Made by a program: the position numbers and the translations under genes
Shown here: one piece after another, positions 1 through 64,000 of the stretch
Numbering within the stretch: position 1 is the first letter of the stretch
How the letters are laid out: each line of letters opens with the position of its first letter
The notes under the pieces: generated by a model
Databases searched by the model: none
Seen by the model: only the letters and a program-made list of their open reading frames with translations
Told to the model about the DNA's origin: nothing
Sequence record: OK018184
Source: Shigella phage CT01
Reading direction: 5' to 3' (one strand)
Length of the DNA stretch: 64,000 nt

Positions 1-1250
1 CCACAACGAATAGCAACTCAATCGGTCGCCCAAATCTCGTTGCTTTGACTCGCGCTACCACTAAATTAATATATTCTGACATTGTAGCAACGCAAAGAAC
101 TAATCAACCTGTTGCTGCTTTTTATGGTATCAAATACCTTAATCCAGATAACGAATTTACTTTTAAAACTGGTGCTACTTACGCTGGCGAAGCTGGATAT
201 GTAGACCGAGAACAAATCACAGAATTAACAGAAGAGTCTAAATTAACTCTCAATAAAGGCGATTTATTCAAATATAATAATATCGTTTATAAAGTATTAG
301 AAGATACACCATTTGCTACCATTGAAGAAAGCGATTTAGAATTAGCTCTTCAGATTGCAATTGTTCTTTTAAAGGTTCGTCTATTTTCTGATGCAGCATC
401 AACAAGCAAATTTGAAAGTTCTGATAGCGAAATTGCGGATGCTAGATTCCAGATTAATAAATGGCAAACCGCAGTTAAATCTCGTAAACTTAAAACTGGC
501 ATCACAGTTGAATTAGCACAAGATTTAGAAGCAAATGGATTCGATGCTCCTAATTTCTTGGAAGATTTGCTTGCAACTGAAATGGCGGATGAAATCAATA
601 AAGATATTCTGCAGTCTTTGATTACAGTATCAAAACGATATAAAGTTACAGGAATTACTGATACTGGATTCATTGATTTGAGTTATGCATCTGCACCTGA
701 AGCTGGCCGTTCATTATACCGAATGGTATGTGAAATGGTTTCGCATATCCAAAAAGAATCAACTTATACTGCAACGTTCTGTGTTGCTTCAGCTCGTGCC
801 GCTGCGATTCTTGCTGCATCAGGTTGGTTAAAACATAAACCAGAAGATGATAAATATCTTTCACAAAATGCCTATGGGTTCTTAGCTAATGGTTTACCGC
901 TTTATTGCGATACTAACAGCCCATTAGATTATGTAATCGTTGGTGTAGTAGAAAATATCGGTGAAAAAGAAATTGTTGGATCAATTTTCTATGCTCCGTA
1001 TACAGAAGGTCTTGACTTAGATGACCCTGAACATGTAGGTGCATTTAAAGTTGTAGTTGATCCAGAAAGTTTGCAGCCATCTATCGGTTTATTAGTTAGA
1101 TATGCTTTATCAGCAAATCCTTACACTGTAGCAAAAGATGAAAAAGAAGCAAGAATAATTGATGGTGGAGACATGGATAAAATGGCGGGTCGTTCAGATT
1201 TGTCTGTTTTATTAGGTGTTAAGCTACCAAAAATTATCGTTGATGAATAA
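1..1250 (+). CDS. 24: capsid vertex protein gp24, 5'-truncated at window edge (reading frame begins at nt 3)
   Basis: Translation from nt 3 gives TTNSNSIGRPNLVALTRATTKLIY..., continuing into the 45..1250 ORF ending KLPKIIVDE; matches recalled T4 gp24, not gp23. Confidence 0.85.
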   Translation, partial: TTNSNSIGRPNLVALTRATTKLIYSDIVATQRTNQPVAAFYGIKYLNPDNEFTFKTGATYAGEAGYVDREQITELTEESKLTLNKGDLFKYNNIVYKVLEDTPFATIEESDLELALQIAIVLLKVRLFSDAASTSKFESSDSEIADARFQINKWQTAVKSRKLKTGITVELAQDLEANGFDAPNFLEDLLATEMADEINKDILQSLITVSKRYKVTGITDTGFIDLSYASAPEAGRSLYRMVCEMVSHIQKESTYTATFCVASARAAAILAASGWLKHKPEDDKYLSQNAYGFLANGLPLYCDTNSPLDYVIVGVVENIGEKEIVGSIFYAPYTEGLDLDDPEHVGAFKVVVDPESLQPSIGLLVRYALSANPYTVAKDEKEARIIDGGDMDKMAGRSDLSVLLGVKLPKIIVDE

Positions 1251-1253
1251 AAC

Positions 1254-1280
1254 AAAGGGACCGAAAGGTCCCTTTTTATT
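1254..1280. terminator. GNRA-loop hairpin gggacc-gaaa-ggtccc plus T-run between convergent genes 24 and rnlB
   Basis: Perfect inverted repeat followed by tttttattt; sits between convergent stops. Confidence 0.6.
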
Positions 1281-2284
1281 TAACTTACCAATTCAATCCA
1301 AGCCGGACGAAGTACATCTTGTACCATTTTAACTAATTCCTTTTTAATCAAAGAAGGATTATCTGCTTGAGTTAGAGTAATACCTTCACGAGAAGTTTCT
1401 TCCAAAATATCTTGAACAGTTAGTCCCATCACCTTTCCAAAATCCTTTGGACCAATTTCGCCAATTTTAGAAATAACGTTATTTACTCGGTTCAGTGTAA
1501 CATAGCAAGCTAAAATTCCCAGCAATTTATTATCAGCTTCTGACAGCTCAACTTTAGCTTTAATAGGCTTATCAGACTTTTTCTTTTCGCTAAATTTAGA
1601 GTTCTTGCATTTGATGGCTACGCGATTGCCATTAGGCATCCAAGAAGGATAACAAGGTTTCAATACATATCCTTCAGCAGTAAATACTTCGCCTTTTGCT
1701 TCTGCATTCCAAACGCATTTATTTGCATCAACTAATCCAGCATGGTCTACTGTAAAATTATAATCCTGGACAACAGAATCTAAATCGTTTGGCAATTTAA
1801 TAAGCTCTTCAAATTTACCGCGACCTAAAAGTGGAGCCATTTTAAATTTAAATGTATTACAAAATGATTCCATCATATAATCATCGACATAAGTTACATC
1901 ACCGCTTTCCGTAGTAACAATAATGTCAAATACATAAAAATCTTTATCACCATAATCGACATTCTTCTGAATGCCAGGTCCAGCGAATTCGCCGAAGACT
2001 TGATAAGATACAACTGCTGAAGTTTCCATAATATCTTGTACTGCTTTAATGGAATCAGCGTAATTCTTTAGAATAATTTCATACCCAAAGAAATCTTCAG
2101 CAGGAAGAATAGGACCAGTACGTTTAGCACAAGTTACTTTATCACGCTCAATAATCAATGAAAAGTTTGTACCATGAATCTTTTCACGAGCTACCCATTC
2201 GCCGCCAGTCAATCCTAAACTGTAAAGTTTTTCAATGAATTTAGAATTGTAATGATTTTCAAGACTGCTATACTTTTTAAACAT
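1280..2284 (-). CDS. rnlB: RNA ligase 2
   Basis: 334 aa with nucleotidyltransferase KIHGTN lysine motif; same length and position as T4 Rnl2. Confidence 0.85.
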
Positions 2285-2293
2285 AATTAATCC

Positions 2294-2572
2294 TCAAAAT
2301 GTAATTTCTAACCAATCACCATCACGTTGATCACTATTGACTTTAAAGCTAAATCCTTCTTTTCTCAGCCAATCACCAATTTCTTCAGTAATCAATTTAT
2401 CGCGAGCGGTACAATAATAACTAAAATATGTTTTACCTTGTTCAGCTGCTTTATTAGCAAGTTCCGAAAAATCTTTAATAAAACACTCTAGTTTAAACTG
2501 TTTACTTTTAAGTGCTTTTTCGCGTAATTGATTAGCAAAAGATTCATTTTCATAAAGATCATACTGTTCCAT
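2294..2572 (-). CDS. hypothetical protein at the T4 24.2 position
   Basis: 92-aa ORF tightly packed after rnlB on the same strand. Confidence 0.55.
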   Translation of the reverse strand: MEQYDLYENESFANQLREKALKSKQFKLECFIKDFSELANKAAEQGKTYFSYYCTARDKLITEEIGDWLRKEGFSFKVNSDQRDGDWLEITF

Positions 2573-2774
2573 TTTTCACCTTTTTATTAATATGTCTTTT
2601 TCTATAGACAACTTTTTCTCGAGTCTCAAATTTATTCTTAGCAGTCATAGCTCGAGCCCACAATACAGCCACTTCTTTCGCCTGTAAGTTCAATTCACGA
2701 GCAATTTCAATGAATGACTTTCCAGACTCATGAAGAGTAAACACCACAACCTCAGTTCTCATAATCAATCTCAT
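2559..2774 (-). CDS. hypothetical small protein at the T4 24.3 position
   Basis: 71-aa ORF with 14-bp overlap to the downstream gene. Confidence 0.5.
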   Translation of the reverse strand: MRLIMRTEVVVFTLHESGKSFIEIARELNLQAKEVAVLWARAMTAKNKFETREKVVYRKRHINKKVKNGTV

Positions 2775-2840
2775 GTTATCGAGTTGGTGACATTATATAC
2801 ATCGTTTTCTGATTGTGTTTTGTGTGCTTTCAAAATGAAG

Positions 2841-2860
2841 AAAGGGGCCGAAGCCCCTTA
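2841..2860 (-). terminator. hairpin ggggc-cgaa-gcccc downstream of hoc
   Basis: Inverted repeat with A-run on plus strand (T-run on minus). Confidence 0.45.
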
Positions 2861-2863
2861 TGA

Positions 2864-3994
2864 TTATGGATAGGTATAGATGATACCAGTTTCTAAAGCA
2901 GTTTTATGAATGATGTATCCATTGCGCGATTCTTGAACATCAACTTCTGGATAGTCTTTCATCATCTTCTGAAGAGTGTAACGATGCAAGTAGTACTTAC
3001 TATCTGGGTCGTCAGTTTTCCAATCTTTACCTTCTTCAGTCATTTTTTGGATTTCATCCATAACCCACCAACCACACCAGATGTAAGCTGAAGTGCGATG
3101 TGGAAGAGGATGAACATAAGGTAATTCACCTTCTGGTTCCGGAGCAACTTTATCAGTTACCTGAACTTGACCTTCTGCTGTAATAGTTTTGCTATCATAA
3201 TCAGTAGCGGTAACAGTTGCAGTAACTTCAATAGTTTGACTTCCAATAGATGATGTATCAACGGTGTATACATTAGTTGACCCTTCTACTGGAGAAGAAT
3301 CTTTCTTCCATGAATATTCAATTTGCGCTTCTTCTGGAGCATCAGTGACATTAGCAGTAAATGTAGCTGAAGCATCTTGTTGAACGTTAATAGAAGGAGG
3401 AGTCAATGTAACCTGTGGATTCATTGTCTTCTTATTAACTGTTAATGATACTTCATTAGAAGTAACTTCCTTTGCATCATAATCAGCCGCGGTTACTTGA
3501 GCTACACACTTAATTGTTTTAACTCCGCTTGCATCAGGAGTGTAATTGAATGTAGCAGAAGTTGCTTCGCTTACAGGAGAACCGTCAACGTACCATTGAT
3601 ACGTAGCAGATGCACCTGATGGCTGTGAAGCTAAGGCAGCGGTAAATTCAATTGGAGTTCCAATCACTCCAGCATCAGGGCTACCAGGAGTTACAGCTAA
3701 GGTAGTTGTCTGTGTCTTATTTTGAACTGTGATAGTTGTACTAATTTCAGCTGTTTCAACTTCAGCTTCTGGAACTGTATTTGTTGCAACGACTTTAATA
3801 GTCTTTTGACCGGCAGGTCCTTTTAATACATAATCAAAAGTTGCGGCTGATCCTTCTTGTGGAGCATTATCTACACTCCAAGCATAGGTAATAGTTCCAC
3901 CTCCAGTTTCACCACTGGGTGTAGCAGTAAACTGCTGAGTCTGATCTATAACTCCAGTAGGTGTTTTAGGAGTTATATCAACTGTAAAAGCCAT
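2864..3994 (-). CDS. hoc: highly immunogenic outer capsid protein Hoc
   Basis: 376 aa, N-terminus MAFTVDITPKTPTGVIDQTQQFTATPSG matches recalled T4 Hoc; repeated Ig-like segments. Confidence 0.85.
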   Translation of the reverse strand: MAFTVDITPKTPTGVIDQTQQFTATPSGETGGGTITYAWSVDNAPQEGSAATFDYVLKGPAGQKTIKVVATNTVPEAEVETAEISTTITVQNKTQTTTLAVTPGSPDAGVIGTPIEFTAALASQPSGASATYQWYVDGSPVSEATSATFNYTPDASGVKTIKCVAQVTAADYDAKEVTSNEVSLTVNKKTMNPQVTLTPPSINVQQDASATFTANVTDAPEEAQIEYSWKKDSSPVEGSTNVYTVDTSSIGSQTIEVTATVTATDYDSKTITAEGQVQVTDKVAPEPEGELPYVHPLPHRTSAYIWCGWWVMDEIQKMTEEGKDWKTDDPDSKYYLHRYTLQKMMKDYPEVDVQESRNGYIIHKTALETGIIYTYP

Positions 3995-4003
3995 AAGTTA
4001 TCC

Positions 4004-4684
4004 TTATTTTAATGTTACGAAAGAAGAATTACGTGTTTCACGAATTAGAACTGATCCGTCACGGTTAATGTAGTAAATTAAGCTAAACAGAGTTTGATGT
4101 GCCGACGCGTGTTCAAAACTAGTTGGGTGAGATTTCCAATCCGGAGTTTCAGCAATCCATTGGTAAATCCACCAAGGAACAGTACAGAATCCTGGATTTT
4201 TTCCAATCAGCTGAAGATTCGGACTAAAGTTTTCCGGAAGAGTAAATACAGACGGCTTTTCAGATTCAATAATCTCAGCTACAGCCTGTTCGAATTTTTC
4301 TTCAACAAAAGGAGTATCTTCAATCAAAACATCGGTATTTTCAGGAATTTTATCCATTTCTACTACTTCAATTTTAATGTCAGATTTAACCGGAGAATCA
4401 ATCAGAAGTGCTGCTTCTGGATTGACTTCTTCATCGTCATATTTTAATCCCTCTGCAGCATCAGCAGCATTAATTAAGTCTTTAATAGATAACCCATCAG
4501 TCTCTGGCATAGGTTCACTAGCGAGCTTCTGGAGAGCTTCTTCAATATCATTAACGATATTATCAAAAGATTTATTCTTTTTGACCTTTATACCAAACTG
4601 TTCAGCATATTCAGCTAATTTAGCTTTAGCTTCTTTATTATCATCAAGAGCCTTCAGCTCTGCAATATAATCTTTATCTATCAT
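4004..4684 (-). CDS. inh: inhibitor of prohead protease Inh
   Basis: 226 aa, same length and position as T4 inh between hoc and uvsW. Confidence 0.7.
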   Translation of the reverse strand: MIDKDYIAELKALDDNKEAKAKLAEYAEQFGIKVKKNKSFDNIVNDIEEALQKLASEPMPETDGLSIKDLINAADAAEGLKYDDEEVNPEAALLIDSPVKSDIKIEVVEMDKIPENTDVLIEDTPFVEEKFEQAVAEIIESEKPSVFTLPENFSPNLQLIGKNPGFCTVPWWIYQWIAETPDWKSHPTSFEHASAHQTLFSLIYYINRDGSVLIRETRNSSFVTLK

Positions 4685-4697
4685 AATATTTCCTCAG

Positions 4698-4705
4698 TAT
4701 AAATA
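4698..4705 (+). promoter_or_regulatory. T4 late promoter core TATAAATA upstream of uvsW
   Basis: Exact TATAAATA about 30 nt upstream of the uvsW ATG. Confidence 0.5.
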
Positions 4706-4734
4706 TAGATATATTTATTACATGGTATTTAGAC

Positions 4735-6246
4735 ATGACTGACATTAAAGTACATTTTTATGATTTTAGTCACGTGAGAATTGATTGTGAAGAAAGTACA
4801 TTTCATGAACTCCGTGATTTCTTTAGCTTTGAAGCTGATGGGTATCGTTTTAATCCGAAGTACAAATATGGCCACTGGGATGGACGAATCCGTCTTTTAG
4901 ATTATAATCGTCTTCTTCCATTCGGCTTAGTCGGACAAATTAAAAAGTTCTGCGATAACTTTGGCTATAAAGCCTGGATTGACCCGCAAATTAACGAAAA
5001 AGAAGAATTATCAAGAAAAGATTTTGATGAATGGCTTTCTAAATTAGAAATCTATTCAGGAAATAAAAGAATTGAACCGCATTGGTATCAAAAAGATGCA
5101 GTGTTCGAAGGATTAGTTAATCGTCGTAGAATTCTTAATCTACCAACATCCGCAGGTAAATCTTTAATTCAAGCTTTGCTTGCACGTTATTATTTGGAAA
5201 ATTATGAAGGTAAAATTCTTATCATTGTTCCAACAACCGCTTTAACAACTCAGATGGCTGATGACTTTGTTGACTATCGTTTATTCAGTCATGCAATGAT
5301 AAAGAAAATTGGCGGTGGAGCATCAAAAGATGATAAATATAAAAATGATGCACCAGTCGTTGTTGGTACATGGCAAACTGTAGTAAAACAACCGAAAGAA
5401 TGGTTCTCACAGTTTGGAATGATGATGAATGATGAATGCCATCTTGCTACAGGAAAAAGTATTTCATCTATCATATCAGGTTTAAATAACTGCATGTTTA
5501 AATTCGGTCTATCAGGTTCATTACGTGATGGCAAAGCCAATATCATGCAGTATGTTGGAATGTTTGGTGAAATATTTAAGCCAGTAACGACTTCTAAATT
5601 AATGGAAGATGGACAAGTAACTGAGTTAAAAATTAATAGTATTTTTCTTCGCTATCCCGATGAGTTCACTACTAAATTAAAGGGAAAAACTTACCAAGAA
5701 GAAATAAAAATTATTACTGGGCTCAGTAAAAGAAATAAATGGATCGCTAAATTAGCTATTAAGCTTGCGCAAAAAGATGAAAACGCTTTTGTCATGTTTA
5801 AACACGTATCACACGGTAAAGCTATTTTCGATTTAATTAAAAATGAATACGATAAAGTTTATTACGTATCAGGGGAAGTTGATACCGAAACACGCAACGT
5901 AATGAAAACCCTAGCTGAAAACGGTAAAGGAATAATTATAGTAGCTAGTTATGGTGTATTTTCTACTGGTATTTCAGTTAAAAATCTGCATCACGTTATT
6001 TTAGCACACGGTGTTAAATCTAAAATTATTGTATTGCAAACAATAGGTCGCGTATTACGTAAGCATGGTTCTAAAACAATCGCAACAGTCTGGGACCTCA
6101 TAGATGATTGCGGTGTTAAGCCAAAATCTGCTAATACGAAAAAGAAATACGTTCATTTGAACTATCTTTTAAAACACGGCATTGATCGTATTCAGCGCTA
6201 CGCAGATGAAAAATTTAATTACGTAATGAAAACAGTTAATTTATAA
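4735..6246 (+). CDS. uvsW: UvsW DNA/RNA helicase
   Basis: 503 aa; Walker A PTSAGKS and DECH box; matches recalled T4 UvsW. Confidence 0.9.
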   Translation: MTDIKVHFYDFSHVRIDCEESTFHELRDFFSFEADGYRFNPKYKYGHWDGRIRLLDYNRLLPFGLVGQIKKFCDNFGYKAWIDPQINEKEELSRKDFDEWLSKLEIYSGNKRIEPHWYQKDAVFEGLVNRRRILNLPTSAGKSLIQALLARYYLENYEGKILIIVPTTALTTQMADDFVDYRLFSHAMIKKIGGGASKDDKYKNDAPVVVGTWQTVVKQPKEWFSQFGMMMNDECHLATGKSISSIISGLNNCMFKFGLSGSLRDGKANIMQYVGMFGEIFKPVTTSKLMEDGQVTELKINSIFLRYPDEFTTKLKGKTYQEEIKIITGLSKRNKWIAKLAIKLAQKDENAFVMFKHVSHGKAIFDLIKNEYDKVYYVSGEVDTETRNVMKTLAENGKGIIIVASYGVFSTGISVKNLHHVILAHGVKSKIIVLQTIGRVLRKHGSKTIATVWDLIDDCGVKPKSANTKKKYVHLNYLLKHGIDRIQRYADEKFNYVMKTVNL

Positions 6247-6258
6247 GGGCTTCGGCCC
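6247..6258 (+). terminator. hairpin gggc-ttcg-gccc after uvsW
   Basis: UUCG-type tetraloop stem immediately after the stop codon. Confidence 0.4.
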
Positions 6259-6259
6259 T

Positions 6260-6502
6260 TTGGAGAAAAAGATGTTACTAGAATTTAAACAATTTCTTTA
6301 TGAAGCTTCTATTGATGAATTTATGGGTAAAATTGCCTCTTGTCAAACATTAGAAGGTCTAGAAGAACTTGAAGCTTATTATAAGAAAAGAGTTAAAGAA
6401 ACTGAATTAAAAGATACTGATGACATCTCTGTGAGAGATGCTTTGGCAGGAAAAAGAGCTGAATTAGAAGATTCAGACGATGAAGTAGAAGAAAGCTTTT
6501 AA
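6260..6502 (+). CDS. small acidic protein at the uvsW.1 position
   Basis: 80-aa ORF directly downstream of uvsW. Confidence 0.6.
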   Translation: MEKKMLLEFKQFLYEASIDEFMGKIASCQTLEGLEELEAYYKKRVKETELKDTDDISVRDALAGKRAELEDSDDEVEESF

Positions 6503-6557
6503 ATTAAAAAAGGCCCAACCAAAAAGGAAGGGCCAAAACTATAGACTAAAGGTCACA

Positions 6558-6725
6558 CTATAGCAAAAGTTGTGTTTCATTTAATTGTTCTTCCGAACTT
6601 TCTGAAACTGGTAGTTCTTTAATGTAATTATAACAAGGCCCAGGATGTACAGGACCTTTGTCTGTTTCAACAACCAATGCAGAATCGATTGGAGTTTTAC
6701 AGACAACACAAATCTTATCTGACAT
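6558..6725 (-). CDS. small Cys-containing ORF (about 55 aa), not in the supplied track
   Basis: ATG preceded by aggag; reads MSDKICVVCKTPIDS...; two late-promoter cores just upstream. Confidence 0.4.
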   Translation of the reverse strand: MSDKICVVCKTPIDSALVVETDKGPVHPGPCYNYIKELPVSESSEEQLNETQLLL

Positions 6726-6750
6726 GATTGTCTCCTCTAAATTATATATC

Positions 6751-6770
6751 TATTTATATATCTATTTATA
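6751..6770 (-). promoter_or_regulatory. two tandem late-promoter cores TATAAATA on the minus strand (12-bp tandem repeat)
   Basis: Plus-strand tatttata at 6751-6758 and 6763-6770 within tatatatctatttatatatctatttata. Confidence 0.45.
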
Positions 6771-6990
6771 TAACTCTCATATGCATATCAATGCCCATAT
6801 CTTTGGAATAAAAATATTCATCAAGATATCCGGCAAATTTTCCTTTAATATAAAGTACATCTTCACCGCATGGGTGGTCGGCCAGGATACGAATATCCTG
6901 ACGCTTGAGATTATACTTTTTCATTAAGAATTGAATTTCCGTTTCGAATTCTTCTTCATAATTAAAAGCATCATCAATGCTATATTTCAT
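6766..6990 (-). CDS. hypothetical protein at the uvsY.-1/-2 position
   Basis: 74-aa ORF immediately downstream of uvsY. Confidence 0.55.
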   Translation of the reverse strand: MKYSIDDAFNYEEEFETEIQFLMKKYNLKRQDIRILADHPCGEDVLYIKGKFAGYLDEYFYSKDMGIDMHMRVI

Positions 6991-7403
6991 TATTTTCCAG
7001 CCTCAAATGCTCGCATGTCTTGAATATGCTTAATAGCAAATCCACGTGATTTAATAGCATCAAGAGCTCCGCTACAGAAATCCAATAAAATTCCCCAATA
7101 TTGTAATGAAGTATCAACTTTTAAAACATCCTTATCAGCTGATAGAACTGTCTTCATTTCTGATTTCTCATAACGGTCCATACTAAATTCATCACCATCT
7201 CCTCGTCCCGAGTAGTAGTCTAATTTAGCTTTAAGAGCAACTTTTTTCTGCGCTTCAATTCTAAGCATTTCCTTTTTAATACTTGAATGCTTATTAAGCC
7301 ATTTACTATATAACATCACATTATTAGCTGCTTCATACTGTAATTTAGTCGAATCTATAAACACATCTTTCTTCAATTCTTCTTGAAGATCTTCTAATTT
7401 CAT
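6990..7403 (-). CDS. uvsY: recombination mediator UvsY
   Basis: 137 aa, same length and context as T4 UvsY. Confidence 0.8.
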   Translation of the reverse strand: MKLEDLQEELKKDVFIDSTKLQYEAANNVMLYSKWLNKHSSIKKEMLRIEAQKKVALKAKLDYYSGRGDGDEFSMDRYEKSEMKTVLSADKDVLKVDTSLQYWGILLDFCSGALDAIKSRGFAIKHIQDMRAFEAGK

Positions 7404-7469
7404 ATTGTTCTCTATTCAATTGTTATTGGATGGACTTAGATTCATTATACCACGTTTATACGTGAAGCA

Positions 7470-7868
7470 TTATACTCTATTACTGGAAGCCAGTTGCAGT
7501 TTTATCTGCTCAATATCATCAGGGTTATCGATGACCGAAAAGCGTATTTCTACTATAAGAGTATAATCATCATAAACCGGTATTACATTAACTGCTAATT
7601 TATCAATACGTGGCTCGTAGTTTCTTACTGCGCTTTCGATGTTACGCTCAACTGTATCAGCAGTAAGAGGAGTCATATTCTCAAAAAGTTGATCAGATAA
7701 ATCGCATCCAAATTCTGGGTCAAACGGTCTCGACCCTTTTCTGGTTGTGATAATTCCCAAAAGGCTATTTTTAATTGACCTTAATCCAAGAGATCTAGAA
7801 ACATCTTTGTCCCAATCCATTTTCATTTCTGGGTCAATGTCAGAATAAAGCTTATTAATATTTGCCAT
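7470..7868 (-). CDS. 25: baseplate wedge protein gp25
   Basis: 132 aa, syntenic with T4 gene 25. Confidence 0.85.
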   Translation of the reverse strand: MANINKLYSDIDPEMKMDWDKDVSRSLGLRSIKNSLLGIITTRKGSRPFDPEFGCDLSDQLFENMTPLTADTVERNIESAVRNYEPRIDKLAVNVIPVYDDYTLIVEIRFSVIDNPDDIEQIKLQLASSNRV

Positions 7869-8494
7869 TACAATAGCTCAAAGAATTCTTTGAGTCCTCT
7901 TATTACATGAGCGTGAGATTTTCCACACTCTGGACACTTAATTGGAACAGCCAAATAAACAGTAGGCTTTAAAAGCATATCTTTTATAGCTACAATATCT
8001 GACTCTGTGATGATAGAATATAAATCTTCCAACTCTTTTTCATTTAAGTCTTCAACTGGAATGCTTTCACCGTTAGCATGAATCGTTTCTATACATGATA
8101 CTATCATGTGGGCTATATTTTTATCATCAAAAATTTTAGGGTAATGGAACTTAATTTTAATGTCACCCAGTGTATACCAGAGGTCTTCTGGTGCATCTAT
8201 TTGTGTATGTAATAGATTTATATGGGTTGGTATTTCAGTTCCACAGGTGCACTTCCAGGAGTTTTCGTGATTAACTTCTCCAAGAGAATGTGCCCATAAA
8301 TGAATCAATAGTAGTTCTGATTCTTGGCGGTTTAAATCTTTTGCATTTGTGCATTCTTTGATTAGCTTTTTAACGATCTCTTCTACTGAACCGTTCTTTT
8401 TAGCAGTAATAAGTTCTAGATATTCTTTAAGAGTAAATGCGCGACAGTTGATTATTTTAGAACCAACTCTCACATCAAATTTGTATTCATACAT
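7868..8494 (-). CDS. 26: baseplate hub protein gp26
   Basis: 208 aa, syntenic, ATGA-coupled to gene 25. Confidence 0.8.
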
Positions 8495-8515
8495 ATTTAG
8501 CTCCTTTATTTATCA

Positions 8516-8527
8516 TATTTATAAATA
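8516..8527. promoter_or_regulatory. divergent overlapping late promoters (TATTTATAAATA) for 26/25 and 51
   Basis: TATAAATA readable on both strands between divergent genes 26 and 51. Confidence 0.5.
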
Positions 8528-8544
8528 GAATAAAAGGAGCATCT

Positions 8545-9294
8545 ATGGCAAACATTATTCGTTGTAAATTACCAGATGGTGTTCATCGTTTTAAACCATT
8601 TACGGTAGAAGATTATCGAGATTTTTTGTTAGTTCGAAACGATATAGAACATCGGTCACCACAAGAACAAAAAGAAATAATTGCTGATTTAATTGCTGAT
8701 TATTTTGGAGACTATCCGAAGACTTGGCAACCATTTATATTTTTGCAGGTATTTGTAGGGTCAATAGGTAAAACTAAAGTACCGGTCACATTTGTATGTC
8801 CAAAATGTAAAAAAGAAAAGACAGTTCCATTTGAAATATATCAAAAAGAATTAAAGGAACCTGTTTTTGATGTAGCTAATGTTAAAATTAAATTAAAGTT
8901 TCCTTCTGAGTTTTATGAAAATAAAGCAAAGATGATTACTGAAAATATTCATTCTGTTCAAGTAGATGAAACATGGTATGATTGGAAGGAAATTAGTGAA
9001 TCAAGCCAAATAGAACTTGTTGATGCCATCGAGATAGAAACATTAGAAAAAATTCTCGATGCAATGAATCCTATTAATTTAACGCTACATATGTCCTGCT
9101 GTGATAAGTATGTAAAAAAATACACTGATATAGTAGATGTGTTTAAGCTATTAGTTAACCCAGATGAGATATTTACTTTTTATCAAATTAATCACACACT
9201 CGTAAAAAGTAATTATAGCTTAAATTCAATAATGAAAATGATTCCTGCTGAGCGCGGATTCGTATTAAAACTGATTGAGAAGGATAAACAATAA
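8545..9294 (+). CDS. 51: baseplate hub assembly protein gp51
   Basis: 249 aa, T4 length and position. Confidence 0.8.
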
Positions 9295-10469
9295 TGAGTA
9301 TGTTGCAACGCCCTGGATATCCAAATCTCAGCGTTAAATTATTTGATAGCTACGACGCTTGGAGTAATAATAGATTTGTTGAATTAGCTGCTACTATTAC
9401 CACATTAACTATGCGGGATTCTCTTTATGGCCGAAATGAAGGAATGCTGCAGTTTTATGATTCTAAAAACATCCATACAAAAATGGATGGAAATGAAATA
9501 ATTCAGATTTCTGTAGCTAATGCAAACGATATTAATAATGTTAAAACAAGAATTTATGGATGTAAGCATTTTTCTGTGTCAGTAGATTCAAAGGGTGATA
9601 ACATCATTGCTATTGAATTGGGAACTATTCATTCTATAGAAAATCTTAAATTTGGCAGACCGTTTTTCCCTGATGCAGGTGAATCTATAAAGGAAATGCT
9701 TGGCGTCATTTATCAAGACCGCACATTATTAACTCCAGCAATAAATGCTATAAATGCTTATGTTCCTGATATTCCGTGGACTAGTACATTTGAAAACTAT
9801 TTGTCATATGTCAGAGAAGTTGCTCTAGCTGTAGGAAGTGACAAATTTGTATTTGTATGGCAAGACATCATGGGAGTTAACATGATGGACTATGATATGA
9901 TGATAAATCAAGAACCGTATCCAATGATTGTCGGTGAGCCATCTTTAATAGGTCAATTCATCCAAGAATTAAAATATCCATTGGCATATGATTTCGTTTG
10001 GTTGACTAAATCGAATCCTCACAAACGTGACCCAATGAAAAACGCTACTATCTATGCTCATTCATTTTTAGATTCTTCATTGCCAATGATTACTACAGGA
10101 AAGGGCGAAAACTCTATTGTAGTGTCAAGGTCAGGTGCTTATTCTGAAATGACTTATAGGAATGGATATGAAGAAGCTATTCGTCTTCAAACTATGGCGC
10201 AATACGATGGCTATGCTAAATGTTCTACTGTCGGTAATTTTAACTTGACACCTGGCGTTAAAATTATTTTTAATGATAGTAAAAACCAATTTAAAACAGA
10301 ATTTTACGTTGATGAAGTCATCCATGAATTATCCAATAATAATTCAGTAACTCATCTATATATGTTCACTAATGCAACGAAACTGGAAACAATAGACCCA
10401 GTTAAGGTTAAAAATGAATTTAAATCTGATACTACCACTGAAGAAAGTAGTTCTTCCAATAAGCAATAA
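9294..10469 (+). CDS. 27: baseplate hub protein gp27
   Basis: 391 aa, T4 length and position. Confidence 0.85.
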
Positions 10470-10947
10470 AGAAGTTTCTATTCCTAAAATGGGTCTTAAA
10501 CATTATAACATTTTAAAAGATGTTAAAGGTCCTGATGAAAATTTAAAACTTCTTATTGATTCTATTTGTCCGAATTTATCACCGGCAGAAGTTGATTTCG
10601 TTTCTATTCATTTATTGGAATTTAATGGAAAGATTAAATCTCGTAAAGAAATAGATGGTTATACTTATGACATTAATGATGTTTATGTATGCCAAAGATT
10701 GGAATTTCAATACCAAGGAAATACATTTTATTTTAGACCGCCTGGAAAATTTGAACAATTTTTAACTGTGAGCGATATGTTATCCAAATGCTTGCTTAAG
10801 GTCAATGATGAAGTTAAAGAAATTAATTTTCTTGAGATGCCAGCATTCGTTTTAAAATGGGCAAATGATATTTTTACAACTTTAGCAATTCCTGGCCCTA
10901 ATGGTCCAATAACCGGAATTGGCAATATTATTGGATTATTTGAATGA
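10414..10947 (+). CDS. 28: baseplate hub distal protein gp28
   Basis: 177 aa, overlaps the gp27 3' end. Confidence 0.75.
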
Positions 10948-12716
10948 AAAAGCCACAAGAAATGCAAACGATGCGTAGAAAAGTTATTTCAGATAATAAA
11001 CCAACACAGGAAGCGGCTAAATCCGCTTCCAACACTTTATCTGGACTTAATGATATATCTACGAAATTGGATGATGCTCAAGCTGCTTCTGAATTAATTG
11101 CTCAAACTGTCGAAGAAAAATCGAATGAAATAGTTGGAGCAATTGATAATGTAGAAAGCGCAGTGAGTGATACTACTGCTGGTTCTGAGTTAATTGCTGA
11201 AACTGTCGAAATTGGCAACAATATTAATAAAGAAATCGGTGAATCACTCGGGAGCAAATTAGATAAATTAACAAGTTTACTAGAGCAAAAAATTCAGACA
11301 GCCGGAATTCAACAAACAGGAACTAGTTTAGCTACGGTTGAAAGCGCTATTCCTGTTAAAGTTGTTGAGGACGATACAGCTGAATCTGTGGGTCCTTTAT
11401 TACCGGCTCCTGAAGCAGTTAATAATGATCCTGATGCTGATTTTTTCCCTACCCCTCAGCCAGTTGAACCCAAACAAGAATCGCCAGAAGAAAAACAGAA
11501 AAAAGACGCATTTAACTTAAAATTATCTCAAGCTTTAGATAAATTAACAAAGACTGTTGATTTTGGATTTAAGAAATCCATTTCAATTACTGATAAAATA
11601 TCAAGCATGTTATTTAAGTACACCGTTAGTGCTGCTATTGAAGCTGCTAAAATGACTGCAATGATATTGGCTGTTGTTGTTGGAATAGACCTGTTGATGG
11701 TTCATTTTAAATATTGGTCAGATAAATTTTCACAGGCTTGGGATTTGTTTAGTACAGACTTTACTAAATTCTCTAGCGAAACCGGAACATGGGGTCCTTT
11801 ATTACAGAGCATCTTTAGTTCTATTGATGAAATTAAAAAATTCTGGGAAGCGGGAGATTGGGGCGGTTTGACTGTAGCTATTGTAGAAGGGCTTGGAAAG
11901 GTTCTTTATAATTTAGGAGAACTTATTCAGCTTGGAATGGCTAAATTATCTGCGGCAATTCTTCGAGTTATTCCTGGTATGAAGGATACCGCTGATGAAG
12001 TGGAAGGAAGAGCGCTAGAAAATTTCCAAAATTCTACTGGAGCATCTCTCAATAAAGAAGACCAGGAAAAAGTTGCAAATTATCAAGATAAACGAATGAA
12101 TGGAGACCTTGGTCCGATAGCAAAAGGATTAGATAAAATTGCTAATTGGAAAACTCGTGCATCTAACTGGATTCGTGGCGTTGATAATAAAGAAGCACTA
12201 ACTACCGACGAAGAACGTGCAGCAGAAGAAGAAAAATTAAAGCAACTTTCACCTGAAGAAAGAAAAAATGCTTTAATGAAGGCTAATGAAGCGCGCGCCG
12301 CGATGATTCGCTTTGAAAAATATGCTGATTCAGCTGATATGAGTAAAGACTCAACAGTTAAATCAGTTGAAGCTGCCTATGAAGACCTCAAAAAACGGAT
12401 GGATGACCCAGATTTAAATAATTCACCGGCAGTTAAAAAAGAACTTGCTGCTAGATTTTCTAAAATTGATGCTACTTATCAAGAGCTCAAGAAAAATCAG
12501 CCTAATGCCAAACCTGAAACTTCTGCTAAATCGCCAGAAGCAAAACAAGTCCAGGTAATAGAAAAGAACAAAGCACAGCAAGCTCCTGTTCAACAAGCAT
12601 CTCCTTCAATCAATAATACTAATAATGTTATTAAGAAAAATACTGTCGTTCATAATATGACACCTGTTACGAGTACAACTGCTCCCGGTGTATTTGACGC
12701 GACAGGAGTTAATTAA
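10944..12716 (+). CDS. 29: tail tape-measure / baseplate hub protein gp29
   Basis: 590 aa, coiled-coil rich, T4 length and position. Confidence 0.85.
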   Translation: MKKPQEMQTMRRKVISDNKPTQEAAKSASNTLSGLNDISTKLDDAQAASELIAQTVEEKSNEIVGAIDNVESAVSDTTAGSELIAETVEIGNNINKEIGESLGSKLDKLTSLLEQKIQTAGIQQTGTSLATVESAIPVKVVEDDTAESVGPLLPAPEAVNNDPDADFFPTPQPVEPKQESPEEKQKKDAFNLKLSQALDKLTKTVDFGFKKSISITDKISSMLFKYTVSAAIEAAKMTAMILAVVVGIDLLMVHFKYWSDKFSQAWDLFSTDFTKFSSETGTWGPLLQSIFSSIDEIKKFWEAGDWGGLTVAIVEGLGKVLYNLGELIQLGMAKLSAAILRVIPGMKDTADEVEGRALENFQNSTGASLNKEDQEKVANYQDKRMNGDLGPIAKGLDKIANWKTRASNWIRGVDNKEALTTDEERAAEEEKLKQLSPEERKNALMKANEARAAMIRFEKYADSADMSKDSTVKSVEAAYEDLKKRMDDPDLNNSPAVKKELAARFSKIDATYQELKKNQPNAKPETSAKSPEAKQVQVIEKNKAQQAPVQQASPSINNTNNVIKKNTVVHNMTPVTSTTAPGVFDATGVN

Positions 12717-12724
12717 GGAATAAT

Positions 12725-13819
12725 ATGGCAATTGTTAAAGAAATAACTGCTGATTTAATTAAAAAGTCCGGTGAGAAAATTTCAGCCGGACAGAGTACTA
12801 AATCAGAAGTAGCAACTAAAACATACACTGCCCAGTTTCCAACTGGGCGTGCTAGTGGTAATGACACTACAGGAGACTTCCAGGTAACAGATCTATATAA
12901 GAATGGATTATTATTTACTGCATACAATATGTCATCTAGGGATTCTGGAAGTCTTAGATCGATGAGATCTAACTACTCTTCTTCATCTTCGAGTATTTTA
13001 CGTACAGCCAGAAACACTATCAGTAATACAGTATCAAAACTGTCAAATGGATTAATATCAGATAATAATTCAGGAACAATAAGTAAAGCTCCTGTCGCAA
13101 ACATTCTTTTACCGAGATCTAAATCTGACGTTGATACATCATCACATAGATTTAATGATGTTCAAGAAAGTCTTATCAGTAGAGGCGGAGGAACTGCTAC
13201 TGGTGTGCTAAGTAATATTGCTTCAACTGCAGTATTTGGGGCACTGGAAAGTATAACACAAGGTATAATGGCTGATAATAATGAACAGATTTATACGACA
13301 GCCAGAAGTATGTATGGTGGCGCTGAAAATAGAACTAAAGTGTTTACATGGGATTTGACTCCACGTTCCACAGAAGATTTAATGGCTATTATTAATATCT
13401 ATCAATATTTTAACTATTTTTCTTATGGTGAAACTGGCAAATCTCAATATGCTGCTGAAATAAAGGGGTATTTAGATGATTGGTATCGTTCTACGTTAAT
13501 TGAACCTTTATCTCCGGAAGACGCAGCTAAAAATAAAACACTATTTGAGAAAATGACATCGAGTTTAACTAACGTTCTAGTAGTTTCAAACCCGACAATT
13601 TGGATGGTGAAAAACTTTGGTGCAACATCTAAGTTTGATGGAAAAACTGAAATATTTGGTCCATGCCAAATACAGAGCATCAGATTTGATAAAACACCTA
13701 ATGGTAACTTTAACGGATTAGCTATTGCTCCAAACCTCCCTAGTACATTTACTCTCGAGATTACTATGAGAGAAATTATCACGTTAAACCGTGCTTCTTT
13801 ATATGCGGGGACTTTTTAA
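12725..13819 (+). CDS. 48: baseplate tail-tube cap gp48
   Basis: 364 aa, T4 length and position. Confidence 0.85.
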   Translation: MAIVKEITADLIKKSGEKISAGQSTKSEVATKTYTAQFPTGRASGNDTTGDFQVTDLYKNGLLFTAYNMSSRDSGSLRSMRSNYSSSSSSILRTARNTISNTVSKLSNGLISDNNSGTISKAPVANILLPRSKSDVDTSSHRFNDVQESLISRGGGTATGVLSNIASTAVFGALESITQGIMADNNEQIYTTARSMYGGAENRTKVFTWDLTPRSTEDLMAIINIYQYFNYFSYGETGKSQYAAEIKGYLDDWYRSTLIEPLSPEDAAKNKTLFEKMTSSLTNVLVVSNPTIWMVKNFGATSKFDGKTEIFGPCQIQSIRFDKTPNGNFNGLAIAPNLPSTFTLEITMREIITLNRASLYAGTF

Positions 13820-14784
13820 TGTATTCTTTAGAGGAATTTAATAATCAAGCAATAAACGCAGATTTCCAACGTAATAATATGTTTAGCTGCGTTTTTGCGA
13901 CAACTCCATCAACTAAAAGCTCTTCGTTGATAAGTTCAATTAGCAACTTTTCCTATAATAACTTGGGCCTAAATTCAGATTGGTTAGGATTGACTCAAGG
14001 CGATATTAATCAGGGAATTACTACGCTAATTACTGCTGGCACACAAAAACTGATAAGAAAATCAGGGGTTAGTAAATATCTTATTGGTGCCATGAGTCAA
14101 CGTACAGTTCAAAGTTTATTAGGCTCATTTACAGTTGGTACATATTTAATTGACTTCTTTAACATGGCATATAACTCATCTGGATTGATGATATACTCCG
14201 TAAAAATGCCAGAGAATAGATTATCCTATGAAACTGACTGGAACTATAATTCTCCTAATATTCGCATAACCGGAAGAGAATTAGACCCTTTGGTTATTTC
14301 ATTTAGAATGGATTCAGAGTCGTGTAATTATCGTGCAATGCAAGACTGGGTTAACGCTGTTCAAGACCCAGTAACTGGACTGCGTGCTTTGCCACAAGAT
14401 GTCGAGGCAGACATTCAGGTTAATCTTCATGCTCGTAATGGATTACCTCATACTGCTGTGATGTTCACTGGATGCATTCCAGTGTCAGTGAGCGCTCCTG
14501 AGTTATCATACGATGGAGATAACCAAATAACTACATTTGATGTTACTTTTGCGTATAGAGTCATGCAGGCTGGAGCGGTTGATAGACAAGCTGCGCTTGA
14601 GTGGCTTGAATCTGCTGCTATAAATGGCATTCAAAGCGTTCTCGGAAATAGCGGAGGTGTTACTGGACTATCTAATTCGCTTTCACGACTTAGTAGATTA
14701 GGAGGAACTGCAGGAAGCATTTCAAACATTAATACTATGACAGGAATTGTCAATTCGCAAAGTAAAATATTAGGAGCAATATAA
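13819..14784 (+). CDS. 54: baseplate tail-tube initiator gp54
   Basis: 321 aa, T4 position. Confidence 0.85.
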   Translation: MYSLEEFNNQAINADFQRNNMFSCVFATTPSTKSSSLISSISNFSYNNLGLNSDWLGLTQGDINQGITTLITAGTQKLIRKSGVSKYLIGAMSQRTVQSLLGSFTVGTYLIDFFNMAYNSSGLMIYSVKMPENRLSYETDWNYNSPNIRITGRELDPLVISFRMDSESCNYRAMQDWVNAVQDPVTGLRALPQDVEADIQVNLHARNGLPHTAVMFTGCIPVSVSAPELSYDGDNQITTFDVTFAYRVMQAGAVDRQAALEWLESAAINGIQSVLGNSGGVTGLSNSLSRLSRLGGTAGSISNINTMTGIVNSQSKILGAI

Positions 14785-14788
14785 CAAT

Positions 14789-14820
14789 GGGGACCGAAAG
14801 GTCCCCATATTTTTATTTAC
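14789..14820. terminator. hairpin ggggacc-gaaa-ggtcccc plus T-run between gene 54 and the alt block
   Basis: Perfect 7-bp stem, GAAA loop, followed by atatttttattt. Confidence 0.6.
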
Positions 14821-15103
14821 GGAATGAAATAAAAGCAGCAACTGAAGCAACTAAACTGTCTTCAATATAAACTTCAATTTTTACCGGAGCTTCTGACTCA
14901 AATTTACCTGTTACTACACCTTGGAAAATGCTTTCAGTCTGTTCTGGCTTTGAAAAATTTTCAGAAGGAAAAATTCCGAACTTTTTATCTGTTCCAAAAA
15001 TTTTGATAAATTCATCGTAAACTGCTTCATTAAAAGCGTTATCAGCAGGAATAACGCCTTCAACTACGAGTTCTTGACCTAAAAAGCGTAAAGAAGATTT
15101 CAT
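14813..15103 (-). CDS. hypothetical protein at the alt.-3 position
   Basis: 96-aa ORF downstream of the alt paralogues. Confidence 0.55.
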   Translation of the reverse strand: MKSSLRFLGQELVVEGVIPADNAFNEAVYDEFIKIFGTDKKFGIFPSENFSKPEQTESIFQGVVTGKFESEAPVKIEVYIEDSLVASVAAFISFRK

Positions 15104-15163
15104 TTTGTGTTCCTCATGTTATGTCAGTAAAATTATTATAACACAACACGAGGGACTTGTAAA

Positions 15164-17221
15164 CTACATTTTGAACTTTTTAGACATTTCGTTGATGTTA
15201 ACCAAAGAAGCCAAGATTTGAGAAACTTCGTTTTCCTCTTCTTTTGATTCTTCTACAAGGAATTGATTAAATCCAGCCATTGGACGAACTTCACCAGTTT
15301 CCATCAGGTGGTCGCCATCATATACCGATTCTTCTAATTGTTCAGAAGGAGGAACGATTGTGCCTTCGATTAGATACTTGTTATAAGCAGTTTCTTTCAT
15401 CATGTACGTACTCACTTTATTAATCTTCAGTAAAATTCCACGTGGTAAAATAACTTCAGCTTCTGATGGAAATCCTGATAAATGACCCGGAACGATAACT
15501 TTGATTCGCTCAGCTCCTTTAATTACCATACCCACGCTAGTTTCAGCATCTTCATTCGCATAAGCAGAGTGACTGCCCATATGCATTAAATCTTCAGCAT
15601 CAACTGAACCTTCTCCTTCACCAGAAAATACTGCACCAGAATCATCTAGAGCCATATAGTTTTTACCATACTCACCGAAGATATTTGGTTTAAGCGATGT
15701 GGATACGAAGTTCTTGAAATAGAACATTTTATTTTCAATATTATGACGTAAAGTTTTAAAGGTAACTTCTTGTCCACGGTAAAGTGTAGTTCCTGGAGGA
15801 AGAACTGATCCTTTGGCAAAGGCAGAATCCATTGTCTCGATGTGTTTAATAGCTCGTTCCATGTATTCTTCACGTGTAGAATCTGGTTTACCTAAAAGGA
15901 ACGAGTTCATTTCAACATATGAATCTGCACAATAATCTTCAATTACATCAGACTCAGCCTGAGTTAATCCTTTTGGAGTTACTTCAGTACTTGCATATTC
16001 ATACGCTTGAGAAGCAGACTCATTAATCAATTTATAAATGCCATTCATGACAAATTGAATAATAGCTACCTTTTCATCTGGCGTGGCTTTAGAACCTTTA
16101 ACTAAATCATTGACAATTTTCTTAATAACATCAAAACTATTAGAAATATTAATGTCAGCAAGATCGCTTAAAATTTTATCGGTTTTATAATCAAAAAATT
16201 CTTTATTCTTTAAATATTCTTGAGAACCTTGATATGTTATATCGCTCTGTAACTTGATAGATGGATCACGTAAACGTGCATGAGCCAATGCAATATGATT
16301 TCGGAAGCTTTCTAGTTCATAATCACTAGATTTAAAACGAGAAGCACTTCTCATACCACCGATAGCTCCTTTGCTGAAGTTTGAACCAACCTGAATAACG
16401 CCGGAGTTCATTGGTCCTTCTGCTTTATATACCGGAACTTTAGATTCAAACTCTTGATATTTCTTAGCAGCGAAGCTATCACCCTGAAGTGAAGCATCGA
16501 CAGTAGAGTATTGAGCTTGTGCTGCTAATCGACGACTAATTTTAGTTTTCTGAATAACAGCTTGATCCGTGCGCTTATCATTTTCTAAAGCAATAGAAGC
16601 AGCAACAGCAACAGCTTTAGGAACAGCATTGCCTGTTTTAACATCTACATAAACATCACCAACCTTTGATTCAACTTTTGTGAATAACTCAGTTGAAATA
16701 GGAGGTACACCTGGAATGTCTTCTAAATTGGCATTTTTACGGTAAACCATAATATATGCATATTTCTTATCATAGTCCCAGATTTCTTTTAAAAGAACAT
16801 ATCGACCTGCTCCTTTAGTACGTACTAAACGGTCGGCAATAACCTGCATTTGACGAGCTGCGCCATTTGTTTTACTTTTTAGTACGCGGAATAAGCATGC
16901 GTCAATTTTATACTGTTTCATTGTTTGAAGAGCAGTATCAAAAACGGCATTAATGACACCAATTGGATTTCCACCCAAGTTTTTAAGTTTAACTAATGAT
17001 AGTTTCTCATTAACACCTATCATTACGATATGCATCATTTTATCGCCTGGCTTAACATTTTTATTTGTATCACCACCAGAGGTGTATGTACAAAATCTAA
17101 ATCCAGGAAGCACACTTTCTTCGCCTGCTTGAATAGCAAAAATTTGAGGTATTTTATGCTTCGGATTTAAGTTAACAACCGGCGCTTCGGCGCCGTCAAA
17201 TAATTCTGTAATAAGTTCCAT
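15164..17221 (-). CDS. Alt-family ADP-ribosyltransferase paralogue (internal head protein)
   Basis: 685 aa; N-terminus MELITELFD almost identical to Alt; R (LYRGQ), STS (FVSTSL) and ExE (EAEVILPRG) motifs present. Confidence 0.75.
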   Translation of the reverse strand: MELITELFDGAEAPVVNLNPKHKIPQIFAIQAGEESVLPGFRFCTYTSGGDTNKNVKPGDKMMHIVMIGVNEKLSLVKLKNLGGNPIGVINAVFDTALQTMKQYKIDACLFRVLKSKTNGAARQMQVIADRLVRTKGAGRYVLLKEIWDYDKKYAYIMVYRKNANLEDIPGVPPISTELFTKVESKVGDVYVDVKTGNAVPKAVAVAASIALENDKRTDQAVIQKTKISRRLAAQAQYSTVDASLQGDSFAAKKYQEFESKVPVYKAEGPMNSGVIQVGSNFSKGAIGGMRSASRFKSSDYELESFRNHIALAHARLRDPSIKLQSDITYQGSQEYLKNKEFFDYKTDKILSDLADINISNSFDVIKKIVNDLVKGSKATPDEKVAIIQFVMNGIYKLINESASQAYEYASTEVTPKGLTQAESDVIEDYCADSYVEMNSFLLGKPDSTREEYMERAIKHIETMDSAFAKGSVLPPGTTLYRGQEVTFKTLRHNIENKMFYFKNFVSTSLKPNIFGEYGKNYMALDDSGAVFSGEGEGSVDAEDLMHMGSHSAYANEDAETSVGMVIKGAERIKVIVPGHLSGFPSEAEVILPRGILLKINKVSTYMMKETAYNKYLIEGTIVPPSEQLEESVYDGDHLMETGEVRPMAGFNQFLVEESKEEENEVSQILASLVNINEMSKKFKM

Positions 17222-17224
17222 GAT

Positions 17225-19321
17225 TTATCCTTGAACGAACTTGTAAGGCATGTTTGTAATATCTATGCAAGACGCAATAATTCCAAGAGATGATTCTACT
17301 TTCTGTTTAACGTTTGATGAAACAAATGATGCAAAGTCAACTCTGTCTTCTACTTCAATATCACCTGTCATTGCAACTACTTCGCCGGTTTCCATTAGAC
17401 GGTCACCGTCATAAATGACTGATTCGGTGAGTTCTTCCGTAGTCATAACTTCAGCTTGAATGAGTTTTGTATTATTAGATGTTGTTCCGTCATTATTAGA
17501 AGCATCAGTTATTTTATTAACTTTGACCATCAATCCGCGCGGTAGAATAACTTCAGCTTCAGTTGCTATTCCGAGACTTCCTGGATATACAACATTAACT
17601 TTATGAGCTCCATCAATTGCCCATCCTATTTGAACTTTAACGTATTCAGGATTTTCTTTATACGCTCTTATTTCGTTTGGATTAATAGTTATTCCTTCTT
17701 CATTTTTATCAACTGTTAATTCATTACGAGCTTCTGGTTCTAAAAGACCGATACCAGCATGTGTAATTCCAAAACGTCCAAAAATGATAGGAGTTAAAGA
17801 AGTAGATACAAAATTTCTGAAATAGAACACTTTATTTTTAACTAGCGCTTCGTATATAGGAGCAGTCATACTTTGAGCACGATAAACTGTAATGCCTTCT
17901 GGTATACGGTCACCATTTTCAAAAGCTGAATCTAAATTATTTATCGCAGATTCAATTTCTTTTTCACTCATTACATCATATCGTTCTGGATTGTAGCGGC
18001 CTAAAAGAAGATTATTGATGTCAGTATATCCTGATCCACAATACTCTCTAATGCCGCGCTTTTGCGATGGAGTATATTTAGAACCATCACGTGCAATGGT
18101 AATATCAATCATTGGACCTGCACCAATTCCAGAAAAACTATAAATCATTCGTTTGAGGAATTTAGTTTTTGCTGCGTTCCAGGAATTTTTAGTTATTTCT
18201 TCCCAGACTTCATCTGGCTGCCCTTTACGAGTTTTATTATGTTTATCAAGCCAATTATCTTTATATTCTTCAAAGAATTGATTAACAGCTGCTGCGTATT
18301 TCTCTAAACATTTTATTGAAGTAGTTGGTTCATTTTTAATCGCATTAAGAATTACATCTTTAATTTTTTCAGAAACTTCATTAACCTCACTTTTTGAAAA
18401 GAATTTATAGTCATAGTGAAGTTCATCTGCGGTTCCTTCGGCAATAATTTTTGCTGCCTTAGTTTTAGAAGCTAATGAATTAATTCCAAGCTTCATTTCT
18501 TCTGCTTCTGGAATTAAAGGAGCAGTAGCAGGTTTATTAAAATTAGCTGCGGTAGATTCATACTTCTGAAATAATTCACTTTCAAATCTAGAAGATTCTA
18601 ATGATTGACTTTGTGCAATTGCTCTACGGGAAATTTTAACTTTAACTATTACAGCTTGGTCAGAACGTTTATCATTTTCTTGCGCAATAGATGCTGCAAT
18701 TGCTTCATTTTTAGTTACTTGAGCTCCAGTATCTTTATTGATATAAACATCGCCGACCTTCGATTCAACTTTAGTAAAGAGCTCGGTACTAATTTCCGGA
18801 ACTCCTGGAATGTCTTCTAGTGATACATTTTTGCGATGTATAAGAATATATGCATACTTTTTATCATAATCCCAGAGTTCCTTAAGAAGGACGTATCTGC
18901 CACCTGAACGACTACGGATAAGTCTATCAGCAATAAGTTGAATTTGTCGAGCTTGACCAGCAGTTTTAGACTTAAGAATACGAAGCATGCAGGCATCAAT
19001 TTTATACTGACGCATCGTCTGCATTGCAACAGTAAAAACTGAATTGATATAATTAATTGGGCTTGGACCGAGACCTTTCAATTTAGCAATTGAACCTTTA
19101 GCAGTTAATGTAAAAGGAACAATGTGCATCATTTTATCGCCCATCTTTAGATCACGGTTAGTATCACCTCCAGATGTATAGGTACATAAACGAAAGCCTG
19201 GTTGTTCAATTGCGTCATCAACATGAACTGAAAAAATTTGCGGTATTTTCTTCTTTGGATTTAAGTTTGTAATCGGAAGAGTAGTATCTTCGTCAAATAA
19301 TTCTGTAATGAGTTCCATCAT
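17225..19321 (-). CDS. alt: Alt ADP-ribosyltransferase
   Basis: 698-aa ORF (MMELITELFDEDTTLPITNL...); R-STS-ExE motifs YRAQ / FVSTSL / EAEVILPRG; matches recalled T4 Alt. Confidence 0.85.
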   Translation of the reverse strand: MMELITELFDEDTTLPITNLNPKKKIPQIFSVHVDDAIEQPGFRLCTYTSGGDTNRDLKMGDKMMHIVPFTLTAKGSIAKLKGLGPSPINYINSVFTVAMQTMRQYKIDACMLRILKSKTAGQARQIQLIADRLIRSRSGGRYVLLKELWDYDKKYAYILIHRKNVSLEDIPGVPEISTELFTKVESKVGDVYINKDTGAQVTKNEAIAASIAQENDKRSDQAVIVKVKISRRAIAQSQSLESSRFESELFQKYESTAANFNKPATAPLIPEAEEMKLGINSLASKTKAAKIIAEGTADELHYDYKFFSKSEVNEVSEKIKDVILNAIKNEPTTSIKCLEKYAAAVNQFFEEYKDNWLDKHNKTRKGQPDEVWEEITKNSWNAAKTKFLKRMIYSFSGIGAGPMIDITIARDGSKYTPSQKRGIREYCGSGYTDINNLLLGRYNPERYDVMSEKEIESAINNLDSAFENGDRIPEGITVYRAQSMTAPIYEALVKNKVFYFRNFVSTSLTPIIFGRFGITHAGIGLLEPEARNELTVDKNEEGITINPNEIRAYKENPEYVKVQIGWAIDGAHKVNVVYPGSLGIATEAEVILPRGLMVKVNKITDASNNDGTTSNNTKLIQAEVMTTEELTESVIYDGDRLMETGEVVAMTGDIEVEDRVDFASFVSSNVKQKVESSLGIIASCIDITNMPYKFVQG

Positions 19322-19349
19322 ATCCTCTCTAGTGTTTATTCTATTTATA

Positions 19350-19374
19350 AAATTAAAGGCCCGAAGGCCTTTAA
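19350..19374 (-). terminator. hairpin aggcc-cgaa-ggcct with flanking T-run
   Basis: Inverted repeat between the 62-aa ORF and the alt start. Confidence 0.45.
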
Positions 19375-19559
19375 TAATCTAATGGTAAGAGAGTACGATA
19401 TATTTCAAACTTTGGCCCTTTTTCATAGGCATCAAATGTTTCTGTAAATTTATTATAAGCATATGCATCTACAAATTCGAGAATGACTTGTGATACAGAA
19501 GTAGAAACATCTCCACCTTCTTTTTGAGCTATAACAATTGTTTCTAAGTAAGCTTTCAT
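19371..19559 (-). CDS. hypothetical small protein
   Basis: 62-aa ORF overlapping the ligase stop. Confidence 0.5.
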   Translation of the reverse strand: MKAYLETIVIAQKEGGDVSTSVSQVILEFVDAYAYNKFTETFDAYEKGPKFEIYRTLLPLDY

Positions 19560-21016
19560 AGACCAGTTACCTCATGAAAATCACCAAATACATCCTCGAA
19601 TGTATTAGCTTTAGTTTTATCTTCACGTAAACGAATCGCAATCGGAAGAAATAATTTAACGTAATCAGTGCGGCCATCAGATTTTAACCAACCGTTGCAT
19701 TCGCACTCTAGAATTTTTCCAATATAATAATTTTGGTTTTCCATAATGCGAGTACGGTCAAGTTCATGTGATTTTACACCAGCTTTATCTTTTAAACCTG
19801 AACCAGCATTTACCTTAATTTTTCCACACTCTGATTCAAGAATAAATCCACCTGCTTTAGTAGGGTCTTTACGGTGAGGATAAATTCCTACAATTTTTAA
19901 ATCAACATCAATTACTTCTTTAAATTTATAGAGATTTTTTGAACGAGCATTTTCCCACAATCCATCGGTATTTTTGAGAATAATACCTTCAAGACCTCGG
20001 TCAATATATTTTTTATAAATTACCTTAGCTTCATCTAGGTTATTTACTACCTGGTTTTCAATTAAAATTACTTTATCATATCCTGATGTCATTTGTTCTA
20101 GTTTAGAAAAACGTACATCATATTTTAAACGAAACGCCGGAAGACCGTATATTTCTACCAACGGGACATAATCCCAGACCTGAAACTTCATACATTTGGC
20201 TTCTTTTTCTGAAATAGTTCCCTTTAAAGATTTATTGGCGATTCCATTAGAAGCAGTACGAGATTCAGCTACTTCAGCAAACTCTTTAACTTTACTATTT
20301 TCAGGAGAGTCAAAAAGAAAATCTAGGCCTTCTGGCTCCTTTTCAACTTGCTCATGGTATACCAATTCGCCATCAATTAACACACCTTCTGGATGAATCT
20401 GGCGGGCTTCAGCAGTCATTTTGATTAGATCTTCCTTAAGAAGATCTAATCCTAGATATTCATTACCAGCTCGCGATAAAAGACGAACATCATCTAATTC
20501 ATCGCCTCGGACTTCAGCAAAACACCGAGCTCCATCTGCTTTTAACTGCGCAAAAGCTGGAAACTTGATATTCTTACTAATGCCTTTTTCATCATAAGAA
20601 CTTGCCAGCATTTGAGGTTGTTCAGGAATTAAACCTGGCCAAACTTTGTTTGCAATAGATACTGAAGCACCACATTCAAGGTCTCGCATCATAACTCGAC
20701 GCAAAACTTCAACATCATCCTTTTTACCATCGGTGATATATCCAGTTAATTCCTCAATTGCTGCATTGCCAGTTAATTTCCGAGTAGCTAACGTGAATTC
20801 AATGAAGTCAAGCATATCGGTAATAGTCAGCATTCCAAAACTCTGGGTAGCAATACCAGGTTTAGGCCATTTCTTGATATAATACTGTAACCCACGAGAA
20901 TAAGTCAGACGATATACTCGTTTAAGCAATTCATTATCTTTATTCTTTTCAAGAATTGCTTGCTTCTGCTTAGTTGAACCAATAGATGCTATTTCATTTA
21001 GAATTTCAAGAATCAT
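19556..21016 (-). CDS. 30: ATP-dependent DNA ligase gp30
   Basis: 486 aa; adenylation lysine motif in QLKADGARCF; matches recalled T4 DNA ligase. Confidence 0.9.
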   Translation of the reverse strand: MILEILNEIASIGSTKQKQAILEKNKDNELLKRVYRLTYSRGLQYYIKKWPKPGIATQSFGMLTITDMLDFIEFTLATRKLTGNAAIEELTGYITDGKKDDVEVLRRVMMRDLECGASVSIANKVWPGLIPEQPQMLASSYDEKGISKNIKFPAFAQLKADGARCFAEVRGDELDDVRLLSRAGNEYLGLDLLKEDLIKMTAEARQIHPEGVLIDGELVYHEQVEKEPEGLDFLFDSPENSKVKEFAEVAESRTASNGIANKSLKGTISEKEAKCMKFQVWDYVPLVEIYGLPAFRLKYDVRFSKLEQMTSGYDKVILIENQVVNNLDEAKVIYKKYIDRGLEGIILKNTDGLWENARSKNLYKFKEVIDVDLKIVGIYPHRKDPTKAGGFILESECGKIKVNAGSGLKDKAGVKSHELDRTRIMENQNYYIGKILECECNGWLKSDGRTDYVKLFLPIAIRLREDKTKANTFEDVFGDFHEVTGL

Positions 21017-21282
21017 TGCTCATCCTTCAAGGTTTGGTTTACAGCTCTATTATAAATCAATTCATCATTAAGCTCAGGCAAAGACTTATGATATGTAGTT
21101 CTAACTTTATTTCCTTGCATCCAGTGCTTGACGTAAATGAAACCTTGCTCTACACATTTTTTAAAAATTCGTTCATCCTTTTGAGCACGGAACTCTGGAT
21201 TACATCTAAAAAATTGATTTACGTGACCGTAATCACGTGTAGTATTACCTTCATTTTCATAAATAGTATGAACAACAAACAT
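21013..21282 (-). CDS. hypothetical protein at the 30.1 position
   Basis: 89-aa ORF, ATGA-coupled. Confidence 0.55.
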   Translation of the reverse strand: MFVVHTIYENEGNTTRDYGHVNQFFRCNPEFRAQKDERIFKKCVEQGFIYVKHWMQGNKVRTTYHKSLPELNDELIYNRAVNQTLKDEQ

Positions 21283-22214
21283 TAGAATGCTCCTTGAAAA
21301 ATATTATCACCACTAGTAGGTCTATTATACAAATACTCTATGCCACCAGGTTTAATATAGTTCCATGTCTGAAACGGATGTGTCTGATATGGATGATATA
21401 GATGATTATTAGGTCTATTATACAAATACTCTATGCCACCAGGTTTAATATAGTTCCATGTCTGAAACGGATGTGTCTGATATGGATGATATAGATGATT
21501 ATAAGGATTTAATCCAGGCGTTCTCCAGGTAGTGTTCCAAGGAAAAGAATCGTTTTTAACCATCTTCTCAATTAAATCTTTTATAGCTTTTTCACTATCA
21601 AAACTTTCTTTATTTTCCTTCGGCGAAAAAAGCTTATTTTCTACATCATTCCATGTATAAACTCGCTGCGCAGTTTTTGGAATATTGTCACGCTCTCCTC
21701 GAGCCATCCAATAAACAGGAACATTTAATATTTCACTCGCATGATCGCAGTGATGAGCGAGATCGTCAATATAACAAATTACGTTATATTTCTCTTTTGC
21801 CTTTTTGAACAGCTCTTCTTTTGAAGAATCATGACCACACATCATTACTTCCGAGAAAGCACCAGGAAAAAGAGCATTCAAATTAAATTGACGATTCAAC
21901 AGAGCGTCAATAGAATCACCCAATGCTGTAACAGCTACAAAATTATAATCTTCTTTTAATTTGTTAATTACACACAGGGCATCTTTATACGGAGACAAGT
22001 AACGAATAAAATCTGAACGATTGTATTTTTCAATTAACTTGACGCCAAGTTCTTCGTCACAATTAAAGAGTTTACCCGGAGAAATAAATTTCTCATCTTG
22101 GATCATTTTTAAAATATGTTCTAATGGAAGATTATATTTCTGAGCAAAATAAGGAAGGCCTGATTGCCAGCTTAAACATACTCCATCAATATCAGTTAAA
22201 ATAGTTGGCTTCAT
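21282..22214 (-). CDS. HAD-like hydrolase-family protein (30.2 position) with in-frame 31-aa C-terminal duplication
   Basis: N-terminal DIDGV (DxDG) HAD motif; C-terminus repeats NHLYHPYQTHPFQTWNYIKPGGIEYLYNRP twice. Confidence 0.6.
   Translation of the reverse strand: MKPTILTDIDGVCLSWQSGLPYFAQKYNLPLEHILKMIQDEKFISPGKLFNCDEELGVKLIEKYNRSDFIRYLSPYKDALCVINKLKEDYNFVAVTALGDSIDALLNRQFNLNALFPGAFSEVMMCGHDSSKEELFKKAKEKYNVICYIDDLAHHCDHASEILNVPVYWMARGERDNIPKTAQRVYTWNDVENKLFSPKENKESFDSEKAIKDLIEKMVKNDSFPWNTTWRTPGLNPYNHLYHPYQTHPFQTWNYIKPGGIEYLYNRPNNHLYHPYQTHPFQTWNYIKPGGIEYLYNRPTSGDNIFQGAF
21317..21502. repeat. perfect 93-bp tandem duplication (2 copies) inside the 30.2 ORF
   Basis: 21317-21409 is identical to 21410-21502. 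Confidence 0.9.
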
Positions 22215-22675
22215 AGAGAGTCTCTTAATAGGTTTAACACATCAATAAATTCAGCTTCGGTTAGTATTGTATCATCTTTTGTTAGACCACTAGCCATGCT
22301 GTGCTTCAAAACTTTTCCTTTCGAGGCTTGTAATGCATCACGAAAGCCCCTGTTTTGGATTGCTGCTTCAAAATATGCATTTGTGTATAATTCTTTCCAT
22401 GCTGGAGAGTATCTTGAAAATGGAACTCCAAGCCAAAAGAGGGTCCCACGGTCCTGAGCTCTAGCATAAGACCTTCCAGCTTGTTGGGCGGCAAGCCCGG
22501 ACATCCCAAATATACGTCTTTGCTGTTCAACATTTTTCACCTTACATCCTTGGAGGAATCCTTCGAGACCTCCAAATTGGATACCATCCATAACGAAAGG
22601 CCATTGAGCGAAATTGCTTAATGCACATGATGGCCATCTAAAATTGCTTCTTATCTCTAGCTCAGACATTTTCAA
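22211..22675 (-). CDS. hypothetical protein at the 30.3 position
   Basis: 154-aa ORF. Confidence 0.55.
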   Translation of the reverse strand: MKMSELEIRSNFRWPSCALSNFAQWPFVMDGIQFGGLEGFLQGCKVKNVEQQRRIFGMSGLAAQQAGRSYARAQDRGTLFWLGVPFSRYSPAWKELYTNAYFEAAIQNRGFRDALQASKGKVLKHSMASGLTKDDTILTEAEFIDVLNLLRDSL

Positions 22676-22868
22676 TACTTATAATTTCAACATCAGCCCA
22701 ATGACCATAGCAAGGAAGACGAAATTCAACTGGCCAGTTAGGGTCCTTTTCTAATATAATAGACTTAACTTGTGGTTCTTCATGTTCATCGGTATACGGA
22801 CCTTTATATGTTACTTTATATGTGACCTTAATGTACTGAATTCCAAAAATCTTATTAATTATATTCAT
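22662..22868 (-). CDS. hypothetical small protein
   Basis: 68-aa ORF in the tightly packed minus-strand array. Confidence 0.45.
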   Translation of the reverse strand: MNIINKIFGIQYIKVTYKVTYKGPYTDEHEEPQVKSIILEKDPNWPVEFRLPCYGHWADVEIISIENV

Positions 22869-23062
22869 ACTAATTCCTTTAATCCATAGATAGGAGATAA
22901 TTCATCGCCCATACGAAGGTCTTCATTTCCATCTACCCAAGAAACAATATAAGCTTCTTTTATTTGAACGTCTCTCCATTTAAATGCAGGCAAAACCTTA
23001 GAAATTAATCCAGGTATACCGACTCCCTTTAATTCAACAGTTTGACCCAAAAAGAATTTCAT
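22865..23062 (-). CDS. hypothetical small protein
   Basis: 65-aa ORF, ATGA-coupled. Confidence 0.45.
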   Translation of the reverse strand: MKFFLGQTVELKGVGIPGLISKVLPAFKWRDVQIKEAYIVSWVDGNEDLRMGDELSPIYGLKELV

Positions 23063-23400
23063 TAGAACCTCATCTGAAATCCGTGCGATTTAACATTACC
23101 ACCACCAATGTCAGAAATATTAATTTCACGCGCAATTGAAGGGTCAATGTCAATTTCACGATTAAGTTTAGTGATAGCTAAAGTATCACGCCCATTTACA
23201 GTACGGAACTCTAAAGGGCAGACTACATTAACATAGTTTTTAATCGATTCACTAGTAGGCTGCAAATGAGCAGGAAGGTCTTTAGGCGCCTTAGAGAAAA
23301 CCACTTCACAGAAATTTTTGCGGGTATCAAAATAAGTAGTCATAAACATAACATTTTCCTCAGTAAGGGGCCAAAGCCCCTCATTTATTTTAAATATCAA
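23062..23400 (-). CDS. hypothetical protein
   Basis: 112-aa ORF. Confidence 0.5.
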   Translation of the reverse strand: MIFKINEGLWPLTEENVMFMTTYFDTRKNFCEVVFSKAPKDLPAHLQPTSESIKNYVNVVCPLEFRTVNGRDTLAITKLNREIDIDPSIAREINISDIGGGNVKSHGFQMRF

Positions 23401-23755
23401 ATTCGTTAAGAACTACATCAAAGATTGCTTCAAGATGCTCAGGTTTAGCTCTGTTACTCAGAATATGACGAATCCAAGTTTTAACCAAAAGCTTGCGATT
23501 AACGCCATTCCAGCAAGGATGAGTCCCTAAATCGCGTTCACGGAAATCATCATCCAGAGCGATTTTAAAGTTGGAACCTTCCATCGTGATTGAAACCGTG
23601 ATACCGTTTTCAAATCGCATATAAACGTAGTTAGGAGTCATATACTGTTCAATTTCGCATACTGATCCATTTTGATGTTTCCAAAGGCAGATAGTATCAA
23701 TAGAACCTGCAATACCGTTAGAAACATATTTACGTTCAAAGTTGATGTAGTTCAT
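23390..23755 (-). CDS. hypothetical protein
   Basis: 121-aa ORF. Confidence 0.5.
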   Translation of the reverse strand: MNYINFERKYVSNGIAGSIDTICLWKHQNGSVCEIEQYMTPNYVYMRFENGITVSITMEGSNFKIALDDDFRERDLGTHPCWNGVNRKLLVKTWIRHILSNRAKPEHLEAIFDVVLNEFDI

Positions 23756-23823
23756 TTTTATTCTCCGAGATGTTTAATTGCGGTACAGGTATATAATATC
23801 ATATCCTGTACCAAAGTAAACAA

Positions 23824-24156
23824 TTATTTTACTACTTTCCAGTGCTGCATGTCAAGTTTGCCAACTTTTTTCATCTTCTCAATTAAGCGTTCGGCACGTT
23901 GGCGAGCTGTAACATAATACCATTCACCTAATTCATTTTGTTCAATTTTTCCAACGATTACTGTATTCAATTCATAAATCCAACCAGTAAAGAAATTATG
24001 AACTTGAATTGTAAAGGTGAAATCTGTTCCCATACCTTCTGTTGTTTCTACTTCAATAATATCACCTTCAACTGCCATTAAGAACCACATAGTTTCATCA
24101 TATTTACCGTTGAAGCATTTAGTTTTAACTGTAGCGTTCAGATTAATCGTTTTCAT
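23824..24156 (-). CDS. hypothetical protein
   Basis: 110-aa ORF with an early-promoter block upstream. Confidence 0.5.
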   Translation of the reverse strand: MKTINLNATVKTKCFNGKYDETMWFLMAVEGDIIEVETTEGMGTDFTFTIQVHNFFTGWIYELNTVIVGKIEQNELGEWYYVTARQRAERLIEKMKKVGKLDMQHWKVVK

Positions 24157-24183
24157 TTTATTCTCCTTTGTTTGTATGAGATA

Positions 24184-24212
24184 ATACTATCACAAAGGAA
24201 CTATACTGTAAA
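24184..24212 (-). promoter_or_regulatory. sigma70-type early promoter (-35 GTTTAC, 17-bp spacer, -10 TAGTAT) on the minus strand
   Basis: Same -35/-10 architecture as the conserved block at 58127, 61774, 41372 and 61262. Confidence 0.4.
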
Positions 24213-24229
24213 CAACTTTGTGTAATCTT

Positions 24230-24262
24230 TGGAAAATAAAAAAGGACTCCCGAAGGAGTCCT
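24230..24262 (-). terminator. hairpin ggactcc-cgaa-ggagtcc with T-run downstream of the 72-aa gene
   Basis: Perfect 7-bp stem preceded by an A-run on the plus strand. Confidence 0.55.
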
Positions 24263-24266
24263 CAAC

Positions 24267-24485
24267 TTATGCTTTCTGCTTACCAAAACGAGAAGCATCA
24301 TCTCGAAGAACCGCACGTGCTCGGCGCATGATCTTCTCAACAGTTTGATTGATACGAGAGTTCGACCCACGCTTGTAACCAGCGCGTTTAGAATCACCAA
24401 CTTTCTTTTCAACTGCTTTCTTTGCTTTAGCTTGTTTTGCCATTATAAATTCTCTTTTAAATGAAAATGCAGGACTTATTGGCAT
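24267..24485 (-). CDS. small basic protein at the 30.9 position
   Basis: 72 aa, lysine/arginine rich. Confidence 0.5.
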   Translation of the reverse strand: MPISPAFSFKREFIMAKQAKAKKAVEKKVGDSKRAGYKRGSNSRINQTVEKIMRRARAVLRDDASRFGKQKA

Positions 24486-24660
24486 TGCCTGCGCAAGCCC
24501 TCAAGGGGAACATAGGTTTTTGAATATTTAACGACCAGGATAACCATAAACCCGTCATCATACCTTATAGCTCTTATCTGTTGTACACCGTTAGCTTAAA
24601 GGTTCCGGGTTCGATTTCTCGAGGATAAGATATATACTAAGGCAGTGAATCTCCAATAAA

Positions 24661-24909
24661 TTACTTCAGTGTTACCACAAAGTGACGAACTGCTTTTCGT
24701 GCAGCAGAAGCCAGAGGCTTAGCATACTTAAGTTCATCTTTTTCCTGGAGCTCAGCAGCTAATGCAGTTTGAGCAGGATTCAGATGTTTGAAATAACGCA
24801 GGATTTCAAGAGCTTCGGCTTCAACATCAATAGATGCGCCATAGTTTTCGTGACCATTATTCCATGCGTTTCGTTGCAGTTCAAGAGCGTGTTGTAATTG
24901 TTTAATCAT
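24661..24909 (-). CDS. rIII: rIII lysis-inhibition accessory protein
   Basis: 82 aa, MIKQLQHALELQRNAWNNGHENYG...; T4 rIII length and position next to gene 31. Confidence 0.8.
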   Translation of the reverse strand: MIKQLQHALELQRNAWNNGHENYGASIDVEAEALEILRYFKHLNPAQTALAAELQEKDELKYAKPLASAARKAVRHFVVTLK

Positions 24910-25056
24910 TTAAAAATTCTCGTTAGAGATTAAAACTCGGTAGTCACGTTCTTCTGAATTTCATCTTCTTTCGACAGATCTCTCAGTTGTAGACTACCAC
25001 GTAGAATTGTTCGGTTAACTTATTATTCCGACACCCAATTCATATTATTATTTATA

Positions 25057-25392
25057 TCACTTATAAAGACACGGAATAGCTTTATAGTGACAAGTAACGA
25101 ATTTTTGTTTAATTTCTTTTGGCTGCTTAAGACCCAGAGCTACAAAAGGATGCGGAACGTTTCGAATTTGACCAACTGGAAGAGAAGTCAAATCACCAAC
25201 TTCACAGAAACCTTCAGGAACATCAGGACCAACAGAGTGAACTACACACAGTTCAGGAACTTCACCTTGAACACGTTTACCGATAATGAGTCCTGATTCT
25301 GTAACTTCTTCATCACCGGCTTGCGCAGGTTCAGAAACTAAAATAACATATTCACCGACAGCACGAATTGGTAGCTGTTGTACTTCAGACAT
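25057..25392 (-). CDS. 31: co-chaperonin gp31 (GroES analogue)
   Basis: 111 aa, T4 gp31 length and position. Confidence 0.85.
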
Positions 25393-25448
25393 CGTTTTTC
25401 CTTTTTGTTAACAGATGAATTAATAATAACAAATAATTCTTAAAGCAT

Positions 25449-25757
25449 TTATTTACCAATAAATTGAAGCAAATGCTCAACTTTCATACCATTAACGGAA
25501 ATCAATTTGTCAATAGAAAAACCTCGCCATGCACCAAGCTCAACATCAAATACTGGAATCATATCAGTAGATTCTTTCCGAGTAGATTCAGTCAATTTAC
25601 CGGTTTGCATGGTTGGCATAAAGTCTGCATCACGAGTACCTTTCATAGTACGAATAGTACCATCAGACTTTTCAAAAACCACGTTTGAAATACCCATGGA
25701 CAATTTAGTTTTCAAAATTTCACGAATTGCTACTTTTTGTTCAGTCGTCAGTTTCAT
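25449..25757 (-). CDS. hypothetical protein
   Basis: 102-aa ORF. Confidence 0.5.
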   Translation of the reverse strand: MKLTTEQKVAIREILKTKLSMGISNVVFEKSDGTIRTMKGTRDADFMPTMQTGKLTESTRKESTDMIPVFDVELGAWRGFSIDKLISVNGMKVEHLLQFIGK

Positions 25758-25994
25758 TTATTTACCTATCACAGTTTTAATATGGGTTGTTCCACGTTCT
25801 TTAAGAGTGGAAAGCAATTTTTGACATTTTTCTAAATCAGACTTCCAACTATGCGGTCTATCAATACAAACCCAGTTTGACTTATAATACTGCTTCCATT
25901 TAGAGAAAAAATACTTCTTATACTCTACAGCAAATGAAATGTTCTCGTTGGAATAAGAACTAATTGCTGTGAGTTGTACCAAACGAAATTTCAT
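25758..25994 (-). CDS. hypothetical protein
   Basis: 78-aa ORF. Confidence 0.45.
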   Translation of the reverse strand: MKFRLVQLTAISSYSNENISFAVEYKKYFFSKWKQYYKSNWVCIDRPHSWKSDLEKCQKLLSTLKERGTTHIKTVIGK

Positions 25995-26575
25995 TATTCA
26001 CCACAGAATTCGTTGATATTTTCCCAGTTTAACTTATTTAAGTTTTTCTTAGGAACATTAAACACTTCAATACCCGCATTTCGCAGAATATCATCCCAGC
26101 CAGGTTTATTTTTATCGTATGTTTCGCAATAAACCAGCTTTTTAATTCCAGATTGAGCTATCGCTTTTGCACAATCTGGACAAGGAGAAAGTGTTACATA
26201 CATAGTAGCACCTTCAATTGAAGAACCATTTCGTGCAGCAAACAAAATCGCATTTAGTTCAGCATGAATTTCATTTTTAGACGACCATTCAGAGTGAGCG
26301 GCGCGGTGTTCTTTCGCCAAGACAAAACGATCAGTTGAACCAAATGATACACATTCAGGCTTATGACCTTGAATGATAGTATGTTTAGGCTTATTCAACA
26401 ACCAGCCTTGTTCAGCAGCATAATCGCAGCAATTCACACCACCAGCAGGTGAACCATTATATCCGGTAGAAATAATGCGTCCGTTCTTTTCAATTACTGC
26501 TCCTACCTTCCAGGAGCAACATTTTGATTCTTGTGATACTAAATATGCAATTTGAAGTACTGTACTCGCTTTCAT
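25994..26575 (-). CDS. cd: dCMP deaminase
   Basis: 193 aa; zinc-binding HAELNA and PCPDC motifs. Confidence 0.9.
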   Translation of the reverse strand: MKASTVLQIAYLVSQESKCCSWKVGAVIEKNGRIISTGYNGSPAGGVNCCDYAAEQGWLLNKPKHTIIQGHKPECVSFGSTDRFVLAKEHRAAHSEWSSKNEIHAELNAILFAARNGSSIEGATMYVTLSPCPDCAKAIAQSGIKKLVYCETYDKNKPGWDDILRNAGIEVFNVPKKNLNKLNWENINEFCGE

Positions 26576-26910
26576 TTCATAATCACCAGATAAGCAGATT
26601 TAGCAGTTTCAACACGATAAATTTCGTGACGAAGTTTAGTTATACTTTTAATAACAGAACTAATTATATTCTGCCCATCTTTAAAGCGGTTTTTCTTATC
26701 AATAAAAATTGCGCCAACCATCTTTTTGTGAAGCTCAACTGGATACTTCGTCACAATAATAGCATCATACACAGAAGGATGAATACTATTCACTAGAGTG
26801 TCATTCATTAAAGTTATTCTAATGAACTGTGCTGTTTCAGAATCAAGCGCTCTATGATCGCCAGTATCATTTTCAAGACAATTATCAATTATATCAGTTA
26901 AATTCATCAT
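26572..26910 (-). CDS. hypothetical protein
   Basis: 112-aa ORF. Confidence 0.5.
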   Translation of the reverse strand: MMNLTDIIDNCLENDTGDHRALDSETAQFIRITLMNDTLVNSIHPSVYDAIIVTKYPVELHKKMVGAIFIDKKNRFKDGQNIISSVIKSITKLRHEIYRVETAKSAYLVIMK

Positions 26911-27143
26911 AGTACGCCATACACCCTTTGTGCTTCAACTAATCCATCAAAATCCAGTTTAAGATGTGTTATTTGGTCACCATCACCTGGATTCACAATT
27001 ACTAATACTGAACGAGGAGTTTCGGTAATAACACGAACCGACGTTTCAGGAAATCGTTCAGAAACCTTATTTACCAATTCTTGAGCAAATAGTTTAACTT
27101 TTTCTTGGAATTCTTTAACAGTAATTGGTTTTTCGCTTAGCAT
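26907..27143 (-). CDS. hypothetical protein
   Basis: 78-aa ORF. Confidence 0.45.
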   Translation of the reverse strand: MLSEKPITVKEFQEKVKLFAQELVNKVSERFPETSVRVITETPRSVLVIVNPGDGDQITHLKLDFDGLVEAQRVYGVL

Positions 27144-27664
27144 GTTGATCCTAGCTCCTTACTTTCAACGTTTTTAACTAATTTGACAGAAACTAATTCA
27201 GCATCTTGGGTAATCATTACCGGGCCTTCTTCATACTCTTCAAGATATTCTAGAGCTTTCTTTTTAGCTTCTTCCTTCGTATCAGTTTGAGCATAGATAT
27301 AAAACATACAACCAGTAATACCTACTACTTTCCACTTAATTTCTTTATCAGTTTTAATTTCAAATTTACTGATAGAGTCATCTTTTTGAACTTCTTCGAA
27401 AAAATAATATTCTGACATATAAGTAATTGAAAATAGCGGGCTATCTTTATAAGATTCGCCCATTACATCAACAGCTTTATACCAGCAATCGTCAATTTCG
27501 CGTTTAATGCTAATAACATTTTTCGCAGGATCTATTTTTACTTTAAATGAATTTTCCCCAATAAACTGAGCAATTCGTTTATTAGCCCCGCAAGTTTCAT
27601 TAAAAATATCTTTATATCCAGCTTTAAAGCGATAAACCTTATCTTCTTCAAACCATTCGCTCAT
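27137..27664 (-). CDS. hypothetical protein
   Basis: 175-aa ORF. Confidence 0.5.
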   Translation of the reverse strand: MSEWFEEDKVYRFKAGYKDIFNETCGANKRIAQFIGENSFKVKIDPAKNVISIKREIDDCWYKAVDVMGESYKDSPLFSITYMSEYYFFEEVQKDDSISKFEIKTDKEIKWKVVGITGCMFYIYAQTDTKEEAKKKALEYLEEYEEGPVMITQDAELVSVKLVKNVESKELGSTC

Positions 27665-27726
27665 TTCAATTTCCTCATTTGTTTTGGTAGAGCTATAATA
27701 TCACAACTCTACCTTAAAGTAAACTA

Positions 27727-28002
27727 TTAAATTGCTTTGAATTCTGATGTCTGCGATTCAAAGCGAATATCGCCTTTGATGACTAGCTCAGCATCAAGAC
27801 CGAACACGACAATGATATGCGCGGAGCCTGGATACAGCGTAATGGCGATAGAATCAACCTGGTCTGGAAGCAAAGTGTTCAATACATGAGTCACTTGAGC
27901 ATGAATTCGAAGCTCAGCTGCGTTATCAAGCTTTTCAAACATATTATTAGCGATAATTTGGCTAAACACTACTTCTACGATTTTAGAATAAGTCGGAAAC
28001 AT
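27727..28002 (-). CDS. hypothetical protein
   Basis: 91-aa ORF. Confidence 0.45.
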   Translation of the reverse strand: MFPTYSKIVEVVFSQIIANNMFEKLDNAAELRIHAQVTHVLNTLLPDQVDSIAITLYPGSAHIIVVFGLDAELVIKGDIRFESQTSEFKAI

Positions 28003-28004
28003 AT

Positions 28005-28205
28005 TTACCTCACATAATTTTCTTCAAGCCAATCAATAACATCCAACGCATTATCAAAAGTTGAACCATCTACTTTGTCTTCTGTTTCATAATCAAGAAC
28101 ATCTAAACCTACTCTTCCATCAACAATAGGCCATAAACAAAATAGATATTTCTTTTCTTTTTCAATCTTATCGCAAAGACGATAAATCTTTTCTATGTTA
28201 TTCAT
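28005..28205 (-). CDS. hypothetical protein
   Basis: 66-aa ORF. Confidence 0.45.
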   Translation of the reverse strand: MNNIEKIYRLCDKIEKEKKYLFCLWPIVDGRVGLDVLDYETEDKVDGSTFDNALDVIDWLEENYVR

Positions 28206-28394
28206 AAGTTTTCCATGGTAAAGGCAGTTTAGTTTTCTTTACTGTTAGTTCAACATCAGGATTCTTTTCTCTTAATTTAAGACATTCCTCCCAAGCCCTA
28301 ATTTCACTAGTGAATACACAAAATTGCCCATTACTAGTACCAACTAAACCGCTATTTACAATAACAATAGCCCAAGTTTCATGATGCAAAGCCA

Positions 28395-28395
<1 letters not shown>
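28198..28395 (-). CDS. hypothetical protein
   Basis: 65-aa ORF. Confidence 0.45.
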
Positions 28396-29616
<1,221 letters not shown>

Positions 29617-29620
<4 letters not shown>

Positions 29621-29847
29621 TTATTTTTCTCAACCAATGATTGAATATAATCATGCAGATCTTTAGATGCTTTACCCCATTTATTTTGGTATTCATTTTT
29701 AAGATTAGCCCGAGATTGAGCTAATAAAACATCATTAGTTGGAGGTAAAGATTCTAATCGTTGAATCTGACGTCCATAAATCATTGCAGCCATCTCTGAT
29801 TCATAAATCAATCCTTTGAGATGTTCAAATTGATGCCATGAAATCAT
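29617..29847 (-). CDS. hypothetical protein
   Basis: 76-aa ORF. Confidence 0.45.
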
Positions 29848-30143
29848 TTACATTTATCCTCTTTTAGCTCTTGACGATAATAACATATCATAGTTTTTTG
29901 GTCATGTACATATCGTTTTACATCATTAAGCCAAATACGAAATTCCTGGGAATCTTCAAATAGCATACCGACCCAAGCTTTACCATCAATAACTTTAACT
30001 TGCCAAGATAGTTTAGCTTCATCATATGACTTTATTTGCACAGGCCAATTAGGATGAACTGTTTCTTTCTTTACTTCTAGAGGCTTTGTCGAACAACCAA
30101 CTAGAAGACCAATAGATAATATTACTGCTGATAGTTTAATCAT
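29844..30143 (-). CDS. predicted lipoprotein
   Basis: Signal peptide with lipobox LLVGC (MIKLSAVILSIGLLVGCSTK). Confidence 0.5.
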   Translation of the reverse strand: MIKLSAVILSIGLLVGCSTKPLEVKKETVHPNWPVQIKSYDEAKLSWQVKVIDGKAWVGMLFEDSQEFRIWLNDVKRYVHDQKTMICYYRQELKEDKCK

Positions 30144-30493
30144 TTAGAAAGGTCCTGGATGTCTTCTGCGAACTTGTTGAAGGAGTTGTTGATTTGTTTT
30201 TCAACCAATCCTGGCTTATGAGCCACCACATCCGCCTTCTTTGCATCTTTGCGCAGTTTTTCATTTTCACGCTCAATAGCAGCAATTGCCTCACGATTTT
30301 TATTATTCATCGCATCAATATAATTATACTGAATTCGCAAATTATCTAATGCTAAAGCGTTTTCATTGGCCGTTTTTGTAATTTCAGTAACCGATGTTTC
30401 TAATCTTTCTACCTTATTTTTTAAAATAATAGATGTTCCGCCAAATGCTATTACAAGTAATAGCAATCCAGCTGTAAAATTACTTACATGCAT
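30140..30493 (-). CDS. membrane-anchored coiled-coil protein
   Basis: N-terminal hydrophobic helix then charged helical region; 117 aa. Confidence 0.5.
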   Translation of the reverse strand: MHVSNFTAGLLLLVIAFGGTSIILKNKVERLETSVTEITKTANENALALDNLRIQYNYIDAMNNKNREAIAAIERENEKLRKDAKKADVVAHKPGLVEKQINNSFNKFAEDIQDLSK

Positions 30494-30987
30494 AAAGTTT
30501 TAATAACCTCTACAATATCGTCTTGAGAAAGACCGTTAATTAAAATATGATGTTCAGCTGGAGATTTAGAAATTTTAAAGCATGCCTCAACATCTTCTGC
30601 CATATCCGATGCGCTACGATTTGGATTGCTAATTCCAAGACGATGTTTTCCCGTCAAAGGATTAACGATGATGTAGCATTTACAGCTATTAATGTGAACA
30701 TTAGGTTGAGTCTGATTAATGAATACTTCGCAATCATATTTCGCAAGCTGATTTTCTAAAAAGACTTTCATCTCCTCAACCGCATCAGGAAGCATATCAC
30801 GGGCTTGCTCAAGACGACGATTTCGATATTCTTTAATGGTCGTTTTCCGCTTGACTTGCTTAGCTAAATCTTTCTTAAGATCGGTGATATATCCAACTCG
30901 ACGATTTCCTTTAAATACAGAAATCCCATCTGTAGTATCACCATATGCTTCAACGACCATTTCAGTAGTAATAAGCTGTAAATCCAT
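30484..30987 (-). CDS. alc: Alc (host transcription unfolding/termination protein)
   Basis: 167 aa from the second Met (MDLQLITTEMVVEAYGD...); T4 alc position between pseT and rnlA. Confidence 0.75.
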   Translation of the reverse strand: MDLQLITTEMVVEAYGDTTDGISVFKGNRRVGYITDLKKDLAKQVKRKTTIKEYRNRRLEQARDMLPDAVEEMKVFLENQLAKYDCEVFINQTQPNVHINSCKCYIIVNPLTGKHRLGISNPNRSASDMAEDVEACFKISKSPAEHHILINGLSQDDIVEVIKTLCM

Positions 30988-31050
30988 CATAAAGCCCTCA
31001 TGTTATGTCAGTAAGTCTACTATAACACAACACGAGGGACTTGTAAACAG

Positions 31051-32638
<1,588 letters not shown>

Positions 32639-32644
32639 AATAAA

Positions 32645-32662
32645 ATGGGCCTTGCGGCCCAC
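32645..32662 (-). terminator. hairpin gggcc-ttgc-ggccc between nrdB and denA
   Basis: Inverted repeat immediately after the nrdB stop. Confidence 0.4.
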
Positions 32663-32665
32663 TCC

Positions 32666-33817
32666 TTAAAAGTATTTTTTAAAACTCATCATAACTTTAT
32701 CATCAACATCATTATCAATCTGTGCAACAAGGTAAGATGACAGTTCTACTTCTTGTGGCGCGGATTGAACATTATCAGAATTAAGGTATTCACGAATCCA
32801 AGGATATGGATGTTTAACCGGAGCATCGGTAATTGGGCATGGAAGACCGCACTGTTTCATACGAGATACAGTTAAGTAATCAATAAAGCTCCACATGCTA
32901 TTTGTATTTAATCCAGGAACATCGCCATCTTTAAATAAATGAACTGCCCAATCTTTTTCTTGGCGGTTAACTTCCATGAAAATATTAACTGCTTCTTGTT
33001 CACACTCTTGAGCAATTTTAACCCATTCGCCGCCATCAGTACCGGATTGAAGTTGACGAATAATATATTGGGTGCCTTTAAGGTGAAGCTGCTCATCACG
33101 TGCAATGAACTTCATAATCTTGGCATTACCTTCCATGATTTCCATGTTCTTATGGAAGTTAAAGGTACATGCAAAAGATACATAAAAACGAATAGCTTCT
33201 AAGGCATTAATAACGTGCAAACAGAGGTAAAGAGATTTCATTAGTGCTCGTTTAGCTTCGGCTTCTTGTTTAATAGCTCGATTTAAACGAAAAACAGCAT
33301 CAGGAGATTCTTTAGCTAGTTCTGTAAATTCTTTAGCATTTTCCCATTCACGGGTTTTAGTCAGAACATCATCATAATAGCGACCGATAGATTCAGCACG
33401 TTTCATGATAGCTTCATCTAGTACAATCTCATCAAATACCTTCGATGGATCAGTATAAAGATTTCGCATGATATGGGTATATGAACGGCTATGAATAGTT
33501 TCACTAAAAGTCCATGTAGCAACCCATGTATCAAGACTTGGGTCTGAAATTAATGACATAAGTACTGCAGACGGTGCACGACCCTGAATGCTATCTAGAA
33601 GTGATTGATACTTCAGGTTGTTAGTAAAAATATCTTGCTGATACTGAGGAAGCTTGTTAAATTGTGCAGCATCCATCATTAAGTTTACTTCTTCAGGACG
33701 CCAGAAAAATGACAACTGCTTTTCGGTTAAATCTTCAAAAACTTTATGACGTTGAATATCATAACGCGCAATACCAAGACCTGAACCGAAGAACATAGGT
33801 TCTTTTAAAACATTCAA
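32666..33817 (-). CDS. nrdB: ribonucleotide reductase small subunit NrdB, intron-less
   Basis: 383 aa continuous ORF with the di-iron ligand region; no intron or I-TevIII ORF. Confidence 0.9.
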   Translation of the reverse strand: MNVLKEPMFFGSGLGIARYDIQRHKVFEDLTEKQLSFFWRPEEVNLMMDAAQFNKLPQYQQDIFTNNLKYQSLLDSIQGRAPSAVLMSLISDPSLDTWVATWTFSETIHSRSYTHIMRNLYTDPSKVFDEIVLDEAIMKRAESIGRYYDDVLTKTREWENAKEFTELAKESPDAVFRLNRAIKQEAEAKRALMKSLYLCLHVINALEAIRFYVSFACTFNFHKNMEIMEGNAKIMKFIARDEQLHLKGTQYIIRQLQSGTDGGEWVKIAQECEQEAVNIFMEVNRQEKDWAVHLFKDGDVPGLNTNSMWSFIDYLTVSRMKQCGLPCPITDAPVKHPYPWIREYLNSDNVQSAPQEVELSSYLVAQIDNDVDDKVMMSFKKYF

Positions 33818-33947
33818 CTAAATTTTCCTTATCATCAGAACCTCCCATACATCTAGGGATTATATGATGTGTCTCTTTATATTCTGATAAAGATTCCCGA
33901 GCCTGAGCTCGGGAAATTAGGTCATTATAGATTTTTTGATAATTCAT
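33759..33947 (-). pseudogene. mobE: truncated HNH homing-endonuclease remnant (mobE-like)
   Basis: 62-aa ORF with HNH motif ETHHIIPRCMGGSDDKENLV that runs into the nrdB start; lies in the nrdA-nrdB gap where T4 has mobE. Confidence 0.5.
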
Positions 33948-34729
33948 TACAATTTACACGCTGCGCAATCATCGGCTTTTGGAGTTTCTATTTCGTAATC
34001 ATCAGTACCGGAACCATCACGAGTATTATGATAATAGAAGTTTTTAATGCCATAATACCATCCGTATAGCATGTCATCAATCATTACAGACATTGGAACC
34101 TTTCCTTTTGGAAAAATCTGCGGGTCATAATATGTATTCGCTGAAGCTGATTGACATACCCATTTCAGCATAATAGCTACCTGCGTAAGATAAGGTTTAT
34201 TGCCTTTCTTAGCTAATTTCCACGTATAATCATAGAGGTCTATGTTATGCTCAATATTGGGCACGACTTGATTAAAGGAACCCTCTTTTGATTCTTTAAC
34301 AGAGACTGGTCCACGTGGAGGCTCGATACCGTTTGTACTGTTAGAAACTTGGGAAGATGACTCACATGGCATAAGTGCTGATAATGTGCTATTACGGATG
34401 CCAAAGAGCTTAAGGTCTTCCCGCAGCGACGACCAGTCACAAACGTATTTTGGAGCTGCGATTTGGTCAATCTTTTTATTGTACCAGTCGATAGGTAATT
34501 CGCCTCGAGACCAACGAGTGTCTGAATAATATTCGCAAGGTCCTTTTTCTTTGGCGAGCTTAATGGATGCTTTAATGAGCCCATACTGTAATCTCTCAAA
34601 TAGTTCATGTGTTAAATCGTTAGCATCTTCATAAGAAGCAAAGTTACTTGCCAGCCAAGCTGCATAGTTCGTAACACCAACACCGAGATTACGACGCTTT
34701 TTAGCTTTTAAAGCTTCTGGAACCGGATA

Positions 34730-34877
34730 ATCTTGATAGTCTAACAGGTTATCAAGTGCACGTACTTGAACTTCTGCTAATTCATTAATTTTATCTTGGT
34801 CTTGCCAATCGAAGTTATCCAACACAAATGCAGATAACGTGCACAATCCAATTTCAGCATCAGGACTATTCACATCA
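34730..34877. repeat. 148-bp direct repeat of nrdA sequence, left copy flanking the insert
   Basis: Identical to 35737-35884; encodes DVNSPDAEIGLCTLSAFVLDNFDWQDQDKINELAEVQVRALDNLLDYQD. Confidence 0.9.
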
Positions 34878-35736
34878 GTTCGACGCGTTGTTCTTGAAGA
34901 CGGATCACATACTTGGACTGCTAAACAAGATTTTAATGGCGCAGTTAACTTTAACTCTACTGTTAACCTTAATAACACTACCACATTTAAAACAGAAGTT
35001 AAATTCCGCTCGTTGAATGCATTCCGTATGTATGGCGGAAAATTTGGTACATTTTTACGTAATGATGGAGAGAGTCTTTATATTCTTTCCACCGACGAAG
35101 ATGATCAAGATGGAAACTTTAATACAAATAGACCTTTCCGTTATGAATTAAGAACTGGTGATGTTACTTTGGGTGGTGTTAGTGGTGCTAACGTTTTAAA
35201 ATTAAAACGTGATTCTCTCACCGCATTTTTTGGCGGTGATATTAACATGAAAGGCACGATGACTTTTGACGCCGGACGTTTAGGGTCACGAGATTATTTT
35301 AAATTTAACCATTGGGGTGATAGCAATAACGCTCGTGATAACATCATCCAGTTAGAAGATAGTCAAGGCGCTCATTTTTCCACTGAACGTACTTTAGCGA
35401 CTGGTGCAATTAAAACTCGTTTCTTTGGCGAAACATTCACTGATGGTACATTATACCTAAATCAGATGAATAATAGCTCTGAACGATTCCATATCAATAA
35501 TTGGGGAAATTCAGAAGTTGGTCGCGCGGCAGTGATGGAAGTCGGTGATTCCAAAGGTTATCACTTCTATACGGAACGCAGGACAGATAACAGTTTGACA
35601 TTTGATGTTGCTGGCACTTTTACCGTGCATGGACCTACCGGGATCACTATCAAAAACTCTGTTGGTGCTCGCCACATCTGGTTTAAAGATGATAGCGATG
35701 CAGAAAAGGCTGACAGTTTAATTACCTTCCGCAGTG
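34878..35736 (+). other. inserted segment derived from long tail fibre gene 37 (835 bp of gene 37 sequence plus 24-bp filler)
   Basis: 34876-35712 matches the gene 37 copy at 52582-53074 and also contains the 344 bp absent from that copy; 35713-35736 has no match in the window. Confidence 0.85.
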
Positions 35737-35884
35737 ATCTTGATAGTCTAACAGGTTATCAAGTGCACGTACTTGAACTTCTGCTAATTCATTAATTTTA
35801 TCTTGGTCTTGCCAATCGAAGTTATCCAACACAAATGCAGATAACGTGCACAATCCAATTTCAGCATCAGGACTATTCACATCA
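35737..35884. repeat. 148-bp direct repeat of nrdA sequence, right copy
   Basis: Identical to 34730-34877. Confidence 0.9.
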
Positions 35885-37208
35885 TTTGTTGGAATAGCAA
35901 TTTCACAACACAAGTTACTCTGGCGAATAGGCGCCTTTTCACGAATAAACGGAGTATAGTTATTCGTATTATCAATGAACTGCACATAAATCCTTGCTGT
36001 TCCTGATCGTTCAGTCATGAGTAATTCAAATAGTTCACGGGCTTTAATACGCTTTTTGCGAATATTAGGGTCTTTTTCTGCTGCTTCGTATAATTCGCAG
36101 AAACGGTCTTGGTCTTTAAAATAAGAATAATAAAGCTCACCACCCATTTCATGCGGACTGAACAAAGTAATGTAATCGTTCTTTCCAAAACGTTCCATCA
36201 TCAAATCATTCAACTGGACGCCATAATCCATATGACGGATACGGTTTTCTTCTACACCTTTGTTATTTTTCAAAACGAGAAGATTTTCAACTTCCAAATG
36301 CCAAATAGGATAATAAGCAGTAGCAGCGCCGCCACGAATTCCGCCCTGTGAACATGATTTAACAGCAGTCTGAAAATGTTTCCAAAAAGGAATAACACCA
36401 GTATGGCGTACTTCACCTGTGCCAATCTTAGAACCTTCGGCACGAATCATACCAACGTTAATACCGATTCCAGCTCGTTTTGAAATATACTCAACAATTG
36501 AAGCAGAAGCCTTATTGATAGACTTCAGCGAATCGCCTGCCTCAATAACAACGCATGAACTAAATTGCCGAGTCGGAGTACGACATCCAGCCATAATAGG
36601 AGTAGGCAGTGAAATCTGTCGAGTAGATACTGCTTCATAAAAACGAATAACATGTTTTAATCTATCAACAGGTTCATCTTGATGTAATGCCATTCCAATA
36701 GTCATAAATGCAAACTGAGGAGTTTCATAAATTTGACCAGTGGTTTTATCTTTAACGAGATATTTTTCTTTTAATTGCATCGCCCCGGAATAAGTAAATT
36801 CCATATCCCGCTCATGCTTAATTTTTGATTCTAAAAATGTAATTTCTTCTGCTGAATATTTTGACAACAATTCAGGGTCGTATTTACCTTCATTTACACA
36901 GTAAGAAATATGGTCAATAAATGAACGTGGTTCATATTGCCCGTAAACATGCTTACGAAGAGCAAACATTAAACACCGTGCAGCTACGTATTGATAATCA
37001 GGCTCTTCAACTGAAATAGAATTCGCAGCAGCCTTAATTACAATGGTTTGAATGTCATCAGTGGTCATTCCATCACGGAGATATGATTTAATATTTTCAT
37101 ATAATTCATAAGGATCTACAGATGTTCCTTCAGCTGCCCAAGATAAAACTTTAATAATTTTTTGCGGGTCAAAGCTTTGAGAAACACCACTACTTTTGAT
37201 AACATTAA

Positions 37209-37535
37209 TTAATTGCATAAGTCCTCAACTTGAAAATCGTCTTTAAACAATCGGTTAACTATATGAGCTATTATATCACCATGACACGGCTTTGGTTTAC
37301 ATGTGCATCCTAGCCTCATTCCACGTAAAGGCTCTAAATGTGCTTTAGTTATTTCTCCGGATTTAATTCGACGTATAAAATCTTTTTTGAATAATTCAAT
37401 GGCAGCCTCCCGGCTGCCAGCATCTTTACCGACGTAATTTCCCCAAAATGTACCACGGTGAATATTAACATCAAAGTCGGATTTATATTTATTCACTACT
37501 TGGCATAGACGGCCCGCGCGGTGATAATTTGTCAT
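37209..37535 (-). CDS. hypothetical Cys-rich protein at the nrdA.1 position
   Basis: 108-aa ORF upstream of nrdA. Confidence 0.55.
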
Positions 37536-37752
37536 ATTGTTTTTCCGTTAAAACAGTAATATCATAATAACAATCTGAAGAAGTTTTAACCGTAGAAATT
37601 TTATTATCAAAATACTCACGAGTCATTTTATGAGTATAATATTTTTTGCCATAAATTATAATAGGCTGATTTGGTCCTGGAACTTCTAACTCGCTTGGGT
37701 TAGGAAGTGTAAAAAGAACTACACCAGAAGTATCTTTAAATCGTAAAATCAT
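37489..37752 (-). CDS. hypothetical protein at the nrdA.2 position
   Basis: 87-aa ORF. Confidence 0.5.
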
Positions 37753-37775
37753 ATATCCTCACAATTAATAATTAA

Positions 37776-38636
37776 TTACACCGCCATTTTTCCTTTAATA
37801 GGAGGGTGAGATACATAGTTGTTAAGAACAAAATTATGCGGCTTTGCGAATTGACTCAACCAAAATACCTGTGATTCTGTGTCCCATTCATCAAATTCAT
37901 CTGGAAATTTTAATTGTAATTCGCATAAATCCATAGGTTCACGACGCAAAATTTCTTTACATTGTTCTACGTGATTCATATAGATATGAGTATTACCACC
38001 AGAAAATATCAAATCTCCTGGAATAAGATTACACATCTTAGCTACAATATGAACTAATGCAGCATATGATGCAATGTTGAATGGCAAGCCCAAGAACACG
38101 TCAACACTTCTTTGATACCACTGCAAATCCAAATAGCCATTACGCACATTAAACTGATAGAACATATGACAAGGCGGTAATGCCATTTGCTTGAGTTCAG
38201 CTGGATTCCATGCTGAAACAATTTGACGTCTATCATTTGGCAGTTTTTTAATACGATCAACAACTTCTATAATTTGGTCTACACCGCCAAAATCACGCCA
38301 TTGTTTTCCATAAATTGGACCAAGTTCACCGCTATGATATCCTAAATCTTTTGCTTGATTTTCGTAATTTTCATCCCAGACTGTTTTGCCTTGAATTAAT
38401 GAATCATGCTGAATTAATCGTAAATCATTTACGTTAGTACTTCCTGATAAAAACCATATTAGCTCAGCAATGCAAGCTTTCCAGGCGAGCTTCTTAGTTG
38501 TTACTGCAGGAAAACCTTTACTTAAATCCCAGCGTAATTTAGTACCGAACAGAGCAATTGTTCCTGTGCCTGTTCGGTCATCAGTTTCATAGCCATTTTC
38601 AAAAATGTCTTTAATTAAATCTTGGTATTGTTTCAT
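37776..38636 (-). CDS. td: thymidylate synthase, intron-less
   Basis: 286 aa continuous ORF with active-site region PPCH; no group I intron or I-TevI ORF. Confidence 0.9.
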   Translation of the reverse strand: MKQYQDLIKDIFENGYETDDRTGTGTIALFGTKLRWDLSKGFPAVTTKKLAWKACIAELIWFLSGSTNVNDLRLIQHDSLIQGKTVWDENYENQAKDLGYHSGELGPIYGKQWRDFGGVDQIIEVVDRIKKLPNDRRQIVSAWNPAELKQMALPPCHMFYQFNVRNGYLDLQWYQRSVDVFLGLPFNIASYAALVHIVAKMCNLIPGDLIFSGGNTHIYMNHVEQCKEILRREPMDLCELQLKFPDEFDEWDTESQVFWLSQFAKPHNFVLNNYVSHPPIKGKMAV

Positions 38637-38681
38637 TTAGTACCTTATATAAATTATAATACATTTTATGAAGCTAAATAA

Positions 38682-39041
38682 TCAATACGGTTTAGCGTCA
38701 AATTTTCTTTCAATTTCAGGCGTAAAATATAATTCTTTACCACGCTTGGAAAAGCGACCAATAATATGATAATTATTCTCATCAAACGTGATATTGCCAA
38801 TATCCATAGCTTTCAACCAAATATCGATATTTCTGTCAAGCTTTATATCAAAATTCCAATACGGAGAACTATTACCGAAAATACTGCAAGCGGATTCAGT
38901 GAAACAACTACTATAAATCTTGTCTTTAGGAACTACTAATTGATAGACGCCTTTAATAAACTGAGGACCCTGCCATTTTGGCTGTTTCGCGTCTTTTTCT
39001 AATAGAATAGGGTAATAATTAAAGCTCATATTTTCCGCCAC
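38682..39041 (-). CDS. hypothetical protein inserted between frd and td
   Basis: 119-aa ORF with no recognisable motifs, occupying a gap where T4 frd and td abut. Confidence 0.5.
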   Translation of the reverse strand: MAENMSFNYYPILLEKDAKQPKWQGPQFIKGVYQLVVPKDKIYSSCFTESACSIFGNSSPYWNFDIKLDRNIDIWLKAMDIGNITFDENNYHIIGRFSKRGKELYFTPEIERKFDAKPY

Positions 39042-39049
39042 GTGTTATT

Positions 39050-39876
<827 letters not shown>

Positions 39877-39884
39877 ATTATCTC

Positions 39885-40220
39885 CTAATATAAAGGATCG
39901 GGAACATATCCACTAGCTTTAATCATTTTGATTAATGTTAACATTCCTTTATTAACTGCTCGTGAGATTTCATCAAAAACTTCATCACTAAAAAGTTCTA
40001 ACACGCCCTTCTGAACTTTTAATTTACACCCAATAATTTCGTCATCGCCTATAGTAAATTCGTTTCCGCCAATTCCACCGAAAAACTTAATTGCACCAGT
40101 CAACTGTCTTCCACGAGAATATGGGTCGTGTGATAAAGTAATATGAGTCACCCCAGGTACAGTTTTAAATTGACAGCGGATGTTTACTTGGGCAATTCCA
40201 GTTACGTGAATGTCAGACAT
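39885..40220 (-). CDS. hypothetical protein (frd.2-like position)
   Basis: 111-aa ORF. Confidence 0.5.
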   Translation of the reverse strand: MSDIHVTGIAQVNIRCQFKTVPGVTHITLSHDPYSRGRQLTGAIKFFGGIGGNEFTIGDDEIIGCKLKVQKGVLELFSDEVFDEISRAVNKGMLTLIKMIKASGYVPDPLY

Positions 40221-40244
40221 AATATTTTCCTCAAACAGACTTTT

Positions 40245-40709
40245 TCACAATTTTCCAATCAGCTTTAAACTGTTCAACGTCAGAATGATAAATCCAGAAT
40301 CCTGCGCTTTCTCCATCCTCATAAAGAGGGCATCCATCGCATTCATCTTCCCATCCCATATCACGTAAAAGATGTTCGGCTTTTTCAACGAGATCAGAAT
40401 CTTTACCGATGATATTAAAATACCATTTACCTCTAACTTCTGAATCTTTTCTTTAGTAGCCTTTTCCATACTTCTGAACTTAACCAATAGAGGATAGGTA
40501 TCGACACCCATAACTAAACTGGTTACAAGACTGTGTTCACCCACAAGCCATAACGAATACGTTTGAATATCGAGTCCGTAATTTCTGTCTTTATGGACCC
40601 GTACACCCATCACTTCAAATTTCTCACTAGCTTTTTCTACCGCATCCAGGAAATCATCTTTAGTCATATTAGGCCTTAAAAGTTTTTCGCAAAAGTTCAA
40701 TGATTTCAT
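40245..40709 (-). CDS. hypothetical protein (frd.3-like position); true start probably the internal Met
   Basis: 154-aa ORF overlapping the upstream gene by 41 bp. Confidence 0.45.
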   Translation of the reverse strand: MKSLNFCEKLLRPNMTKDDFLDAVEKASEKFEVMGVRVHKDRNYGLDIQTYSLWLVGEHSLVTSLVMGVDTYPLLVKFRSMEKATKEKIQKLEVNGILISSVKILISLKKPNIFYVIWDGKMNAMDALFMRMEKAQDSGFIILTLNSLKLIGKL

Positions 40710-41070
40710 CTACATTGTTTTCGTCTACAATGCAGTGAATTTTTGTTACGCCAGAAATCTTGTCTTCGACTTCATCTTCTTCAGAAGTCGGTTCTTTATA
40801 CTCGCGGAAACAATAAAACTCTTCTTCACTAAGTTCAAAATAATCATCACCTATGCCATCATTATAATAGATTTCGCCATTAGCACAAATGATTTCGGTT
40901 ACATAATCAAAGCCATCTAAACTTGATATTGATTTAACTTCAAACCAACCGCCATTTTCTTGAATGATGCTGACCATATTAGCATTTGATGAACTAATAT
41001 CAATGAAAGATTTAATACGGTGTGGATTTAACTCATATTTTTTGCCGATTTCCATTTTGATTTTCCTCAT
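40669..41070 (-). CDS. hypothetical acidic protein
   Basis: 133-aa ORF. Confidence 0.5.
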   Translation of the reverse strand: MRKIKMEIGKKYELNPHRIKSFIDISSSNANMVSIIQENGGWFEVKSISSLDGFDYVTEIICANGEIYYNDGIGDDYFELSEEEFYCFREYKEPTSEEDEVEDKISGVTKIHCIVDENNVDEIIELLRKTFKA

Positions 41071-41100
41071 TTTAACGGGACTGTAATAGCCCCTTGATAA

Positions 41101-41349
41101 TTATTGTTCAATCAGTCCCATATAAAATTCTGCGTCTTCAGCATCCATGCCATCGCAATATTCATTAGCCATAAAGCGGGTGAGGTCTTCAAGAGGACCT
41201 TCAATAACGATTTGAATACTCCAAAACTTAGAATCTTGTACTCTTGTGATACTAAGTTCAGGATAACGATTACGAATAATTTCTTCAATATATTCAAAAT
41301 CAACGATGTCAATATCAACTTTAGCCATATTATTTTCCTCTTTAATCAT
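41101..41349 (-). CDS. hypothetical acidic protein
   Basis: 82-aa ORF with an early promoter block upstream. Confidence 0.5.
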
Positions 41350-41371
41350 CAGCAGTATTGCCGATAGTTGT

Positions 41372-41400
41372 ATAGTACCATAGAAGAACAGAGATGTAAA
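41372..41400 (-). promoter_or_regulatory. conserved early promoter block (-35 GTTTAC, 17-bp spacer, -10 TACTAT)
   Basis: Minus-strand GTTTACatctctgttcttctatggTACTAT with upstream A/T-rich aaaaatttttcacaaaac. Confidence 0.45.
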
Positions 41401-41423
41401 CAGTTTTGTGAAAAATTTTTGAA

Positions 41424-41450
41424 ATAAAAAAGGGGACCTCTAGGGTCCCC
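41424..41450 (-). terminator. hairpin ggggacc-tcta-gggtcccc with T-run downstream of gene 32
   Basis: Perfect stem preceded by aaaaaa on the plus strand. Confidence 0.55.
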
Positions 41451-41472
41451 AATTAATTAGTAATATAATCTA

Positions 41473-42381
41473 TTAAAGGTCATTCAAAAGGTCATCCAGA
41501 TCCGTGTCATCAGCACTAGATGAACTGCCAGAGCTTGAGCTCATAAAATCATCTTCAGTTTTTGTTTTGAAGTCATCAACATTGAATGCATCCAAATCAT
41601 CAGCAACTTTATCAGCTTTCTTAGCGGCAGTTGCTGCGGCACCGCCCATAGCAGCAGTTCCCATAACTTGACTGAACTTAGTGCTCAGTTCTTCAAACGA
41701 TTTGAATTTATCTTTAGAAGTCATTTCAGAAAGGTCAACCATTTGTTCGAACAGTTCTTTCTGGAAAGATTCATCATCAATGTTTGGAATCGCAGATTGA
41801 TTCAGGAATTTAGATTCATCGTAGTTACTAAAACCAGAAACTTGTTTAACTTTCAGTACAAAGTTAGCACCTTCCCACGGACAAGTTACATCAACCGGAG
41901 TTTCACCCATTTCAACATCAACTGCAATCATTGCATTGATTTTATCCCAGATTTTCTTACCAAAACGGTATTTAAATACTTTACCTTCATTTTCTGGAGC
42001 AGCTGGGTCTTTTACTACAAGAATGTTAGCCCAGTAAGAAGTTTTACGTTTAACAAGACCGTACTCTTTATTGTCAGTGTTATACAAATCATTTTTACTG
42101 ATGTACTGACATACTGGACAAGAATCGTAATCACCGTGGGTAGATGAACAGTTTTCAATATACCATTTACCATTTTTCTTGAAACCGTGATTTACAAGAA
42201 TTGCGAATGGTGCTTGTTCATCATTTTTAGACGGAAGAAAACGAATTACTGCTTGACCGTTACCCGCATTATCGAGTTTCAGTTTCCACTCGCCTTTATC
42301 TTCAGAAGAAAAACTACCTTTATTTCCAGCCAGTTTAGCCATTTGTGCAGCGAGTTCAGCAGTAGATTTACGTTTAAACAT
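41473..42381 (-). CDS. 32: single-stranded DNA-binding protein gp32
   Basis: 302 aa; [17 protein letters not shown]..., acidic C-terminus [12 protein letters not shown]; matches recalled T4 gp32. Confidence 0.9.
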
Positions 42382-42628
42382 TTTTATTTCCTTTTTAATT
42401 TAATTAACAGTTGGTGCTATGACGATGTATGACCTCATAGCTGGTCAGTGAGATAATTATAATCTATTTATAATAAGCAATTAATACTTACAAGATTTCA
42501 CAGTTTCAATGAAAACACTTTTGGCTTTCTGTGAATCAATATTTAAAATTTTTCTATAAGCCTTTAACTTTATAGAATAATTATTCCAGACTAAATTATC
42601 AGTCTGTTCATCATGTTTATCAATTATA
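42091..42628. repeat. 538-bp direct repeat, copy 1 (gene 32 5' end, its leader, and the gene 59 3' end)
   Basis: Identical to 42692-43229 (offset 601 bp). Confidence 0.9.
42481..42628 (-). pseudogene. duplicated 3' fragment of gene 59 (last 48 codons)
   Basis: Encodes [48 protein letters not shown], identical to the gp59 C-terminus. Confidence 0.7.
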
Positions 42629-42691
42629 ATTCGAACTGATCTGTGTTTGTGCATTTGGGCATATGTTTGCGCGCGTAAAGCAGGCTGGTCG
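42629..42691. other. 63-bp unique spacer between the two 538-bp repeat copies
   Basis: No match found elsewhere in the window by eye. Confidence 0.6.
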
Positions 42692-42982
42692 ATTTTTACT
42701 GATGTACTGACATACTGGACAAGAATCGTAATCACCGTGGGTAGATGAACAGTTTTCAATATACCATTTACCATTTTTCTTGAAACCGTGATTTACAAGA
42801 ATTGCGAATGGTGCTTGTTCATCATTTTTAGACGGAAGAAAACGAATTACTGCTTGACCGTTACCCGCATTATCGAGTTTCAGTTTCCACTCGCCTTTAT
42901 CTTCAGAAGAAAAACTACCTTTATTTCCAGCCAGTTTAGCCATTTGTGCAGCGAGTTCAGCAGTAGATTTACGTTTAAACAT
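42692..42982 (-). pseudogene. duplicated 5' fragment of gene 32 (first 97 codons) fused to junction sequence
   Basis: Track ORF 42620..42982 begins with the gp32 N-terminus and then diverges into spacer-encoded residues. Confidence 0.7.
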
Positions 42983-43229
42983 TTTTATTTCCTTTTTAAT
43001 TTAATTAACAGTTGGTGCTATGACGATGTATGACCTCATAGCTGGTCAGTGAGATAATTATAATCTATTTATAATAAGCAATTAATACTTACAAGATTTC
43101 ACAGTTTCAATGAAAACACTTTTGGCTTTCTGTGAATCAATATTTAAAATTTTTCTATAAGCCTTTAACTTTATAGAATAATTATTCCAGACTAAATTAT
43201 CAGTCTGTTCATCATGTTTATCAATTATA
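42692..43229. repeat. 538-bp direct repeat, copy 2
   Basis: Identical to 42091-42628. Confidence 0.9.
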
Positions 43230-43735
43230 TTTAAAAACGAATCAAGCAAGATAAACGTCTCAAACGAAATTATATTCGATTGAAGTAGTTTAAAAATATA
43301 ACTTGATTGAACTTTTGGATTATACTCAAAGATTTCTTTAAAAGCAGAAACTTCAACTTTTTTACTAAAATAGTAAATATTGCGAATATCTTCTTCAAAC
43401 TTAAATTTAATTTGCTTTAAGCGTCCGATATATTCACGATAAAACACAAGTGCATCAGCGTCAGAGATGTCACCAATCCAAGCATCTTGGTTAGCAACAA
43501 GATTGCTTATAAAGATTAAAGCAAGTTCCTTTAATTTATATTTTTCTGATAACTTCTGGAAAAAATACTTATCCCTTCGCTTTTGATAAGCGGCATCAGA
43601 CACCCGCATGCACCAATTATACTTAATTACATCATACTTTCCATTCATATGTTGTTTTATCATTAAGTATAATTTATAAACTGATTTACCATCAATATAT
43701 CTTTCACCACCAGCAGGCATGCGGAGTTTAATCAT
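43082..43735 (-). CDS. 59: helicase loader gp59
   Basis: 217 aa, MIKLRMPAGGERYIDGKSVYKLY... matches recalled T4 gp59. Confidence 0.85.
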   Translation of the reverse strand: MIKLRMPAGGERYIDGKSVYKLYLMIKQHMNGKYDVIKYNWCMRVSDAAYQKRRDKYFFQKLSEKYKLKELALIFISNLVANQDAWIGDISDADALVFYREYIGRLKQIKFKFEEDIRNIYYFSKKVEVSAFKEIFEYNPKVQSSYIFKLLQSNIISFETFILLDSFLNIIDKHDEQTDNLVWNNYSIKLKAYRKILNIDSQKAKSVFIETVKSCKY

Positions 43736-44070
43736 AGTAGAAAATCTAAGGTATTAGTTTTTTCACAACGAACAACAGAAGGACGTAAAAGATTTTCGTC
43801 AATAGCTTCTGACTGAATTTTTTCAATTATACCCGAAGGAATAAATTTAGCAAATTGAGTTTCAGGAATAGAATTTTCTTCCAAGAATGCTGTTGTAGCT
43901 TCAAGATAACTCATTCCAAACTCTTCTACCATTTTTTCGATAATAAATCCATTTTCTTGGCGGTCAAGAAGCTTTGCTATTTCATCCTTTTCTTTCTTAA
44001 TTGAAAGTTCTTTTTCTGAAAGACCGGTCTCATCGACCGGACGAATATCATTTAGAGAAAACTGTGTCAT
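43732..44070 (-). CDS. 33: late transcription co-activator gp33
   Basis: 112 aa from MTQFSLNDIRPVDETGL (internal Met of the track ORF). Confidence 0.85.
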   Translation of the reverse strand: MTQFSLNDIRPVDETGLSEKELSIKKEKDEIAKLLDRQENGFIIEKMVEEFGMSYLEATTAFLEENSIPETQFAKFIPSGIIEKIQSEAIDENLLRPSVVRCEKTNTLDFLL

Positions 44071-44317
44071 AAAGTTCAACTACCTCTTCAGTTTCAGCTT
44101 CAAACACATCACGGTTATCTTTATGATACAAAGCTAAAAGACGATTAAACATCTTACCATCAACGCCAAGTTCATCTTTGGCGCGAATTCGAATATCTTT
44201 AATCAATTCATTATAACCAGAAATTTTCAGTTTATGATCAGATGCTTCTTTGATAAATTTAGCTAAGTCTTCGCCATGGATAGCTTCATCAAATTCAACC
44301 ATTTCTTTTTTAGCCAT
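44048..44317 (-). CDS. dsbA: double-stranded DNA-binding protein DsbA
   Basis: 89 aa, T4 position between 33 and rnh. Confidence 0.75.
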   Translation of the reverse strand: MAKKEMVEFDEAIHGEDLAKFIKEASDHKLKISGYNELIKDIRIRAKDELGVDGKMFNRLLALYHKDNRDVFEAETEEVVELYDTVFSK

Positions 44318-44325
44318 TATTCACC

Positions 44326-45243
44326 TCAAAATTCATTAATGCTATTAGTTAATTTAGAAAGACCCGCTTTTACAAAATATGAATAAATTTTGCCACGCGG
44401 TGGTAATTTATATGAATTATAGTAATTCACAATGTTTGAAGCAATATTATCAGGAATATAATCAAAATCAATTAGAACTAAATTTTCTTTATATCGATTA
44501 TATTCAGATTCAGTGAGAAGCACCTTAGCTTGCTCACGGTCATTAGCAATAGCTTCAACAACAGATGTTTTCATTGAAGGAGTTCGTTCACCTTCAACTC
44601 TGGTAAACCAAAAGTCAGATCGTACTTTAACTGAAGCAACGTTATCCTTTTTATCACCCTTAAGAATTTTAGTCATACAGTCAATTTCAGCAGAACCGCT
44701 TTTAATTTTAACCCATTTCTTGTGCATCGGTGACCATTGCTTAACATTTGGGTATTTGTGAAGTTGCGTAAAGTCACCATCCGATGAAATGATTAAAATC
44801 TTGTGTCCTTCTAAAGAGAACTTTTTAACAAGAACAGCGATATGATCATCTGCTTCATACTTATCAATATCCATAACGATGTATGGCATATAAGCTTTCA
44901 ATTCATCTATAACTTTATGGCTGGATTCAAAATAACCTTCCCAGTCCCAAGTAGATTCTTCTCGTGCTTTTCCGCGGTTTTTCTTATAATAATAAGCAAA
45001 ATCACGACGCCAGTATCCGGATTTTGCGTTATCGATACACAGTACAATTTTAGTGTATCCAAGAGTTTTTGCTTTTTTGACATTAAACTTAATTGAGTTC
45101 AATATCAAATGACGAACCATTGATAAGTTAATTTTTTCTTTATCTGGAAAGTTTACTAGAGCAGTTGAAAGCGCAATTTGACTAAAGTCAATTAAGCAAA
45201 TTCCTTCTTTGTAATCTTCATCCAGCATCATTTCTAAATCCAT
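44326..45243 (-). CDS. rnh: RNase H (5'-3' exonuclease / flap endonuclease)
   Basis: 305 aa from MDLEMMLDEDYKEG; FEN-family acidic residues. Confidence 0.9.
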   Translation of the reverse strand: MDLEMMLDEDYKEGICLIDFSQIALSTALVNFPDKEKINLSMVRHLILNSIKFNVKKAKTLGYTKIVLCIDNAKSGYWRRDFAYYYKKNRGKAREESTWDWEGYFESSHKVIDELKAYMPYIVMDIDKYEADDHIAVLVKKFSLEGHKILIISSDGDFTQLHKYPNVKQWSPMHKKWVKIKSGSAEIDCMTKILKGDKKDNVASVKVRSDFWFTRVEGERTPSMKTSVVEAIANDREQAKVLLTESEYNRYKENLVLIDFDYIPDNIASNIVNYYNSYKLPPRGKIYSYFVKAGLSKLTNSINEF

Positions 45244-45305
45244 ATGAACCTCGTTCAATTAGTGAGATTTCTATTATATACTATCCAAATCTTAAAGTAA
45301 ACAAG

Positions 45306-45313
45306 TATAAATA
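45306..45313 (+). promoter_or_regulatory. late promoter TATAAATA upstream of gene 34
   Basis: Exact TATAAATA about 35 nt before the gene 34 ATG. Confidence 0.55.
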
Positions 45314-45347
45314 CTTATTATTGAAAACACAATAGGAGCCCGGGAGA

Positions 45348-48300
45348 ATGGCCGAGATTAAAAGAAAGTTCAGAGCAGAAGACGGTCTGGACGCAGGTGG
45401 CGATAAAATAATCAACGTAGCTTTAGCTGATCGTACCGTAGGAACTGACGGTGTTAACGTTGATTACTTAATTCAAGAAAACACAGTTCAACAATATGAT
45501 CCAACTCGTGGATATTTAAAAGATTTTGTAATCATTTATAATAATCGTTTTTGGGCAGCAACGGATAATATTCCAAAACCTGCTGGAAGTTTTAATAGAA
45601 TTCGTTGGAAAGCATTGCGTACTGATGCCGTATATACAACCGTATCATCTGGACCGTATCAATTAAAATCCGGAGAAGCAATTTCAGTAGATACATCAGT
45701 TGGTAATGACATTGAGTTTAATTTACCACCTTCTCCTCTTGATGGAGAAACCGTAATAATTCAAGATATTGGTGGAAAACCTGGTATAAATCAGGTTAAA
45801 ATAAATTCTTCAAATCAGAGTATTGTTAATTTTAGAGGTGAACAGGTACGTTCAGTTCTAATGACTCATCCAAAGTCACAAATGATATTCATTTTTAATA
45901 ATCGTTTGTGGCAAATGTATGTTGCTGATTATAGCAGAGAAGCTGCGATTGTTACTCCATCGACTGCATATCAAGCACAATCTAATGATTTTATCGTGCG
46001 TAGATTTACTTCCGCTGCGCCGATTAATATTAAACTTCCGAGATTTGCTAATCATGGCGATATTATTAATTTCGTTGATTTAGATAAATTAAATCCACTT
46101 TATCATACAATTGTCACGACATATGATGAAACAACTTCAGTACAAGAAGTTGGAACTCATTCTATTGAAGGCCGTACATCGATTGACGGTTTCTTGATGT
46201 TTGATGATAATGAAAAATTATGGAGATTGTTTGACGGGGATAGTAAAGCACGTTTACGCATTATAACAACTAATTCTAATATTCGTCCAAATGAAGAAGT
46301 TATGGTATTTGGTGCGAATAACGGAACAACCCAAACAATTGAACTTCAGCTTCCAACCGATATTTCCATTGGTGATACTGTTAAAATTTCCATGAATTAC
46401 ATGAGAAAAGGACAAACAGTTAAAATCAAAGCTGCCGGTGAAGATAAAATTGCTTCTTCAGTTCAATTGCTGCAATTCCCAAAACGTTCAGAATATCCAC
46501 CTGAAGCTGAATGGGTGACTGTACAGGAATTAGTTTTTAACGGTGAAACTAATTATGTTCCAGTTTTACAACTTGCTTATATAGAAGATTCTGACGGAAA
46601 ATACTGGGTTGTACAACAAAACGTTCCAACAGTTGAAAGAGTCGATTCTTTAAATAATTCTACTAGAGCAAGATTAGGCGTAATTGCTTTAGCTACACAA
46701 GCTCAAGCAAATGCTGATTTAGAAAATTCTCCGCAAAAAGAATTAGCAATTACACCAGAAACATTAGCTAACCGTACTGCTACAGAAACTCGTAGAGGTA
46801 TCGCAAGAATAGCAACTACTGCTCAAGTAAATCAGAACACTACATTCTCTTTTGCTGATGACCTTATCATCACTCCTAAAAAGCTGAATGAAAGAACTGC
46901 TACAGAAACTCGTAGAGGCGTTGCTGAAATTGCCACGCAACAAGAAACTAATACAGGTACTGATGATACTACAATCATCACTCCTAAAAAGCTTCAAGCT
47001 CGTCAAGGTTCTGAATCATTATCTGGTATTGTAACCTTTGTATCTACTGCAGGAGCTACTCCAGCTTCTAGTCGTGAATTAAATGGTACAAATGTTTATA
47101 ATAAAAACACTAATAATTTAGTTGTTTCGCCTAAAGCTTTGGATCAGTATAAAGCTACTCCAACGCAACAAGGTGCAGTAATTTTAGCAGTTGAAAGTGA
47201 AGTAATTGCTGGACAAAGCCAAGAAGGATGGGCAAATGCGGTTGTAACGCCAGAAACGTTACATAAAAAGACATCAACTGATGCAAGAATTGGTTTAATT
47301 GAAATTGCTACGCAAAGTGAAGTTAATACAGGAACTGATTATACTCGTGCAGTCACTCCGAAAACTTTAAATGACCGTATAGCAACTGAAAGTTTAAGTG
47401 GTATAGCTGAAATTGCTACACAAGTTGAATTCGACGCAGGCGTCGACGATACTCGTATCTCTACACCATTAAAAATTAAAACCAGATTTAATAGTACTGA
47501 TCGTACTTCTGTTGTTGCTCTATCTGGATTAGTTGAATCAGGAACTCTCTGGGACCATTATACCCTTAATATTCTTGAAGCAAATGAGACACAGCGTGGT
47601 ACACTTCGTGTAGCTACACAAGTTGAAGCTGCTGCAGGAACATTGGATAATGTTCTAATAACTCCTAAAAAGCTTTTAGGTACTAAATCTACTGAAGCGC
47701 AGGAAGGCGTTATTAAAGTTGCAACTCGGTCTGAAACTGTAGCTGGAACGTCAGCAAATACTGCTGTATCTCCAAAAAATTTAAAATGGATTGTGCAGAG
47801 TGAACCTACTTGGGCAGCTACTACCCTGGTAAGAGGTTTTGTTAAAACTTCATCTGGTTCAATTACATTCGTTGGTAATGATACAGTTGGTTCTACGCAG
47901 GACTTAGAACTATATGAGAAAAATAACTATGCAGTATCACCATATGAATTAAACCGCGTATTAGCAAATTATTTGCCGTTAAAAGCAAAAGCTGTAGATA
48001 GTAATTTATTAGATGGTTTAGATTCACTCCAGTTCATTCGTAGGGATATTGCGCAGACGGTTAATGGTTCACTAACCTTAACACAGCAAACGAATCTGAG
48101 TGCCCCTCTTGTATCATCTAGTACTGCTACGTTCGGTGGATCAGTTTCGGCAAATAGTACATTAACTATTTCTAATACTGGAACAGCAACTCGTCTGATT
48201 TTTGAGAAAGGACCTCAAACTGGGACGAACCCAGCTCAAACGATGACAGTCAGAGTGTGGGGAAATCAATTCAGCGGTGAATCGGACACAACACGTTCTA

Positions 48301-49217
48301 CTGTATTTGAAGTTAGTGATGAAACGTCTAGTCACTTTTATTCTCAGCGCAATAAAACTGGTAATATAACATTTAATATAAACGGTACAGTAACGCCGAT
48401 AAATGTGAATGCTTCAGGAACATTGAATGCGAATGGCGTTGCAACATTCGGTAGTTCAGTTACTGCTAATGGCGAATTTATCAGTAAATCATCGAATGCT
48501 TTTAGAGCAATAAACGGTGATTATGGATTCTTTATCAGGAATGGTGGCAGCATCACACATTTTATGCTCACTGAATCTGGCGACCAGACCGGTGGATTTA
48601 ATGGATTACGTCCTTTATCTATTAATAATGCATCTGGTCAAGTAACGATTGGTGAAAGCTTAATCATTGCCAAAGGTGCTACTATAAGTTCAGGTGGTTT
48701 AACTGTCAACTCGAGAATTCGTTCTCAGGGTACTAAAACCTCTGATTTATATACTCGTGCGCCAACATCTGATACTGTAGGATTCTGGTCAATCGATATT
48801 AATGATTCAGCCACTTATAACCAGTTCCCGGGTTATTTTAAGATGGTTGAAAAAACTAATGAAGTGACTGGGCTTCCATACTTAGAACGTGGCGAAGAAG
48901 TTAAATCTCCTGGTACATTGACTCAGTTTGGTAACACGCTTGATTCGCTTTACCAAGATTGGATTACTTATCCAACGACTCCAGAAGCACGTACCACTCG
49001 CTGGACACGTACATGGCAGAAAACTAAAAACTCTTGGTCAAGTTTTGTTCAGGTATTTGACGGAGGTAACCCTCCTCAACCTTCAGATATAGGAGCGATC
49101 CCATCTGATAATGGAATAATAGGTAATCTTACTATTCGCGATTTCTTGCGAATTGGTAATGTTCGCATTATTCCTGACCCAGTGAATAAAACTGTTAAAT
49201 TTGAGTGGATTGAATAA
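45348..49217 (+). CDS. 34: long tail fibre proximal subunit gp34
   Basis: 1289 aa, same length as T4 gp34. Confidence 0.9.
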   Translation: MAEIKRKFRAEDGLDAGGDKIINVALADRTVGTDGVNVDYLIQENTVQQYDPTRGYLKDFVIIYNNRFWAATDNIPKPAGSFNRIRWKALRTDAVYTTVSSGPYQLKSGEAISVDTSVGNDIEFNLPPSPLDGETVIIQDIGGKPGINQVKINSSNQSIVNFRGEQVRSVLMTHPKSQMIFIFNNRLWQMYVADYSREAAIVTPSTAYQAQSNDFIVRRFTSAAPINIKLPRFANHGDIINFVDLDKLNPLYHTIVTTYDETTSVQEVGTHSIEGRTSIDGFLMFDDNEKLWRLFDGDSKARLRIITTNSNIRPNEEVMVFGANNGTTQTIELQLPTDISIGDTVKISMNYMRKGQTVKIKAAGEDKIASSVQLLQFPKRSEYPPEAEWVTVQELVFNGETNYVPVLQLAYIEDSDGKYWVVQQNVPTVERVDSLNNSTRARLGVIALATQAQANADLENSPQKELAITPETLANRTATETRRGIARIATTAQVNQNTTFSFADDLIITPKKLNERTATETRRGVAEIATQQETNTGTDDTTIITPKKLQARQGSESLSGIVTFVSTAGATPASSRELNGTNVYNKNTNNLVVSPKALDQYKATPTQQGAVILAVESEVIAGQSQEGWANAVVTPETLHKKTSTDARIGLIEIATQSEVNTGTDYTRAVTPKTLNDRIATESLSGIAEIATQVEFDAGVDDTRISTPLKIKTRFNSTDRTSVVALSGLVESGTLWDHYTLNILEANETQRGTLRVATQVEAAAGTLDNVLITPKKLLGTKSTEAQEGVIKVATRSETVAGTSANTAVSPKNLKWIVQSEPTWAATTLVRGFVKTSSGSITFVGNDTVGSTQDLELYEKNNYAVSPYELNRVLANYLPLKAKAVDSNLLDGLDSLQFIRRDIAQTVNGSLTLTQQTNLSAPLVSSSTATFGGSVSANSTLTISNTGTATRLIFEKGPQTGTNPAQTMTVRVWGNQFSGESDTTRSTVFEVSDETSSHFYSQRNKTGNITFNINGTVTPINVNASGTLNANGVATFGSSVTANGEFISKSSNAFRAINGDYGFFIRNGGSITHFMLTESGDQTGGFNGLRPLSINNASGQVTIGESLIIAKGATISSGGLTVNSRIRSQGTKTSDLYTRAPTSDTVGFWSIDINDSATYNQFPGYFKMVEKTNEVTGLPYLERGEEVKSPGTLTQFGNTLDSLYQDWITYPTTPEARTTRWTRTWQKTKNSWSSFVQVFDGGNPPQPSDIGAIPSDNGIIGNLTIRDFLRIGNVRIIPDPVNKTVKFEWIE

Positions 49218-49225
49218 GAGGTATT

Positions 49226-50341
49226 ATGGAAAAATTTATGGCAGAGTTTGGACAAGGATATGTCCAAACGCCATTTTTATCGGAAAGTAATTCAGTAAGA
49301 TACAAAATAAGCATAGCTGGTTCTTGCCCGCTTTCTACAGCAGGACCATATGTTAAATTTCAGGATAACCCTGTCGGAAATCAAACATTTAGCGCAGGTC
49401 TTCATTTAAGAGTTTTTGACCCTTCAACAGGAGCATTAGTTGATAGTAAGTCATATGCTTTTTCTACTTCAAATAATACTACATCAGCTGCTTTTGTTAG
49501 TTTCATGAATTCTTTGTCAAACAATAGACTTGTTGCTATATTAACTAGTGGAAAGGTTAATTTTCCTCCTGAAGTGGTATCTTGGTTAAAAGGAGCAGGA
49601 ACTTCAGTTTTTCCATCAGATTCCGTATTGTCAAGATTTGACGTATCATATGCTGCTTTTTATACTTCTTCTAAAAGAGCTATTGCATTAGAGCATGTTA
49701 AACTAAGTAATAGAAAAAGCACAGATGATTATCAAACTATTTTAGATGTTGTATTTGATAGTTTAGAAGACGTCGGAGCTACGGGATTTCCTAAAAGAAC
49801 ATATGAAAGTGTCGAGCAATTTATGTCAGCGGTTGGTGGAACTAATAACGAAATTGCGCGATTACCAACTTCAGCTGCTATAAGTAAACTATCTGATTAT
49901 AATTTAATTCCTGGTGATGTTCTTTATCTTAAAGCACAGTTATATGCTGATGCTGATTTACTTGATCTTGGAACTACAAATATATCCATTCGTTTTTATG
50001 ATGCATCAAATGGATATATTTCTTCAACACAGGCTGAGTTTACTGGACAAGCTGGGTCTTGGGAATTAAAGGAAGATTATGTAGTTGTTCCTGAAAATGC
50101 AGTCGGATTTACTATATATGCGCAGAGAACTGCTCAAGCTGGTCAAGGCGGAATGAGGAATTTAAGCTTTTCTGAAGTATCAAGAAATGGCGGCATTTCA
50201 AAACCTGCCGAATTTGGCGTCAATGGTATTCGTGTTAATTATGTCTGTGAATCGGCTTCACCTCCAGATATAATGGTACTTCCTACACAAGCCTCTTCTA
50301 AAACTGGCAAAGTGTTTGGGCAAGAATTTAGAGAAGTTTAA
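49226..50341 (+). CDS. 35: long tail fibre hinge connector gp35
   Basis: 371 aa, T4 position. Confidence 0.85.
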   Translation: MEKFMAEFGQGYVQTPFLSESNSVRYKISIAGSCPLSTAGPYVKFQDNPVGNQTFSAGLHLRVFDPSTGALVDSKSYAFSTSNNTTSAAFVSFMNSLSNNRLVAILTSGKVNFPPEVVSWLKGAGTSVFPSDSVLSRFDVSYAAFYTSSKRAIALEHVKLSNRKSTDDYQTILDVVFDSLEDVGATGFPKRTYESVEQFMSAVGGTNNEIARLPTSAAISKLSDYNLIPGDVLYLKAQLYADADLLDLGTTNISIRFYDASNGYISSTQAEFTGQAGSWELKEDYVVVPENAVGFTIYAQRTAQAGQGGMRNLSFSEVSRNGGISKPAEFGVNGIRVNYVCESASPPDIMVLPTQASSKTGKVFGQEFREV

Positions 50342-50346
50342 ACTGA

Positions 50347-50368
50347 GGGAGCCTTTGGGTTCCCTTTT
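50347..50368 (+). terminator. hairpin with T-run after gene 35
   Basis: gggagcc-tttgg-gttccc followed by tttttcttt. Confidence 0.45.
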
Positions 50369-50372
50369 TCTT

Positions 50373-50380
50373 TATAAATA
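50373..50380 (+). promoter_or_regulatory. late promoter TATAAATA upstream of gene 36
   Basis: Exact TATAAATA about 24 nt before the ATG. Confidence 0.55.
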
Positions 50381-50403
50381 ATATTAAAATAAAGGGGCAT
50401 ATA

Positions 50404-51096
50404 ATGGCTGATTTAAAAGTAGGTTCAACTGTGGGTGGATCTGTCATTTGGCATCAAGGAAATTTTCCATTGAATTCAGCCGGTGACGATGTACTCTACA
50501 AATCATTTAAAATATATTCAGAATATAATAAACCGCAGGCAGCTGATAACGATTTCGTTTCTAAAGCTAATGGTGGTACTTACACCGGTCCAATTACTAT
50601 TAATTACGGGGTAAATAGTTATCTTCAATTAAGTAATAATGAAACCCCTATCCGAATTCGTTCTGGTGGCGGCACCGGTAATACTCTTGTAATTGGTGGA
50701 TCTTCTGGTGGTATTAGTTTTAGACCTGCAGGTAGTGAAATCACTACTGGACAAATTAGTTTTAGACCTGCAGGTAGTGAAATCACTACTGGACAAATTA
50801 CTATTACGCCAGAAGGTTTGACAACATTCACCAAAGCTGTAAAGGCTCCATCTGTAACTGTTACATCTACTCCTTCCGCAGCATCAGATGCTACTCGTAA
50901 AGATTATGTTGATGGAGCAATAAATACTGTTACAGCAAATGCAAACTCTAGAGTGTTACGATCTGGTGACACCATGACAGGAAATTTAACTGCGCCAAAC
51001 CTTTTTTCACAGAATCCTGCATCTCAACCTTCACACGTTCCACGATTTGACCAAATCGTAATTAAGGATTCTGTTCAAGATTTCGGCTATTATTAA
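50404..51096 (+). CDS. 36: long tail fibre distal connector gp36 (with internal 14-aa tandem duplication)
   Basis: 230 aa; N- and C-terminal regions match recalled T4 gp36; [14 protein letters not shown] occurs twice. Confidence 0.8.
50713..50796. repeat. perfect 42-bp tandem duplication (2 copies) inside gene 36
   Basis: attagttttagacctgcaggtagtgaaatcactactggacaa repeated back to back. Confidence 0.9.
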
Positions 51097-51104
51097 GAGG
51101 ACTT

Positions 51105-53835
51105 ATGGCTACTTTAAAACAAATACAATTTAAAAGAAGCAAAACCGCAGGTCAACTTCCTGCTGCTTCAGTATTAGCCGAAGGTGAATTGGCTATTAAT
51201 TTAAAAGATAAAACAATTTTCACAAAAGATGACTCAGGCAATGTTATAGAATTAGGTTTAAAATATGGAGGAACAATTGATGGTTCTTTAACTGTTAATG
51301 GAAATATAATTGGAAATTTAACAGGTAACGCTGCAACTGCAACGAAATTAAAAACAGCACGAAAAATTAATGGTATATCCTTTGATGGGTCAAAAGATAT
51401 CACGCTAACTCCATCCGACATAAATGTCAATAGCACAACGTTTATAAAAAATAACGGCGAATTACCTGTTGATGCTAATTTAGATACGTATGGGCCTGTT
51501 GAAGAATATCTTGGAGTTTGGTCGAAAGCAACTTCAACCAACGCTCAACCAGCAAATAAATTTCCAGAAAACAATGCTGTAGGTGTGCTAGAAGTATTTG
51601 TGGCCGGTCAATTTGCTGGTACTCAGAGATATACAACTAGATACGGAAATGTTTATATTCGTTCCTTGACTGCTACATGGAACGGAGTAAATGGTCCGTG
51701 GAGTGTGTGGCGAAATATTCAATCCGGTACTCGTTCACTGTCAACAACAATTGATCTTAATGATCTAGGAGGTGCTGAACATCTTGGTTTGTGGCGAAAT
51801 AGTTCAAATTCCATTGCTACCTTTGACAGAAATTTCCCAGAAGAGGGGTCGTCAGCTCAAGGTCTTTTGGAAGTATATGAAGGTGGAAACTATTCTCGTA
51901 CACAAAGATATACAACCAGATTTGGTGTTGTTTATACTCGCTGTCTTACTGCTGCGTGGGATGCTTCTGCGCCTAAATGGGGACCGTGGCAACAAGTCGG
52001 TAATGTCACACCGGCGACTTTCTATGACGGAAACCTGAATGATTTTAAAACTCCTGGGTTATATAATATTTTAGGCACTGATGCCGTTATTAATTGTCCT
52101 ACAGGCGAAGGTTTACCAGCCGTTATTGTTGGTTTGCTGGAAGTTAAACAGCGTGCTTCTGGCGGTGCTATTTTCCAAAAATTTACTACTGCCGGAACAG
52201 GTGCAACTACCCGCGATCGTATTTTTGAGCGCGCATATACCGGCGGTGTGTGGGGTGAATGGAACGAAGTATACACATCTTATTCTCTACCAATTACTTT
52301 GGGTATGGGCGGTATTAAATCTAACTTAGCAGAGTTAGACTGGCAAGCATTTGATTTTGTTCCTGGTAGTATGTTTAGCGTTCCTTTGAACAAAATAAAG
52401 AACATGCCAGCTAATATGGATTGGGGTACGATTGACGGAAACTTAATTATGTTTTCTGTTGGTCCTAGCGAGCACACCAGCACAGGACGTACTGTTCAGG
52501 TTTGGCGTGGAACTGTATCCCAGACAAACTATCGTTATTTTGTCGTTCGTGTATTCGGTAATCCAGGGAGTAGAACATGTACAGTTCGACGCGTTGTTCT
52601 TGAAGACGGATCACATACTTGGACTGCTAAACAAGATTTTAATGGCGCAGTTAACTTTAACTCTACTGTTAACCTTAATAACACTACCACATTTAAAACA
52701 GAAGTTAAATTCCGCTCGTTGAATGCAAGGCGCTCATTTTTCCACTGAACGTACTTTAGCGACTGGTGCAATTAAAACTCGTTTCTTTGGCGAAACATTC
52801 ACTGATGGTACATTATACCTAAATCAGATGAATAATAGCTCTGAACGATTCCATATCAATAATTGGGGAAATTCAGAAGTTGGTCGCGCGGCAGTGATGG
52901 AAGTCGGTGATTCCAAAGGTTATCACTTCTATACGGAACGCAGGACAGATAACAGTTTGACATTTGATGTTGCTGGCACTTTTACCGTGCATGGACCTAC
53001 CGGGATCACTATCAAAAACTCTGTTGGTGCTCGCCACATCTGGTTTAAAGATGATAGCGATGCAGAAAAGGCTGTTATCTGGGCTACAGATGAGGGTATT
53101 TTACATATTCGCAATAATCATGAGGGTTCATTTAGTCATCACTTCCAGGGTGCAATGATTAAACTGGAAGGGCGTGTTCCTTATGGTGCAGCAAAAGGGC
53201 TTATTCGAGGCGAGATAGACGGTGGTGCATATGTTGCATGGAGAGACCGCCCTGCTGGTTTGTTGGTTGACTGCCAGAAAAGTATTGACAGTGCTCATGC
53301 TGTTTGGAAAGCGGTTGATTGGGGGCGTCAATATATCGCTGCTATGGACGTTCATTGTCCGGGTGATGGTAATAATACTGCGGCAGCGGTTCTTCATGTT
53401 CAGGCTGCTGATTATCAATTCCATGCAAGCGGAGAATTTCATGCCACTGGTAACGGGAACTTTAACGATGTGTATATTCGTTCCGATGGTCGTCTGAAAA
53501 TTAATGTTGAAGATTATACAGGAAATGCGTTAAGTTTGATCGGCAAACTGAAAGTGAAAACTTACGATAAAGTTAAATCTCTTAAAGACCGTGAAATTAT
53601 CGGTCACGAGATCGGCATTATCGCACAGGATTTACAAGAAATATTACCGGAAGCTGTAAAATCTTCAAAGGTTGGCAATCTTGATAATCCAGACGATGTT
53701 CTGACAATTTCTAACTCTGCTGTGAATGCTCTTTTAATTAAGGCTATTCAGGAAATGAGTAAAGAAATTAAAGAATTGAAAACTCCTTTCTTTACTAAAA
53801 TTGCTCGCAAAATTAGTAAATATTTTAAATTCTAA
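51105..53835 (+). pseudogene. 37: long tail fibre distal subunit gene 37, broken by a 344-bp frameshifting deletion at 52727/52728
   Basis: Two overlapping ORFs in different frames (51105..52748 and 52723..53835); the missing 344 bp is present in the copy inside nrdA at 35022-35365. Confidence 0.8.
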
Positions 53836-53841
53836 CAACAA

Positions 53842-53858
53842 GGGGCATTGCCCCCTTT
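53842..53858 (+). terminator. hairpin ggggc-att-gcccc after gene 37
   Basis: Inverted repeat directly after the stop codon. Confidence 0.4.
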
Positions 53859-53870
53859 GGAGTATAAATT

Positions 53871-54653
53871 ATGGCAGTAGTTGGTGTTCCTGGTTGGATT
53901 GGAAGTTCAGCCGCAAATGAAACAGGGCAACGATGGATGAGTCAAGCGGCTGGTCAACTAAGATTGGGTGTTCCTTGCTGGATGAGTCAATTTTCAGGTC
54001 GCTCGCGAGAAATTATTCATACACTTGGTGCAGACCATAACTTCAATGGTCAGTGGTTCCGTGATAGATGCTTTGAGGCAGGTAGTACACCTATAGTGTT
54101 TAATATTACAGGTGATTTAGTATCATATTCTAAAGATGTTCCTTTATTCTTTATGTACGGAGATACACCGAATGAATATGTTCAGTTGAATATACATGGC
54201 GTAACGATGTATGGTCGTGGCGGGAATGGCGGTAGCAATAGTCCTGGATCAGCTGGGGGTCATTGTATTCAAAATGATATTGGTGGGAGACTAAGAATTA
54301 ATAATGGCGGAGCTATTGCTGGCGGTGGCGGTGGCGGTGGCGGCGGATATTATTCTCCTTTTTCACAAATGAGATTGACCTTTGGCGGTGGCGGCGGTCG
54401 TCCGTTTGGCGCTCCGGGCGGATCTATTGATATGCAATCAGGAGCAACTGCTGGTACTATTTCTGCACCAGGCTCAGGGTCTGTGAACGGTATCTATAGC
54501 GGCGGGTCTGGTGGTGAAGTTGGATCCGCAGGGGGTAGATGTAATATTCGTGGTCAAGGATATGAATACGATGGCGGAGCTGCTGGTTATGCCGTCATAG
54601 GGTCTACGCCGACATGGCAAAACGTTGGAGCAATATATGGTCCAAGAGTATAA
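53871..54653 (+). CDS. 38: T2-type gp38 receptor-binding adhesin with glycine-rich motifs
   Basis: 260 aa with several poly-Gly runs ([25 protein letters not shown]) between variable segments; too long for a T4-type gp38 chaperone. Confidence 0.75.
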
Positions 54654-54685
54654 TTTTTGAATAAATATCCTTAAAAGGAGGGTCT

Positions 54686-55342
54686 ATGGCAGCACCTAGA
54701 ATATCATTTTCGCCCTCTGATATTCTGTTGGGTGTTCTAGATCGCTTGTTCAAAGATAACGCTACCGGGAATGTTCTTGCTTCCCGGGTAGCTGTCGTAA
54801 TTCTTTTATTTATGATGGCGATTGTTTGGTATAGGGGAGATAGTTTCTTTGAGTACTATAAGCAATCAAAGTATGAAACATACAGTGAAATTATTGAAAA
54901 GGAAAGAAATGCACGCTTTGAATCTGTCGCCCTGGAACAACTCCAGATAGTTCATATATCATCTGAGGCAGACTTTAGTGCGGTGTATTCTTTCCGCCCT
55001 AAAAACTTAAACTATTTTGTTGATATTATAGCATATGAAGGAAAATTACCTTCAACAATAAGTGAAAAATCACTTGGAGGATATCCTGTTGATAAAACTA
55101 TGGATGAATATACAGTTCATTTAAATGGACGTCATTATTATTCCAATTCAAAATTTGCTTTTTTACCAACTAAAAAGCCTACTCCCGAAATAAACTACAT
55201 GTACAGTTGTCCATATTTTAATTTGGATAATATCTATGCTGGAACAATAACCATGTACTGGTATAGAAATGATCATATAAGTAATGACCGCCTTGAATCA
55301 ATATGTGCTCAGGCGGCCAGAATATTAGGAAGGGCTAAATAA
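54686..55342 (+). CDS. t: holin
   Basis: 218 aa, MAAPRISFSPSDILLGVLDRLF... with one N-terminal transmembrane helix; matches recalled T4 holin. Confidence 0.9.
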   Translation: MAAPRISFSPSDILLGVLDRLFKDNATGNVLASRVAVVILLFMMAIVWYRGDSFFEYYKQSKYETYSEIIEKERNARFESVALEQLQIVHISSEADFSAVYSFRPKNLNYFVDIIAYEGKLPSTISEKSLGGYPVDKTMDEYTVHLNGRHYYSNSKFAFLPTKKPTPEINYMYSCPYFNLDNIYAGTITMYWYRNDHISNDRLESICAQAARILGRAK

Positions 55343-55615
55343 TTATTTGTTTGTATACATCTCTAGATATCGATATACACCCTCAAAACCCTCGTTGAAT
55401 TCGTCGATGAGGGTTTTCTTATCTTCTTGAGTTAATTCAGAAACAATTTTACGGAATGAATTCTGATTTAACTTTCTACCTTCATGCGTTACTCCAATCT
55501 CATTCAGAAATGCAATAAAATTAGCACGATTCTCAACAATATCTTCTCTGGAAAATTTAATCAAAATAGACGCAACAGTAATAATTTCACGAACTGTATC
55601 AATATTTTTATTCAT
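55343..55615 (-). CDS. asiA: anti-sigma70 factor AsiA
   Basis: 90 aa, MNKNIDTVREIITVASILIKFSREDIVENRANFIAFLNEIG matches recalled T4 AsiA. Confidence 0.9.
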   Translation of the reverse strand: MNKNIDTVREIITVASILIKFSREDIVENRANFIAFLNEIGVTHEGRKLNQNSFRKIVSELTQEDKKTLIDEFNEGFEGVYRYLEMYTNK

Positions 55616-55776
55616 TAACTATACCACTCAATTAGTTGACTTTATTATAATATCATCAGACGCTTTATTTGTAAACTGGTCTGTGTTATTTTCTTCAAAA
55701 ATTTTTTCTACGAATTCTTTGAACGACTCACGTTCCTGAGCTACATTATGCTCGATTACCTTTTCAAGATTATGAC

Positions 55777-56055
55777 TCATTCGAAATAATCTTCAATTTC
55801 GTAATCATGGACATAAATCATTATAGTTTTTAATACATCATCAATACTTTTTCCTGGAGCTGGAATTACGTAAAAATATCCCTCCTTTGAGTTATCTTTA
55901 TAAGTTCCAATCAAGAAATCATTATTCTCGCGATGTAGTTCTTCAACTAATTCATTAACAATTGAGTGGTATAAATTTGGTAGAAGCTTATATAGCTTTT
56001 CTAGAATATCAATTTTGATTGTATATTGAACCACAGATTGAGAATCAATAATCAT
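55777..56055 (-). CDS. arn: anti-restriction (McrBC inhibitor) Arn-like protein
   Basis: 92 aa, acidic, adjacent to asiA as in T4. Confidence 0.65.
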   Translation of the reverse strand: MIIDSQSVVQYTIKIDILEKLYKLLPNLYHSIVNELVEELHRENNDFLIGTYKDNSKEGYFYVIPAPGKSIDDVLKTIMIYVHDYEIEDYFE

Positions 56056-56138
56056 AGACCTTCCCCTTATGTTTCTGTTTGCGATTAGATTCTTTAAACG
56101 CTTTCTTCTTATCTTTATGGACAGAAGCTTTATTAAAA

Positions 56139-56357
56139 TTATGTTTTGCGACTAAATTGTTCATAGTGCTGAATTACCTCTCTTAAACATTTGCATGTGA
56201 ATGAAAACTTTTTAGCTACACCACATTCAAATATATGTTCTCTTAAATCACGTGTGTCAGTATATCCCATCTCAACAATAAAATGCCGTATTAGATTTTT
56301 ATCTTTATCATTGAGAGAGTTAAAATAATCGGATTTTGAATTAATTTCCCTGGCCAA
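56139..56357 (-). CDS. hypothetical protein
   Basis: 72-aa ORF. Confidence 0.45.
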   Translation of the reverse strand: MAREINSKSDYFNSLNDKDKNLIRHFIVEMGYTDTRDLREHIFECGVAKKFSFTCKCLREVIQHYEQFSRKT

Positions 56358-56637
56358 ATTGAATCACCTTCAGTTGACGTTTTAGTTCTTTTATCATTTC
56401 TTCGTTCATCGCAATATAAAGATCGCGTAAAGCAGGTTTTAACATTCCATTTACTGGAGAACTAAATGGACATACATAATCTTTTCCTACGAGCTTTTTA
56501 GTGAATTCCATATTACAGAACTGAAATGCCGGTTCATTGGCATAAATTCCCCAATTATTTGACATCATTTTATTGGCATATTCTAATGCCTGGATTTGAT
56601 TAGTAATTCCGTCAATTTGAAACTTTTTAATATTCAT
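56341..56637 (-). CDS. hypothetical protein
   Basis: 98-aa ORF. Confidence 0.45.
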   Translation of the reverse strand: MNIKKFQIDGITNQIQALEYANKMMSNNWGIYANEPAFQFCNMEFTKKLVGKDYVCPFSSPVNGMLKPALRDLYIAMNEEMIKELKRQLKVIQFGQGN

Positions 56638-57098
56638 TAGTAAAGGTCCTCAGAGTAAAGTTCTTTTTCACTACCACCGCGTTCAATACGTACTTGTCCA
56701 GCGTAAGTTGCAATAATCATTGCTTCTTCACGTGTCCAGTAATTGCTATACTGGTCAATAAACCCTTGGTCATCATCACAAACTTGCTGAGTAACTAATT
56801 GAGGTTTAACTATATCTAAAACTGTTGCCATATCTTTAGAATAATGACGAACGCCTGGAATAACAAGAGTTCGTCCATCTTTTAATTTAAAACGGTTGGC
56901 TGCGCAAACAATCCGTCGTTGGTACTTTTGGTTTTCATCCCAGTATGCAGACTGCCAACAGATTTCAGGAACTTCTGCAAGAATATCTTCTTCTGTACAT
57001 TTATAACCATGTGCTTTAAATTTTTGAACAAGACTTTCTGGAGTCTCACGAGATAAAGGAACATTCAGCATTTTTAAACGATTAATAAATGGATTCAT
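56637..57098 (-). CDS. hypothetical protein
   Basis: 153-aa ORF. Confidence 0.5.
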
Positions 57099-57439
57099 TT
57101 AAACCATCCTTTAATACGCTGCCACAAAGTTTTCTGTTGAGCTTTGTTAACACCAATTGAGCGAATAACTGGTTGAGATTCCTGGAATTCTTTATAATCA
57201 GCAAGGTAAATTTCGTAAGCTGAATCTGTAAAGGAACTTATCGCTGCCATGAAGTTTTTACGTACACCACCAGGAGCTACTCCGTTAGGTAATTCAGAAT
57301 TTTCACGAATAATTAAATATAACCCAGCTCTAACCTTAACAATAGTTCCAAGATAAGCTCCATGGTACCAGATATCCCACCCCTCTTGAGTGGGTTCTGC
57401 ACAACGACGAAGTTCATTGATAATTTCTAACTTGTTCAT
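57095..57439 (-). CDS. hypothetical protein
   Basis: 114-aa ORF. Confidence 0.5.
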
Positions 57440-57449
57440 TATTTATTCC

Positions 57450-58085
57450 TCACAGTTCAGATGCTACGGTGATTACAGCTTCAATGTTTTCTGCTGAGCG
57501 TTTAATGTCAAGATACACATTACCGTTTTTAGCGATTTTACATGACATTCCGATATCAATAAATTTCTGAATATGATGTTCCATCATTTTGTATCCAAAA
57601 ATTCGCATATTTCCATTGTTGTTAATTTCAAAATTACGAATTCCGTGAGTGCGTTTTTCTAAAATAGCGAGATAGTTACTACGATAAGTTTCAACCTTTT
57701 TAAGAACAAATCCATTTTCATCTAAAAGTTTTAACATGAAGTCTTTATCTTCTTCCATATCAGAAGTAATTTCGCGAGCTTTACGAGTTGCTCGTTTTTT
57801 CAGTAGTTCCGGAGCATTTTCCTGTGCGTATAAAGTTGCTGCATTTGAAATAATATCCTGAGCTTCACCAGTAATGATTAATCCATCACCAGATTTCTCC
57901 ACCAGGCCTTTTTTAATCAATACCCCAATATTACTATTAACTACTGCATTACCTAAATCTGGATGCACCTCACGAACTTCTGCAGCTGTAATGAAATCTT
58001 TCTTAGCAATGGTAATTAAAATCGCAGCAGTTTTTTCATTCAGAACATCGTTAGAAGCTTTGATGATGTAAGTTACTTTAGACAT
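57450..58085 (-). CDS. motA: middle transcription activator MotA
   Basis: 211 aa, same length as T4 MotA, with an early promoter block immediately upstream. Confidence 0.85.
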   Translation of the reverse strand: MSKVTYIIKASNDVLNEKTAAILITIAKKDFITAAEVREVHPDLGNAVVNSNIGVLIKKGLVEKSGDGLIITGEAQDIISNAATLYAQENAPELLKKRATRKAREITSDMEEDKDFMLKLLDENGFVLKKVETYRSNYLAILEKRTHGIRNFEINNNGNMRIFGYKMMEHHIQKFIDIGMSCKIAKNGNVYLDIKRSAENIEAVITVASEL

Positions 58086-58126
58086 TTTCTAATCTCCGTA
58101 ATTCTGTATCAGTAGTTGATAGTTGT

Positions 58127-58156
58127 ATAGTACCACAGTATGCTTTGGTTGTAAAC
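58127..58156 (-). promoter_or_regulatory. conserved early promoter block upstream of motA (-35 GTTTAC, 17-bp spacer, -10 TACTAT)
   Basis: Minus-strand ttttcacaaaacGGTTTACaaccaaagcatactgtggTACTATacaactatc. Confidence 0.5.
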
Positions 58157-58185
58157 CGTTTTGTGAAAAAATTTTAAAATAAAAA

Positions 58186-58205
58186 GGGAGAGCCTCGGCT
58201 CTCCC
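58186..58205 (-). terminator. hairpin gggagagcc-tcg-gctctccc with T-run
   Basis: Perfect 8-9 bp stem preceded by aaaataaaaa on the plus strand. Confidence 0.55.
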
Positions 58206-58210
58206 TAAAA

Positions 58211-58360
58211 TTACTGCATGACTGTGATAACTGTCATGATAACACGTTGAATGCCGAACGCAAGAAGACCTCCTGCTACGGCTGGAACAACACCTAAACC
58301 CGCCAGTAAAATGCTACCAGATACTAATGCCGCGCTTGTAATACCTATGAATGGACTCAT
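58211..58360 (-). CDS. small hydrophobic membrane protein (49 aa), not in the supplied track
   Basis: ATGA overlap with the gene 52 stop; MSPFIGITSAALVSGSILLAGLGVVPAVAGGLLAFGIQRVIM... Confidence 0.4.
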   Translation of the reverse strand: MSPFIGITSAALVSGSILLAGLGVVPAVAGGLLAFGIQRVIMTVITVMQ

Positions 58361-59685
58361 TTGATTTCCTCTAAATCTTTAGTGTATTCGGTAACTACAT
58401 CAGTAGTTTTCCAATATTCGTTTTCTTCTTTCTTAGCTTTAGCTTCTTCAGCAAGTTTCTTTGCTTCGTCGGAAGTCATATGAAAAATATTCATTCCAAC
58501 TAGTTTATCAACATAAGAAGAATACATATCAATTTTAGAAAGTTCTTCAGTCAGTTCTTTGCGAGTTTTACCTTGTACAACAATTTCACCTGAAATCACT
58601 TTCTTAATGAAATGTGCCTTGGCAAAGGCTAAACGAAATGCTGATTCAGTTTCTTTGATTTTGTTATCAATTCGTTTTTGGACATAAGTTTTACGAACTT
58701 CAACGAAGTCTTTAATTAAATCAACTACGTTATCGTAAACTTGTAGTTTTCCTTTCTCGTTGATGACTGTAATATTCTGGGAACGACGCTCAATCAACCC
58801 AAAGTCTTTCATAATTTTTGCATGGCGTTCTTCTTCGTTATCGCTCAAAGAATATTCTTTGCGGAATTTAACTTTAAAGCCAAAACCATGCTCACCGCAA
58901 GCATCATCCCATGTAATGAAGCCTTTATCTTCAAGCGGGTCTAAGATTTTACTCACGTAAGTTTCACGATCATACTTATACGGAATCTCAGTGATATTCA
59001 TTTGAGTTCGTGAAGTAAACTTGTACGTTCCACGAATTTCATATTGACCGTCAATTTCAACGACTTCACCACGAAATTCTGGGAATTCTACCTTCGGTTT
59101 AGTTACTTTCTTTCCTTGAAGAGCTTGTAGTACAGCTTTCTTGACAGAAGAAACGCTATGAGGAAGAATGTAAGTTGCATAACCAGTTGCAATACCGGAA
59201 ACACCATTAAGAAGAACGGTAGGAATAATAGGCAAATAGAAAGCAGGCGGAATGTGTTCTTTATCTTGATGTACCGGAGCATATTCAGTATCTTTATATA
59301 CGCTATAGAAATTTTTACTTACACGAGCAAAAATATAACGACTTGCCGCTGCTTTTTGAACGGTACGAGAACCAAAGTTTCCTTGACCATCTAACAAAGG
59401 AAAGTTATTATTCCAAGTGTTAGCCATCAAAGCCCCCGCATCTTGTGCAGAGTTTTCACCATGATGATATCCAAGGTCAGCTACACCACCTGCAATAGAA
59501 GCAAGTTTGTGAAACTTATCTTTATTTCCTCGCGCCAAATCAAGAGCTCGAGCAATAACAAATCGTTGAACTGGCTTAAATCCATCAATCATATTTGGAA
59601 TAGCACGATTTTCAACCGTGTACATAGCATAAGCCAGTGCTTCATTATCAATGATACTTTTTAAATCGCGATTATTCAGTTGCAT
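58357..59685 (-). CDS. 52: DNA topoisomerase II medium subunit gp52
   Basis: 442 aa, MQLNNRDLKSIIDNEALAYAMYTVENRAIPNMIDGFKPVQRF (GyrA-like, active-site Tyr region). Confidence 0.9.
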   Translation of the reverse strand: MQLNNRDLKSIIDNEALAYAMYTVENRAIPNMIDGFKPVQRFVIARALDLARGNKDKFHKLASIAGGVADLGYHHGENSAQDAGALMANTWNNNFPLLDGQGNFGSRTVQKAAASRYIFARVSKNFYSVYKDTEYAPVHQDKEHIPPAFYLPIIPTVLLNGVSGIATGYATYILPHSVSSVKKAVLQALQGKKVTKPKVEFPEFRGEVVEIDGQYEIRGTYKFTSRTQMNITEIPYKYDRETYVSKILDPLEDKGFITWDDACGEHGFGFKVKFRKEYSLSDNEEERHAKIMKDFGLIERRSQNITVINEKGKLQVYDNVVDLIKDFVEVRKTYVQKRIDNKIKETESAFRLAFAKAHFIKKVISGEIVVQGKTRKELTEELSKIDMYSSYVDKLVGMNIFHMTSDEAKKLAEEAKAKKEENEYWKTTDVVTEYTKDLEEIK

Positions 59686-59822
59686 AAATTTACCATACTA
59701 GTGAATGTAGTGCCATAATAACATCAGAAATGAAAAGCACGACTTGAATTAATCCGAACATTACTCCATAATATAGCGCTACCAATAAAGTAGCAAGGGC
59801 TACCGAGTAGCCCAAGATTTTC

Positions 59823-59981
59823 TTAATCATTAGTAGATAACAACACAAATGTTAAATATGCACACATACCCTGGGCTAAAGCTTGTGAAAACACACTGCT
59901 AGCATCAATACAGATAGTTAAAACACATGCTACTATCCAACAAATAAATGAAATAACTCCTAATAATTTTGCGATATTCAT
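59823..59981 (-). CDS. small membrane protein, possibly Ac (acriflavine sensitivity)
   Basis: 52-aa hydrophobic ORF MNIAKLLGVISFICWIVACVLTICIDASSVF...; not in the supplied track. Confidence 0.35.
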   Translation of the reverse strand: MNIAKLLGVISFICWIVACVLTICIDASSVFSQALAQGMCAYLTFVLLSTND

Positions 59982-60068
59982 ATTTTCCTCACTGGCGTCC
60001 GAAGACGCCTTTAGTTTTAAGATTGTTACGATAGAACTGCATTACATGTTCGTTATGGAAATTACTCA

Positions 60069-60524
60069 TTAGTATGCCTGCAAAACAAATTTAAAGTTAT
60101 CAGCCAACATACGATTCATTTCTTCAAGCGTTTGATACTCAGAATGATGATTACGAGTAAACGCTAAAGCTAACTGACCTTTTCCAAATCCCGTCGTCAG
60201 AGGTTTCATCTTAGAAGCAGATAGATAAAATACCGTGTATGGAACATTGTTATTTGCAATAGTACGCGCAAGCTGAGATCGACGCTGGCGAATATGACTT
60301 AGAACTGCACTGAACCCTTGCTTAGAACGCTGATTACCTACATAAAATCGTGCAGATACACACGGACTATCAAATGGACCACCAAATTTGCTCACTAAAA
60401 AGTAAAATCCAGGGTTAGACAAAATGTCTTTATGTGGAGTTCCAAAAACCCATTCACCGCCCTTGATTGTACCAATAACAGTTGCGCCTGCATTATTCAA
60501 ATCAGTAACAGTCATATATTTCAT
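60069..60524 (-). CDS. ndd: nucleoid disruption protein Ndd
   Basis: 151 aa, same length and context as T4 Ndd. Confidence 0.8.
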
Positions 60525-60583
60525 GTTATTTTCCTCTAATTATTTTCTACTCCAAGGCCGCATGAATACACACGGCCGATAAA

Positions 60584-60799
60584 TTAATCGTCGCAGTCGA
60601 CGCTCAATTCCCAGAACTCTTCTACAGTATAAGTTTCAGTATCATTTTCAATACAGAAACGTTCATTACTGTTATTTGCTAAAGTAGCGTTAACTGTCAT
60701 TTTCTCGCTAGTGCTTTTAAGAGGTGAAATACGAATTAACTGATCACCATTATCTAAACAGAAAATTTCACCGACCTTTACATCTTTAAAAATTTTCAT
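60584..60799 (-). CDS. hypothetical protein
   Basis: 71-aa ORF. Confidence 0.45.
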   Translation of the reverse strand: MKIFKDVKVGEIFCLDNGDQLIRISPLKSTSEKMTVNATLANNSNERFCIENDTETYTVEEFWELSVDCDD

Positions 60800-60914
60800 A
60801 ATTCACCTCAAGGAGTATAAAATCCAAACGCAGTTGTTGACCATCCCATCCAGTATGGGAAATTTGCACCAATGTAAAACATAAGAATATAAAACCAACC
60901 ACTCAGCAAATTCA

Positions 60915-61133
60915 TCATTTTACACCATTCCAAATTGTTTCAACCACAGATTTTAAGCCATTTTGATGAATGTCCATTCCGACAACTGCCATCAAATAAA
61001 TTCCAACTACAACTGAACCCAAGGCGAAAATCAACATGAAAATGAATAAAGCTGGAAAAATATTATCGAAAAACCATTCAATAAATGTAAAAGCACTGCG
61101 TTTACGCTTCATATTTTCCTCACATAAATCCAA
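60915..61133 (-). CDS. small membrane protein
   Basis: 72-aa ORF with a hydrophobic core. Confidence 0.45.
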   Translation of the reverse strand: MDLCEENMKRKRSAFTFIEWFFDNIFPALFIFMLIFALGSVVVGIYLMAVVGMDIHQNGLKSVVETIWNGVK

Positions 61134-61329
61134 AGTAAGCGTTTAATACATCAATCATTAAAACGATTGGGAATATACTCAAAACTACTAGTATTATAAC
61201 TACATTCCATATAGCTTTAACAATCTTTTTCATTTTCTGTTCCTCCGTAGTTGATAGGGTAATAATACCACAGAGGAACAGTCTTGTAAACAACTTTTTA
61301 AAAATATTCGTAATAAATGTGAATGCCAA
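61120..61329 (-). CDS. small membrane protein; real start probably the internal Met at 61233 (37 aa)
   Basis: An early-promoter block at 61262-61290 lies inside the long ORF; ggagg SD precedes the internal ATG. Confidence 0.4.
   Translation of the reverse strand: MAFTFITNIFKKLFTRLFLCGIITLSTTEEQKMKKIVKAIWNVVIILVVLSIFPIVLMIDVLNAYFGFM
61262..61290 (-). promoter_or_regulatory. early promoter block (-35 GTTTAC, 17-bp spacer, -10 TATTAT)
   Basis: Minus-strand GTTTACaagactgttcctctgtggTATTAT. Confidence 0.4.
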
Positions 61330-61475
61330 TCACTACTGCCGAAACTTGCGCAACCCACCACGCACAAGCAATAAGTACAGAATTAAAAATTTTCATAATA
61401 ACCTCATCACAAAAGTAAATGTTAAACAAATTAATGGAATACTAATTAACCAAATAAAACACCACCACAATGAAC

Positions 61476-61751
61476 TCATAGTTCAATCTCAGCGATTTTC
61501 ATTTCATTACTATTAATAGCCGCTTTAAGACTATCTGAAAGAATTACATCCCAGTGGTCATTCATATGACCATTAACTAAACGTGTAATTTCTTCGGGAG
61601 TTGAAAAATAAGGCGTATCAGACTCCCAATGCGATAGTCCCAAGCGAGTATAAATCATACCTTCATCATCGCTAGAATATTCAACTGACACAAACTCATC
61701 AGTTATTTTATGTTTAGCGTAATAAAATTTAAATTTCATTTTATTCTCCAA
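61476..61751 (-). CDS. hypothetical protein
   Basis: 91-aa ORF with a promoter block upstream. Confidence 0.5.
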   Translation of the reverse strand: MENKMKFKFYYAKHKITDEFVSVEYSSDDEGMIYTRLGLSHWESDTPYFSTPEEITRLVNGHMNDHWDVILSDSLKAAINSNEMKIAEIEL

Positions 61752-61773
61752 ATCTGTATCAGTTGATAGTTGT

Positions 61774-61803
61774 ATAGTACCACAGTCCTTGTGGTATGTA
61801 AAC
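61774..61803 (-). promoter_or_regulatory. conserved early promoter block (-35 GTTTAC, 18-bp spacer, -10 TACTAT)
   Basis: Minus-strand tttcacaaaacaGTTTACataccacaaggactgtggTACTATacaactatc. Confidence 0.45.
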
Positions 61804-61820
61804 TGTTTTGTGAAAATTTT

Positions 61821-62378
61821 TTAAATGGAAAGATACCATCCGTTGTAGTTGCTTTTTCTTACAACCTTACGAAGGTCTTCTCTATCACCGACGAACTTCG
61901 GAGTGTACTGGATGACACCTGGATGAATTTCTTTAGTGTTGAATATAATTATACAGTCAGCGACTTGATGATTCAGAATGGGCCCTAGATTTATTCCAGA
62001 ACCGTATGGATACTCTCCGCTGCATCCGGTTGTTACAGAAATCCAACGTGAGTCAGTTTGGTGTGTCTTAACTTCTACGCGAATCCCGCAGTATCTTGGA
62101 TGCGCCAATACATCCCATGCGTATGTATACGGGTCATTAACATCCTCTTGGCCTTTGTTAACATACCCGCTTAGCCAATCTGCTACAAAAAACTCTGCGT
62201 ACACCGCGATACGGCATCTTTCGATAACTTCTGCTTTATCCTGATTTGGATTTTGTTTTAAAGAGTATCTTGCTGTATCAGCAATTTTGACCTTCATTTC
62301 ACTAGTCAAGTCACTGTTCGATAGGGTAAATGTCGGAATCTGAAATAGTCTCTGTAAACCCGGATTCGTTTTCTGCAT
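61821..62378 (-). CDS. denB: endonuclease IV (DenB)-like protein
   Basis: 185 aa, T4 denB length and position between ndd and rIIB; identity by synteny and length only. Confidence 0.6.
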   Translation of the reverse strand: MQKTNPGLQRLFQIPTFTLSNSDLTSEMKVKIADTARYSLKQNPNQDKAEVIERCRIAVYAEFFVADWLSGYVNKGQEDVNDPYTYAWDVLAHPRYCGIRVEVKTHQTDSRWISVTTGCSGEYPYGSGINLGPILNHQVADCIIIFNTKEIHPGVIQYTPKFVGDREDLRKVVRKSNYNGWYLSI

Positions 62379-62719
62379 TAAACTTTCCTTTTACGTCGGA
62401 ATCACTGATATTCATACAATAAATCATAACTTCCCTTAAAACAAAAGGGCCGAAGCCCCTTATTTTATTTGAATTGTGCAATTCTTTTCTCTATCTTGCT
62501 GTATCAGCAATTTTGACCTTCATTTCACTAGTCAAGTCACTGTTCGATAGGGTAAATGTCGGAATCTGAAATAGTCTCTGTAAACCCGGATTCGTTTTCT
62601 GCATTAAACTTTCCTTTTACGTCGGAATCACTGATATTCATACAATAAATCATAACTTCCCTTAAAACAAAAGGGCCGAAGCCCCTTATTTTATTTGAAT
62701 TGTGCAATTCTTTTCTCTA
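62266..62719. repeat. perfect 226-bp tandem duplication (2 copies) spanning the denB 5' end, its upstream region with terminator, and the 3' end of the 64-aa gene
   Basis: 62266-62491 is identical to 62492-62717; boundaries ambiguous by 2 bp. Confidence 0.9.
62446..62468 (-). terminator. hairpin gggc-cgaa-gccc plus T-run; further copies at 62672-62694 and 62903-62925
   Basis: aaaagggccgaagccccttattttatttgaattg occurs three times. Confidence 0.5.
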
Positions 62720-62885
62720 AACAATCTGCGTAAGATTTCATTGAGATAAACTGCGAAAGTAGTAATTCTTGCTCGACTTCATTAATCGTTAGAAACTTTG
62801 TGCTTTCTAAAAATTTGCTCAGTGCATTAATTTTGAGCATTAATTGATCGTATTCTTCTTTTACTCGTGCTTGATAACCTAACAT
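62691..62885 (-). CDS. hypothetical protein
   Basis: 64-aa ORF ending in QFK followed by the shared terminator. Confidence 0.5.
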   Translation of the reverse strand: MLGYQARVKEEYDQLMLKINALSKFLESTKFLTINEVEQELLLSQFISMKSYADCLEKRIAQFK

Positions 62886-62919
62886 AATTTTCCTTAGTTA
62901 AGGGCCGAAGCCCCTTATT

Positions 62920-63858
62920 TTATTTGAATTGTTCAGTAACGTCTTCAACTACTTCGTATTGACAGGTACGCATTTTAGCATCGTTGTAATCAATCGGAAT
63001 TGATACTACATCGCGAGGATGTACTTTAACTTTTACAACTCGGCTAGTTGAACTGCCAAAGTGACGAATATAAGATTTAGAACACACATGCAGACCACGA
63101 GAACAAGTTTGTGTATCATCGTCATTCACACGAGTACGTGGCATTTTAACTACTTTGCCAGGACTGTTATCAAAAGTATTTGAATGACAGTCAAAGTAAT
63201 TACTGCGAACTACTTTCCAAGCATAGAAGTAACCGTCTTCTGTAATTTCAATATCGTTTGCTACCAAGAAATCAAAGAGTCGAGATACCGCTTTTTGGCT
63301 CGGGTTTTCCAACAGATTTTCCAAGAACGGAAAATAAAATTCAAAGTTTTCGCCTTTTTCCATCGAATCGAGAATACGATCAACTAAACCAGACCGCAAT
63401 TCAATATTTTGATAGAACAAGCTTCCACCTTCAATTCGAACATCACCGGAAATATATTTTTCAACAGCGCGACGAACGTTAATTTTTTGCGCTGCTTCTT
63501 CCAATTTATCTGCAACAAGCAGATTAAGAATTTCCTGGAAGTTTGAATGAGTATTAGGAGTTGCGTTATAAGTTACACCGTCAACAGTAATTGAAATGAA
63601 TTTTTTAGATGCATTCCAAATAATGTCAGATTTAGCAACTGGAGCAATAGCTACATCACTCTTAACTTCAACTGTAATGTCACCGCTAATGGTAACTTTG
63701 GAGCGCTCAGCTTCTTCAGCATTTTTCAAAACACGACGGATTGTGTCCACCGATACACCTTGCCAATCAGCCAATTCCTGTTGGGTATAATTACCGCTTG
63801 AATACAATTTAACAATTTCAGCTTGTTCGTTTTTGGTCAGGCATTTAATATTGTACAT
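62920..63858 (-). CDS. rIIB: rIIB
   Basis: 312 aa, MYNIKCLTKNEQAEIVKLYSSGNYTQQELADWQGVSVDTIRRVLK matches recalled T4 rIIB. Confidence 0.9.
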   Translation of the reverse strand: MYNIKCLTKNEQAEIVKLYSSGNYTQQELADWQGVSVDTIRRVLKNAEEAERSKVTISGDITVEVKSDVAIAPVAKSDIIWNASKKFISITVDGVTYNATPNTHSNFQEILNLLVADKLEEAAQKINVRRAVEKYISGDVRIEGGSLFYQNIELRSGLVDRILDSMEKGENFEFYFPFLENLLENPSQKAVSRLFDFLVANDIEITEDGYFYAWKVVRSNYFDCHSNTFDNSPGKVVKMPRTRVNDDDTQTCSRGLHVCSKSYIRHFGSSTSRVVKVKVHPRDVVSIPIDYNDAKMRTCQYEVVEDVTEQFK

Positions 63859-64000
63859 AATTTTCCTTATTAGGCCGCAAGGGCCTTCATAGTTTTAGCG
63901 ATTTGGGAAACTTCATCATCACTTAAAGAATTGGGGTTGTATGTTTTATATCTATGCTCAAACTGATACGAAGGAAGAAGCTAAAAAGAAAGCTCTAGAA

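Follow-up and report, generated by a model that had tools for sequence, protein, structure and literature searches.

The junction of genes 59 and 32 of Shigella phage CT01 (OK018184) lies within the 64,000-nucleotide stretch of DNA that we analyzed, referred to here as the window, and all genes at this locus are on the minus strand. The window is Tequatrovirus sequence whose closest record is Shigella phage SF2-1 (98.5% over 24 kb), and its backbone is a wild T2/SF2-1-like mosaic, not that of a laboratory T4 strain. A preliminary description of this DNA had reported a direct duplication with a short spacer at this junction. Self-comparison of the window bore this out: positions 42091-42628 and 42692-43229 are identical at 538 of 538 bases, the identity cannot be extended by even 1 base to the left or right, and the copies are separated by a 63-bp spacer at 42629-42691. 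An exact repeat of 538 bp cannot be explained by chance. The open reading frames (ORFs) also agreed with the proposed anatomy of one whole gene 32, a 3' fragment of gene 59, the spacer, a gene 32 stub made of the first 97 codons and preceded by a second leader copy, and one whole gene 59. The features of the locus are as follows.

42091..42628, repeat copy 1, 538 bp: gene 32 codons 1 to 97, the leader (99 nt), and 148 nt from the gene 59 3' end
42692..43229, repeat copy 2, 538 bp: exactly identical to copy 1
42629..42691, spacer (filler), 63 bp: foreign to the phage
42649..42688, mdtD-like part of the spacer, with a 26-nt exact core at 42655-42680
41473..42381, minus strand, intact gene 32: gp32, 302 amino acids (aa)
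43082..43735, minus strand, intact gene 59: helicase loader, 217 aa
42620..42982, minus strand, truncated 32' ORF: gp32 residues 1 to 97 plus 23 junction residues, 120 aa
42481..42628, minus strand, orphan gene 59 3' end: 148 nt, 48 codons plus stop
42382..42480, minus strand, leader copy 1, upstream of intact gene 32: pseudoknot at 42416-42447
42983..43081, minus strand, leader copy 2, upstream of the 32' stub: pseudoknot at 43017-43048
42137..42156 (copy 1) and 42738-42757 (copy 2), minus strand, probable SegG target region at an estimated gene 32 nt ~226-245

In the direction of transcription, intact gene 59 (43735..43082) is followed by a 99-nt leader (43081..42983) and gene 32 codons 1 to 97 (42982..42692). 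The spacer comes next, then 148 nt of the gene 59 3' end (42628..42481), the second leader (42480..42382), and finally intact gene 32 (42381..41473). The duplicated unit is 601 bp, is present in exactly two copies, and contains only gene fragments and the leader. Since genes 59 and 32 each persist in one intact copy with native upstream signals, no loss of function is expected.

The product of the ORF at 41473..42381 aligned over residues 1 to 302 to the solved T4 gp32 structure 8GME (E = 5e-195) and has the full-length arrangement (Pfam PF08804) of an N-terminal basic region, a core, and an acidic C terminus. A 14-genome alignment showed that gp32 of the window phage has a private Ser at residue 23. 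Intact gp59 is identical to a widespread protein with the Pfam domains T4_Gp59_N and T4_Gp59_C (PF08993 and PF08994). The orphan gene 59 fragment corresponds to only the last 48 residues of gp59, and it can be read in frame only within an ORF at 42481..42774 that has no evident start signal. The 23 extra codons of the 32' ORF consist of spacer and out-of-frame gene 59 sequence. Because the solved gp32 core covers residues 22 to 239 (1GPC) and the stub stops at residue 97, the stub covers just the first third of the core. The stub has the basic N-terminal and zinc-ligand regions without the DNA-binding fold, its PF08804 match is limited to profile positions 1 to 59 of 208, and the complete DNA-binding core is absent; it cannot form the single-stranded DNA (ssDNA)-binding core. 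The suggestion that this fragment might act as a dominant modifier of ssDNA binding was unsupported; the fragment ends inside the core, and the duplication is not conserved in relatives. Weak interference of the stub with gp32 cooperativity is possible but likewise unsupported.

The gp32 operator is duplicated along with the leader, as had been proposed: the two 99-nt leader copies are identical, and the operator elements are found in each. The leader shows no difference from that of phage T2 between -70 and +66 and holds both T2-type pseudoknot stems, TGACC/GGTCA and GCTATGA/TCATAGC. There are two UUAAA motifs, three UAAA motifs, and a Shine-Dalgarno sequence per leader copy, and each copy has the predicted layout of a T2/T4-type operator, in which a 5' pseudoknot is followed by an unstructured UUAAA/UAAA tract covering the ribosome-binding site. 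A pseudoknot and a UUAAA/UAAA tract are the described components of the gene 32 translational operator (PMC535899). The leader matched no Rfam family. The sequence TATAAATA at 42465-42472 (copy 1) and 43066-43073 (copy 2) resembles a late promoter, and a TGCTTA within the same 99-nt leader resembles a MotA box. With promoter-like sequences, an operator, and a ribosome-binding site in its copy of the leader, the stub appears equipped for expression and for repression by gp32, and it is probably transcribed, translated, and gp32 repressed like gene 32. The locus is like the T2/T4 gene 32 operator in that each repeat copy bears a T2-identical leader but unlike it in having two copies, one of which lies ahead of a 97-codon stub. 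The second operator would take up a negligible share of gp32, and nothing shows that regulation is changed by it.

The spacer has a G+C content of 49%, versus 36% for the window. It matched Escherichia coli mdtD at 36 of 40 nt, including a 26-nt exact run, and this match was found in more than 5,400 genomes; by our estimate, the chance of a 26-nt exact run against one 5-Mb genome is ~1e-7. Aligned over its entire length, the spacer agreed with mdtD at 53 of 67 columns with five 1-nt gaps, and the mdtD similarity of its left 23 nt is insignificant by itself. Four of the six substitutions in the mdtD-like part are amino acid changing. No phage record covered the spacer junctions in a search of phage records, and exact or codon-degenerate scans found no match to the spacer in IMG/VR or metagenomes. 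These scans also found no exact donor of the spacer in IMG/VR, metagenomes, or GTDB genomes, although the GTDB scans are possibly unreliable, as they returned zero matches even for a 26-mer that more than 5,000 E. coli genomes contain. A search for the donor with a hybrid MdtD peptide gave short E. coli-like fragments only. We conclude that the spacer is DNA of the bacterial chromosomal type and that it either comes from a relative other than E. coli or is a patchwork copy. We rejected a vector or plasmid origin; the only matches in plasmid collections were mislabeled E. coli chromosomes at mdtD. An adapter origin of the fillers was also rejected, there being no similarity to the adapter sequences compared.

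The duplication and spacer were absent from ~850 Tequatrovirus records, with the layout taken from the best 30 of 851. In these best 30 phage records the region is single copy, aligning in two pieces that together span ~1,800 bp versus 2,401 bp in the query, and the comparison with related T-even genomes that the preliminary description proposed marks the duplication as private. None of the public collections searched contained the exact gp32, gp34, or 32' stub protein. No IMG/VR contig shared the novel junctions, but even the native T2-type pseudoknot is present in only 2 contigs there, so this negative is weak evidence. In 84 kb of SF2-1, exact tandem duplications of this kind are absent, and one small imperfect repeat of 24 bp is the only tandem repeat present.

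Alignment to SF2-1 and self-comparison of the window revealed at least seven further private rearrangements beside the 32/59 duplication. In 43 kb the total reaches at least eight private anomalies, of which five are exact tandem duplications, two are deletions, and one is an inverted insertion. Private here means, for the four other duplications, absent from the relatives compared; for the two deletions, seen only against SF2-1 (the sole alignable relative there) or against relatives with an uninterrupted stretch; and for the rIIA junction, different from SF2-1 as the only comparison. This number is far above that in any relative examined at these sites. The other rearrangements are listed below.

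50713-50800, gene 36: 42-bp exact tandem duplication, in frame
21317-21506: 93-bp tandem duplication, in frame, ORF intact
62266-62719, sequestin/denB junction: 226-bp tandem duplication, both genes intact
34730-34880 and 35737-35887, nrdA: 151-bp duplication (nrdA nt 1332-1482) around an 856-bp insert
40440-40449: 115-bp deletion with 7 to 10 nt of microhomology
52726/52727, gene 37: 344-bp deletion, frameshift, gene split into two ORFs
63934, rIIA: junction to an inverted copy of 27248-27313 that runs off the window end

The nrdA insert consists of 837 bp copied from gene 37 followed by 24 nt of unmatched origin; no source of this 24-nt filler was found in the window, the part of SF2-1 compared, E. 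coli, or IMG/VR. The stretch deleted from gene 37 is present as an intact copy inside nrdA. Because the essential distal tail fiber gene 37 is frameshifted, a phage clone whose genome had precisely this sequence should be noninfective. Most of the scorable junctions have 2 to ~10 nt of microhomology, and two have none. The first 21 kb, which holds baseplate and tail genes, is free of structural anomalies, both duplications inside ORFs (42 and 93 bp) are in frame, and the base-level sequence quality is good. Planting of the rearrangements in silico was ruled out, given that several junctions have 4 to 10 nt of microhomology and that the spacer is a diverged fragment of a natural gene. Two other differences from SF2-1, a 594-bp insertion that is present in other phages and the lack of one small gene, are ordinary polymorphisms.

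In T4, L005, L006, and L013, SegG or a 210-aa ORF (633 bp) is encoded between genes 59 and 32. The homing-endonuclease gene segG is inserted between genes 32 and 59 and has gene 32 as its target (PMC2988022). The window has no segG, and its 59/32 intergenic region is 99 nt. In the 14-genome alignment, nt 229-231 of gene 32 are ACA in four of four segG+ genomes versus 2 of 10 segG-less genomes (Fisher p = 0.015), and this segG-linked polymorphism falls within the duplicated nt 1-291 of gene 32. Liu and colleagues reportedly found in 2003 that the SegG cut lies at a distance of 332 bp from the insertion site, corresponding to gene 32 nt ~232. With the cut position estimated from the polymorphism and this reported distance, the SegG target in gene 32 is probably enclosed by the duplication.

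A parallel was found in nrdA. In the relative L012, nrdA is interrupted between nt 1348 and 1378 by a gene for an I-HmuI-like HNH endonuclease, and the window nrdA duplication (nt 1332-1482) encloses this insertion site. Taking the estimated SegG position together with the L012 HNH position, both filler-bearing duplications would enclose an endonuclease site with an empty slot, for which our rough estimate of the chance probability is 1 to 2%. The other rearrangements lack a link of this kind: the 42-, 93-, and 226-bp duplications have no known endonuclease slot nearby, and for the 226-bp duplication, none was found in 10 relatives.

We tentatively favor, at slightly less than an even chance, the explanation that a double-strand break in gene 32 was misrepaired, yielding a one-off, very recent, and nonadaptive head-to-tail duplication by illegitimate joining inside infected cells. 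A mixed infection with a segG+ relative, or some other break, would have left gene 32 cut near nt 230. Both broken ends would have been extended on a sister genome, with copying reaching gene 32 nt 291 from one end and gene 59 nt 508 from the other. Without annealing in register, the ends may have been joined via the 63-bp patch, through a template switch to bacterial mdtD-like DNA. The product would be an intact gene 59, an intact gene 32, and a 97-codon 32' stub with promoter-like sequences, an operator, and a ribosome-binding site. A break-enclosing duplication with a copied filler is expected when both extended ends join out of register, and illegitimate, microhomology-mediated repair of endonuclease breaks is described in T4 (PMC2988022). 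Since perfect 538-bp repeats should be quickly lost in a recombination-proficient T-even phage, the structure would be very young or present in only part of the population; such repeats should readily recombine out, so persistence would require selection, of which we saw no sign. The two endonuclease sites, the microhomology, the in-frame duplications within ORFs, and the sparing of essential structural genes are evidence for an in-cell origin. The number of rearrangements, the gene 37 frameshift, the perfect identity of the repeat copies, the unlinked 42-, 93-, and 226-bp duplications, the indirectly placed SegG cut, the failure to find an exact spacer donor, and the insignificant mdtD similarity of the left 23 nt of the spacer are evidence against it. 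The more specific proposal, that the 32/59 and nrdA duplications are both naturally occurring scars left when co-infecting T-even phages attacked one another with homing endonucleases and synthesis-dependent end joining replaced homing, is somewhat less likely than not.

The rearrangement number, the gene 37 frameshift, and the perfect repeat identity fit amplification or assembly chimeras equally well. An artifact arising outside the cell, whether by phi29 amplification, as a library chimera, or as a misassembly with a chimeric long read as the backbone, is a serious contender that we rate somewhat below an even chance. Amplification of the glucosyl-hmC DNA of T-even phages sometimes precedes sequencing, and microhomologies are also sites at which phi29 chimeras form. 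Like such chimeras and long-read misassemblies, the window combines many private rearrangements (at least seven besides the 32/59 duplication), distant or contaminant DNA in fillers of mixed or unmatched origin, short homologies at the junctions, and disruption of an essential gene whose missing stretch sits intact inside nrdA. The repeat copies are 100% identical, SF2-1 is free of comparable exact tandem duplications, the exact gp32 and gp34 are absent from the collections searched, and the novel junctions are absent from IMG/VR contigs, although the IMG/VR result is weak evidence. However, the joins are mostly direct, with inverted joins at only one of nine junctions, whereas Lasken and Stockwell reportedly found in 2007 that phi29 chimeras are mostly inverted. 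An artifact also does not readily account for the coincidence of both filler-bearing duplications with homing-endonuclease sites, the in-frame bias of the ORF-internal duplications, the 21 kb of essential structural genes left free of anomalies (~3 to 5% by chance), fillers unlike adapters or vectors, and the high base-level accuracy. If the duplication is an artifact, the sequence is unfit for comparative or regulatory inference, and the caution extends to the other rearrangements, including the broken tail fiber gene.

Much less probable is a selected regulatory duplication, in which the second operator, gp32(1-97), or both were kept because they change the gp32 level or cooperativity. The stub leader is complete and identical to the functional leader, the stub encodes the basic N-terminal and zinc-ligand regions, and the private Ser at gp32 residue 23 also points in this direction. 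Selection is, however, difficult to reconcile with a duplication found in no relative (~850 records; layout from the best 30 of 851), zero divergence between the copies, a foreign and nonfunctional spacer, and a stub without two-thirds of the core. Classical N-terminal amber fragments of gene 32 are recessive in mixed infection, and the same genome has many plainly nonadaptive or destructive rearrangements. We give hardly any credence to a laboratory construct, such as the scar of an insertion/substitution vector or leftover cloning sequence with a duplication around a short linker. Single-crossover integration does yield direct repeats flanking an insert, and the spacer contains TTCGAA and GCGCGC sites, but the spacer matched no plasmid or vector and resembled none of the adapters compared, it is a diverged chromosomal gene fragment rather than a linker, and the backbone is not that of laboratory T4. 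Our verdict is that the feature adds one more case to a known class of events, or else is an artifact, and is not a new regulatory system.

Read as the product of in-cell break repair, the locus shares with SegG intronless homing and marker exclusion an empty segG slot and a probable gene 32 target inside the duplicated segment, and it shares with illegitimate T4 break repair the microhomology at the window's other junctions and the parallel nrdA case. SegG homing normally ends in gene conversion, through which segG and donor markers are acquired; here conversion is absent, and a tandem duplication bearing a foreign patch is found in its place. A real duplication would amount to a dated snapshot of break misrepair in an essential gene of a lytic phage, with both essential genes left whole, a regulatory leader copied, and foreign DNA established at the joint, and it would show a route, tied to homing endonucleases, by which new gene fragments and host DNA enter T-even genomes. 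If the duplications are endonuclease scars, then endonuclease warfare leads to tandem duplications and host DNA capture in strictly lytic phages, with regulatory leaders duplicated together with gene fragments and, in one case, bacterial chromosomal DNA imported. The 32' stub would then be a natural experiment in which the gp32 cooperativity domain is placed under its own operator.

Templated-insertion end joining and microhomology-mediated break-induced replication are mainly eukaryotic (e.g., PMC2671141). The locus resembles their products in having a duplication that flanks the break site and a filler copied from elsewhere between the copies, but the organism and enzymes differ, and for T-even phages the comparison would be an analogy only. 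The locus also resembles the T4 tandem duplications and amplifications in its head-to-tail repeat, its nonhomologous joining, and its expected instability by homologous recombination. Spontaneous tandem duplications of T4 include the classical rII duplications and the "accordion" amplification that occurs under defense pressure, whose unit includes one or more complete genes, often at a copy number above 2. Unlike these T4 cases, the locus has a 63-bp bacterial-like patch at the novel joint, and its unit is only 601 bp, lacks a complete gene, and is present in exactly two copies.

Besides the 538-bp direct repeat at the gene 32/gene 59 junction, we found a second duplication with filler DNA between its copies, in nrdA, and the stretch missing from gene 37 is carried within it.

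34730-34880 and 35737-35887, direct duplication of 151 bp in nrdA, the copies flanking an 856-bp insert
51105-53835, the distal long tail fibre gene 37, with a private 344-bp deletion (found in the window and in none of the relatives compared) at 52726/52727

Over 837 bp (34876-35712) the nrdA insert matches gene 37 of Shigella phage SF2-1, the closest relative, at 100% identity; for the 24 nt after this, no source was found in the window, the part of SF2-1 compared, E. coli or IMG/VR. The 344-bp deletion shifts the frame of gene 37 and leaves two ORFs of 547 and 370 aa, while the nrdA insert holds an intact copy of the deleted stretch. A phage clonal for the window sequence, with gene 37 split, should be non-infective.

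The left end of the 63-bp spacer between the gene 32/gene 59 repeat copies (42629-42640), read as its reverse complement (ATCAGTTCGA), matches the novel nrdA|gene 37 junction at 34874-34883. About 6.6 ten-mer matches are expected across the window, and the chance of one falling on another novel junction is about 0.02. This match may be due to chance; alternatively, the spacer may be a patchwork.

The set of homing-endonuclease genes varies among the relatives, and the window lacks all three of the following ORFs.

10656-11288 in relatives L005, L006 and L013, segG-like ORF between genes 59 and 32
17986-18696 in relative L012, I-HmuI-like ORF within nrdA
16382-17113 in relative L010, GIY-YIG ORF upstream of nrdA

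The site of the HNH homing-endonuclease gene of L012 falls within the duplicated nrdA nt 1332-1482. A mobE-like gene between nrdA and nrdB is present in SF2-1 and absent from the window.

Further rearrangements were found elsewhere in the window, including three exact tandem duplications that have no spacer and no counterpart in the relatives compared.

21317-21506, 93-bp tandem duplication that preserves the frame of a gene 30.2-like ORF
50713-50800, 42-bp tandem duplication within gene 36, preserving its frame
62266-62719, tandem duplication of 226 bp, spanning the sequestin/denB junction
40440-40449, private 115-bp deletion relative to SF2-1, the only alignable relative, with microhomology of 7-10 nt

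The 115-bp deletion joins a frd.2-like ORF to a DUF5417 ORF, out of frame. The rIIA sequence breaks off 63 nt short of the gene end, where it gives way to an exact copy, in inverted orientation, of 27248-27313 (63934-64000). Since the original locus is intact, 63934-64000 is an inserted inverted copy, which continues past the window end.

Our genome-contig scan returned 0 matches for a 26-mer found in >5000 E. coli RefSeq genomes, so negative results from that collection call for caution. The exact gp32 protein of the window had no entry in the large protein collection searched. Residue 23 of gp32 is Ser (gene 32 codon 23, 42313-42315), as it is in the second repeat copy (42914-42916); this residue is Gly or missing in 13 of the 13 relatives compared.

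Follow-up and report, generated by a model that had tools for sequence, protein, structure and literature searches.

The long tail fibre region of Shigella phage CT01 raises the question of whether a perfect 42-bp tandem duplication within gene 36 belongs to the phage itself or only to its deposited sequence. We analysed the locus in a stretch of 64,000 nucleotides of CT01 DNA, which is called the window throughout. According to PMC13602300, the CT01 record is OK018184.1. Gene 36 was found at 50404-51096 on the + strand and encodes a protein of 230 aa, gp36, whose close relatives have 216 aa. The gene had been identified in the earlier note as the tail-fibre connector gene 36 from the sequence alone, and this identity was borne out by the family match, by the neighbouring genes and by the annotation of relatives. 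Over residues 154-204, CT01 gp36 matched the Pfam family PF03903 (Phage_T4_gp36) with 27.9 bits, above the gathering score of 26, and its homologues likewise bear a precomputed PF03903 match. The gene stands between those for gp35 and gp37 in the T4-type order 34-35-36-37-38 (ORFs of 1289, 371, 230, 547 + 370 and 260 aa), an order that matches the annotated genomes of SF2-1 and EcNP1. In relatives, the annotation of gene 36 is that of a long-tail-fibre hinge connector, the distal connector. CT01 gene 36 is an ordinary member of the gp36 family.

The gp36 trimer adjoins the gp35 knee-cap and makes up the distal rod together with the gp37 trimer (PMC5537660; bioRxiv 10.64898/2026.03.06.709160). 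In our alignment, invariant columns marked conserved ends at about residues 1-59 (N-terminal) and 164-230 (C-terminal), both of which are intact in CT01 and presumably contact gp35 and gp37, respectively. The extra 14-residue unit falls in the variable middle segment, and it is in this segment that gp36 varies in length across allele classes, from 216 to 234 aa. A sequence search of the PDB found no relative of gp36, and an AlphaFold2 model of the monomer was unusable (mean pLDDT 41, pTM 0.14). As a side observation, a 171,536-bp contig with T4-type gp36, gp37 and gp38 is deposited as Bacillus cereus (PJZ22119, PJZ22120, CEW46_09275); this is presumably a case of phage contamination or of a mislabelled bacterial assembly.

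Direct reading of the sequence and Tandem Repeats Finder (50713-50800, period 42, 2.1 copies, 100% matches, 0 indels, score 176) both confirmed the in-frame perfect duplication reported in the earlier note at 50713-50796. Two identical 42-bp units, ATTAGTTTTAGACCTGCAGGTAGTGAAATCACTACTGGACAA, stand head to tail on the + strand with 100% identity over 2 x 42 bp. Copy 1 (50713-50754) encodes residues 104-117 and copy 2 (50755-50796) encodes residues 118-131, so that one 14-residue unit is indeed coded twice by identical DNA and gp36 reaches 230 aa. The alignments of relatives break at 50755-50758, where copy 2 begins. Directly after copy 2, the four bases ATTA (50797-50800, + strand) repeat the first four bases of the unit and extend the identical block to 46 bp. 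These bases are an Ile codon and the first base of the Ser/Thr codon that open successive 14-residue units (ISFRPAG and ITITPEG). Microhomology of at least 4 bp at the junction has a chance probability of about 0.005. Since only about 1e-19 perfect 42-bp tandem repeats are expected in 64 kb at a per-base match probability of 0.27, the repeat itself is not a product of chance. The duplication creates a novel junction in which ACTACTGGACAA is joined to ATTAGTTTTAGACC (in short form, GGACAA joined to ATTAGTTTT). Identical head-to-tail copies and short homology at the junction, the marks by which a slippage-type tandem duplication is recognized, were both present.

The duplicated unit also coincides with exactly one period of a weak 14-residue motif in gp36, I-x-[IF]-[RT]-[SP]-x-G, which occurs as IRIRSGG at residue 83, as ISFRPAG at residues 104 and 118, and as ITITPEG at residue 132. 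The motif was defined post hoc from the gp36 sequence itself, and the periodicity is for this reason weak evidence.

The duplication is a feature of the deposit. The exact 230-aa protein is present in NCBI as UDY80642.1, "tail fiber protein [Shigella phage CT01]", encoded on a contig of 168,362 bp, and its neighbours are exact as well: gp35 is UDY80641, gp38 is UDY80645, and between gp36 and gp38 come a "hypothetical protein" of 547 aa (UDY80643) and a "tail fiber protein" of 370 aa (UDY80644). Because the gp35-gp38 region corresponds exactly to these consecutive CT01 proteins, UDY80641 to UDY80645, the duplication was not added later, and a planted or synthetic change in the window was ruled out.

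We compared gene 36 with its relatives in nucleotide and protein collections. Whole gene 36 was matched by 169 records of the phage collection, and among the matches listed all aligned in two pieces over 654 bp, whereas the CT01 gene has 696 bp. The genes of EcNP1 and Nami were 100% identical to that of CT01 except for the 42 bp. The alignment with RB phages that had been proposed as a check gave a single copy in RB3, RB5, RB6, RB7, RB9 and RB10, whose gene 36 is 97.6% identical, and in about 160 others. At the protein level, the best eight clusters from a search of 5.8 billion all had 216 aa with 92-93% identity over the query, a value that means identity or near identity outside the gap; a 230-aa gp36 was not found among these eight. 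The novel junction was found neither in IMG/VR nor in GTDB genomes, and a 20-mer across it had six chance matches in JGI metagenomes, of 20-22 bases only and none in gene 36. With IMG/VR and GTDB empty and the metagenome matches lying outside gene 36, occurrence of the duplication elsewhere in nature was rejected.

Independent assemblies that share neighbouring proteins with CT01 gave the same result. Those with exact CT01 gp35 (Logan SRR21919633 and phage DCP2) and the four Logan contigs with exact CT01 gp38 encode gp36 of 216 or 218 aa, and in these assemblies gp37 is intact. The SRR21919633 contig showed 0 mismatches to the window over about 48750-51614, the 42 bp aside. A search for an independent assembly of the same strain found no exact CT01 gp36 and gp34 on record elsewhere. 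The duplication thus occurs in one record only and is missing from close relatives and from independent assemblies, a distribution expected of an artefact.

At least seven further structural anomalies specific to the record were detected in the window, none of them present in the closest relative, SF2-1. Self-comparison of the window revealed eight repeat pairs, the gene 36 duplication among them (seven 100% identical and one 98%), without counterpart in the orthologous 68 kb of SF2-1; the five short or weak natural repeats of that SF2-1 region are all common to the window. Alignment of the window with SF2-1 showed about 12 sharp breakpoints, and the segments between them were mostly 98-100% identical, with two at 96-97%. 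In one of the anomalies, a 93-bp unit of the gene 30.2 homologue on the - strand is perfectly duplicated in tandem and in frame (93 bp x 2, 21317-21502), and the gene encodes 319 aa against 287 aa in SF2-1. Coverage of the query reached at least 80% in 489 relatives, and the relatives listed all matched 708 bp against 801 bp in CT01. Self-comparison also detected a 226-bp unit that is perfectly duplicated in tandem (226 bp x 2, 62266-62719) and takes in the denB 5' end together with the region upstream; in the search with this locus, relatives spanned about 770 or about 983 bp in two or four pieces, and none covered the query in one piece. Searches of the phage collection, with hundreds of relatives, showed that both the 93-bp and the 226-bp duplications are unique to the record.

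At the boundary of genes 59 and 32, a perfect 538-bp direct repeat spans 42091-43229 (42091-42628 = 42692-43229), and its copies are separated by a GC-rich filler of 63 bp (42629-42691). A search of 5,426 E. coli genomes did not find the filler, on which ground host DNA was rejected as its source; phages gave no full match, and comparison ruled out a diverged gene 59 allele. At the very end of the window (63935-64000), a 66-bp perfect inverted copy of 27248-27313 begins where collinearity with SF2-1 stops, in rIIA. The junction at 63935 is chimeric or inverted and continues beyond the window. A few more differences in length from SF2-1 were observed: about 184 bp missing from an intergenic region at about 24637, a surplus of about 591 bp that includes two small ORFs at 39633-40226, about 124 bp missing at about 40445, and about 200 bp missing, amounting to one small ORF, at about 61740. 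These may be ordinary T4-type indels.

The most informative anomaly lies next to gene 36. A deletion of 344 bp in gene 37 has its junction at 52726-52727 on the + strand, 1.9 kb downstream of the gene 36 duplication and with 2 bp of microhomology. Since 344 is not a multiple of three, the deletion shifts the frame and breaks gene 37 into two deposited proteins, encoded by ORFs at 51105-52748 (547 aa, UDY80643.1) and 52723-53835 (370 aa, UDY80644.1). SF2-1 and five independent Logan contigs align across 52727, each with exactly 344 bp more, and intact gp37 in these six relatives has 1022-1080 aa. The missing 344 bp were found 17 kb from gene 37, inside nrdA, as part of an 837-bp gene 37 fragment (34876-35712, + strand) that also carries flanks of 146 bp and 349 bp. 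The fragment is followed directly by a 24-bp filler (35713-35736), which had no match in E. coli, phages or the adjacent gene. A perfect 148-bp duplication of nrdA brackets the insert (34730-34877 = 35737-35884), and nrdA is cut into two ORFs by the gene 37 fragment. In the same region, a deletion of 628 bp relative to SF2-1 at 33812-33819 takes out most of a gene for a homing endonuclease that lies between nrdA and nrdB, together with the first 11 codons of nrdB, start codon included.

The distal fibre subunit is the product of gene 37, which, as established by T4 genetics, is essential for the infectivity of T4-type phages. Because this gene is broken in the record, a plaque-forming phage cannot have this genome, and since a viable phage cannot carry it, the structure given in the record must be wrong in at least some places and is not reliable. 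The gene 36 duplication occurs in the company of record-specific anomalies of which some are incompatible with viability.

This series of anomalies specific to one record, one of them wrecking the adjacent gene 37, tips the balance toward an artefact. We conclude that the 42-bp duplication in gene 36 is probably a fault of the deposited sequence record and is not in the genome of the viable phage. The earlier note had taken the perfect identity of the copies to suggest a very recent or artefactual event; the hedge was sound, and the context of the record, which had not been seen at that stage, favours the artefactual side. The real gene 36 of CT01 is most likely the 654-bp, 216-aa allele, base for base that of EcNP1 and Nami. 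Library preparation or assembly probably gave the record a series of clean structural errors, among them the gene 36 duplication, and the series would comprise tandem and near-tandem duplications with perfect copies, the relocation of a fragment, deletions and an inverted junction. A common origin of the gene 36 duplication and the other anomalies is suggested by their association. The faulty places in the record are clean perfect-copy events similar in style to the duplication in gene 36. Candidate technical causes would be polymerase template-switch chimeras formed at microhomology, or joining errors made by the assembler or by hand.

Several observations run counter to a technical origin. 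The usual behaviour of De Bruijn assemblers is to collapse short tandem repeats, not to create them. Both intragenic tandem duplications, of 42 and 93 bp, are multiples of three, which has a chance probability of 1/9. The bases around the site are of excellent quality, and two relatives match them with 0 mismatches. Microhomology, register with the motif and in-frame lengths are what real, tolerated slippage would show, although template switching in vitro also yields microhomology.

On these grounds we weighed a real and very recent tandem duplication in vivo, fixed or dominant in CT01, and regard it as unlikely. Slippage of the nascent strand, or recombination between the ATTA microhomologies 42 bp apart (ATT-A(G/C)T codons), would have produced it, and the variable middle segment of the gp36 shaft would have gained a 14-residue unit in each chain, three units in the whole trimer. 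A slight lengthening of the distal rod close to the knee would be the predicted result, with the conserved ends of gp36 untouched; the change in fibre length or geometry put forward in the earlier note would depend on the duplication being real. The perfect in-frame copies, the 4-bp homology at the junction, the error-free flanks and, more weakly, the register with the 14-residue periodicity all fit such an event, as do the two in-frame lengths of 42 and 93 bp. So does the site, a segment of gp36 that varies among classes from 216 to 234 aa, between two intact termini. In-frame duplications in tail-fibre genes are moreover on record, in EfV12-phi1 (PMC6365445) and, as cited there from Tetart et al. 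1996, in T4 gp37. Against this, none of at least 169 relatives has the duplication, nor does any of the metagenome, viral and genome collections searched, and the record has at least seven other unique anomalies, including the lethal frameshift in gene 37 and the relocated gene 37 fragment. With such anomalies in the same record, its structural calls are not trustworthy.

The duplication might also be real in a minority of molecules only. T4-type replication is highly recombinogenic, and a lysate could hold rearranged or defective genomes complemented by the wild type; the assembler would then have threaded variant junctions into the consensus, and the duplication would exist in some molecules and not in the infectious majority. 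Junction microhomologies of 4, 2 and 2 bp are as expected for illegitimate recombination, base-level accuracy is high, and only in molecules that are complemented or non-viable could the lethal lesion of gene 37 and the insertion in nrdA be retained. Direct support for a mixed population was lacking, however, and an assembler normally takes the majority path. The junctions with 24-bp and 63-bp fillers and the inverted junction, moreover, look more like chimeras formed in vitro. We consider a minority variant very improbable. A crude join of contigs from two co-assembled phages is not supported at the gene 36 site, because the closest relative stays the same across 50757 and across 52727, and the same relatives match the two flanks with no mismatch.

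Were the duplication real and fixed in CT01, which we doubt, the trimeric shaft of gp36 would have grown, naturally and only lately, by exactly one structural repeat of 14 residues. Tail-fibre rods would then have been caught changing length unit by unit before the copies diverged, and the locus would offer a small, tidy case of unit-wise evolution of fibre-shaft length. As in-frame tail-fibre duplications are already documented, it would not establish a new principle even so. With the duplication read as a probable fault of the record, the locus serves mainly as a caution. UDY80642 to UDY80644 stand in NCBI nr and could pass for natural variants in surveys of host range or fibre engineering, and a phage-therapy paper of 2026 (PMC13602300) has already used the CT01 record as a closest reference.

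A comparison with known systems places the locus as follows. CT01 shares with the 216-aa allele class of RB3, ACG-C40 and EcNP1 a common gene, the PF03903 family and the position between genes 35 and 37, and the conserved N- and C-terminal regions are identical. The alleles of RB3, RB5, RB6, RB7, RB9, RB10, ACG-C40 and ZN18 are 97-99% identical to the 654 bp of CT01; the extra 14-residue unit and the length of 230 aa occur only in CT01. Fibre genes are known to undergo tandem duplication. Enterococcus phage EfV12-phi1 has a 1.8-kb in-frame tandem duplication in its tail-fibre gene (PMC6365445), and a tandem duplication in the T4 gp37 adhesin is attributed in that paper to Tetart et al. 1996. 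Like the duplication in CT01, these are head to tail, in frame, in a long-tail-fibre gene and composed of identical copies. They lie in or beside the receptor-binding part, are tied to selection for host range or resistance, occur in varying copy number and have been confirmed with PCR and long reads, whereas the CT01 unit has only 42 bp and sits in the connector gp36, far from the receptor-binding tip. Receptor binding is effected by the gp37 tip and gp38 (PMC5537660; bioRxiv 10.64898/2026.03.06.709160), and gp36 stands at the knee end of the distal rod, so that the CT01 duplication is outside the region in or adjacent to which adaptive duplications are expected. Structural errors in deposited phage assemblies offer the third comparison. 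They resemble the case of CT01 in being features of one record, in their perfect copies, in gene-breaking rearrangements and in an essential gene annotated as two fragments, while the junction microhomology and in-frame lengths seen in CT01 are compatible with, yet not required by, an artefact.

Follow-up and report, generated by a model that had tools for sequence, protein, structure and literature searches.

How does a gene that a phage needs come to be split at its own locus, when an intact version of the missing part lies inside a second gene, nrdA, some 17 kb away? The question is raised by a 64,000-nucleotide stretch from Shigella phage CT01 (record OK018184), all of which we analysed and refer to here as the window. 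Its genome type is that of a T4-like phage (Tequatrovirus), and the nearest public record is Shigella phage SF2-1 (PQ571308.1), which reaches 99.2% identity in the gene 37 region and 99.7% in nrdA, has both genes intact (3075 bp for g37 and 2265 bp for nrdA) and shares its gene order with the window throughout. When the ORFs are read in their own frames, about nine-tenths of the differences from SF2-1 fall at third codon positions; the point differences are grouped in patches, most 500-bp bins between 9.5 and 36.5 kb and between 52 and 64 kb contain none at all, and no homopolymer errors relative to SF2-1 were found. The codon-position pattern, the patchiness and the lack of homopolymer errors together indicate a base genome that is real, accurately sequenced and naturally diverged, and the last of these rules out a noisy long-read consensus. 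The exact gp35 protein of the window is also present in OR780565.1 and in one Logan contig, and gene 37 is intact in both.

The native gene 37 locus is made up of the following features.

51105 to 52748, plus strand: 5' ORF of gene 37, 547 aa, consisting of 540 native codons followed by 7 out-of-frame codons and a stop
52582 to 52727, plus strand: left flank of the deletion, 146 bp, 100% identical to 34876-35021
52723 to 53835, plus strand: 3' ORF of gene 37, 370 aa, in a different frame, with the Peptidase_S74 chaperone domain
52726 to 52727, plus strand: deletion junction, with a 2-bp microhomology (CA), where 344 bp are missing relative both to SF2-1 and to the ectopic copy
52728 to 53074, plus strand: right flank of the deletion, 347 bp, 100% identical to 35366-35712

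The product, gp37, is annotated as the distal half of the long tail fibre and is required for adsorption, as established by T4 genetics. The initial annotation, made from this DNA alone, described the gene as broken into ORFs of 547 and 370 aa in different frames, with exactly 344 bp (positions 35022-35365 of the copy in nrdA) missing and a microhomology at the 52727 junction. Both ORFs were indeed recovered, the 344 bp have no counterpart at the native locus, and the microhomology is the 2-bp CA; if these two bases are counted, the right flank becomes 349 bp (52726-53074, corresponding to 35364-35712), still at 100% identity. The 5' ORF is 98.5% identical to SF2-1 g37 and 99.8% identical to Logan contig L011. 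The deletion starts exactly past codon 541 and cuts a Gp34_trimer-like domain in half; the only carrier of the S74 domain is the 3' ORF, whose ATG is a native but out-of-frame codon that the junction has put in frame by chance; no ribosome-binding site was found before this ATG.

An intact gp37 would be encoded by one ORF of about 1000 codons that starts with the gp36-binding N-terminus and reaches the C-terminal S74 domain, and the locus as written has no such ORF. Re-insertion of 35022-35365, and only this, produces a single 3075-nt frame of 1024 codons and a stop, in line with the roughly 1025 codons and intact size that had been proposed, and the restored 1024-aa protein differs from SF2-1 gp37 (also 3075 bp) at 4 residues. 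Every phage record listed aligns over the 52727 junction as two pieces with about 344 extra bases between them. A hairpin or long repeat as the driver of the deletion was dropped as a candidate, since a search of the endpoints for a longer imperfect repeat or hairpin yielded nothing convincing and the shared sequence amounts to the 2 bp of CA. With its frame split in two, gene 37 as written is non-functional, as had been claimed.

The insert in nrdA is composed as follows.

33947 to 34984, minus strand: 3' fragment ORF of nrdA, 345 aa, carrying barrel-domain positions 222-523 of 523
34730 to 34877: first copy of a 148-bp nrdA duplication that brackets the insert
34876 to 35712, plus strand: ectopic copy of gene 37, 837 bp, the intact central part of the gene, 100% identical to SF2-1 g37
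35022 to 35365, plus strand: the 344-bp segment missing from native gene 37
35713 to 35736: 24-nt filler (ACAGTTTAATTACCTTCCGCAGTG)
35722 to 37218, minus strand: 5' fragment ORF of nrdA, 498 aa, with the ATP-cone, the all-alpha domain and barrel-domain positions 1-268 of 523
35737 to 35884: second copy of the 148-bp duplication, identical to 34730-34877

Read along the plus strand, nrdA runs to 34877, overlaps the insert by the 2-bp CA and gives way to 837 bp of gene 37 and the 24-nt filler, downstream of which nrdA restarts 148 bp behind the point at which it was left. The copy is oriented as gene 37 is, antisense to nrdA, and an ORF within this region (34839-35795) matches Pfam Gp34_trimer. 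It holds the only complete version of the central segment in the window, as previously noted. Both ends of the copied stretch are still present at native gene 37, which makes this a copy event rather than cut-and-paste. Searches for the 24-nt filler in the window, in 75 kb of SF2-1 and in E. coli genomes came back empty, and gene 37 DNA within nrdA is absent from all 850 related phage records. For the 3' half of nrdA, the fragment as listed uses a GTG start inside the insert, and no evident start or ribosome-binding site was detected.

A transposon, an intron or a homing-endonuclease gene in nrdA was considered and rejected, as the insert comprises an internal gene 37 fragment and the 24-nt filler, with no enzyme gene, and as an orphan filler, entry at 2 bp and a step back of 148 bp are unlike the traces of any of these elements. 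General repeat searches listed no inverted repeats at the insert ends. In the T4-like Aeromonas phage Aeh1, nrdA is in pieces through insertion of mobE, and both halves are reported to work. The two cases are alike in that nrdA is cut within the barrel domain into two ORFs; however, the interruption is a homing endonuclease gene in Aeh1 and an antisense tail-fibre gene fragment here, where nothing suggests function.

We aligned the whole window to SF2-1 and probed every breakpoint in ECO07P4, LYE-01 and EcNP1. At least 10 private structural junctions emerged, all of them beyond 21.3 kb, and the first 21.3 kb is free of them; the rearrangements concerned are these.

21317 to 21502: exact tandem duplication of 93 bp, in frame in the ORF 21282..22214
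24638: 181-bp deletion, intergenic
33812 to 33819: 629-bp deletion, taking away most of mobE and, with the ATG, the first 26 nt of nrdB
34877 to 35884: insertion in nrdA, with the gene 37 copy, the filler and the 148-bp duplication
40449: 124-bp deletion fusing two small genes
42091 to 43229: duplication of 538 bp where genes 32 and 59 meet, carrying a 63-nt filler
52727: 344-bp deletion in gene 37
62266 to 62717: exact tandem duplication of 226 bp, flanking genes intact
63934: junction to an inverted copy, with the final 66 nt of the window being the reverse complement of 27248-27313

There are about 12 junctions in all, one of which is inverted, and the duplicated copies in the window are all 100% identical. 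This cluster, which had been missed, is the key to reading the gene 37/nrdA pair, and the anatomy of its junctions, their privacy and their crowding are direct observations. Junction-spanning probes had no match in ECO07P4, LYE-01 or EcNP1, and the mobE/nrdB deletion gave a two-piece alignment in every record listed (561 records matched). IMG/VR scans for both gene 37 junctions returned 0 matches, phage databases held neither a record with either of them nor a relative closer than SF2-1, and a probe over the 344-bp deletion junction met no record covering at least 80% of it among E. coli genomes. Exact-protein look-ups of the gp37 5' ORF, the NrdA 5' fragment and the protein with the 93-bp duplication likewise found none of them on record. 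Stretches nearly identical to SF2-1 contain about 8 of the junctions, but only about 5 isolated point differences along with a few clustered SNP patches. Such a ratio of rearrangements to point differences is beyond ordinary divergence and leaves two options for the junctions, a very recent origin or a non-biological one.

In the sequence as it stands, the frame of gp37 is shifted, NrdA is split, NrdB has no start, MobE is truncated and rIIA interrupted; genes 32, 59 and denB come through the tandem duplications undamaged, and genes essential in T4 are spared by every lesion but one. Since a phage without gp37 should not survive, the junctions are most likely not those of a propagating one, and with gp37, NrdA, NrdB and MobE all damaged this is not the genome of a clonally propagating one. 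The pair being one of at least 10 crowded private rearrangements, it speaks of a scrambled or defective molecule rather than a new biological device. We therefore read the window, at somewhat better than an even chance, as a scrambled SF2-1-like Tequatrovirus whose junctions are not those of a propagating phage, the sequence being chimeric, mis-assembled or otherwise altered. Among the origins that had initially been offered, a defective genome or an assembly artefact is thus the direction in which the evidence points. An unresolved recombination intermediate is not supported, as the junctions are sealed and carry a 2-bp microhomology or a filler, unlike joints made by homologous recombination.

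The chemistry of the junctions bears on how they were made. The eight without filler have exact microhomologies of 3, 2, 2, 2, 7, 2, 2 and 0 bp, and a length of at least 2 bp was reached by 18% of 200,000 random deletions simulated in the same sequence. Longer imperfect repeats (8/10 and 7/8 bases) are present at two junctions; the 124-bp deletion has 8/10 matching bases, and a 212-bp deletion has a 7-bp repeat, CATTTTA. Fillers come in three lengths, 1, 24 and 63 nt, and the longest has a core that matches E. coli mdtD, with 26 nt exact and 40/47 bases overall (BLAST E = 2e-5 in 28 Gb), indicating that host-type DNA was joined in. About 35 nt of the 63-nt filler match well; the mismatches are not at third codon positions, and the known MdtD orthologs differ there, so that this filler may be composite. 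A protein search with the hybrid MdtD peptide found no ortholog with the residues that flank the match in the filler, and metagenome scans with the filler recovered E. coli-type mdtD only. At the other end of the window, the inverted copy has the window's own SNP, 27296G, and was therefore templated from the same genome. Together the microhomology, the host-like filler and the self-templating point to enzymatic joining or template switching and not to random cut-and-paste. As a whole, the cluster bears the signature that repeated template switches or illegitimate end joining would leave, and not that of a mobile element or designed cassette.

Such a signature could have arisen in vivo, through a complex rearrangement during recombination-dependent (break-induced) replication with serial microhomology-mediated switches (MMBIR/FoSTeS, chromoanasynthesis), in which case the molecule would be a defective genome, packaged by the headful mechanism and either maintained through co-infection alone or sampled as a dead end. 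We regard this as possible but doubtful. Microhomology-mediated tandem amplifications and deletions are formed rapidly in T4, as described by Srikant, Guegler and Laub 2022 (PMC9391042), who cite earlier rII duplication work, and the resemblance extends to the phage family, the exact tandem duplications and the deletions in which dispensable DNA is lost and a single copy of a short repeat stays behind. However, only the 212-bp and 124-bp deletions fit this pattern here. The documented T4 events involve repeats of 6-10 bp and were selected for their benefit (PMC9391042), whereas the gene 37 event is deleterious and most junctions in the window have 0-3 bp, some of them with fillers, one ectopic and one inverted.

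The complex genomic rearrangements attributed to MMBIR/FoSTeS by Hastings et al. 2009 (PMC2621351) are alike in more respects: discontinuous duplications are clustered and mixed with deletions, an inverted duplication is among them, microhomologies measure 2-5 bp, and short inserted or templated sequences occur at the junctions. The window has the corresponding elements: at least 10 breakpoints of mixed type are clustered from 21.3 kb to 64 kb, microhomologies mostly measure 2-3 bp, fillers are short and templated insertions occur, and duplications, deletions and an inversion are combined, as in MMBIR (PMC2621351). The process was described for human and cellular genomes and is not known to have been shown in a phage. 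The host-like filler, the copies templated from the same genome and the absence of lesions from the essential genes of the first 21 kb also favour an origin in vivo. Against it, the gene 37 frameshift is impossible as the majority genotype of a lysate or a plaque-forming stock, the mdtD-like filler is not a clean copy from E. coli or Shigella, and we found no precedent for ten such events in one phage genome. A genuine defective genome is hence less likely than a chimeric, mis-assembled or altered sequence.

Chimeras from amplification or library construction, and mis-assemblies, share with the window their private junctions, their few point differences, the joining of own-genome or host DNA and a non-viable result. 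The artefact reading that we prefer also has evidence against it. Multiple-displacement chimeras are mostly inverted, whereas a single junction among about 12 is inverted here; chimeras made by blunt ligation would be expected to have microhomology at chance levels; and rare chimeras should be out-voted in a high-quality consensus. De Bruijn mis-assemblies require long repeats, not 2 bp, and purely computational mis-joins would not be expected to give the microhomology enrichment and the host-like filler. The very high base quality is hard to square with assembly from a handful of chimeric long reads, and the integrity of genes 32, 59 and denB, with all lesions but one in genes that T4 can dispense with, looks like the outcome of selection.

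Deliberate engineering or in-silico alteration, suggested initially and exemplified by a recombination reporter whose donor fragment is parked in dispensable nrdA, would account for the marker-rescue layout, in which the 344 bp lie inside an 837-bp copy between perfect arms of 146 and 347 bp, and for the complete identity of every duplicated copy. It would also fit the absence of the window's own proteins from an index of 153 billion genes, where the exact Hoc, gp34 and gp36 were not found, which places the strain itself outside the public collections searched. We nevertheless consider it unlikely, and the engineered origin was not borne out: there is no vector, selectable marker, restriction site, scar or designed junction, the junctions are ragged (2-bp microhomology, 24-nt orphan filler, 148-bp back-step duplication), and the neighbouring rearrangements have no design logic. 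The fillers bear no resemblance to the sequencing adapters compared, a plasmid search with a probe over the left nrdA/gene 37 junction (34727-35027) found nothing, and neither the microhomology enrichment nor the mdtD core would be expected from random in-silico edits.

That the 344-bp deletion falls entirely within the 837-bp copied stretch raises the question of whether the two are linked. Under random placement over the rearranged 43 kb, the chance that any of five deletions (the four private ones and the 212-bp one) falls in the copied stretch is about 0.06, so that a meaningful link is suggestive but not compelling. If it is real, a perfect repeat 17 kb away might have provoked aberrant recombination inside the repeated stretch; alternatively, a deletion inside a duplicated stretch could be rescued by recombination and would survive better. 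Recombination in T4 needs roughly 50 bp of homology, and the arms of 146 and 347 bp are both longer.

The same mildly improbable coincidence, together with arms that are 100% identical, in direct orientation and long enough to recombine, could be taken as the mark of a functional silent cassette, in which gene 37 is kept broken and rebuilt by gene conversion from the nrdA copy as an on/off switch for adsorption. We find this scarcely credible. Any genome with gene 37 restored would immediately displace its broken counterparts, which excludes the broken form as a consensus, and the cassette, being identical to the expected sequence, adds no diversity. The surrounding private rearrangements indicate general scrambling and not a dedicated process, and none of the 850 related records has gene 37 sequence in nrdA. 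A silent-cassette or DGR system (pilS/pilE-like, or with template and variable repeats) was accordingly rejected, the shared parts being 100% identical and the arrangement absent from relatives; no reverse transcriptase is annotated in SF2-1, whose gene order the window matches. That a real lineage rebuilds gene 37 at each infection or, more modestly, that this is the first chromoanasynthesis-like (MMBIR) catastrophe in a phage genome, host DNA being captured as part of it, seems to us very unlikely.

Under the preferred reading of a scrambled sequence, the pair would be explained by two events, the order of which we infer, as we do the artefactual origin. In the first, 837 bp would have been copied from an intact gene 37 into nrdA, entering at a 2-bp CA microhomology and leaving through the 24-nt filler, with re-entry into nrdA 148 bp back creating the 148-bp duplication. 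In the second, native gene 37 would have lost 344 bp inside the copied stretch, with the ends joined at another 2-bp CA. The arrangement is without function, and there is no new system here: the junctions are illegitimate ones of known kinds in a phage of known type. It is a real observation on the sequence that is best regarded as not a real biological feature. If an artefact, the sequence is unfit as a reference or for inferences about tail fibres and host range, and gp37, NrdA, NrdB and MobE are miscalled in it. If instead the junctions are real and on one molecule, they would record how template switches rearranged a T4-like phage genome in one burst and captured host DNA at a junction, and would bear on the scrambling of viral genomes by break-induced replication.

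The donor of the copied stretch is not traceable further, because there is no informative SNP inside it; a mosaic boundary at the ends of the copied segment was dropped as a candidate, the informative SNPs all lying outside 52152-53122. Elsewhere the window has mosaicism that is shared with other phages, in the form of a 595-bp block at 39633-40226 and a divergent stretch at 37813-37933, and the loss of a small ORF at 61743 is probably ordinary mosaicism too.

The junction of the 344-bp deletion that splits gene 37 (52723-52731) brings the ATG of the native ...TTGAATGCA... into frame with the downstream part of the gene (MQGAHFSTE...), and this creates an ORF of 370 aa. The new ORF and the stop of the 5' ORF overlap by 26 nt, and no Shine-Dalgarno sequence is evident for it. 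Parts of the gene 37 segment at 52577-52877 match E. coli chromosomal tail-fibre genes with 91-97% DNA identity, annotated as "pyocin knob domain-containing S74 family peptidase" and "tail fiber domain-containing protein" and presumably belonging to prophages. T-even phages are already known to share fibre modules with elements resident in the host, and these matches are an example of it.

Further deletions are private to the window, their junctions being absent from all of the phage genomes compared.

33812-33819: private 629-bp deletion, removing most of mobE, a homing-endonuclease gene, as well as 26 nt from the beginning of nrdB, ATG included
24638: private 181-bp deletion in the intergenic sequence upstream of rIII; the microhomology (bases common to both sides of the join) is 3 bp
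40449: private 124-bp deletion, in which a DUF5417 gene loses its start and the adjacent gene its stop

At the first of these sites MobE is reduced to a stump of 62 aa and NrdB to an ORF lacking a proper start, and every phage record listed (561 matched) aligns across this position in two pieces. The 124-bp deletion is flanked by an imperfect repeat in which 8 of 10 bases match.

Sequence has also been gained by duplication, in one case with a filler, a short inserted sequence, at the junction.

21317-21502: exact tandem duplication of 93 bp (31 codons), in frame within ORF 21282..22214
62266-62717: exact tandem duplication of 226 bp, spanning the boundary between denB and the downstream ORF
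42091-43229: duplication of 538 bp, spanning the gene 32/gene 59 boundary

The gene bearing the 93-bp duplication belongs to the 30.x region and lies in a patch that diverges from the nearest public record, Shigella phage SF2-1 (PQ571308.1); the duplication has 0 bp of microhomology and is not present in SF2-1 or in two further relatives, ECO07P4 and LYE-01. At the 226-bp duplication, the microhomology is 2 bp and both denB and the downstream ORF are intact. Genes 32 and 59 are likewise intact despite the 538-bp duplication, the two copies of which are separated by a filler of 63 nt (42629-42691; 49% G+C). In its core this filler matches E. coli mdtD exactly over 26 nt, and its flanks match far less well. 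Two scans of a contig collection for the 24-32-nt mdtD core returned no match, although nearly all E. coli genomes have it; the pattern used did match one E. coli locus, and negatives from that collection therefore call for caution.

Two features lie towards the end of the window.

61737-61743: loss of 212 bp, with one small ORF (gp155 of SF2-1) missing between two copies of CATTTTA
63934-64000: inverted copy, the last 66 nt being a perfect reverse complement of 27248-27313

CATTTTA is the reverse complement of the gene-start motif TAAAATG. Because ECO07P4 also lacks the small ORF, the 212-bp loss is probably natural variation of the cassette type. The inverted copy, followed as far as the window end, has its join, where there is one extra base, within the 3' end of rIIA, and it carries the window-private SNP 27296G.

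Gene 36 contains an additional 42-bp (14-codon) repeat unit at 50713-50754, 88% identical to the neighboring unit, so that gp36 is 230 aa long as opposed to 216 aa in SF2-1 and the other relatives checked; the window's gp36 was not found in the public protein index. In the spacer between gene 38 and gene t, 12 bp (AATTTTTGAATA; 54652-54663) are inserted with respect to SF2-1, in surroundings where the two sequences are otherwise identical.

Follow-up and report, generated by a model that had tools for sequence, protein, structure and literature searches.

The gp38 adhesin family has been known since the 1980s. T4 gp38 (phrog_105), which bears the same name, is related to the lambda-type Tfa proteins. 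It is no component of the virion (RefSeq note), and its partner gp37 binds the receptor itself. In the adhesins, five glycine-rich motifs (GRM1–5) alternate with four hypervariable segments (HVS1–4), a layout that Trojet et al. 2011 (PMC3157838) described; their abstract gives the adhesin as the predominant form of gp38. Crystal structures are available for gp38 of PP01 (9V85, the receptor-binding domain fused to sfGFP; PMC12892980) and of S16 (6F45, bound to the gp37 tip). In both, the GRMs make up a polyglycine-II sandwich with the HVS loops projecting from it (PMC12892980; PMC12032242), and PMC12032242 assigns the docking role to the N-terminus on the basis of the S16 structure. The receptor is OmpC for PP01 and Salmonella OmpC for S16 (PMC12892980).

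Dependence on the nucleoside channel Tsx was established experimentally for RB5 and T6-like adhesins (PMC3157838) and for WilhelmHis/Bas35, there by tsx complementation (PMC8594841); for KarlGJung it is given in PMC13353012. On Tsx itself, the extracellular loops 6 and 7 have been reported to bind T6 (PMC12032242). T2, in contrast, uses FadL/OmpF (PMC3157838). The HVSs are supported as specificity determinants by a GRM/HVS deletion analysis of T6 gp38 (PMC3157838). Exchange of gp38 from HVS2 onwards switched the receptor from Tsx to OmpA, and the single HVS3 change Q206L in RB68 switched it from OmpF to OmpW (both bioRxiv 10.64898/2026.04.02.716166), while PST gained recognition of OmpA with a T6-like adhesin in which only a few HVS2/HVS3 residues are not those of T6 (PMC3157838). 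An earlier note on the DNA treated here, made from its letters alone, had named the segments between the glycine runs as host-range determinants, which for gp38 adhesins is experimentally established (PMC3157838; bioRxiv 10.64898/2026.04.02.716166).

Here, gene 38 of the Tequatrovirus Shigella phage CT01 (GenBank OK018184.1, 168,362 bp; PMC13602300) was compared with these systems. The window, i.e. the whole stretch of DNA that was analysed, comprised 64,000 nt of this record, and all positions refer to it. A literature search on CT01 and the related Shigella phage SF2-1 returned no receptor data and no paper characterising CT01. The adhesin family is already known and the CT01 protein is annotated in its own record, as a 'tail fiber adhesin family protein' (UDY80645.1; the tail-fibre locus proteins are UDY80642 to UDY80645). 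Gene 38 is read here, with high confidence, as encoding a gp38 adhesin that, as a monomer, caps the trimeric gp37 of the distal long tail fibre and carries the T6/Tsx set of loops.

Experimental

The gp38 alignment comprised CT01 and 10 other adhesins from four genera, according to their records: RB5, T6, T2, JK1, RB18, 232Ecol030PP and SH7 (Tequatrovirus), FL38 (Krischvirus), CGG4-1 (Gelderlandvirus) and KMB17 (Karamvirus). Conservation was scored as identity to CT01 gp38 in nine of the others, the near-identical RB5 being left out. GRM and HVS boundaries are an operational definition of the present analysis. Features and their coordinates are collected in Table 1.

Table 1. Features of the CT01 tail-fibre locus, with positions in the 64,000-nt window
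Feature	Coordinates	Strand	Residues	Remarks
TATAAATA, second exact copy	45306–45313			35 nt 5' of gene 34
gene 35 (gp35)	49226–50341			long tail fibre proximal connector
TATAAATA, late-promoter consensus, exact	50373–50380	+		24 nt 5' of gene 36
gene 36	50404–51096	+	230 aa	perfect 42-nt tandem duplication inside
gene 36 duplication copies	50713–50754 and 50755–50796		adds 14 aa	unique to the CT01 record
gene 37, N-terminal fragment	51105–52748	+	547 aa	terminates by frameshift shortly past the junction
gene 37 deletion junction	52726/52727			2-nt CA microhomology, no flanking repeat
gene 37, C-terminal fragment	52723–53835	+	370 aa	Peptidase_S74; putative gp38-docking distal tip
Peptidase_S74 (PF13884)	53482–53661		aa 254–313 of the 370-aa fragment	8.2e-14
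Shine-Dalgarno GGAG	53859–53862			8 nt 5' of the gene 38 ATG
gene 38	53871–54653	+	260 aa + stop	ATG start
N-terminal attachment domain	53871–53993	+	aa 1–41	PF21721; putative docking on the gp37 tip
linker and beta-helix part	53994–54212	+	aa 42–114	PF05268 match begins; PP01/S16 structures aligned
GRM1, GRGGNGG	54213–54233	+	aa 115–121	mean identity 0.92
HVS1, SNSPGSA	54234–54254	+	aa 122–128	mean identity 0.46
GRM2	54255–54347	+	aa 129–159	mean identity 0.79; G9 run inside
HVS2	54348–54383	+	aa 160–171	mean identity 0.37
GRM3, GGGGGRPFG	54384–54410	+	aa 172–180	mean identity 0.99
HVS3	54411–54500	+	aa 181–210	mean identity 0.41; S202A the only change vs RB5
GRM4	54501–54536	+	aa 211–222	mean identity 0.60
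HVS4	54537–54572	+	aa 223–234	mean identity 0.31; Y231S the only change vs RB5
GRM5 and conserved C-terminus	54573–54650	+	aa 235–260	mean identity 0.74; begins GGAAG
gene 38–t spacer	54654–54685			32 nt
gene t (holin)	54686–55342	+		Pfam Phage_holin_T 1.1e-116; fixes the canonical 37-38-t order

Results and discussion

The open reading frame and the 260-aa product named in the earlier note agreed exactly with the ORF call on the + strand. The protein matched Pfam PF05268 (GP38) with 241.4 bits (cutoff 25, E = 1.3e-71) over the full profile (1–218 of 218), PF21721 (Gp38_N) with 70.7 bits (E = 1e-19) at its first 41 residues, and phrog_2056 'tail fiber protein; host specificity' at 5.6e-112. 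In the PDB, its sequence matched PP01 gp38 (9V85, E = 7e-80) and S16 gp38 (6F45_D, residues 5–257, E = 2e-49). Pfam, PHROG and the two matched gp38 structures thereby bore out the proposal that gene 38 encodes an adhesin instead of a T4-type chaperone; NCBIfam covers neither the adhesin nor the T4-type gp38.

Glycine accounts for 62 residues of CT01 gp38 (23.8%), 48 of them within residues 116–260 (33%). The longest runs are G9 at 151–159, for which 6e-4 occurrences would be expected at the protein's own composition, and G5 at 172–176; ten GG pairs occur besides. Five GRMs in fixed order with four HVSs between them and a conserved C-terminal motif were found, the motif W-x-x-x-G-x-I-x-G being kept across the aligned gp38s. 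Mean identity was 0.78 in the glycine-rich blocks vs 0.39 in the four intervening segments (Mann–Whitney p = 4.5e-12), as anticipated from the conserved glycine runs and variable segments described in the earlier note, and within the same domain conservation was 0.86 at glycine positions vs 0.49 at non-glycine positions. The layout is that of Trojet et al., and the name of the beta-helix part follows PMC12892980.

CT01 gp38 was 100% identical to gp38 of SF2-1, 97.3% identical to that of RB5, RB3, IP008, KEP10 and KarlGJung, and 95% identical to that of WilhelmHis. The proteins of RB5/RB3, KarlGJung and WilhelmHis/Bas35 also have 260 aa and the same domain order, and their genes have the same neighbours, gene 37 and t. 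T6 gp38 was 91% identical over its full length (GRMs 98%), with twenty-three differences from CT01, among them a single-residue indel in the beta-helix part and, in HVS2, proline where CT01 has S165. T2 gp38 belongs to the same family and shares the GRM scaffold (72% identity) and the conserved C-terminus; however, its HVSs are unrelated to those of CT01, its N-terminal domain was 63% and its beta-helix part 41% identical, and tblastn aligned it only at residues 1–114 (49% identity).

The HVSs taken together were 97% identical between CT01 and RB5, 89% for T6 and 77% for JK1, 44% each for RB18 and FL38, 20% for KMB17, 17% each for 232Ecol030PP and SH7, 16% for CGG4-1 and 14% for T2. RB5 and WilhelmHis, both Tsx-dependent, have the same HVS1 and HVS2 as CT01, and CT01 gp38 carries the HVS set that PMC3157838 gives as common to Tsx-recognising adhesins; HVSs of the T2-like FadL/OmpF subtype were not found in it. 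Since its HVSs resemble those of RB5 and T6 and not those of T2, CT01 gp38 is by its sequence an adhesin of the T6 subtype and not of the T2 subtype. The label 'T2-type' given in the earlier note is consequently right for the family and wrong for the subtype; the alignment to T2 and T6 gp38 proposed there showed loops that are T6-like instead of T2-like.

Two observations were made on relatives in the alignment. The gp38 of Escherichia phage JK1 is a mosaic, its N-terminal and beta-helix parts being T2/RB18-like (66% and 36% identical to CT01) and its HVSs T6-like, which makes it a clear case of modular shuffling at glycine-rich motifs. The RefSeq entry of T6 gp38 begins four codons upstream, at a TTG, and thus has 265 aa, whereas its relatives and an ATG preceded by a Shine-Dalgarno sequence point to a product of 261 aa.

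Because the loops of CT01 gp38 are the T6/RB5 set, its primary receptor is predicted to be, most probably, Tsx. A less likely alternative is an adhesin that, through a few changes in its loops, has moved from Tsx to another receptor or no longer recognises Tsx alone, the new target being e.g. OmpA, as in PST, or another Shigella surface structure. Seven substitutions separate CT01 from RB5, among them S202 (HVS3), S213 (GRM4) and Y231 (HVS4); S210 and D234 set it apart from WilhelmHis in addition, and one or a few HVS changes can suffice to switch or broaden the receptor (PMC3157838; bioRxiv 10.64898/2026.04.02.716166). Moreover, the exact allele is known from two phages, both named Shigella phages, of which SF2-1 was isolated on Shigella flexneri. 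Against such a shift stand the identity of HVS1 and HVS2 with those of Tsx-dependent phages, the overall HVS agreement with RB5, and the absence of the PST residues 167R/168I, CT01 gp38 having Q166-M167 like T6. A shifted specificity is therefore considered unlikely, and Tsx remains the preferred prediction.

The record shows two anomalies upstream of the intact adhesin gene. Compared with SF2-1, which is 99.1% identical at the locus, 344 nt of gene 37 are missing, out of frame, so that gp37 (1024 aa in SF2-1) is broken up into two ORFs, one of 547 and one of 370 aa, and the junction creates an ATG at 52723 in frame with the distal part of gene 37. The deposited record carries this split as two proteins (UDY80643, UDY80644). 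The second anomaly is the duplication in gene 36, 1,973 nt upstream of the deletion, by which gp36 has 230 aa vs 216–218 aa in relatives. The contiguous gene 37 junction occurred in no record of 50,697 phage genomes. All four independent public contigs with identical gp38 showed gp36 at 216–218 aa and gp37 intact (1024, 1024, 1080 and at least 1007 aa), and CT01 departed from each of them at the same breakpoints. Repeat-mediated recombination was rejected as the source of the deletion because its flanks share 2 nt only. Both anomalies are probably assembly artefacts; most likely, a contig of about 2 kb was joined wrongly at its two ends, its left overlap remaining untrimmed and a gap on its right side being left open.

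A real deletion would prevent normal assembly of the gp38-bearing fibre; the adhesin gene would be intact but non-functional, and the record would represent a tail-fibre-defective variant. The separate annotation of the two pieces in the deposited record agrees with this, as does the microhomology at the junction, which fits an illegitimate deletion. On the other side, the record is that of a named, cultured Shigella phage, which presumably formed plaques, the junction is absent from every phage record searched, gp37 is intact in 4/4 of the contigs with identical gp38, and the pair of unique anomalies looks like the two ends of one mis-joined contig. A real deletion is thus improbable, somewhat more so than a shifted receptor. 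Far less probable still is that the split is real and that CT01 fibres nevertheless work from a 547-aa proximal and a 370-aa distal polypeptide; the distal piece would then be translated from the ATG made by the junction and would contain the tip with its gp38 adhesin, besides the S74 chaperone domain. The two unique anomalies are a matter of quality control, and the CT01 tail-fibre record should be re-verified before it is used for host-range modelling or engineering.

Downstream of gene 38, the spacer to gene t is longer in CT01 than in SF2-1 (20 nt), and the 12 extra nucleotides, TTTTTGAATAAA, resemble RB5 and T6. Given this RB5-like spacer and an upstream identity of 97–98%, the CT01 genome is distinct from that of SF2-1.

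The gene order in CT01 is 34-35-36-37-38-t-asiA, as in RB5, T6 and T2, and the position of gene 38 between gene 37 and the holin gene t is common to SF2-1, RB5, T6 and T2. At the nucleotide level, similarity to T4 was about 90% or more in genes 34, 35 and the start of 36, was interrupted by a short gap inside gene 36 (50583–50891), and returned at the end of gene 36 and in the first ~50 codons of gene 37, to 51259. No similarity to T4 was found in 51260–54660; at 54661, 8 nt past the gp38 stop codon, it resumed at 96%. The module that differs from T4 therefore consists of the gp37 body and gp38, ~3.4 kb. The partner gp37, although interrupted upstream in the record, ends in a Peptidase_S74 domain and an S16-like tip, the C-terminal fragment matching the S16 gp37 tip 6F45_A at 1.2e-5. 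Peptidase_S74 was present on gp37 of CT01, SF2-1, T6 and T2, whereas T4 gp37 lacks it and has Collar and Phage_fiber domains; these two were missing in the CT01 gp37 fragments and in SF2-1 gp37. Since this module provides a Peptidase_S74 chaperone domain on gp37 itself, a T4-type gp38 chaperone would be dispensable.

In the phage collection, 809 records had an adhesin-type gp38 vs 297 with a T4-type gp38; about 90 of the latter were below 60% identity, and the weakest among the matches listed were annotated as tail fibre assembly proteins of non-T-even phages, e.g. HK630 and 9g. The view of the locus as a T4-like backbone with a T2-type receptor-binding module, put forward in the earlier note, accordingly holds as to the difference from T4, but the arrangement is no unusual chimera and the module also takes in gp37.

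That CT01 gp38 might be a T4-type non-structural chaperone, aiding gp37 trimerisation and absent from the virion while gp37 binds the receptor, can practically be dismissed: a common gene name and the place between genes 37 and t are all that the two proteins share, whereas BLASTP found no similarity between CT01 gp38 and T4 gp38 (E = 1.9), T4 gp38 matched neither Pfam adhesin model (PF05268, PF21721) and belongs to another PHROG (phrog_105, 'tail fiber assembly'), it has, as the earlier note expected of the T4 type, a shorter chain (183 aa vs 260 aa) and is neither glycine-rich nor equipped with GRMs, and the accompanying gp37 differs in its domains as given above. The closest similarity of CT01 gp38 is thus not to a T4-type chaperone, which is what would have spoken against an adhesin, and the adhesin interpretation stands.

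Two further observations concern the locus and its database relatives. gp35 matched the Pfam family ILEI (PF15711, interleukin-like EMT inducer) at aa 58–113 (E = 5e-8), above the curated cutoff, and this match is on record for relatives too. A gp38 (PJZ22119.1) and a gp37 (PJZ22120.1) lie on a contig of 171,536 bp that NCBI lists as Bacillus cereus; this is apparently a T-even phage contig with a wrong organism label.

As to expression, exact matches to TATAAATA, the T4 late-promoter consensus, occur upstream of genes 34 and 36 (Table 1). From the latter site to gene 38 no further exact copy was found, and genes 37 and 38 have none immediately in front of them; by analogy with T4, this points to a 36-37-38 transcript, of which the site before gene 36 is the likely promoter. 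In the whole window the motif was not enriched (12 copies vs 8.9 expected), and only its positions 5' of genes 34 and 36 count, as suggestive evidence. A hairpin, GGGGCATTGCCCC, at 53842–53855 between genes 37 and 38 was no better than shuffled sequences (z = -0.76) and was rejected, and no terminator-like sites were found in 53500–55000. Promoter-like sites for sigma-70 near gene 38 were rarer than in shuffles (2 vs 4.2), so none is claimed.

PP01 and S16 gp38 are homologous to CT01 gp38 throughout the receptor-binding domain, but their loops differ, HMMER similarity dropping at the regions equivalent to HVS2–HVS4, and Tsx is predicted for CT01 where those two use OmpC. A single-sequence AlphaFold2 model of CT01 gp38 reached a pLDDT of 28.4. 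Judged from the homologous S16 and PP01 structures, all five GRMs of CT01 gp38 would be expected to pack as a polyglycine-II sandwich core, with the four HVSs as exposed loops that would touch the outer-membrane receptor of the host, while the N-terminal ~41 residues would dock on the gp37 tip. The fibre would trimerise without a T4-type gp38 chaperone, gp37 having its own C-terminal intramolecular chaperone in Peptidase_S74. We infer that the protein serves this function in the CT01 genome itself; reversible binding by the long fibres would then be followed by deployment of the short fibres and contraction of the sheath, as in other T-even phages.

Conclusions

Gene 38 of CT01 encodes a gp38 adhesin with T6/RB5-like loops in a canonical 37-38-t setting. 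As a prediction, these loop sequences put CT01 and SF2-1 in the group of Tsx-binding phages. Such a grouping would be useful in choosing phages for cocktails against Shigella and E. coli and in foreseeing resistance that may arise through loss of tsx.

Follow-up and report, generated by a model that had tools for sequence, protein, structure and literature searches.

Within the 64,000-nucleotide stretch of Shigella phage CT01 analysed here (record OK018184; hereafter the window), a 226-bp sequence stands twice in direct succession where denB meets denB.1, raising the question of whether the phage itself duplicated this segment or whether the second copy entered when the sequence was put together. 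Self-comparison of the window bears out the perfect tandem duplication described in an earlier sequence-only reading: positions 62266–62491 and 62492–62717 are identical over 226 bp and lie head-to-tail, and the period-226 match extends over 228 nt, to 62719, giving a joint overlap of 2 bp ('TA'). A perfect repeat of this length is beyond chance. Judged from the sequence comparisons presented below, it is probably an unmerged overlap between adjacent assembly pieces rather than a biological duplication. The two copies and their joint are as follows.

62266–62491, no strand assigned: repeat copy A, 226 bp, adjoining intact denB and identical to 62492–62717
62492–62717, no strand assigned: repeat copy B, 226 bp, adjoining denB.1, with the match running on for 2 nt (TA) to 62719
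62491–62493, minus strand: novel joint, at which a joint-made TAG stop ends the orphan ORF; junction ...CTTTTCTC / TATCTTGC...

Written across the joint between the 226-bp copies (slash), the sequence reads ...GCAATTCTTTTCTC / TATCTTGCTGTATC..., and likewise ...AATTCTTTTCTC / TATCTTGCTGTATCAGC.... The locus is the rIIB–denB.1–denB stretch of a Tequatrovirus, with its genes on the minus strand and in the same order as in T4 and many Tequatrovirus records.

61821–62378, minus strand: intact denB (endonuclease IV), 185 aa; PHROG 1360 (E = 4e-97), denB in T4 and relatives
62311–62427, minus strand: 38-aa mini-ORF, in-frame remnant of a DUF7418 gene, overlapping the denB start; second copy at 62537–62653
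62491–62604, minus strand: orphan denB' ORF from the ORF list, codons 1–37 plus stop, with its own Shine-Dalgarno
62691–62885, minus strand: denB.1, 64 aa; Pfam PF21825 (crAss001_48-related), last 8 codons and stop inside the unit
62920–63858, minus strand: rIIB, 312 aa; PHROG 609 (E = 5e-111), annotated rIIB in relatives

Read in the direction of transcription, the unit comprises the last 8 codons and stop of denB.1, a hairpin with U-tract, the 38-aa mini-ORF, the denB Shine-Dalgarno and denB codons 1–37, so that every element previously assigned to it (the first 37 denB codons, a ribosome-binding site, a hairpin terminator and the 3' end of an upstream 64-aa gene) could be located. The orphan 5' gene fragment proposed to lie beside the intact gene is likewise present as a 37-codon ORF, with AGGAA upstream of the ATG in both denB and denB', and is closed by the TAG that the joint makes immediately 3' of denB codon 37. 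No record of the exact 37-aa orphan product was found in public assemblies. A product identical to the window DenB, on which PF26887 is listed, is encoded on one Logan contig of the SF2-1 type in which the locus is single-copy.

The mini-ORF retains the N-terminal 13 and C-terminal 26 residues of a 109-aa DUF7418 (PHROG 2237) gene, which lies complete between denB.1 and denB in ime09-type phages, while T4 and SF2-1 both carry the 207-bp-deleted form of this region. In ime09 and many relatives the locus is about 1183 bp long, owing to the 207-bp extra segment that completes the DUF7418 gene; the greater length of these relatives is thus no duplication. A separate indel of 202 bp lies nearby at 61737–61746, flanked by 10-bp direct repeats, where the window lacks a 68-aa ORF kept in SF2-1, BYEP01 and ime09; the deleted form is common to 40 other phage records.

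The repeat end points fall between denB codons 37 and 38 and between denB.1 codons 56 and 57. The unit resembles the microhomology or minihomology duplications of T4 in being a head-to-tail direct repeat (226 bp × 2, 100% identical). Deletions and amplifications in T4 show junction homologies of 3–13 nt (PMC8262927), typically 6–10 bp (PMC9391042). No such identity of 3–13 nt at both parental end points was found at the 226-bp joint, where the shared sequence is the 2-nt 'TA'; at least 2 bp are shared by 17% of random junctions at 226-bp spacing in this window, and the homology is therefore at chance level. The left end point lies 4 nt from a 6-bp hairpin (TTGCTGATACAGCAA), a closeness found for 4% of window positions, which speaks to some extent for a genuine event. 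A structure-driven mechanism starting from this hairpin was rejected, as a p of about 0.04 is too weak.

Comparison with other phages places the repeat in this sequence alone. In the closest relative, Shigella phage SF2-1 (PQ571308), the flanks match at 100% identity for 757 bp left of the joint and for 1442 bp right of it, and the unit is present once, as it is in T4. A search with the 226-bp unit returned 493 places in 491 phage records, 489 of them single-copy, with a second copy only in Sf24 (two records), and single copies were also seen at all 12 of the additional loci, drawn from IMG/VR, metagenomes and one Logan assembly. A 34-nt junction-only query had no match in 50,697 phage records (INPHARED), and a 30-nt junction pattern had none in IMG/VR, metagenome contigs or genome contigs. 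The 226-bp repeat is thus private to this phage sequence, and perfect copies that are absent from near-identical relatives (SF2-1 with its single copy between 100% identical flanks; 489/491 records) are one mark by which an assembly artefact can be recognised.

Sf24 (MF327008, 92090–92619; locus L002, 2198–2727) carries an independent perfect tandem repeat of 265 bp with 0-bp junction homology, which lies across the denB.1 terminator, is annotated as paralogous gp121/gp122 and is the only tandem repeat in that genome. Its position across the same terminator could mark a biological hot spot. The Sf24 record begins exactly at a gene end, which indicates that it was rotated after assembly and that the original contig ends could be internal, and the repeat fits an untrimmed circularisation overlap.

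Each copy of the unit also contains a terminator, and a related module follows rIIB.

62444–62461, minus strand: CUUCGG-loop hairpin AAGGGGCUUCGGCCCUUU followed by UGUUUU, terminator-like, between the orphan ORF and intact denB
62670–62687, minus strand: the same CUUCGG hairpin AAGGGGCUUCGGCCCUUU and UGUUUU, directly 3' of denB.1
62900–62935, minus strand: third module copy, 33/36 nt (QFK-stop, AAATAAAATA, hairpin), after rIIB; sense strand without a U-tract

An intrinsic terminator is expected to have a GC-rich hairpin and, on the transcribed strand, a U-tract after it; both features were found at 62444–62461 and at 62670–62687, confirming that the repeat creates a second terminator copy. A third terminator motif had been placed near 62903–62925; a module copy does occur there, at 62900–62935, but the hairpin distal to rIIB is followed on the sense strand by AACUAAGGAAAAUUAUG with no U-tract, and the terminator scan scored it as terminator-like on the antisense strand only. 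The module copies (62445–62480, 62671–62706 and 62900–62935; 33 nt exact, 36 nt at 97%) are confined, within the window, to these three sites. A QFK-stop ending is common to RIIB and DenB.1 and is followed in each case by AAATAAAATA and the CUUCGG hairpin, and the 33-nt module brackets denB.1, as if a small gene had entered together with a duplicate of the 3' end of rIIB. A promoter scan of the unit gave no sigma-70-like candidate on its sense strand, and denB is therefore probably dependent on read-through; a MotA box was looked for by eye in the unit and nothing convincing was seen, and apart from the terminator hairpins RNA folding of the whole unit gave nothing (z = -0.46). The identical DenB is encoded on a Logan contig (L018, k = 31) that begins inside the 33-nt module, which is thus a real graph-breaking repeat, and the breaking of k = 31 graphs by this module would explain why assembly ends cluster at the denB.1 locus.

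The reading of the repeat is altered by the remainder of the window, which was aligned in full to SF2-1 (background identity 96–100%) and screened for self-repeats of at least 35 bp at ≥97% identity. Eight such repeats were found in the 64-kb window, all perfect over their true extent, as against none in the homologous 68 kb of SF2-1 and two in the whole Sf24 genome. Besides the 226-bp unit the window contains seven more perfect private repeats, two filler runs and a broken gene 37. Among the private repeats are two tandems, of 93 and 42 bp, two pairs, of 148 and 538 bp (the latter with 60 bp of filler), a displaced piece of 837 bp and an inverted end of 66 bp. The 50,697 phage records contain no joint of any of these private anomalies.

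The 93-bp perfect tandem repeat (21317–21502) has 0-bp junction homology and lies in frame in a gene-30.2-like ORF; its unit matched 499 records at 500 places, and the best-matching relatives listed are single-copy. The perfect 42-bp tandem repeat in gene 36 (50713–50800) has a 4-bp junction overlap and adds 14 residues to gp36, while SF2-1 has one copy and the joint occurs in no phage record. The 538-bp perfect repeat (42091–42628 and 42692–43229), also present once in SF2-1, comprises the 3' end of gene 59, codons 1–97 of gene 32 and the intergenic region, and its copies are set apart by a 60-bp filler of 52% GC (42632–42691). This filler matches E. coli mdtD exactly over 26 nt (36/40), with flanks that are not homologous, and a 33-mer taken from it was absent from 185,579 species genomes.

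Two genes, nrdA and gene 37, are split. At 34730–35887 an 837-bp piece of gene 37 (34876–35712) together with a 24-nt filler lies inside nrdA, between 148-bp perfect direct repeats, and splits NrdA into residues 1–495 and 425–754 with a 50-residue overlap (tblastn). Gene 37 itself lacks 344 bp relative to SF2-1 at 52727 and is frame-shifted, with residues 1–545 in frame 3 and 656–1024 in frame 1 (tblastn); the displaced piece corresponds to gene 37 residues 492–771, covers the missing part and overlaps the gap edges by 146 and 349 bp. The tail-fibre gene 37 is essential. Homology to rIIA ends at 63933, and from 63934 to the window end (64000) the final 66 nt repeat 27248–27313 exactly in inverted orientation, so that the window end (63934–64000) is read as a putative fold-back or wrong-orientation join. 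Beside the nrdA insertion, the window is also without the 621-bp homing-endonuclease gene that SF2-1 has between nrdA and nrdB (33812–33819), at a junction with an 8-bp overlap whose exact joint was not found in other records. With gene 37 broken and seven other private perfect repeats present, the window sequence as given is no viable genome.

The 226-bp repeat is therefore private, perfect, without meaningful junction homology and situated amid other join-type defects, and we infer from the sequence that its cause was assembly or concatenation. Two consecutive assembly pieces sharing a 226-bp overlap would have been set end to end unmerged, one piece ending 11 nt beyond the denB.1 terminator module and the other beginning in denB codon 37. 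The real phage would then have the single-copy order rIIB–denB.1–terminator–denB, as in SF2-1 and T4, and the 837-bp piece would be a misplaced bridging contig for the gene 37 gap. Once the overlaps are merged, nrdA and gene 36 are whole again and the denB locus is single-copy, and the misplaced piece holds what gene 37 lacks; overlapping contigs placed in series without being merged would behave in this way. Other joins with the same defect, of a kind that merging repairs, are a second mark of artefact, and here they comprise the seven further repeats, the splits in nrdA and gene 37 and the misplaced 837-bp piece. The artefact is favoured further by the 100% identical flanks of SF2-1 around one copy, the single copies in relatives and the absence of the junction elsewhere, by a 2-bp joint at chance level as against the 10-bp overlap at the natural 202-bp indel 500 bp away, and by the 33-nt module in the unit, which does break k = 31 assembly. 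Counting against the artefact are the high base-level quality of the sequence, the intact ORFs around the repeat, the perfect 265-bp tandem repeat of Sf24 across the same terminator and the irregular overlap sizes (42–538 bp), unlike the fixed k-mer overlap of common de Bruijn assemblers. To these is added the 60-bp filler, which, apart from its mdtD match, is unrelated to anything found.

The alternative that survives best, which we regard as unlikely and yet deserving of consideration, is a genuine and very recent tandem duplication, with denB codon 37 and denB.1 codon 56 brought together by illegitimate recombination or by template switching during replication. Such an event would probably be neutral or nearly so; both genes remain intact, denB gains a decoy ORF of 37 codons and a further terminator upstream, and homologous recombination between the 226-bp copies would soon remove the duplication. 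Whenever the ends of a tandem duplication fall in two neighbouring genes, one intact copy of each is left, as observed here; the region is non-essential and variable among relatives, a second perfect duplication occurs at the same site in Sf24, tandem amplifications form readily in T4 (PMC9391042) and duplications of the rII region are classical (discussed in PMC8262927). Set against this, the 2-bp homology is both at chance level and below the 3–13 nt reported for T4, the repeat is unique among about 500 relatives, and, as we estimate from the recombination rates of T4, a neutral 226-bp direct repeat should be unstable. The broken essential gene 37 and the seven other perfect private repeats in the same window weigh against it as well, and it is this series of join-type anomalies that makes an unmerged overlap likelier than the biological duplication assumed in the sequence-only reading.

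We give very little credence to a selected change at a duplication hot spot, in which an extra terminator and a decoy ORF would lower read-through expression of denB and ndd and the duplications here and in Sf24 would have arisen independently. Two perfect duplications of different lengths (226 and 265 bp) and with different ends both take in the denB.1 terminator, and denB probably depends on read-through, the sense strand of the unit lacking a sigma-70-like promoter. The two are, however, the only cases in about 500 genomes, both are perfect with 0–2 bp of junction homology, the rotated Sf24 record contains such a repeat exactly once, which is what a circularisation overlap left untrimmed would give, and the other anomalies of the window point to artefact. 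It is similarly improbable that the denB.1 terminator region would be a hot spot for homology-independent tandem duplication in Tequatroviruses generally (here and in Sf24) or, more radically, that a mutator state would be making many short perfect duplications; in either case the extra terminator and decoy ORF would modulate how strongly Ndd and the dC-specific nuclease DenB are expressed.

Recombination between repeated terminator modules, the seeding suggested in the sequence-only reading, which would resemble PeSL-type cassette shuffling, is scarcely credible: although an exact 33-nt module absent elsewhere in the window flanks denB.1 (after rIIB and after denB.1) and stem-loop/promoter cassettes of the PeSL type drive shuffling in other T4-type phages (PMC2839356, PMC4122927), the model is contradicted by the junction coordinates, as the repeat ends 179 nt and 11 nt away from the module, with neither end point inside it, and module-to-module exchange would yield a 229-bp unit holding all of denB.1, unlike the 226-bp unit seen. 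The unit has a hairpin and no sigma-70-like sense-strand promoter was found in it, so that the stem-loop plus early promoter of a PeSL is lacking, and its ends (62266, 62491/62717) do not fall within the motif (modules at 62445–62480, 62671–62706 and 62900–62935). A de Bruijn loop artefact through the 33-nt module was rejected on a similar basis, as it would give a 229-bp unit with ends in the module.

If the repeat is an artefact, the 64-kb sequence is unfit for use as a colinear genome, and false annotations would propagate from it, among them the orphan denB', split versions of gene 37 and nrdA and several further 'duplications'. If it is real, it would add one case to the plasticity already known for the non-essential rIIB-52 region in T4-type phages and would offer a modest handle on the dependence of denB and ndd on terminator read-through, and it would still be no new kind of element.

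Among known systems, PeSL cassettes (PMC2839356, PMC4122927) are similar in having a small accessory gene, here denB.1, bordered by a short intergenic stem-loop module that is repeated, and dissimilar in that the module here has no early promoter and the repeat ends outside it. The T4 dmd-tifA 'accordion' amplification (PMC9391042) and minihomology recombination (PMC8262927) resemble the present repeat in that direct copies stand head-to-tail in an early region of a T4-type genome that is non-essential. Those events have 3–13 nt of homology, and under selection a complete gene is amplified together with its promoter (PMC9391042, PMC8262927), whereas the joint here has 2 bp and the unit contains no promoter and no full-length gene except the 38-aa remnant ORF. 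The Sf24 repeat is closer, being perfect and private, spanning the same denB.1 terminator and creating a truncated second ORF; it differs in its end points, its 0-bp homology, its ime09-type locus with a full DUF7418 gene and its standing as the genome's only tandem repeat. With unmerged contig overlaps and untrimmed circularisation overlaps the difference is one of size, which here is irregular (42–538 bp) and not one k-mer length, and the likeness extends to perfect identity, a joint devoid of homology, absence from the nearest relatives, other join defects alongside and a site at a short graph-breaking repeat.
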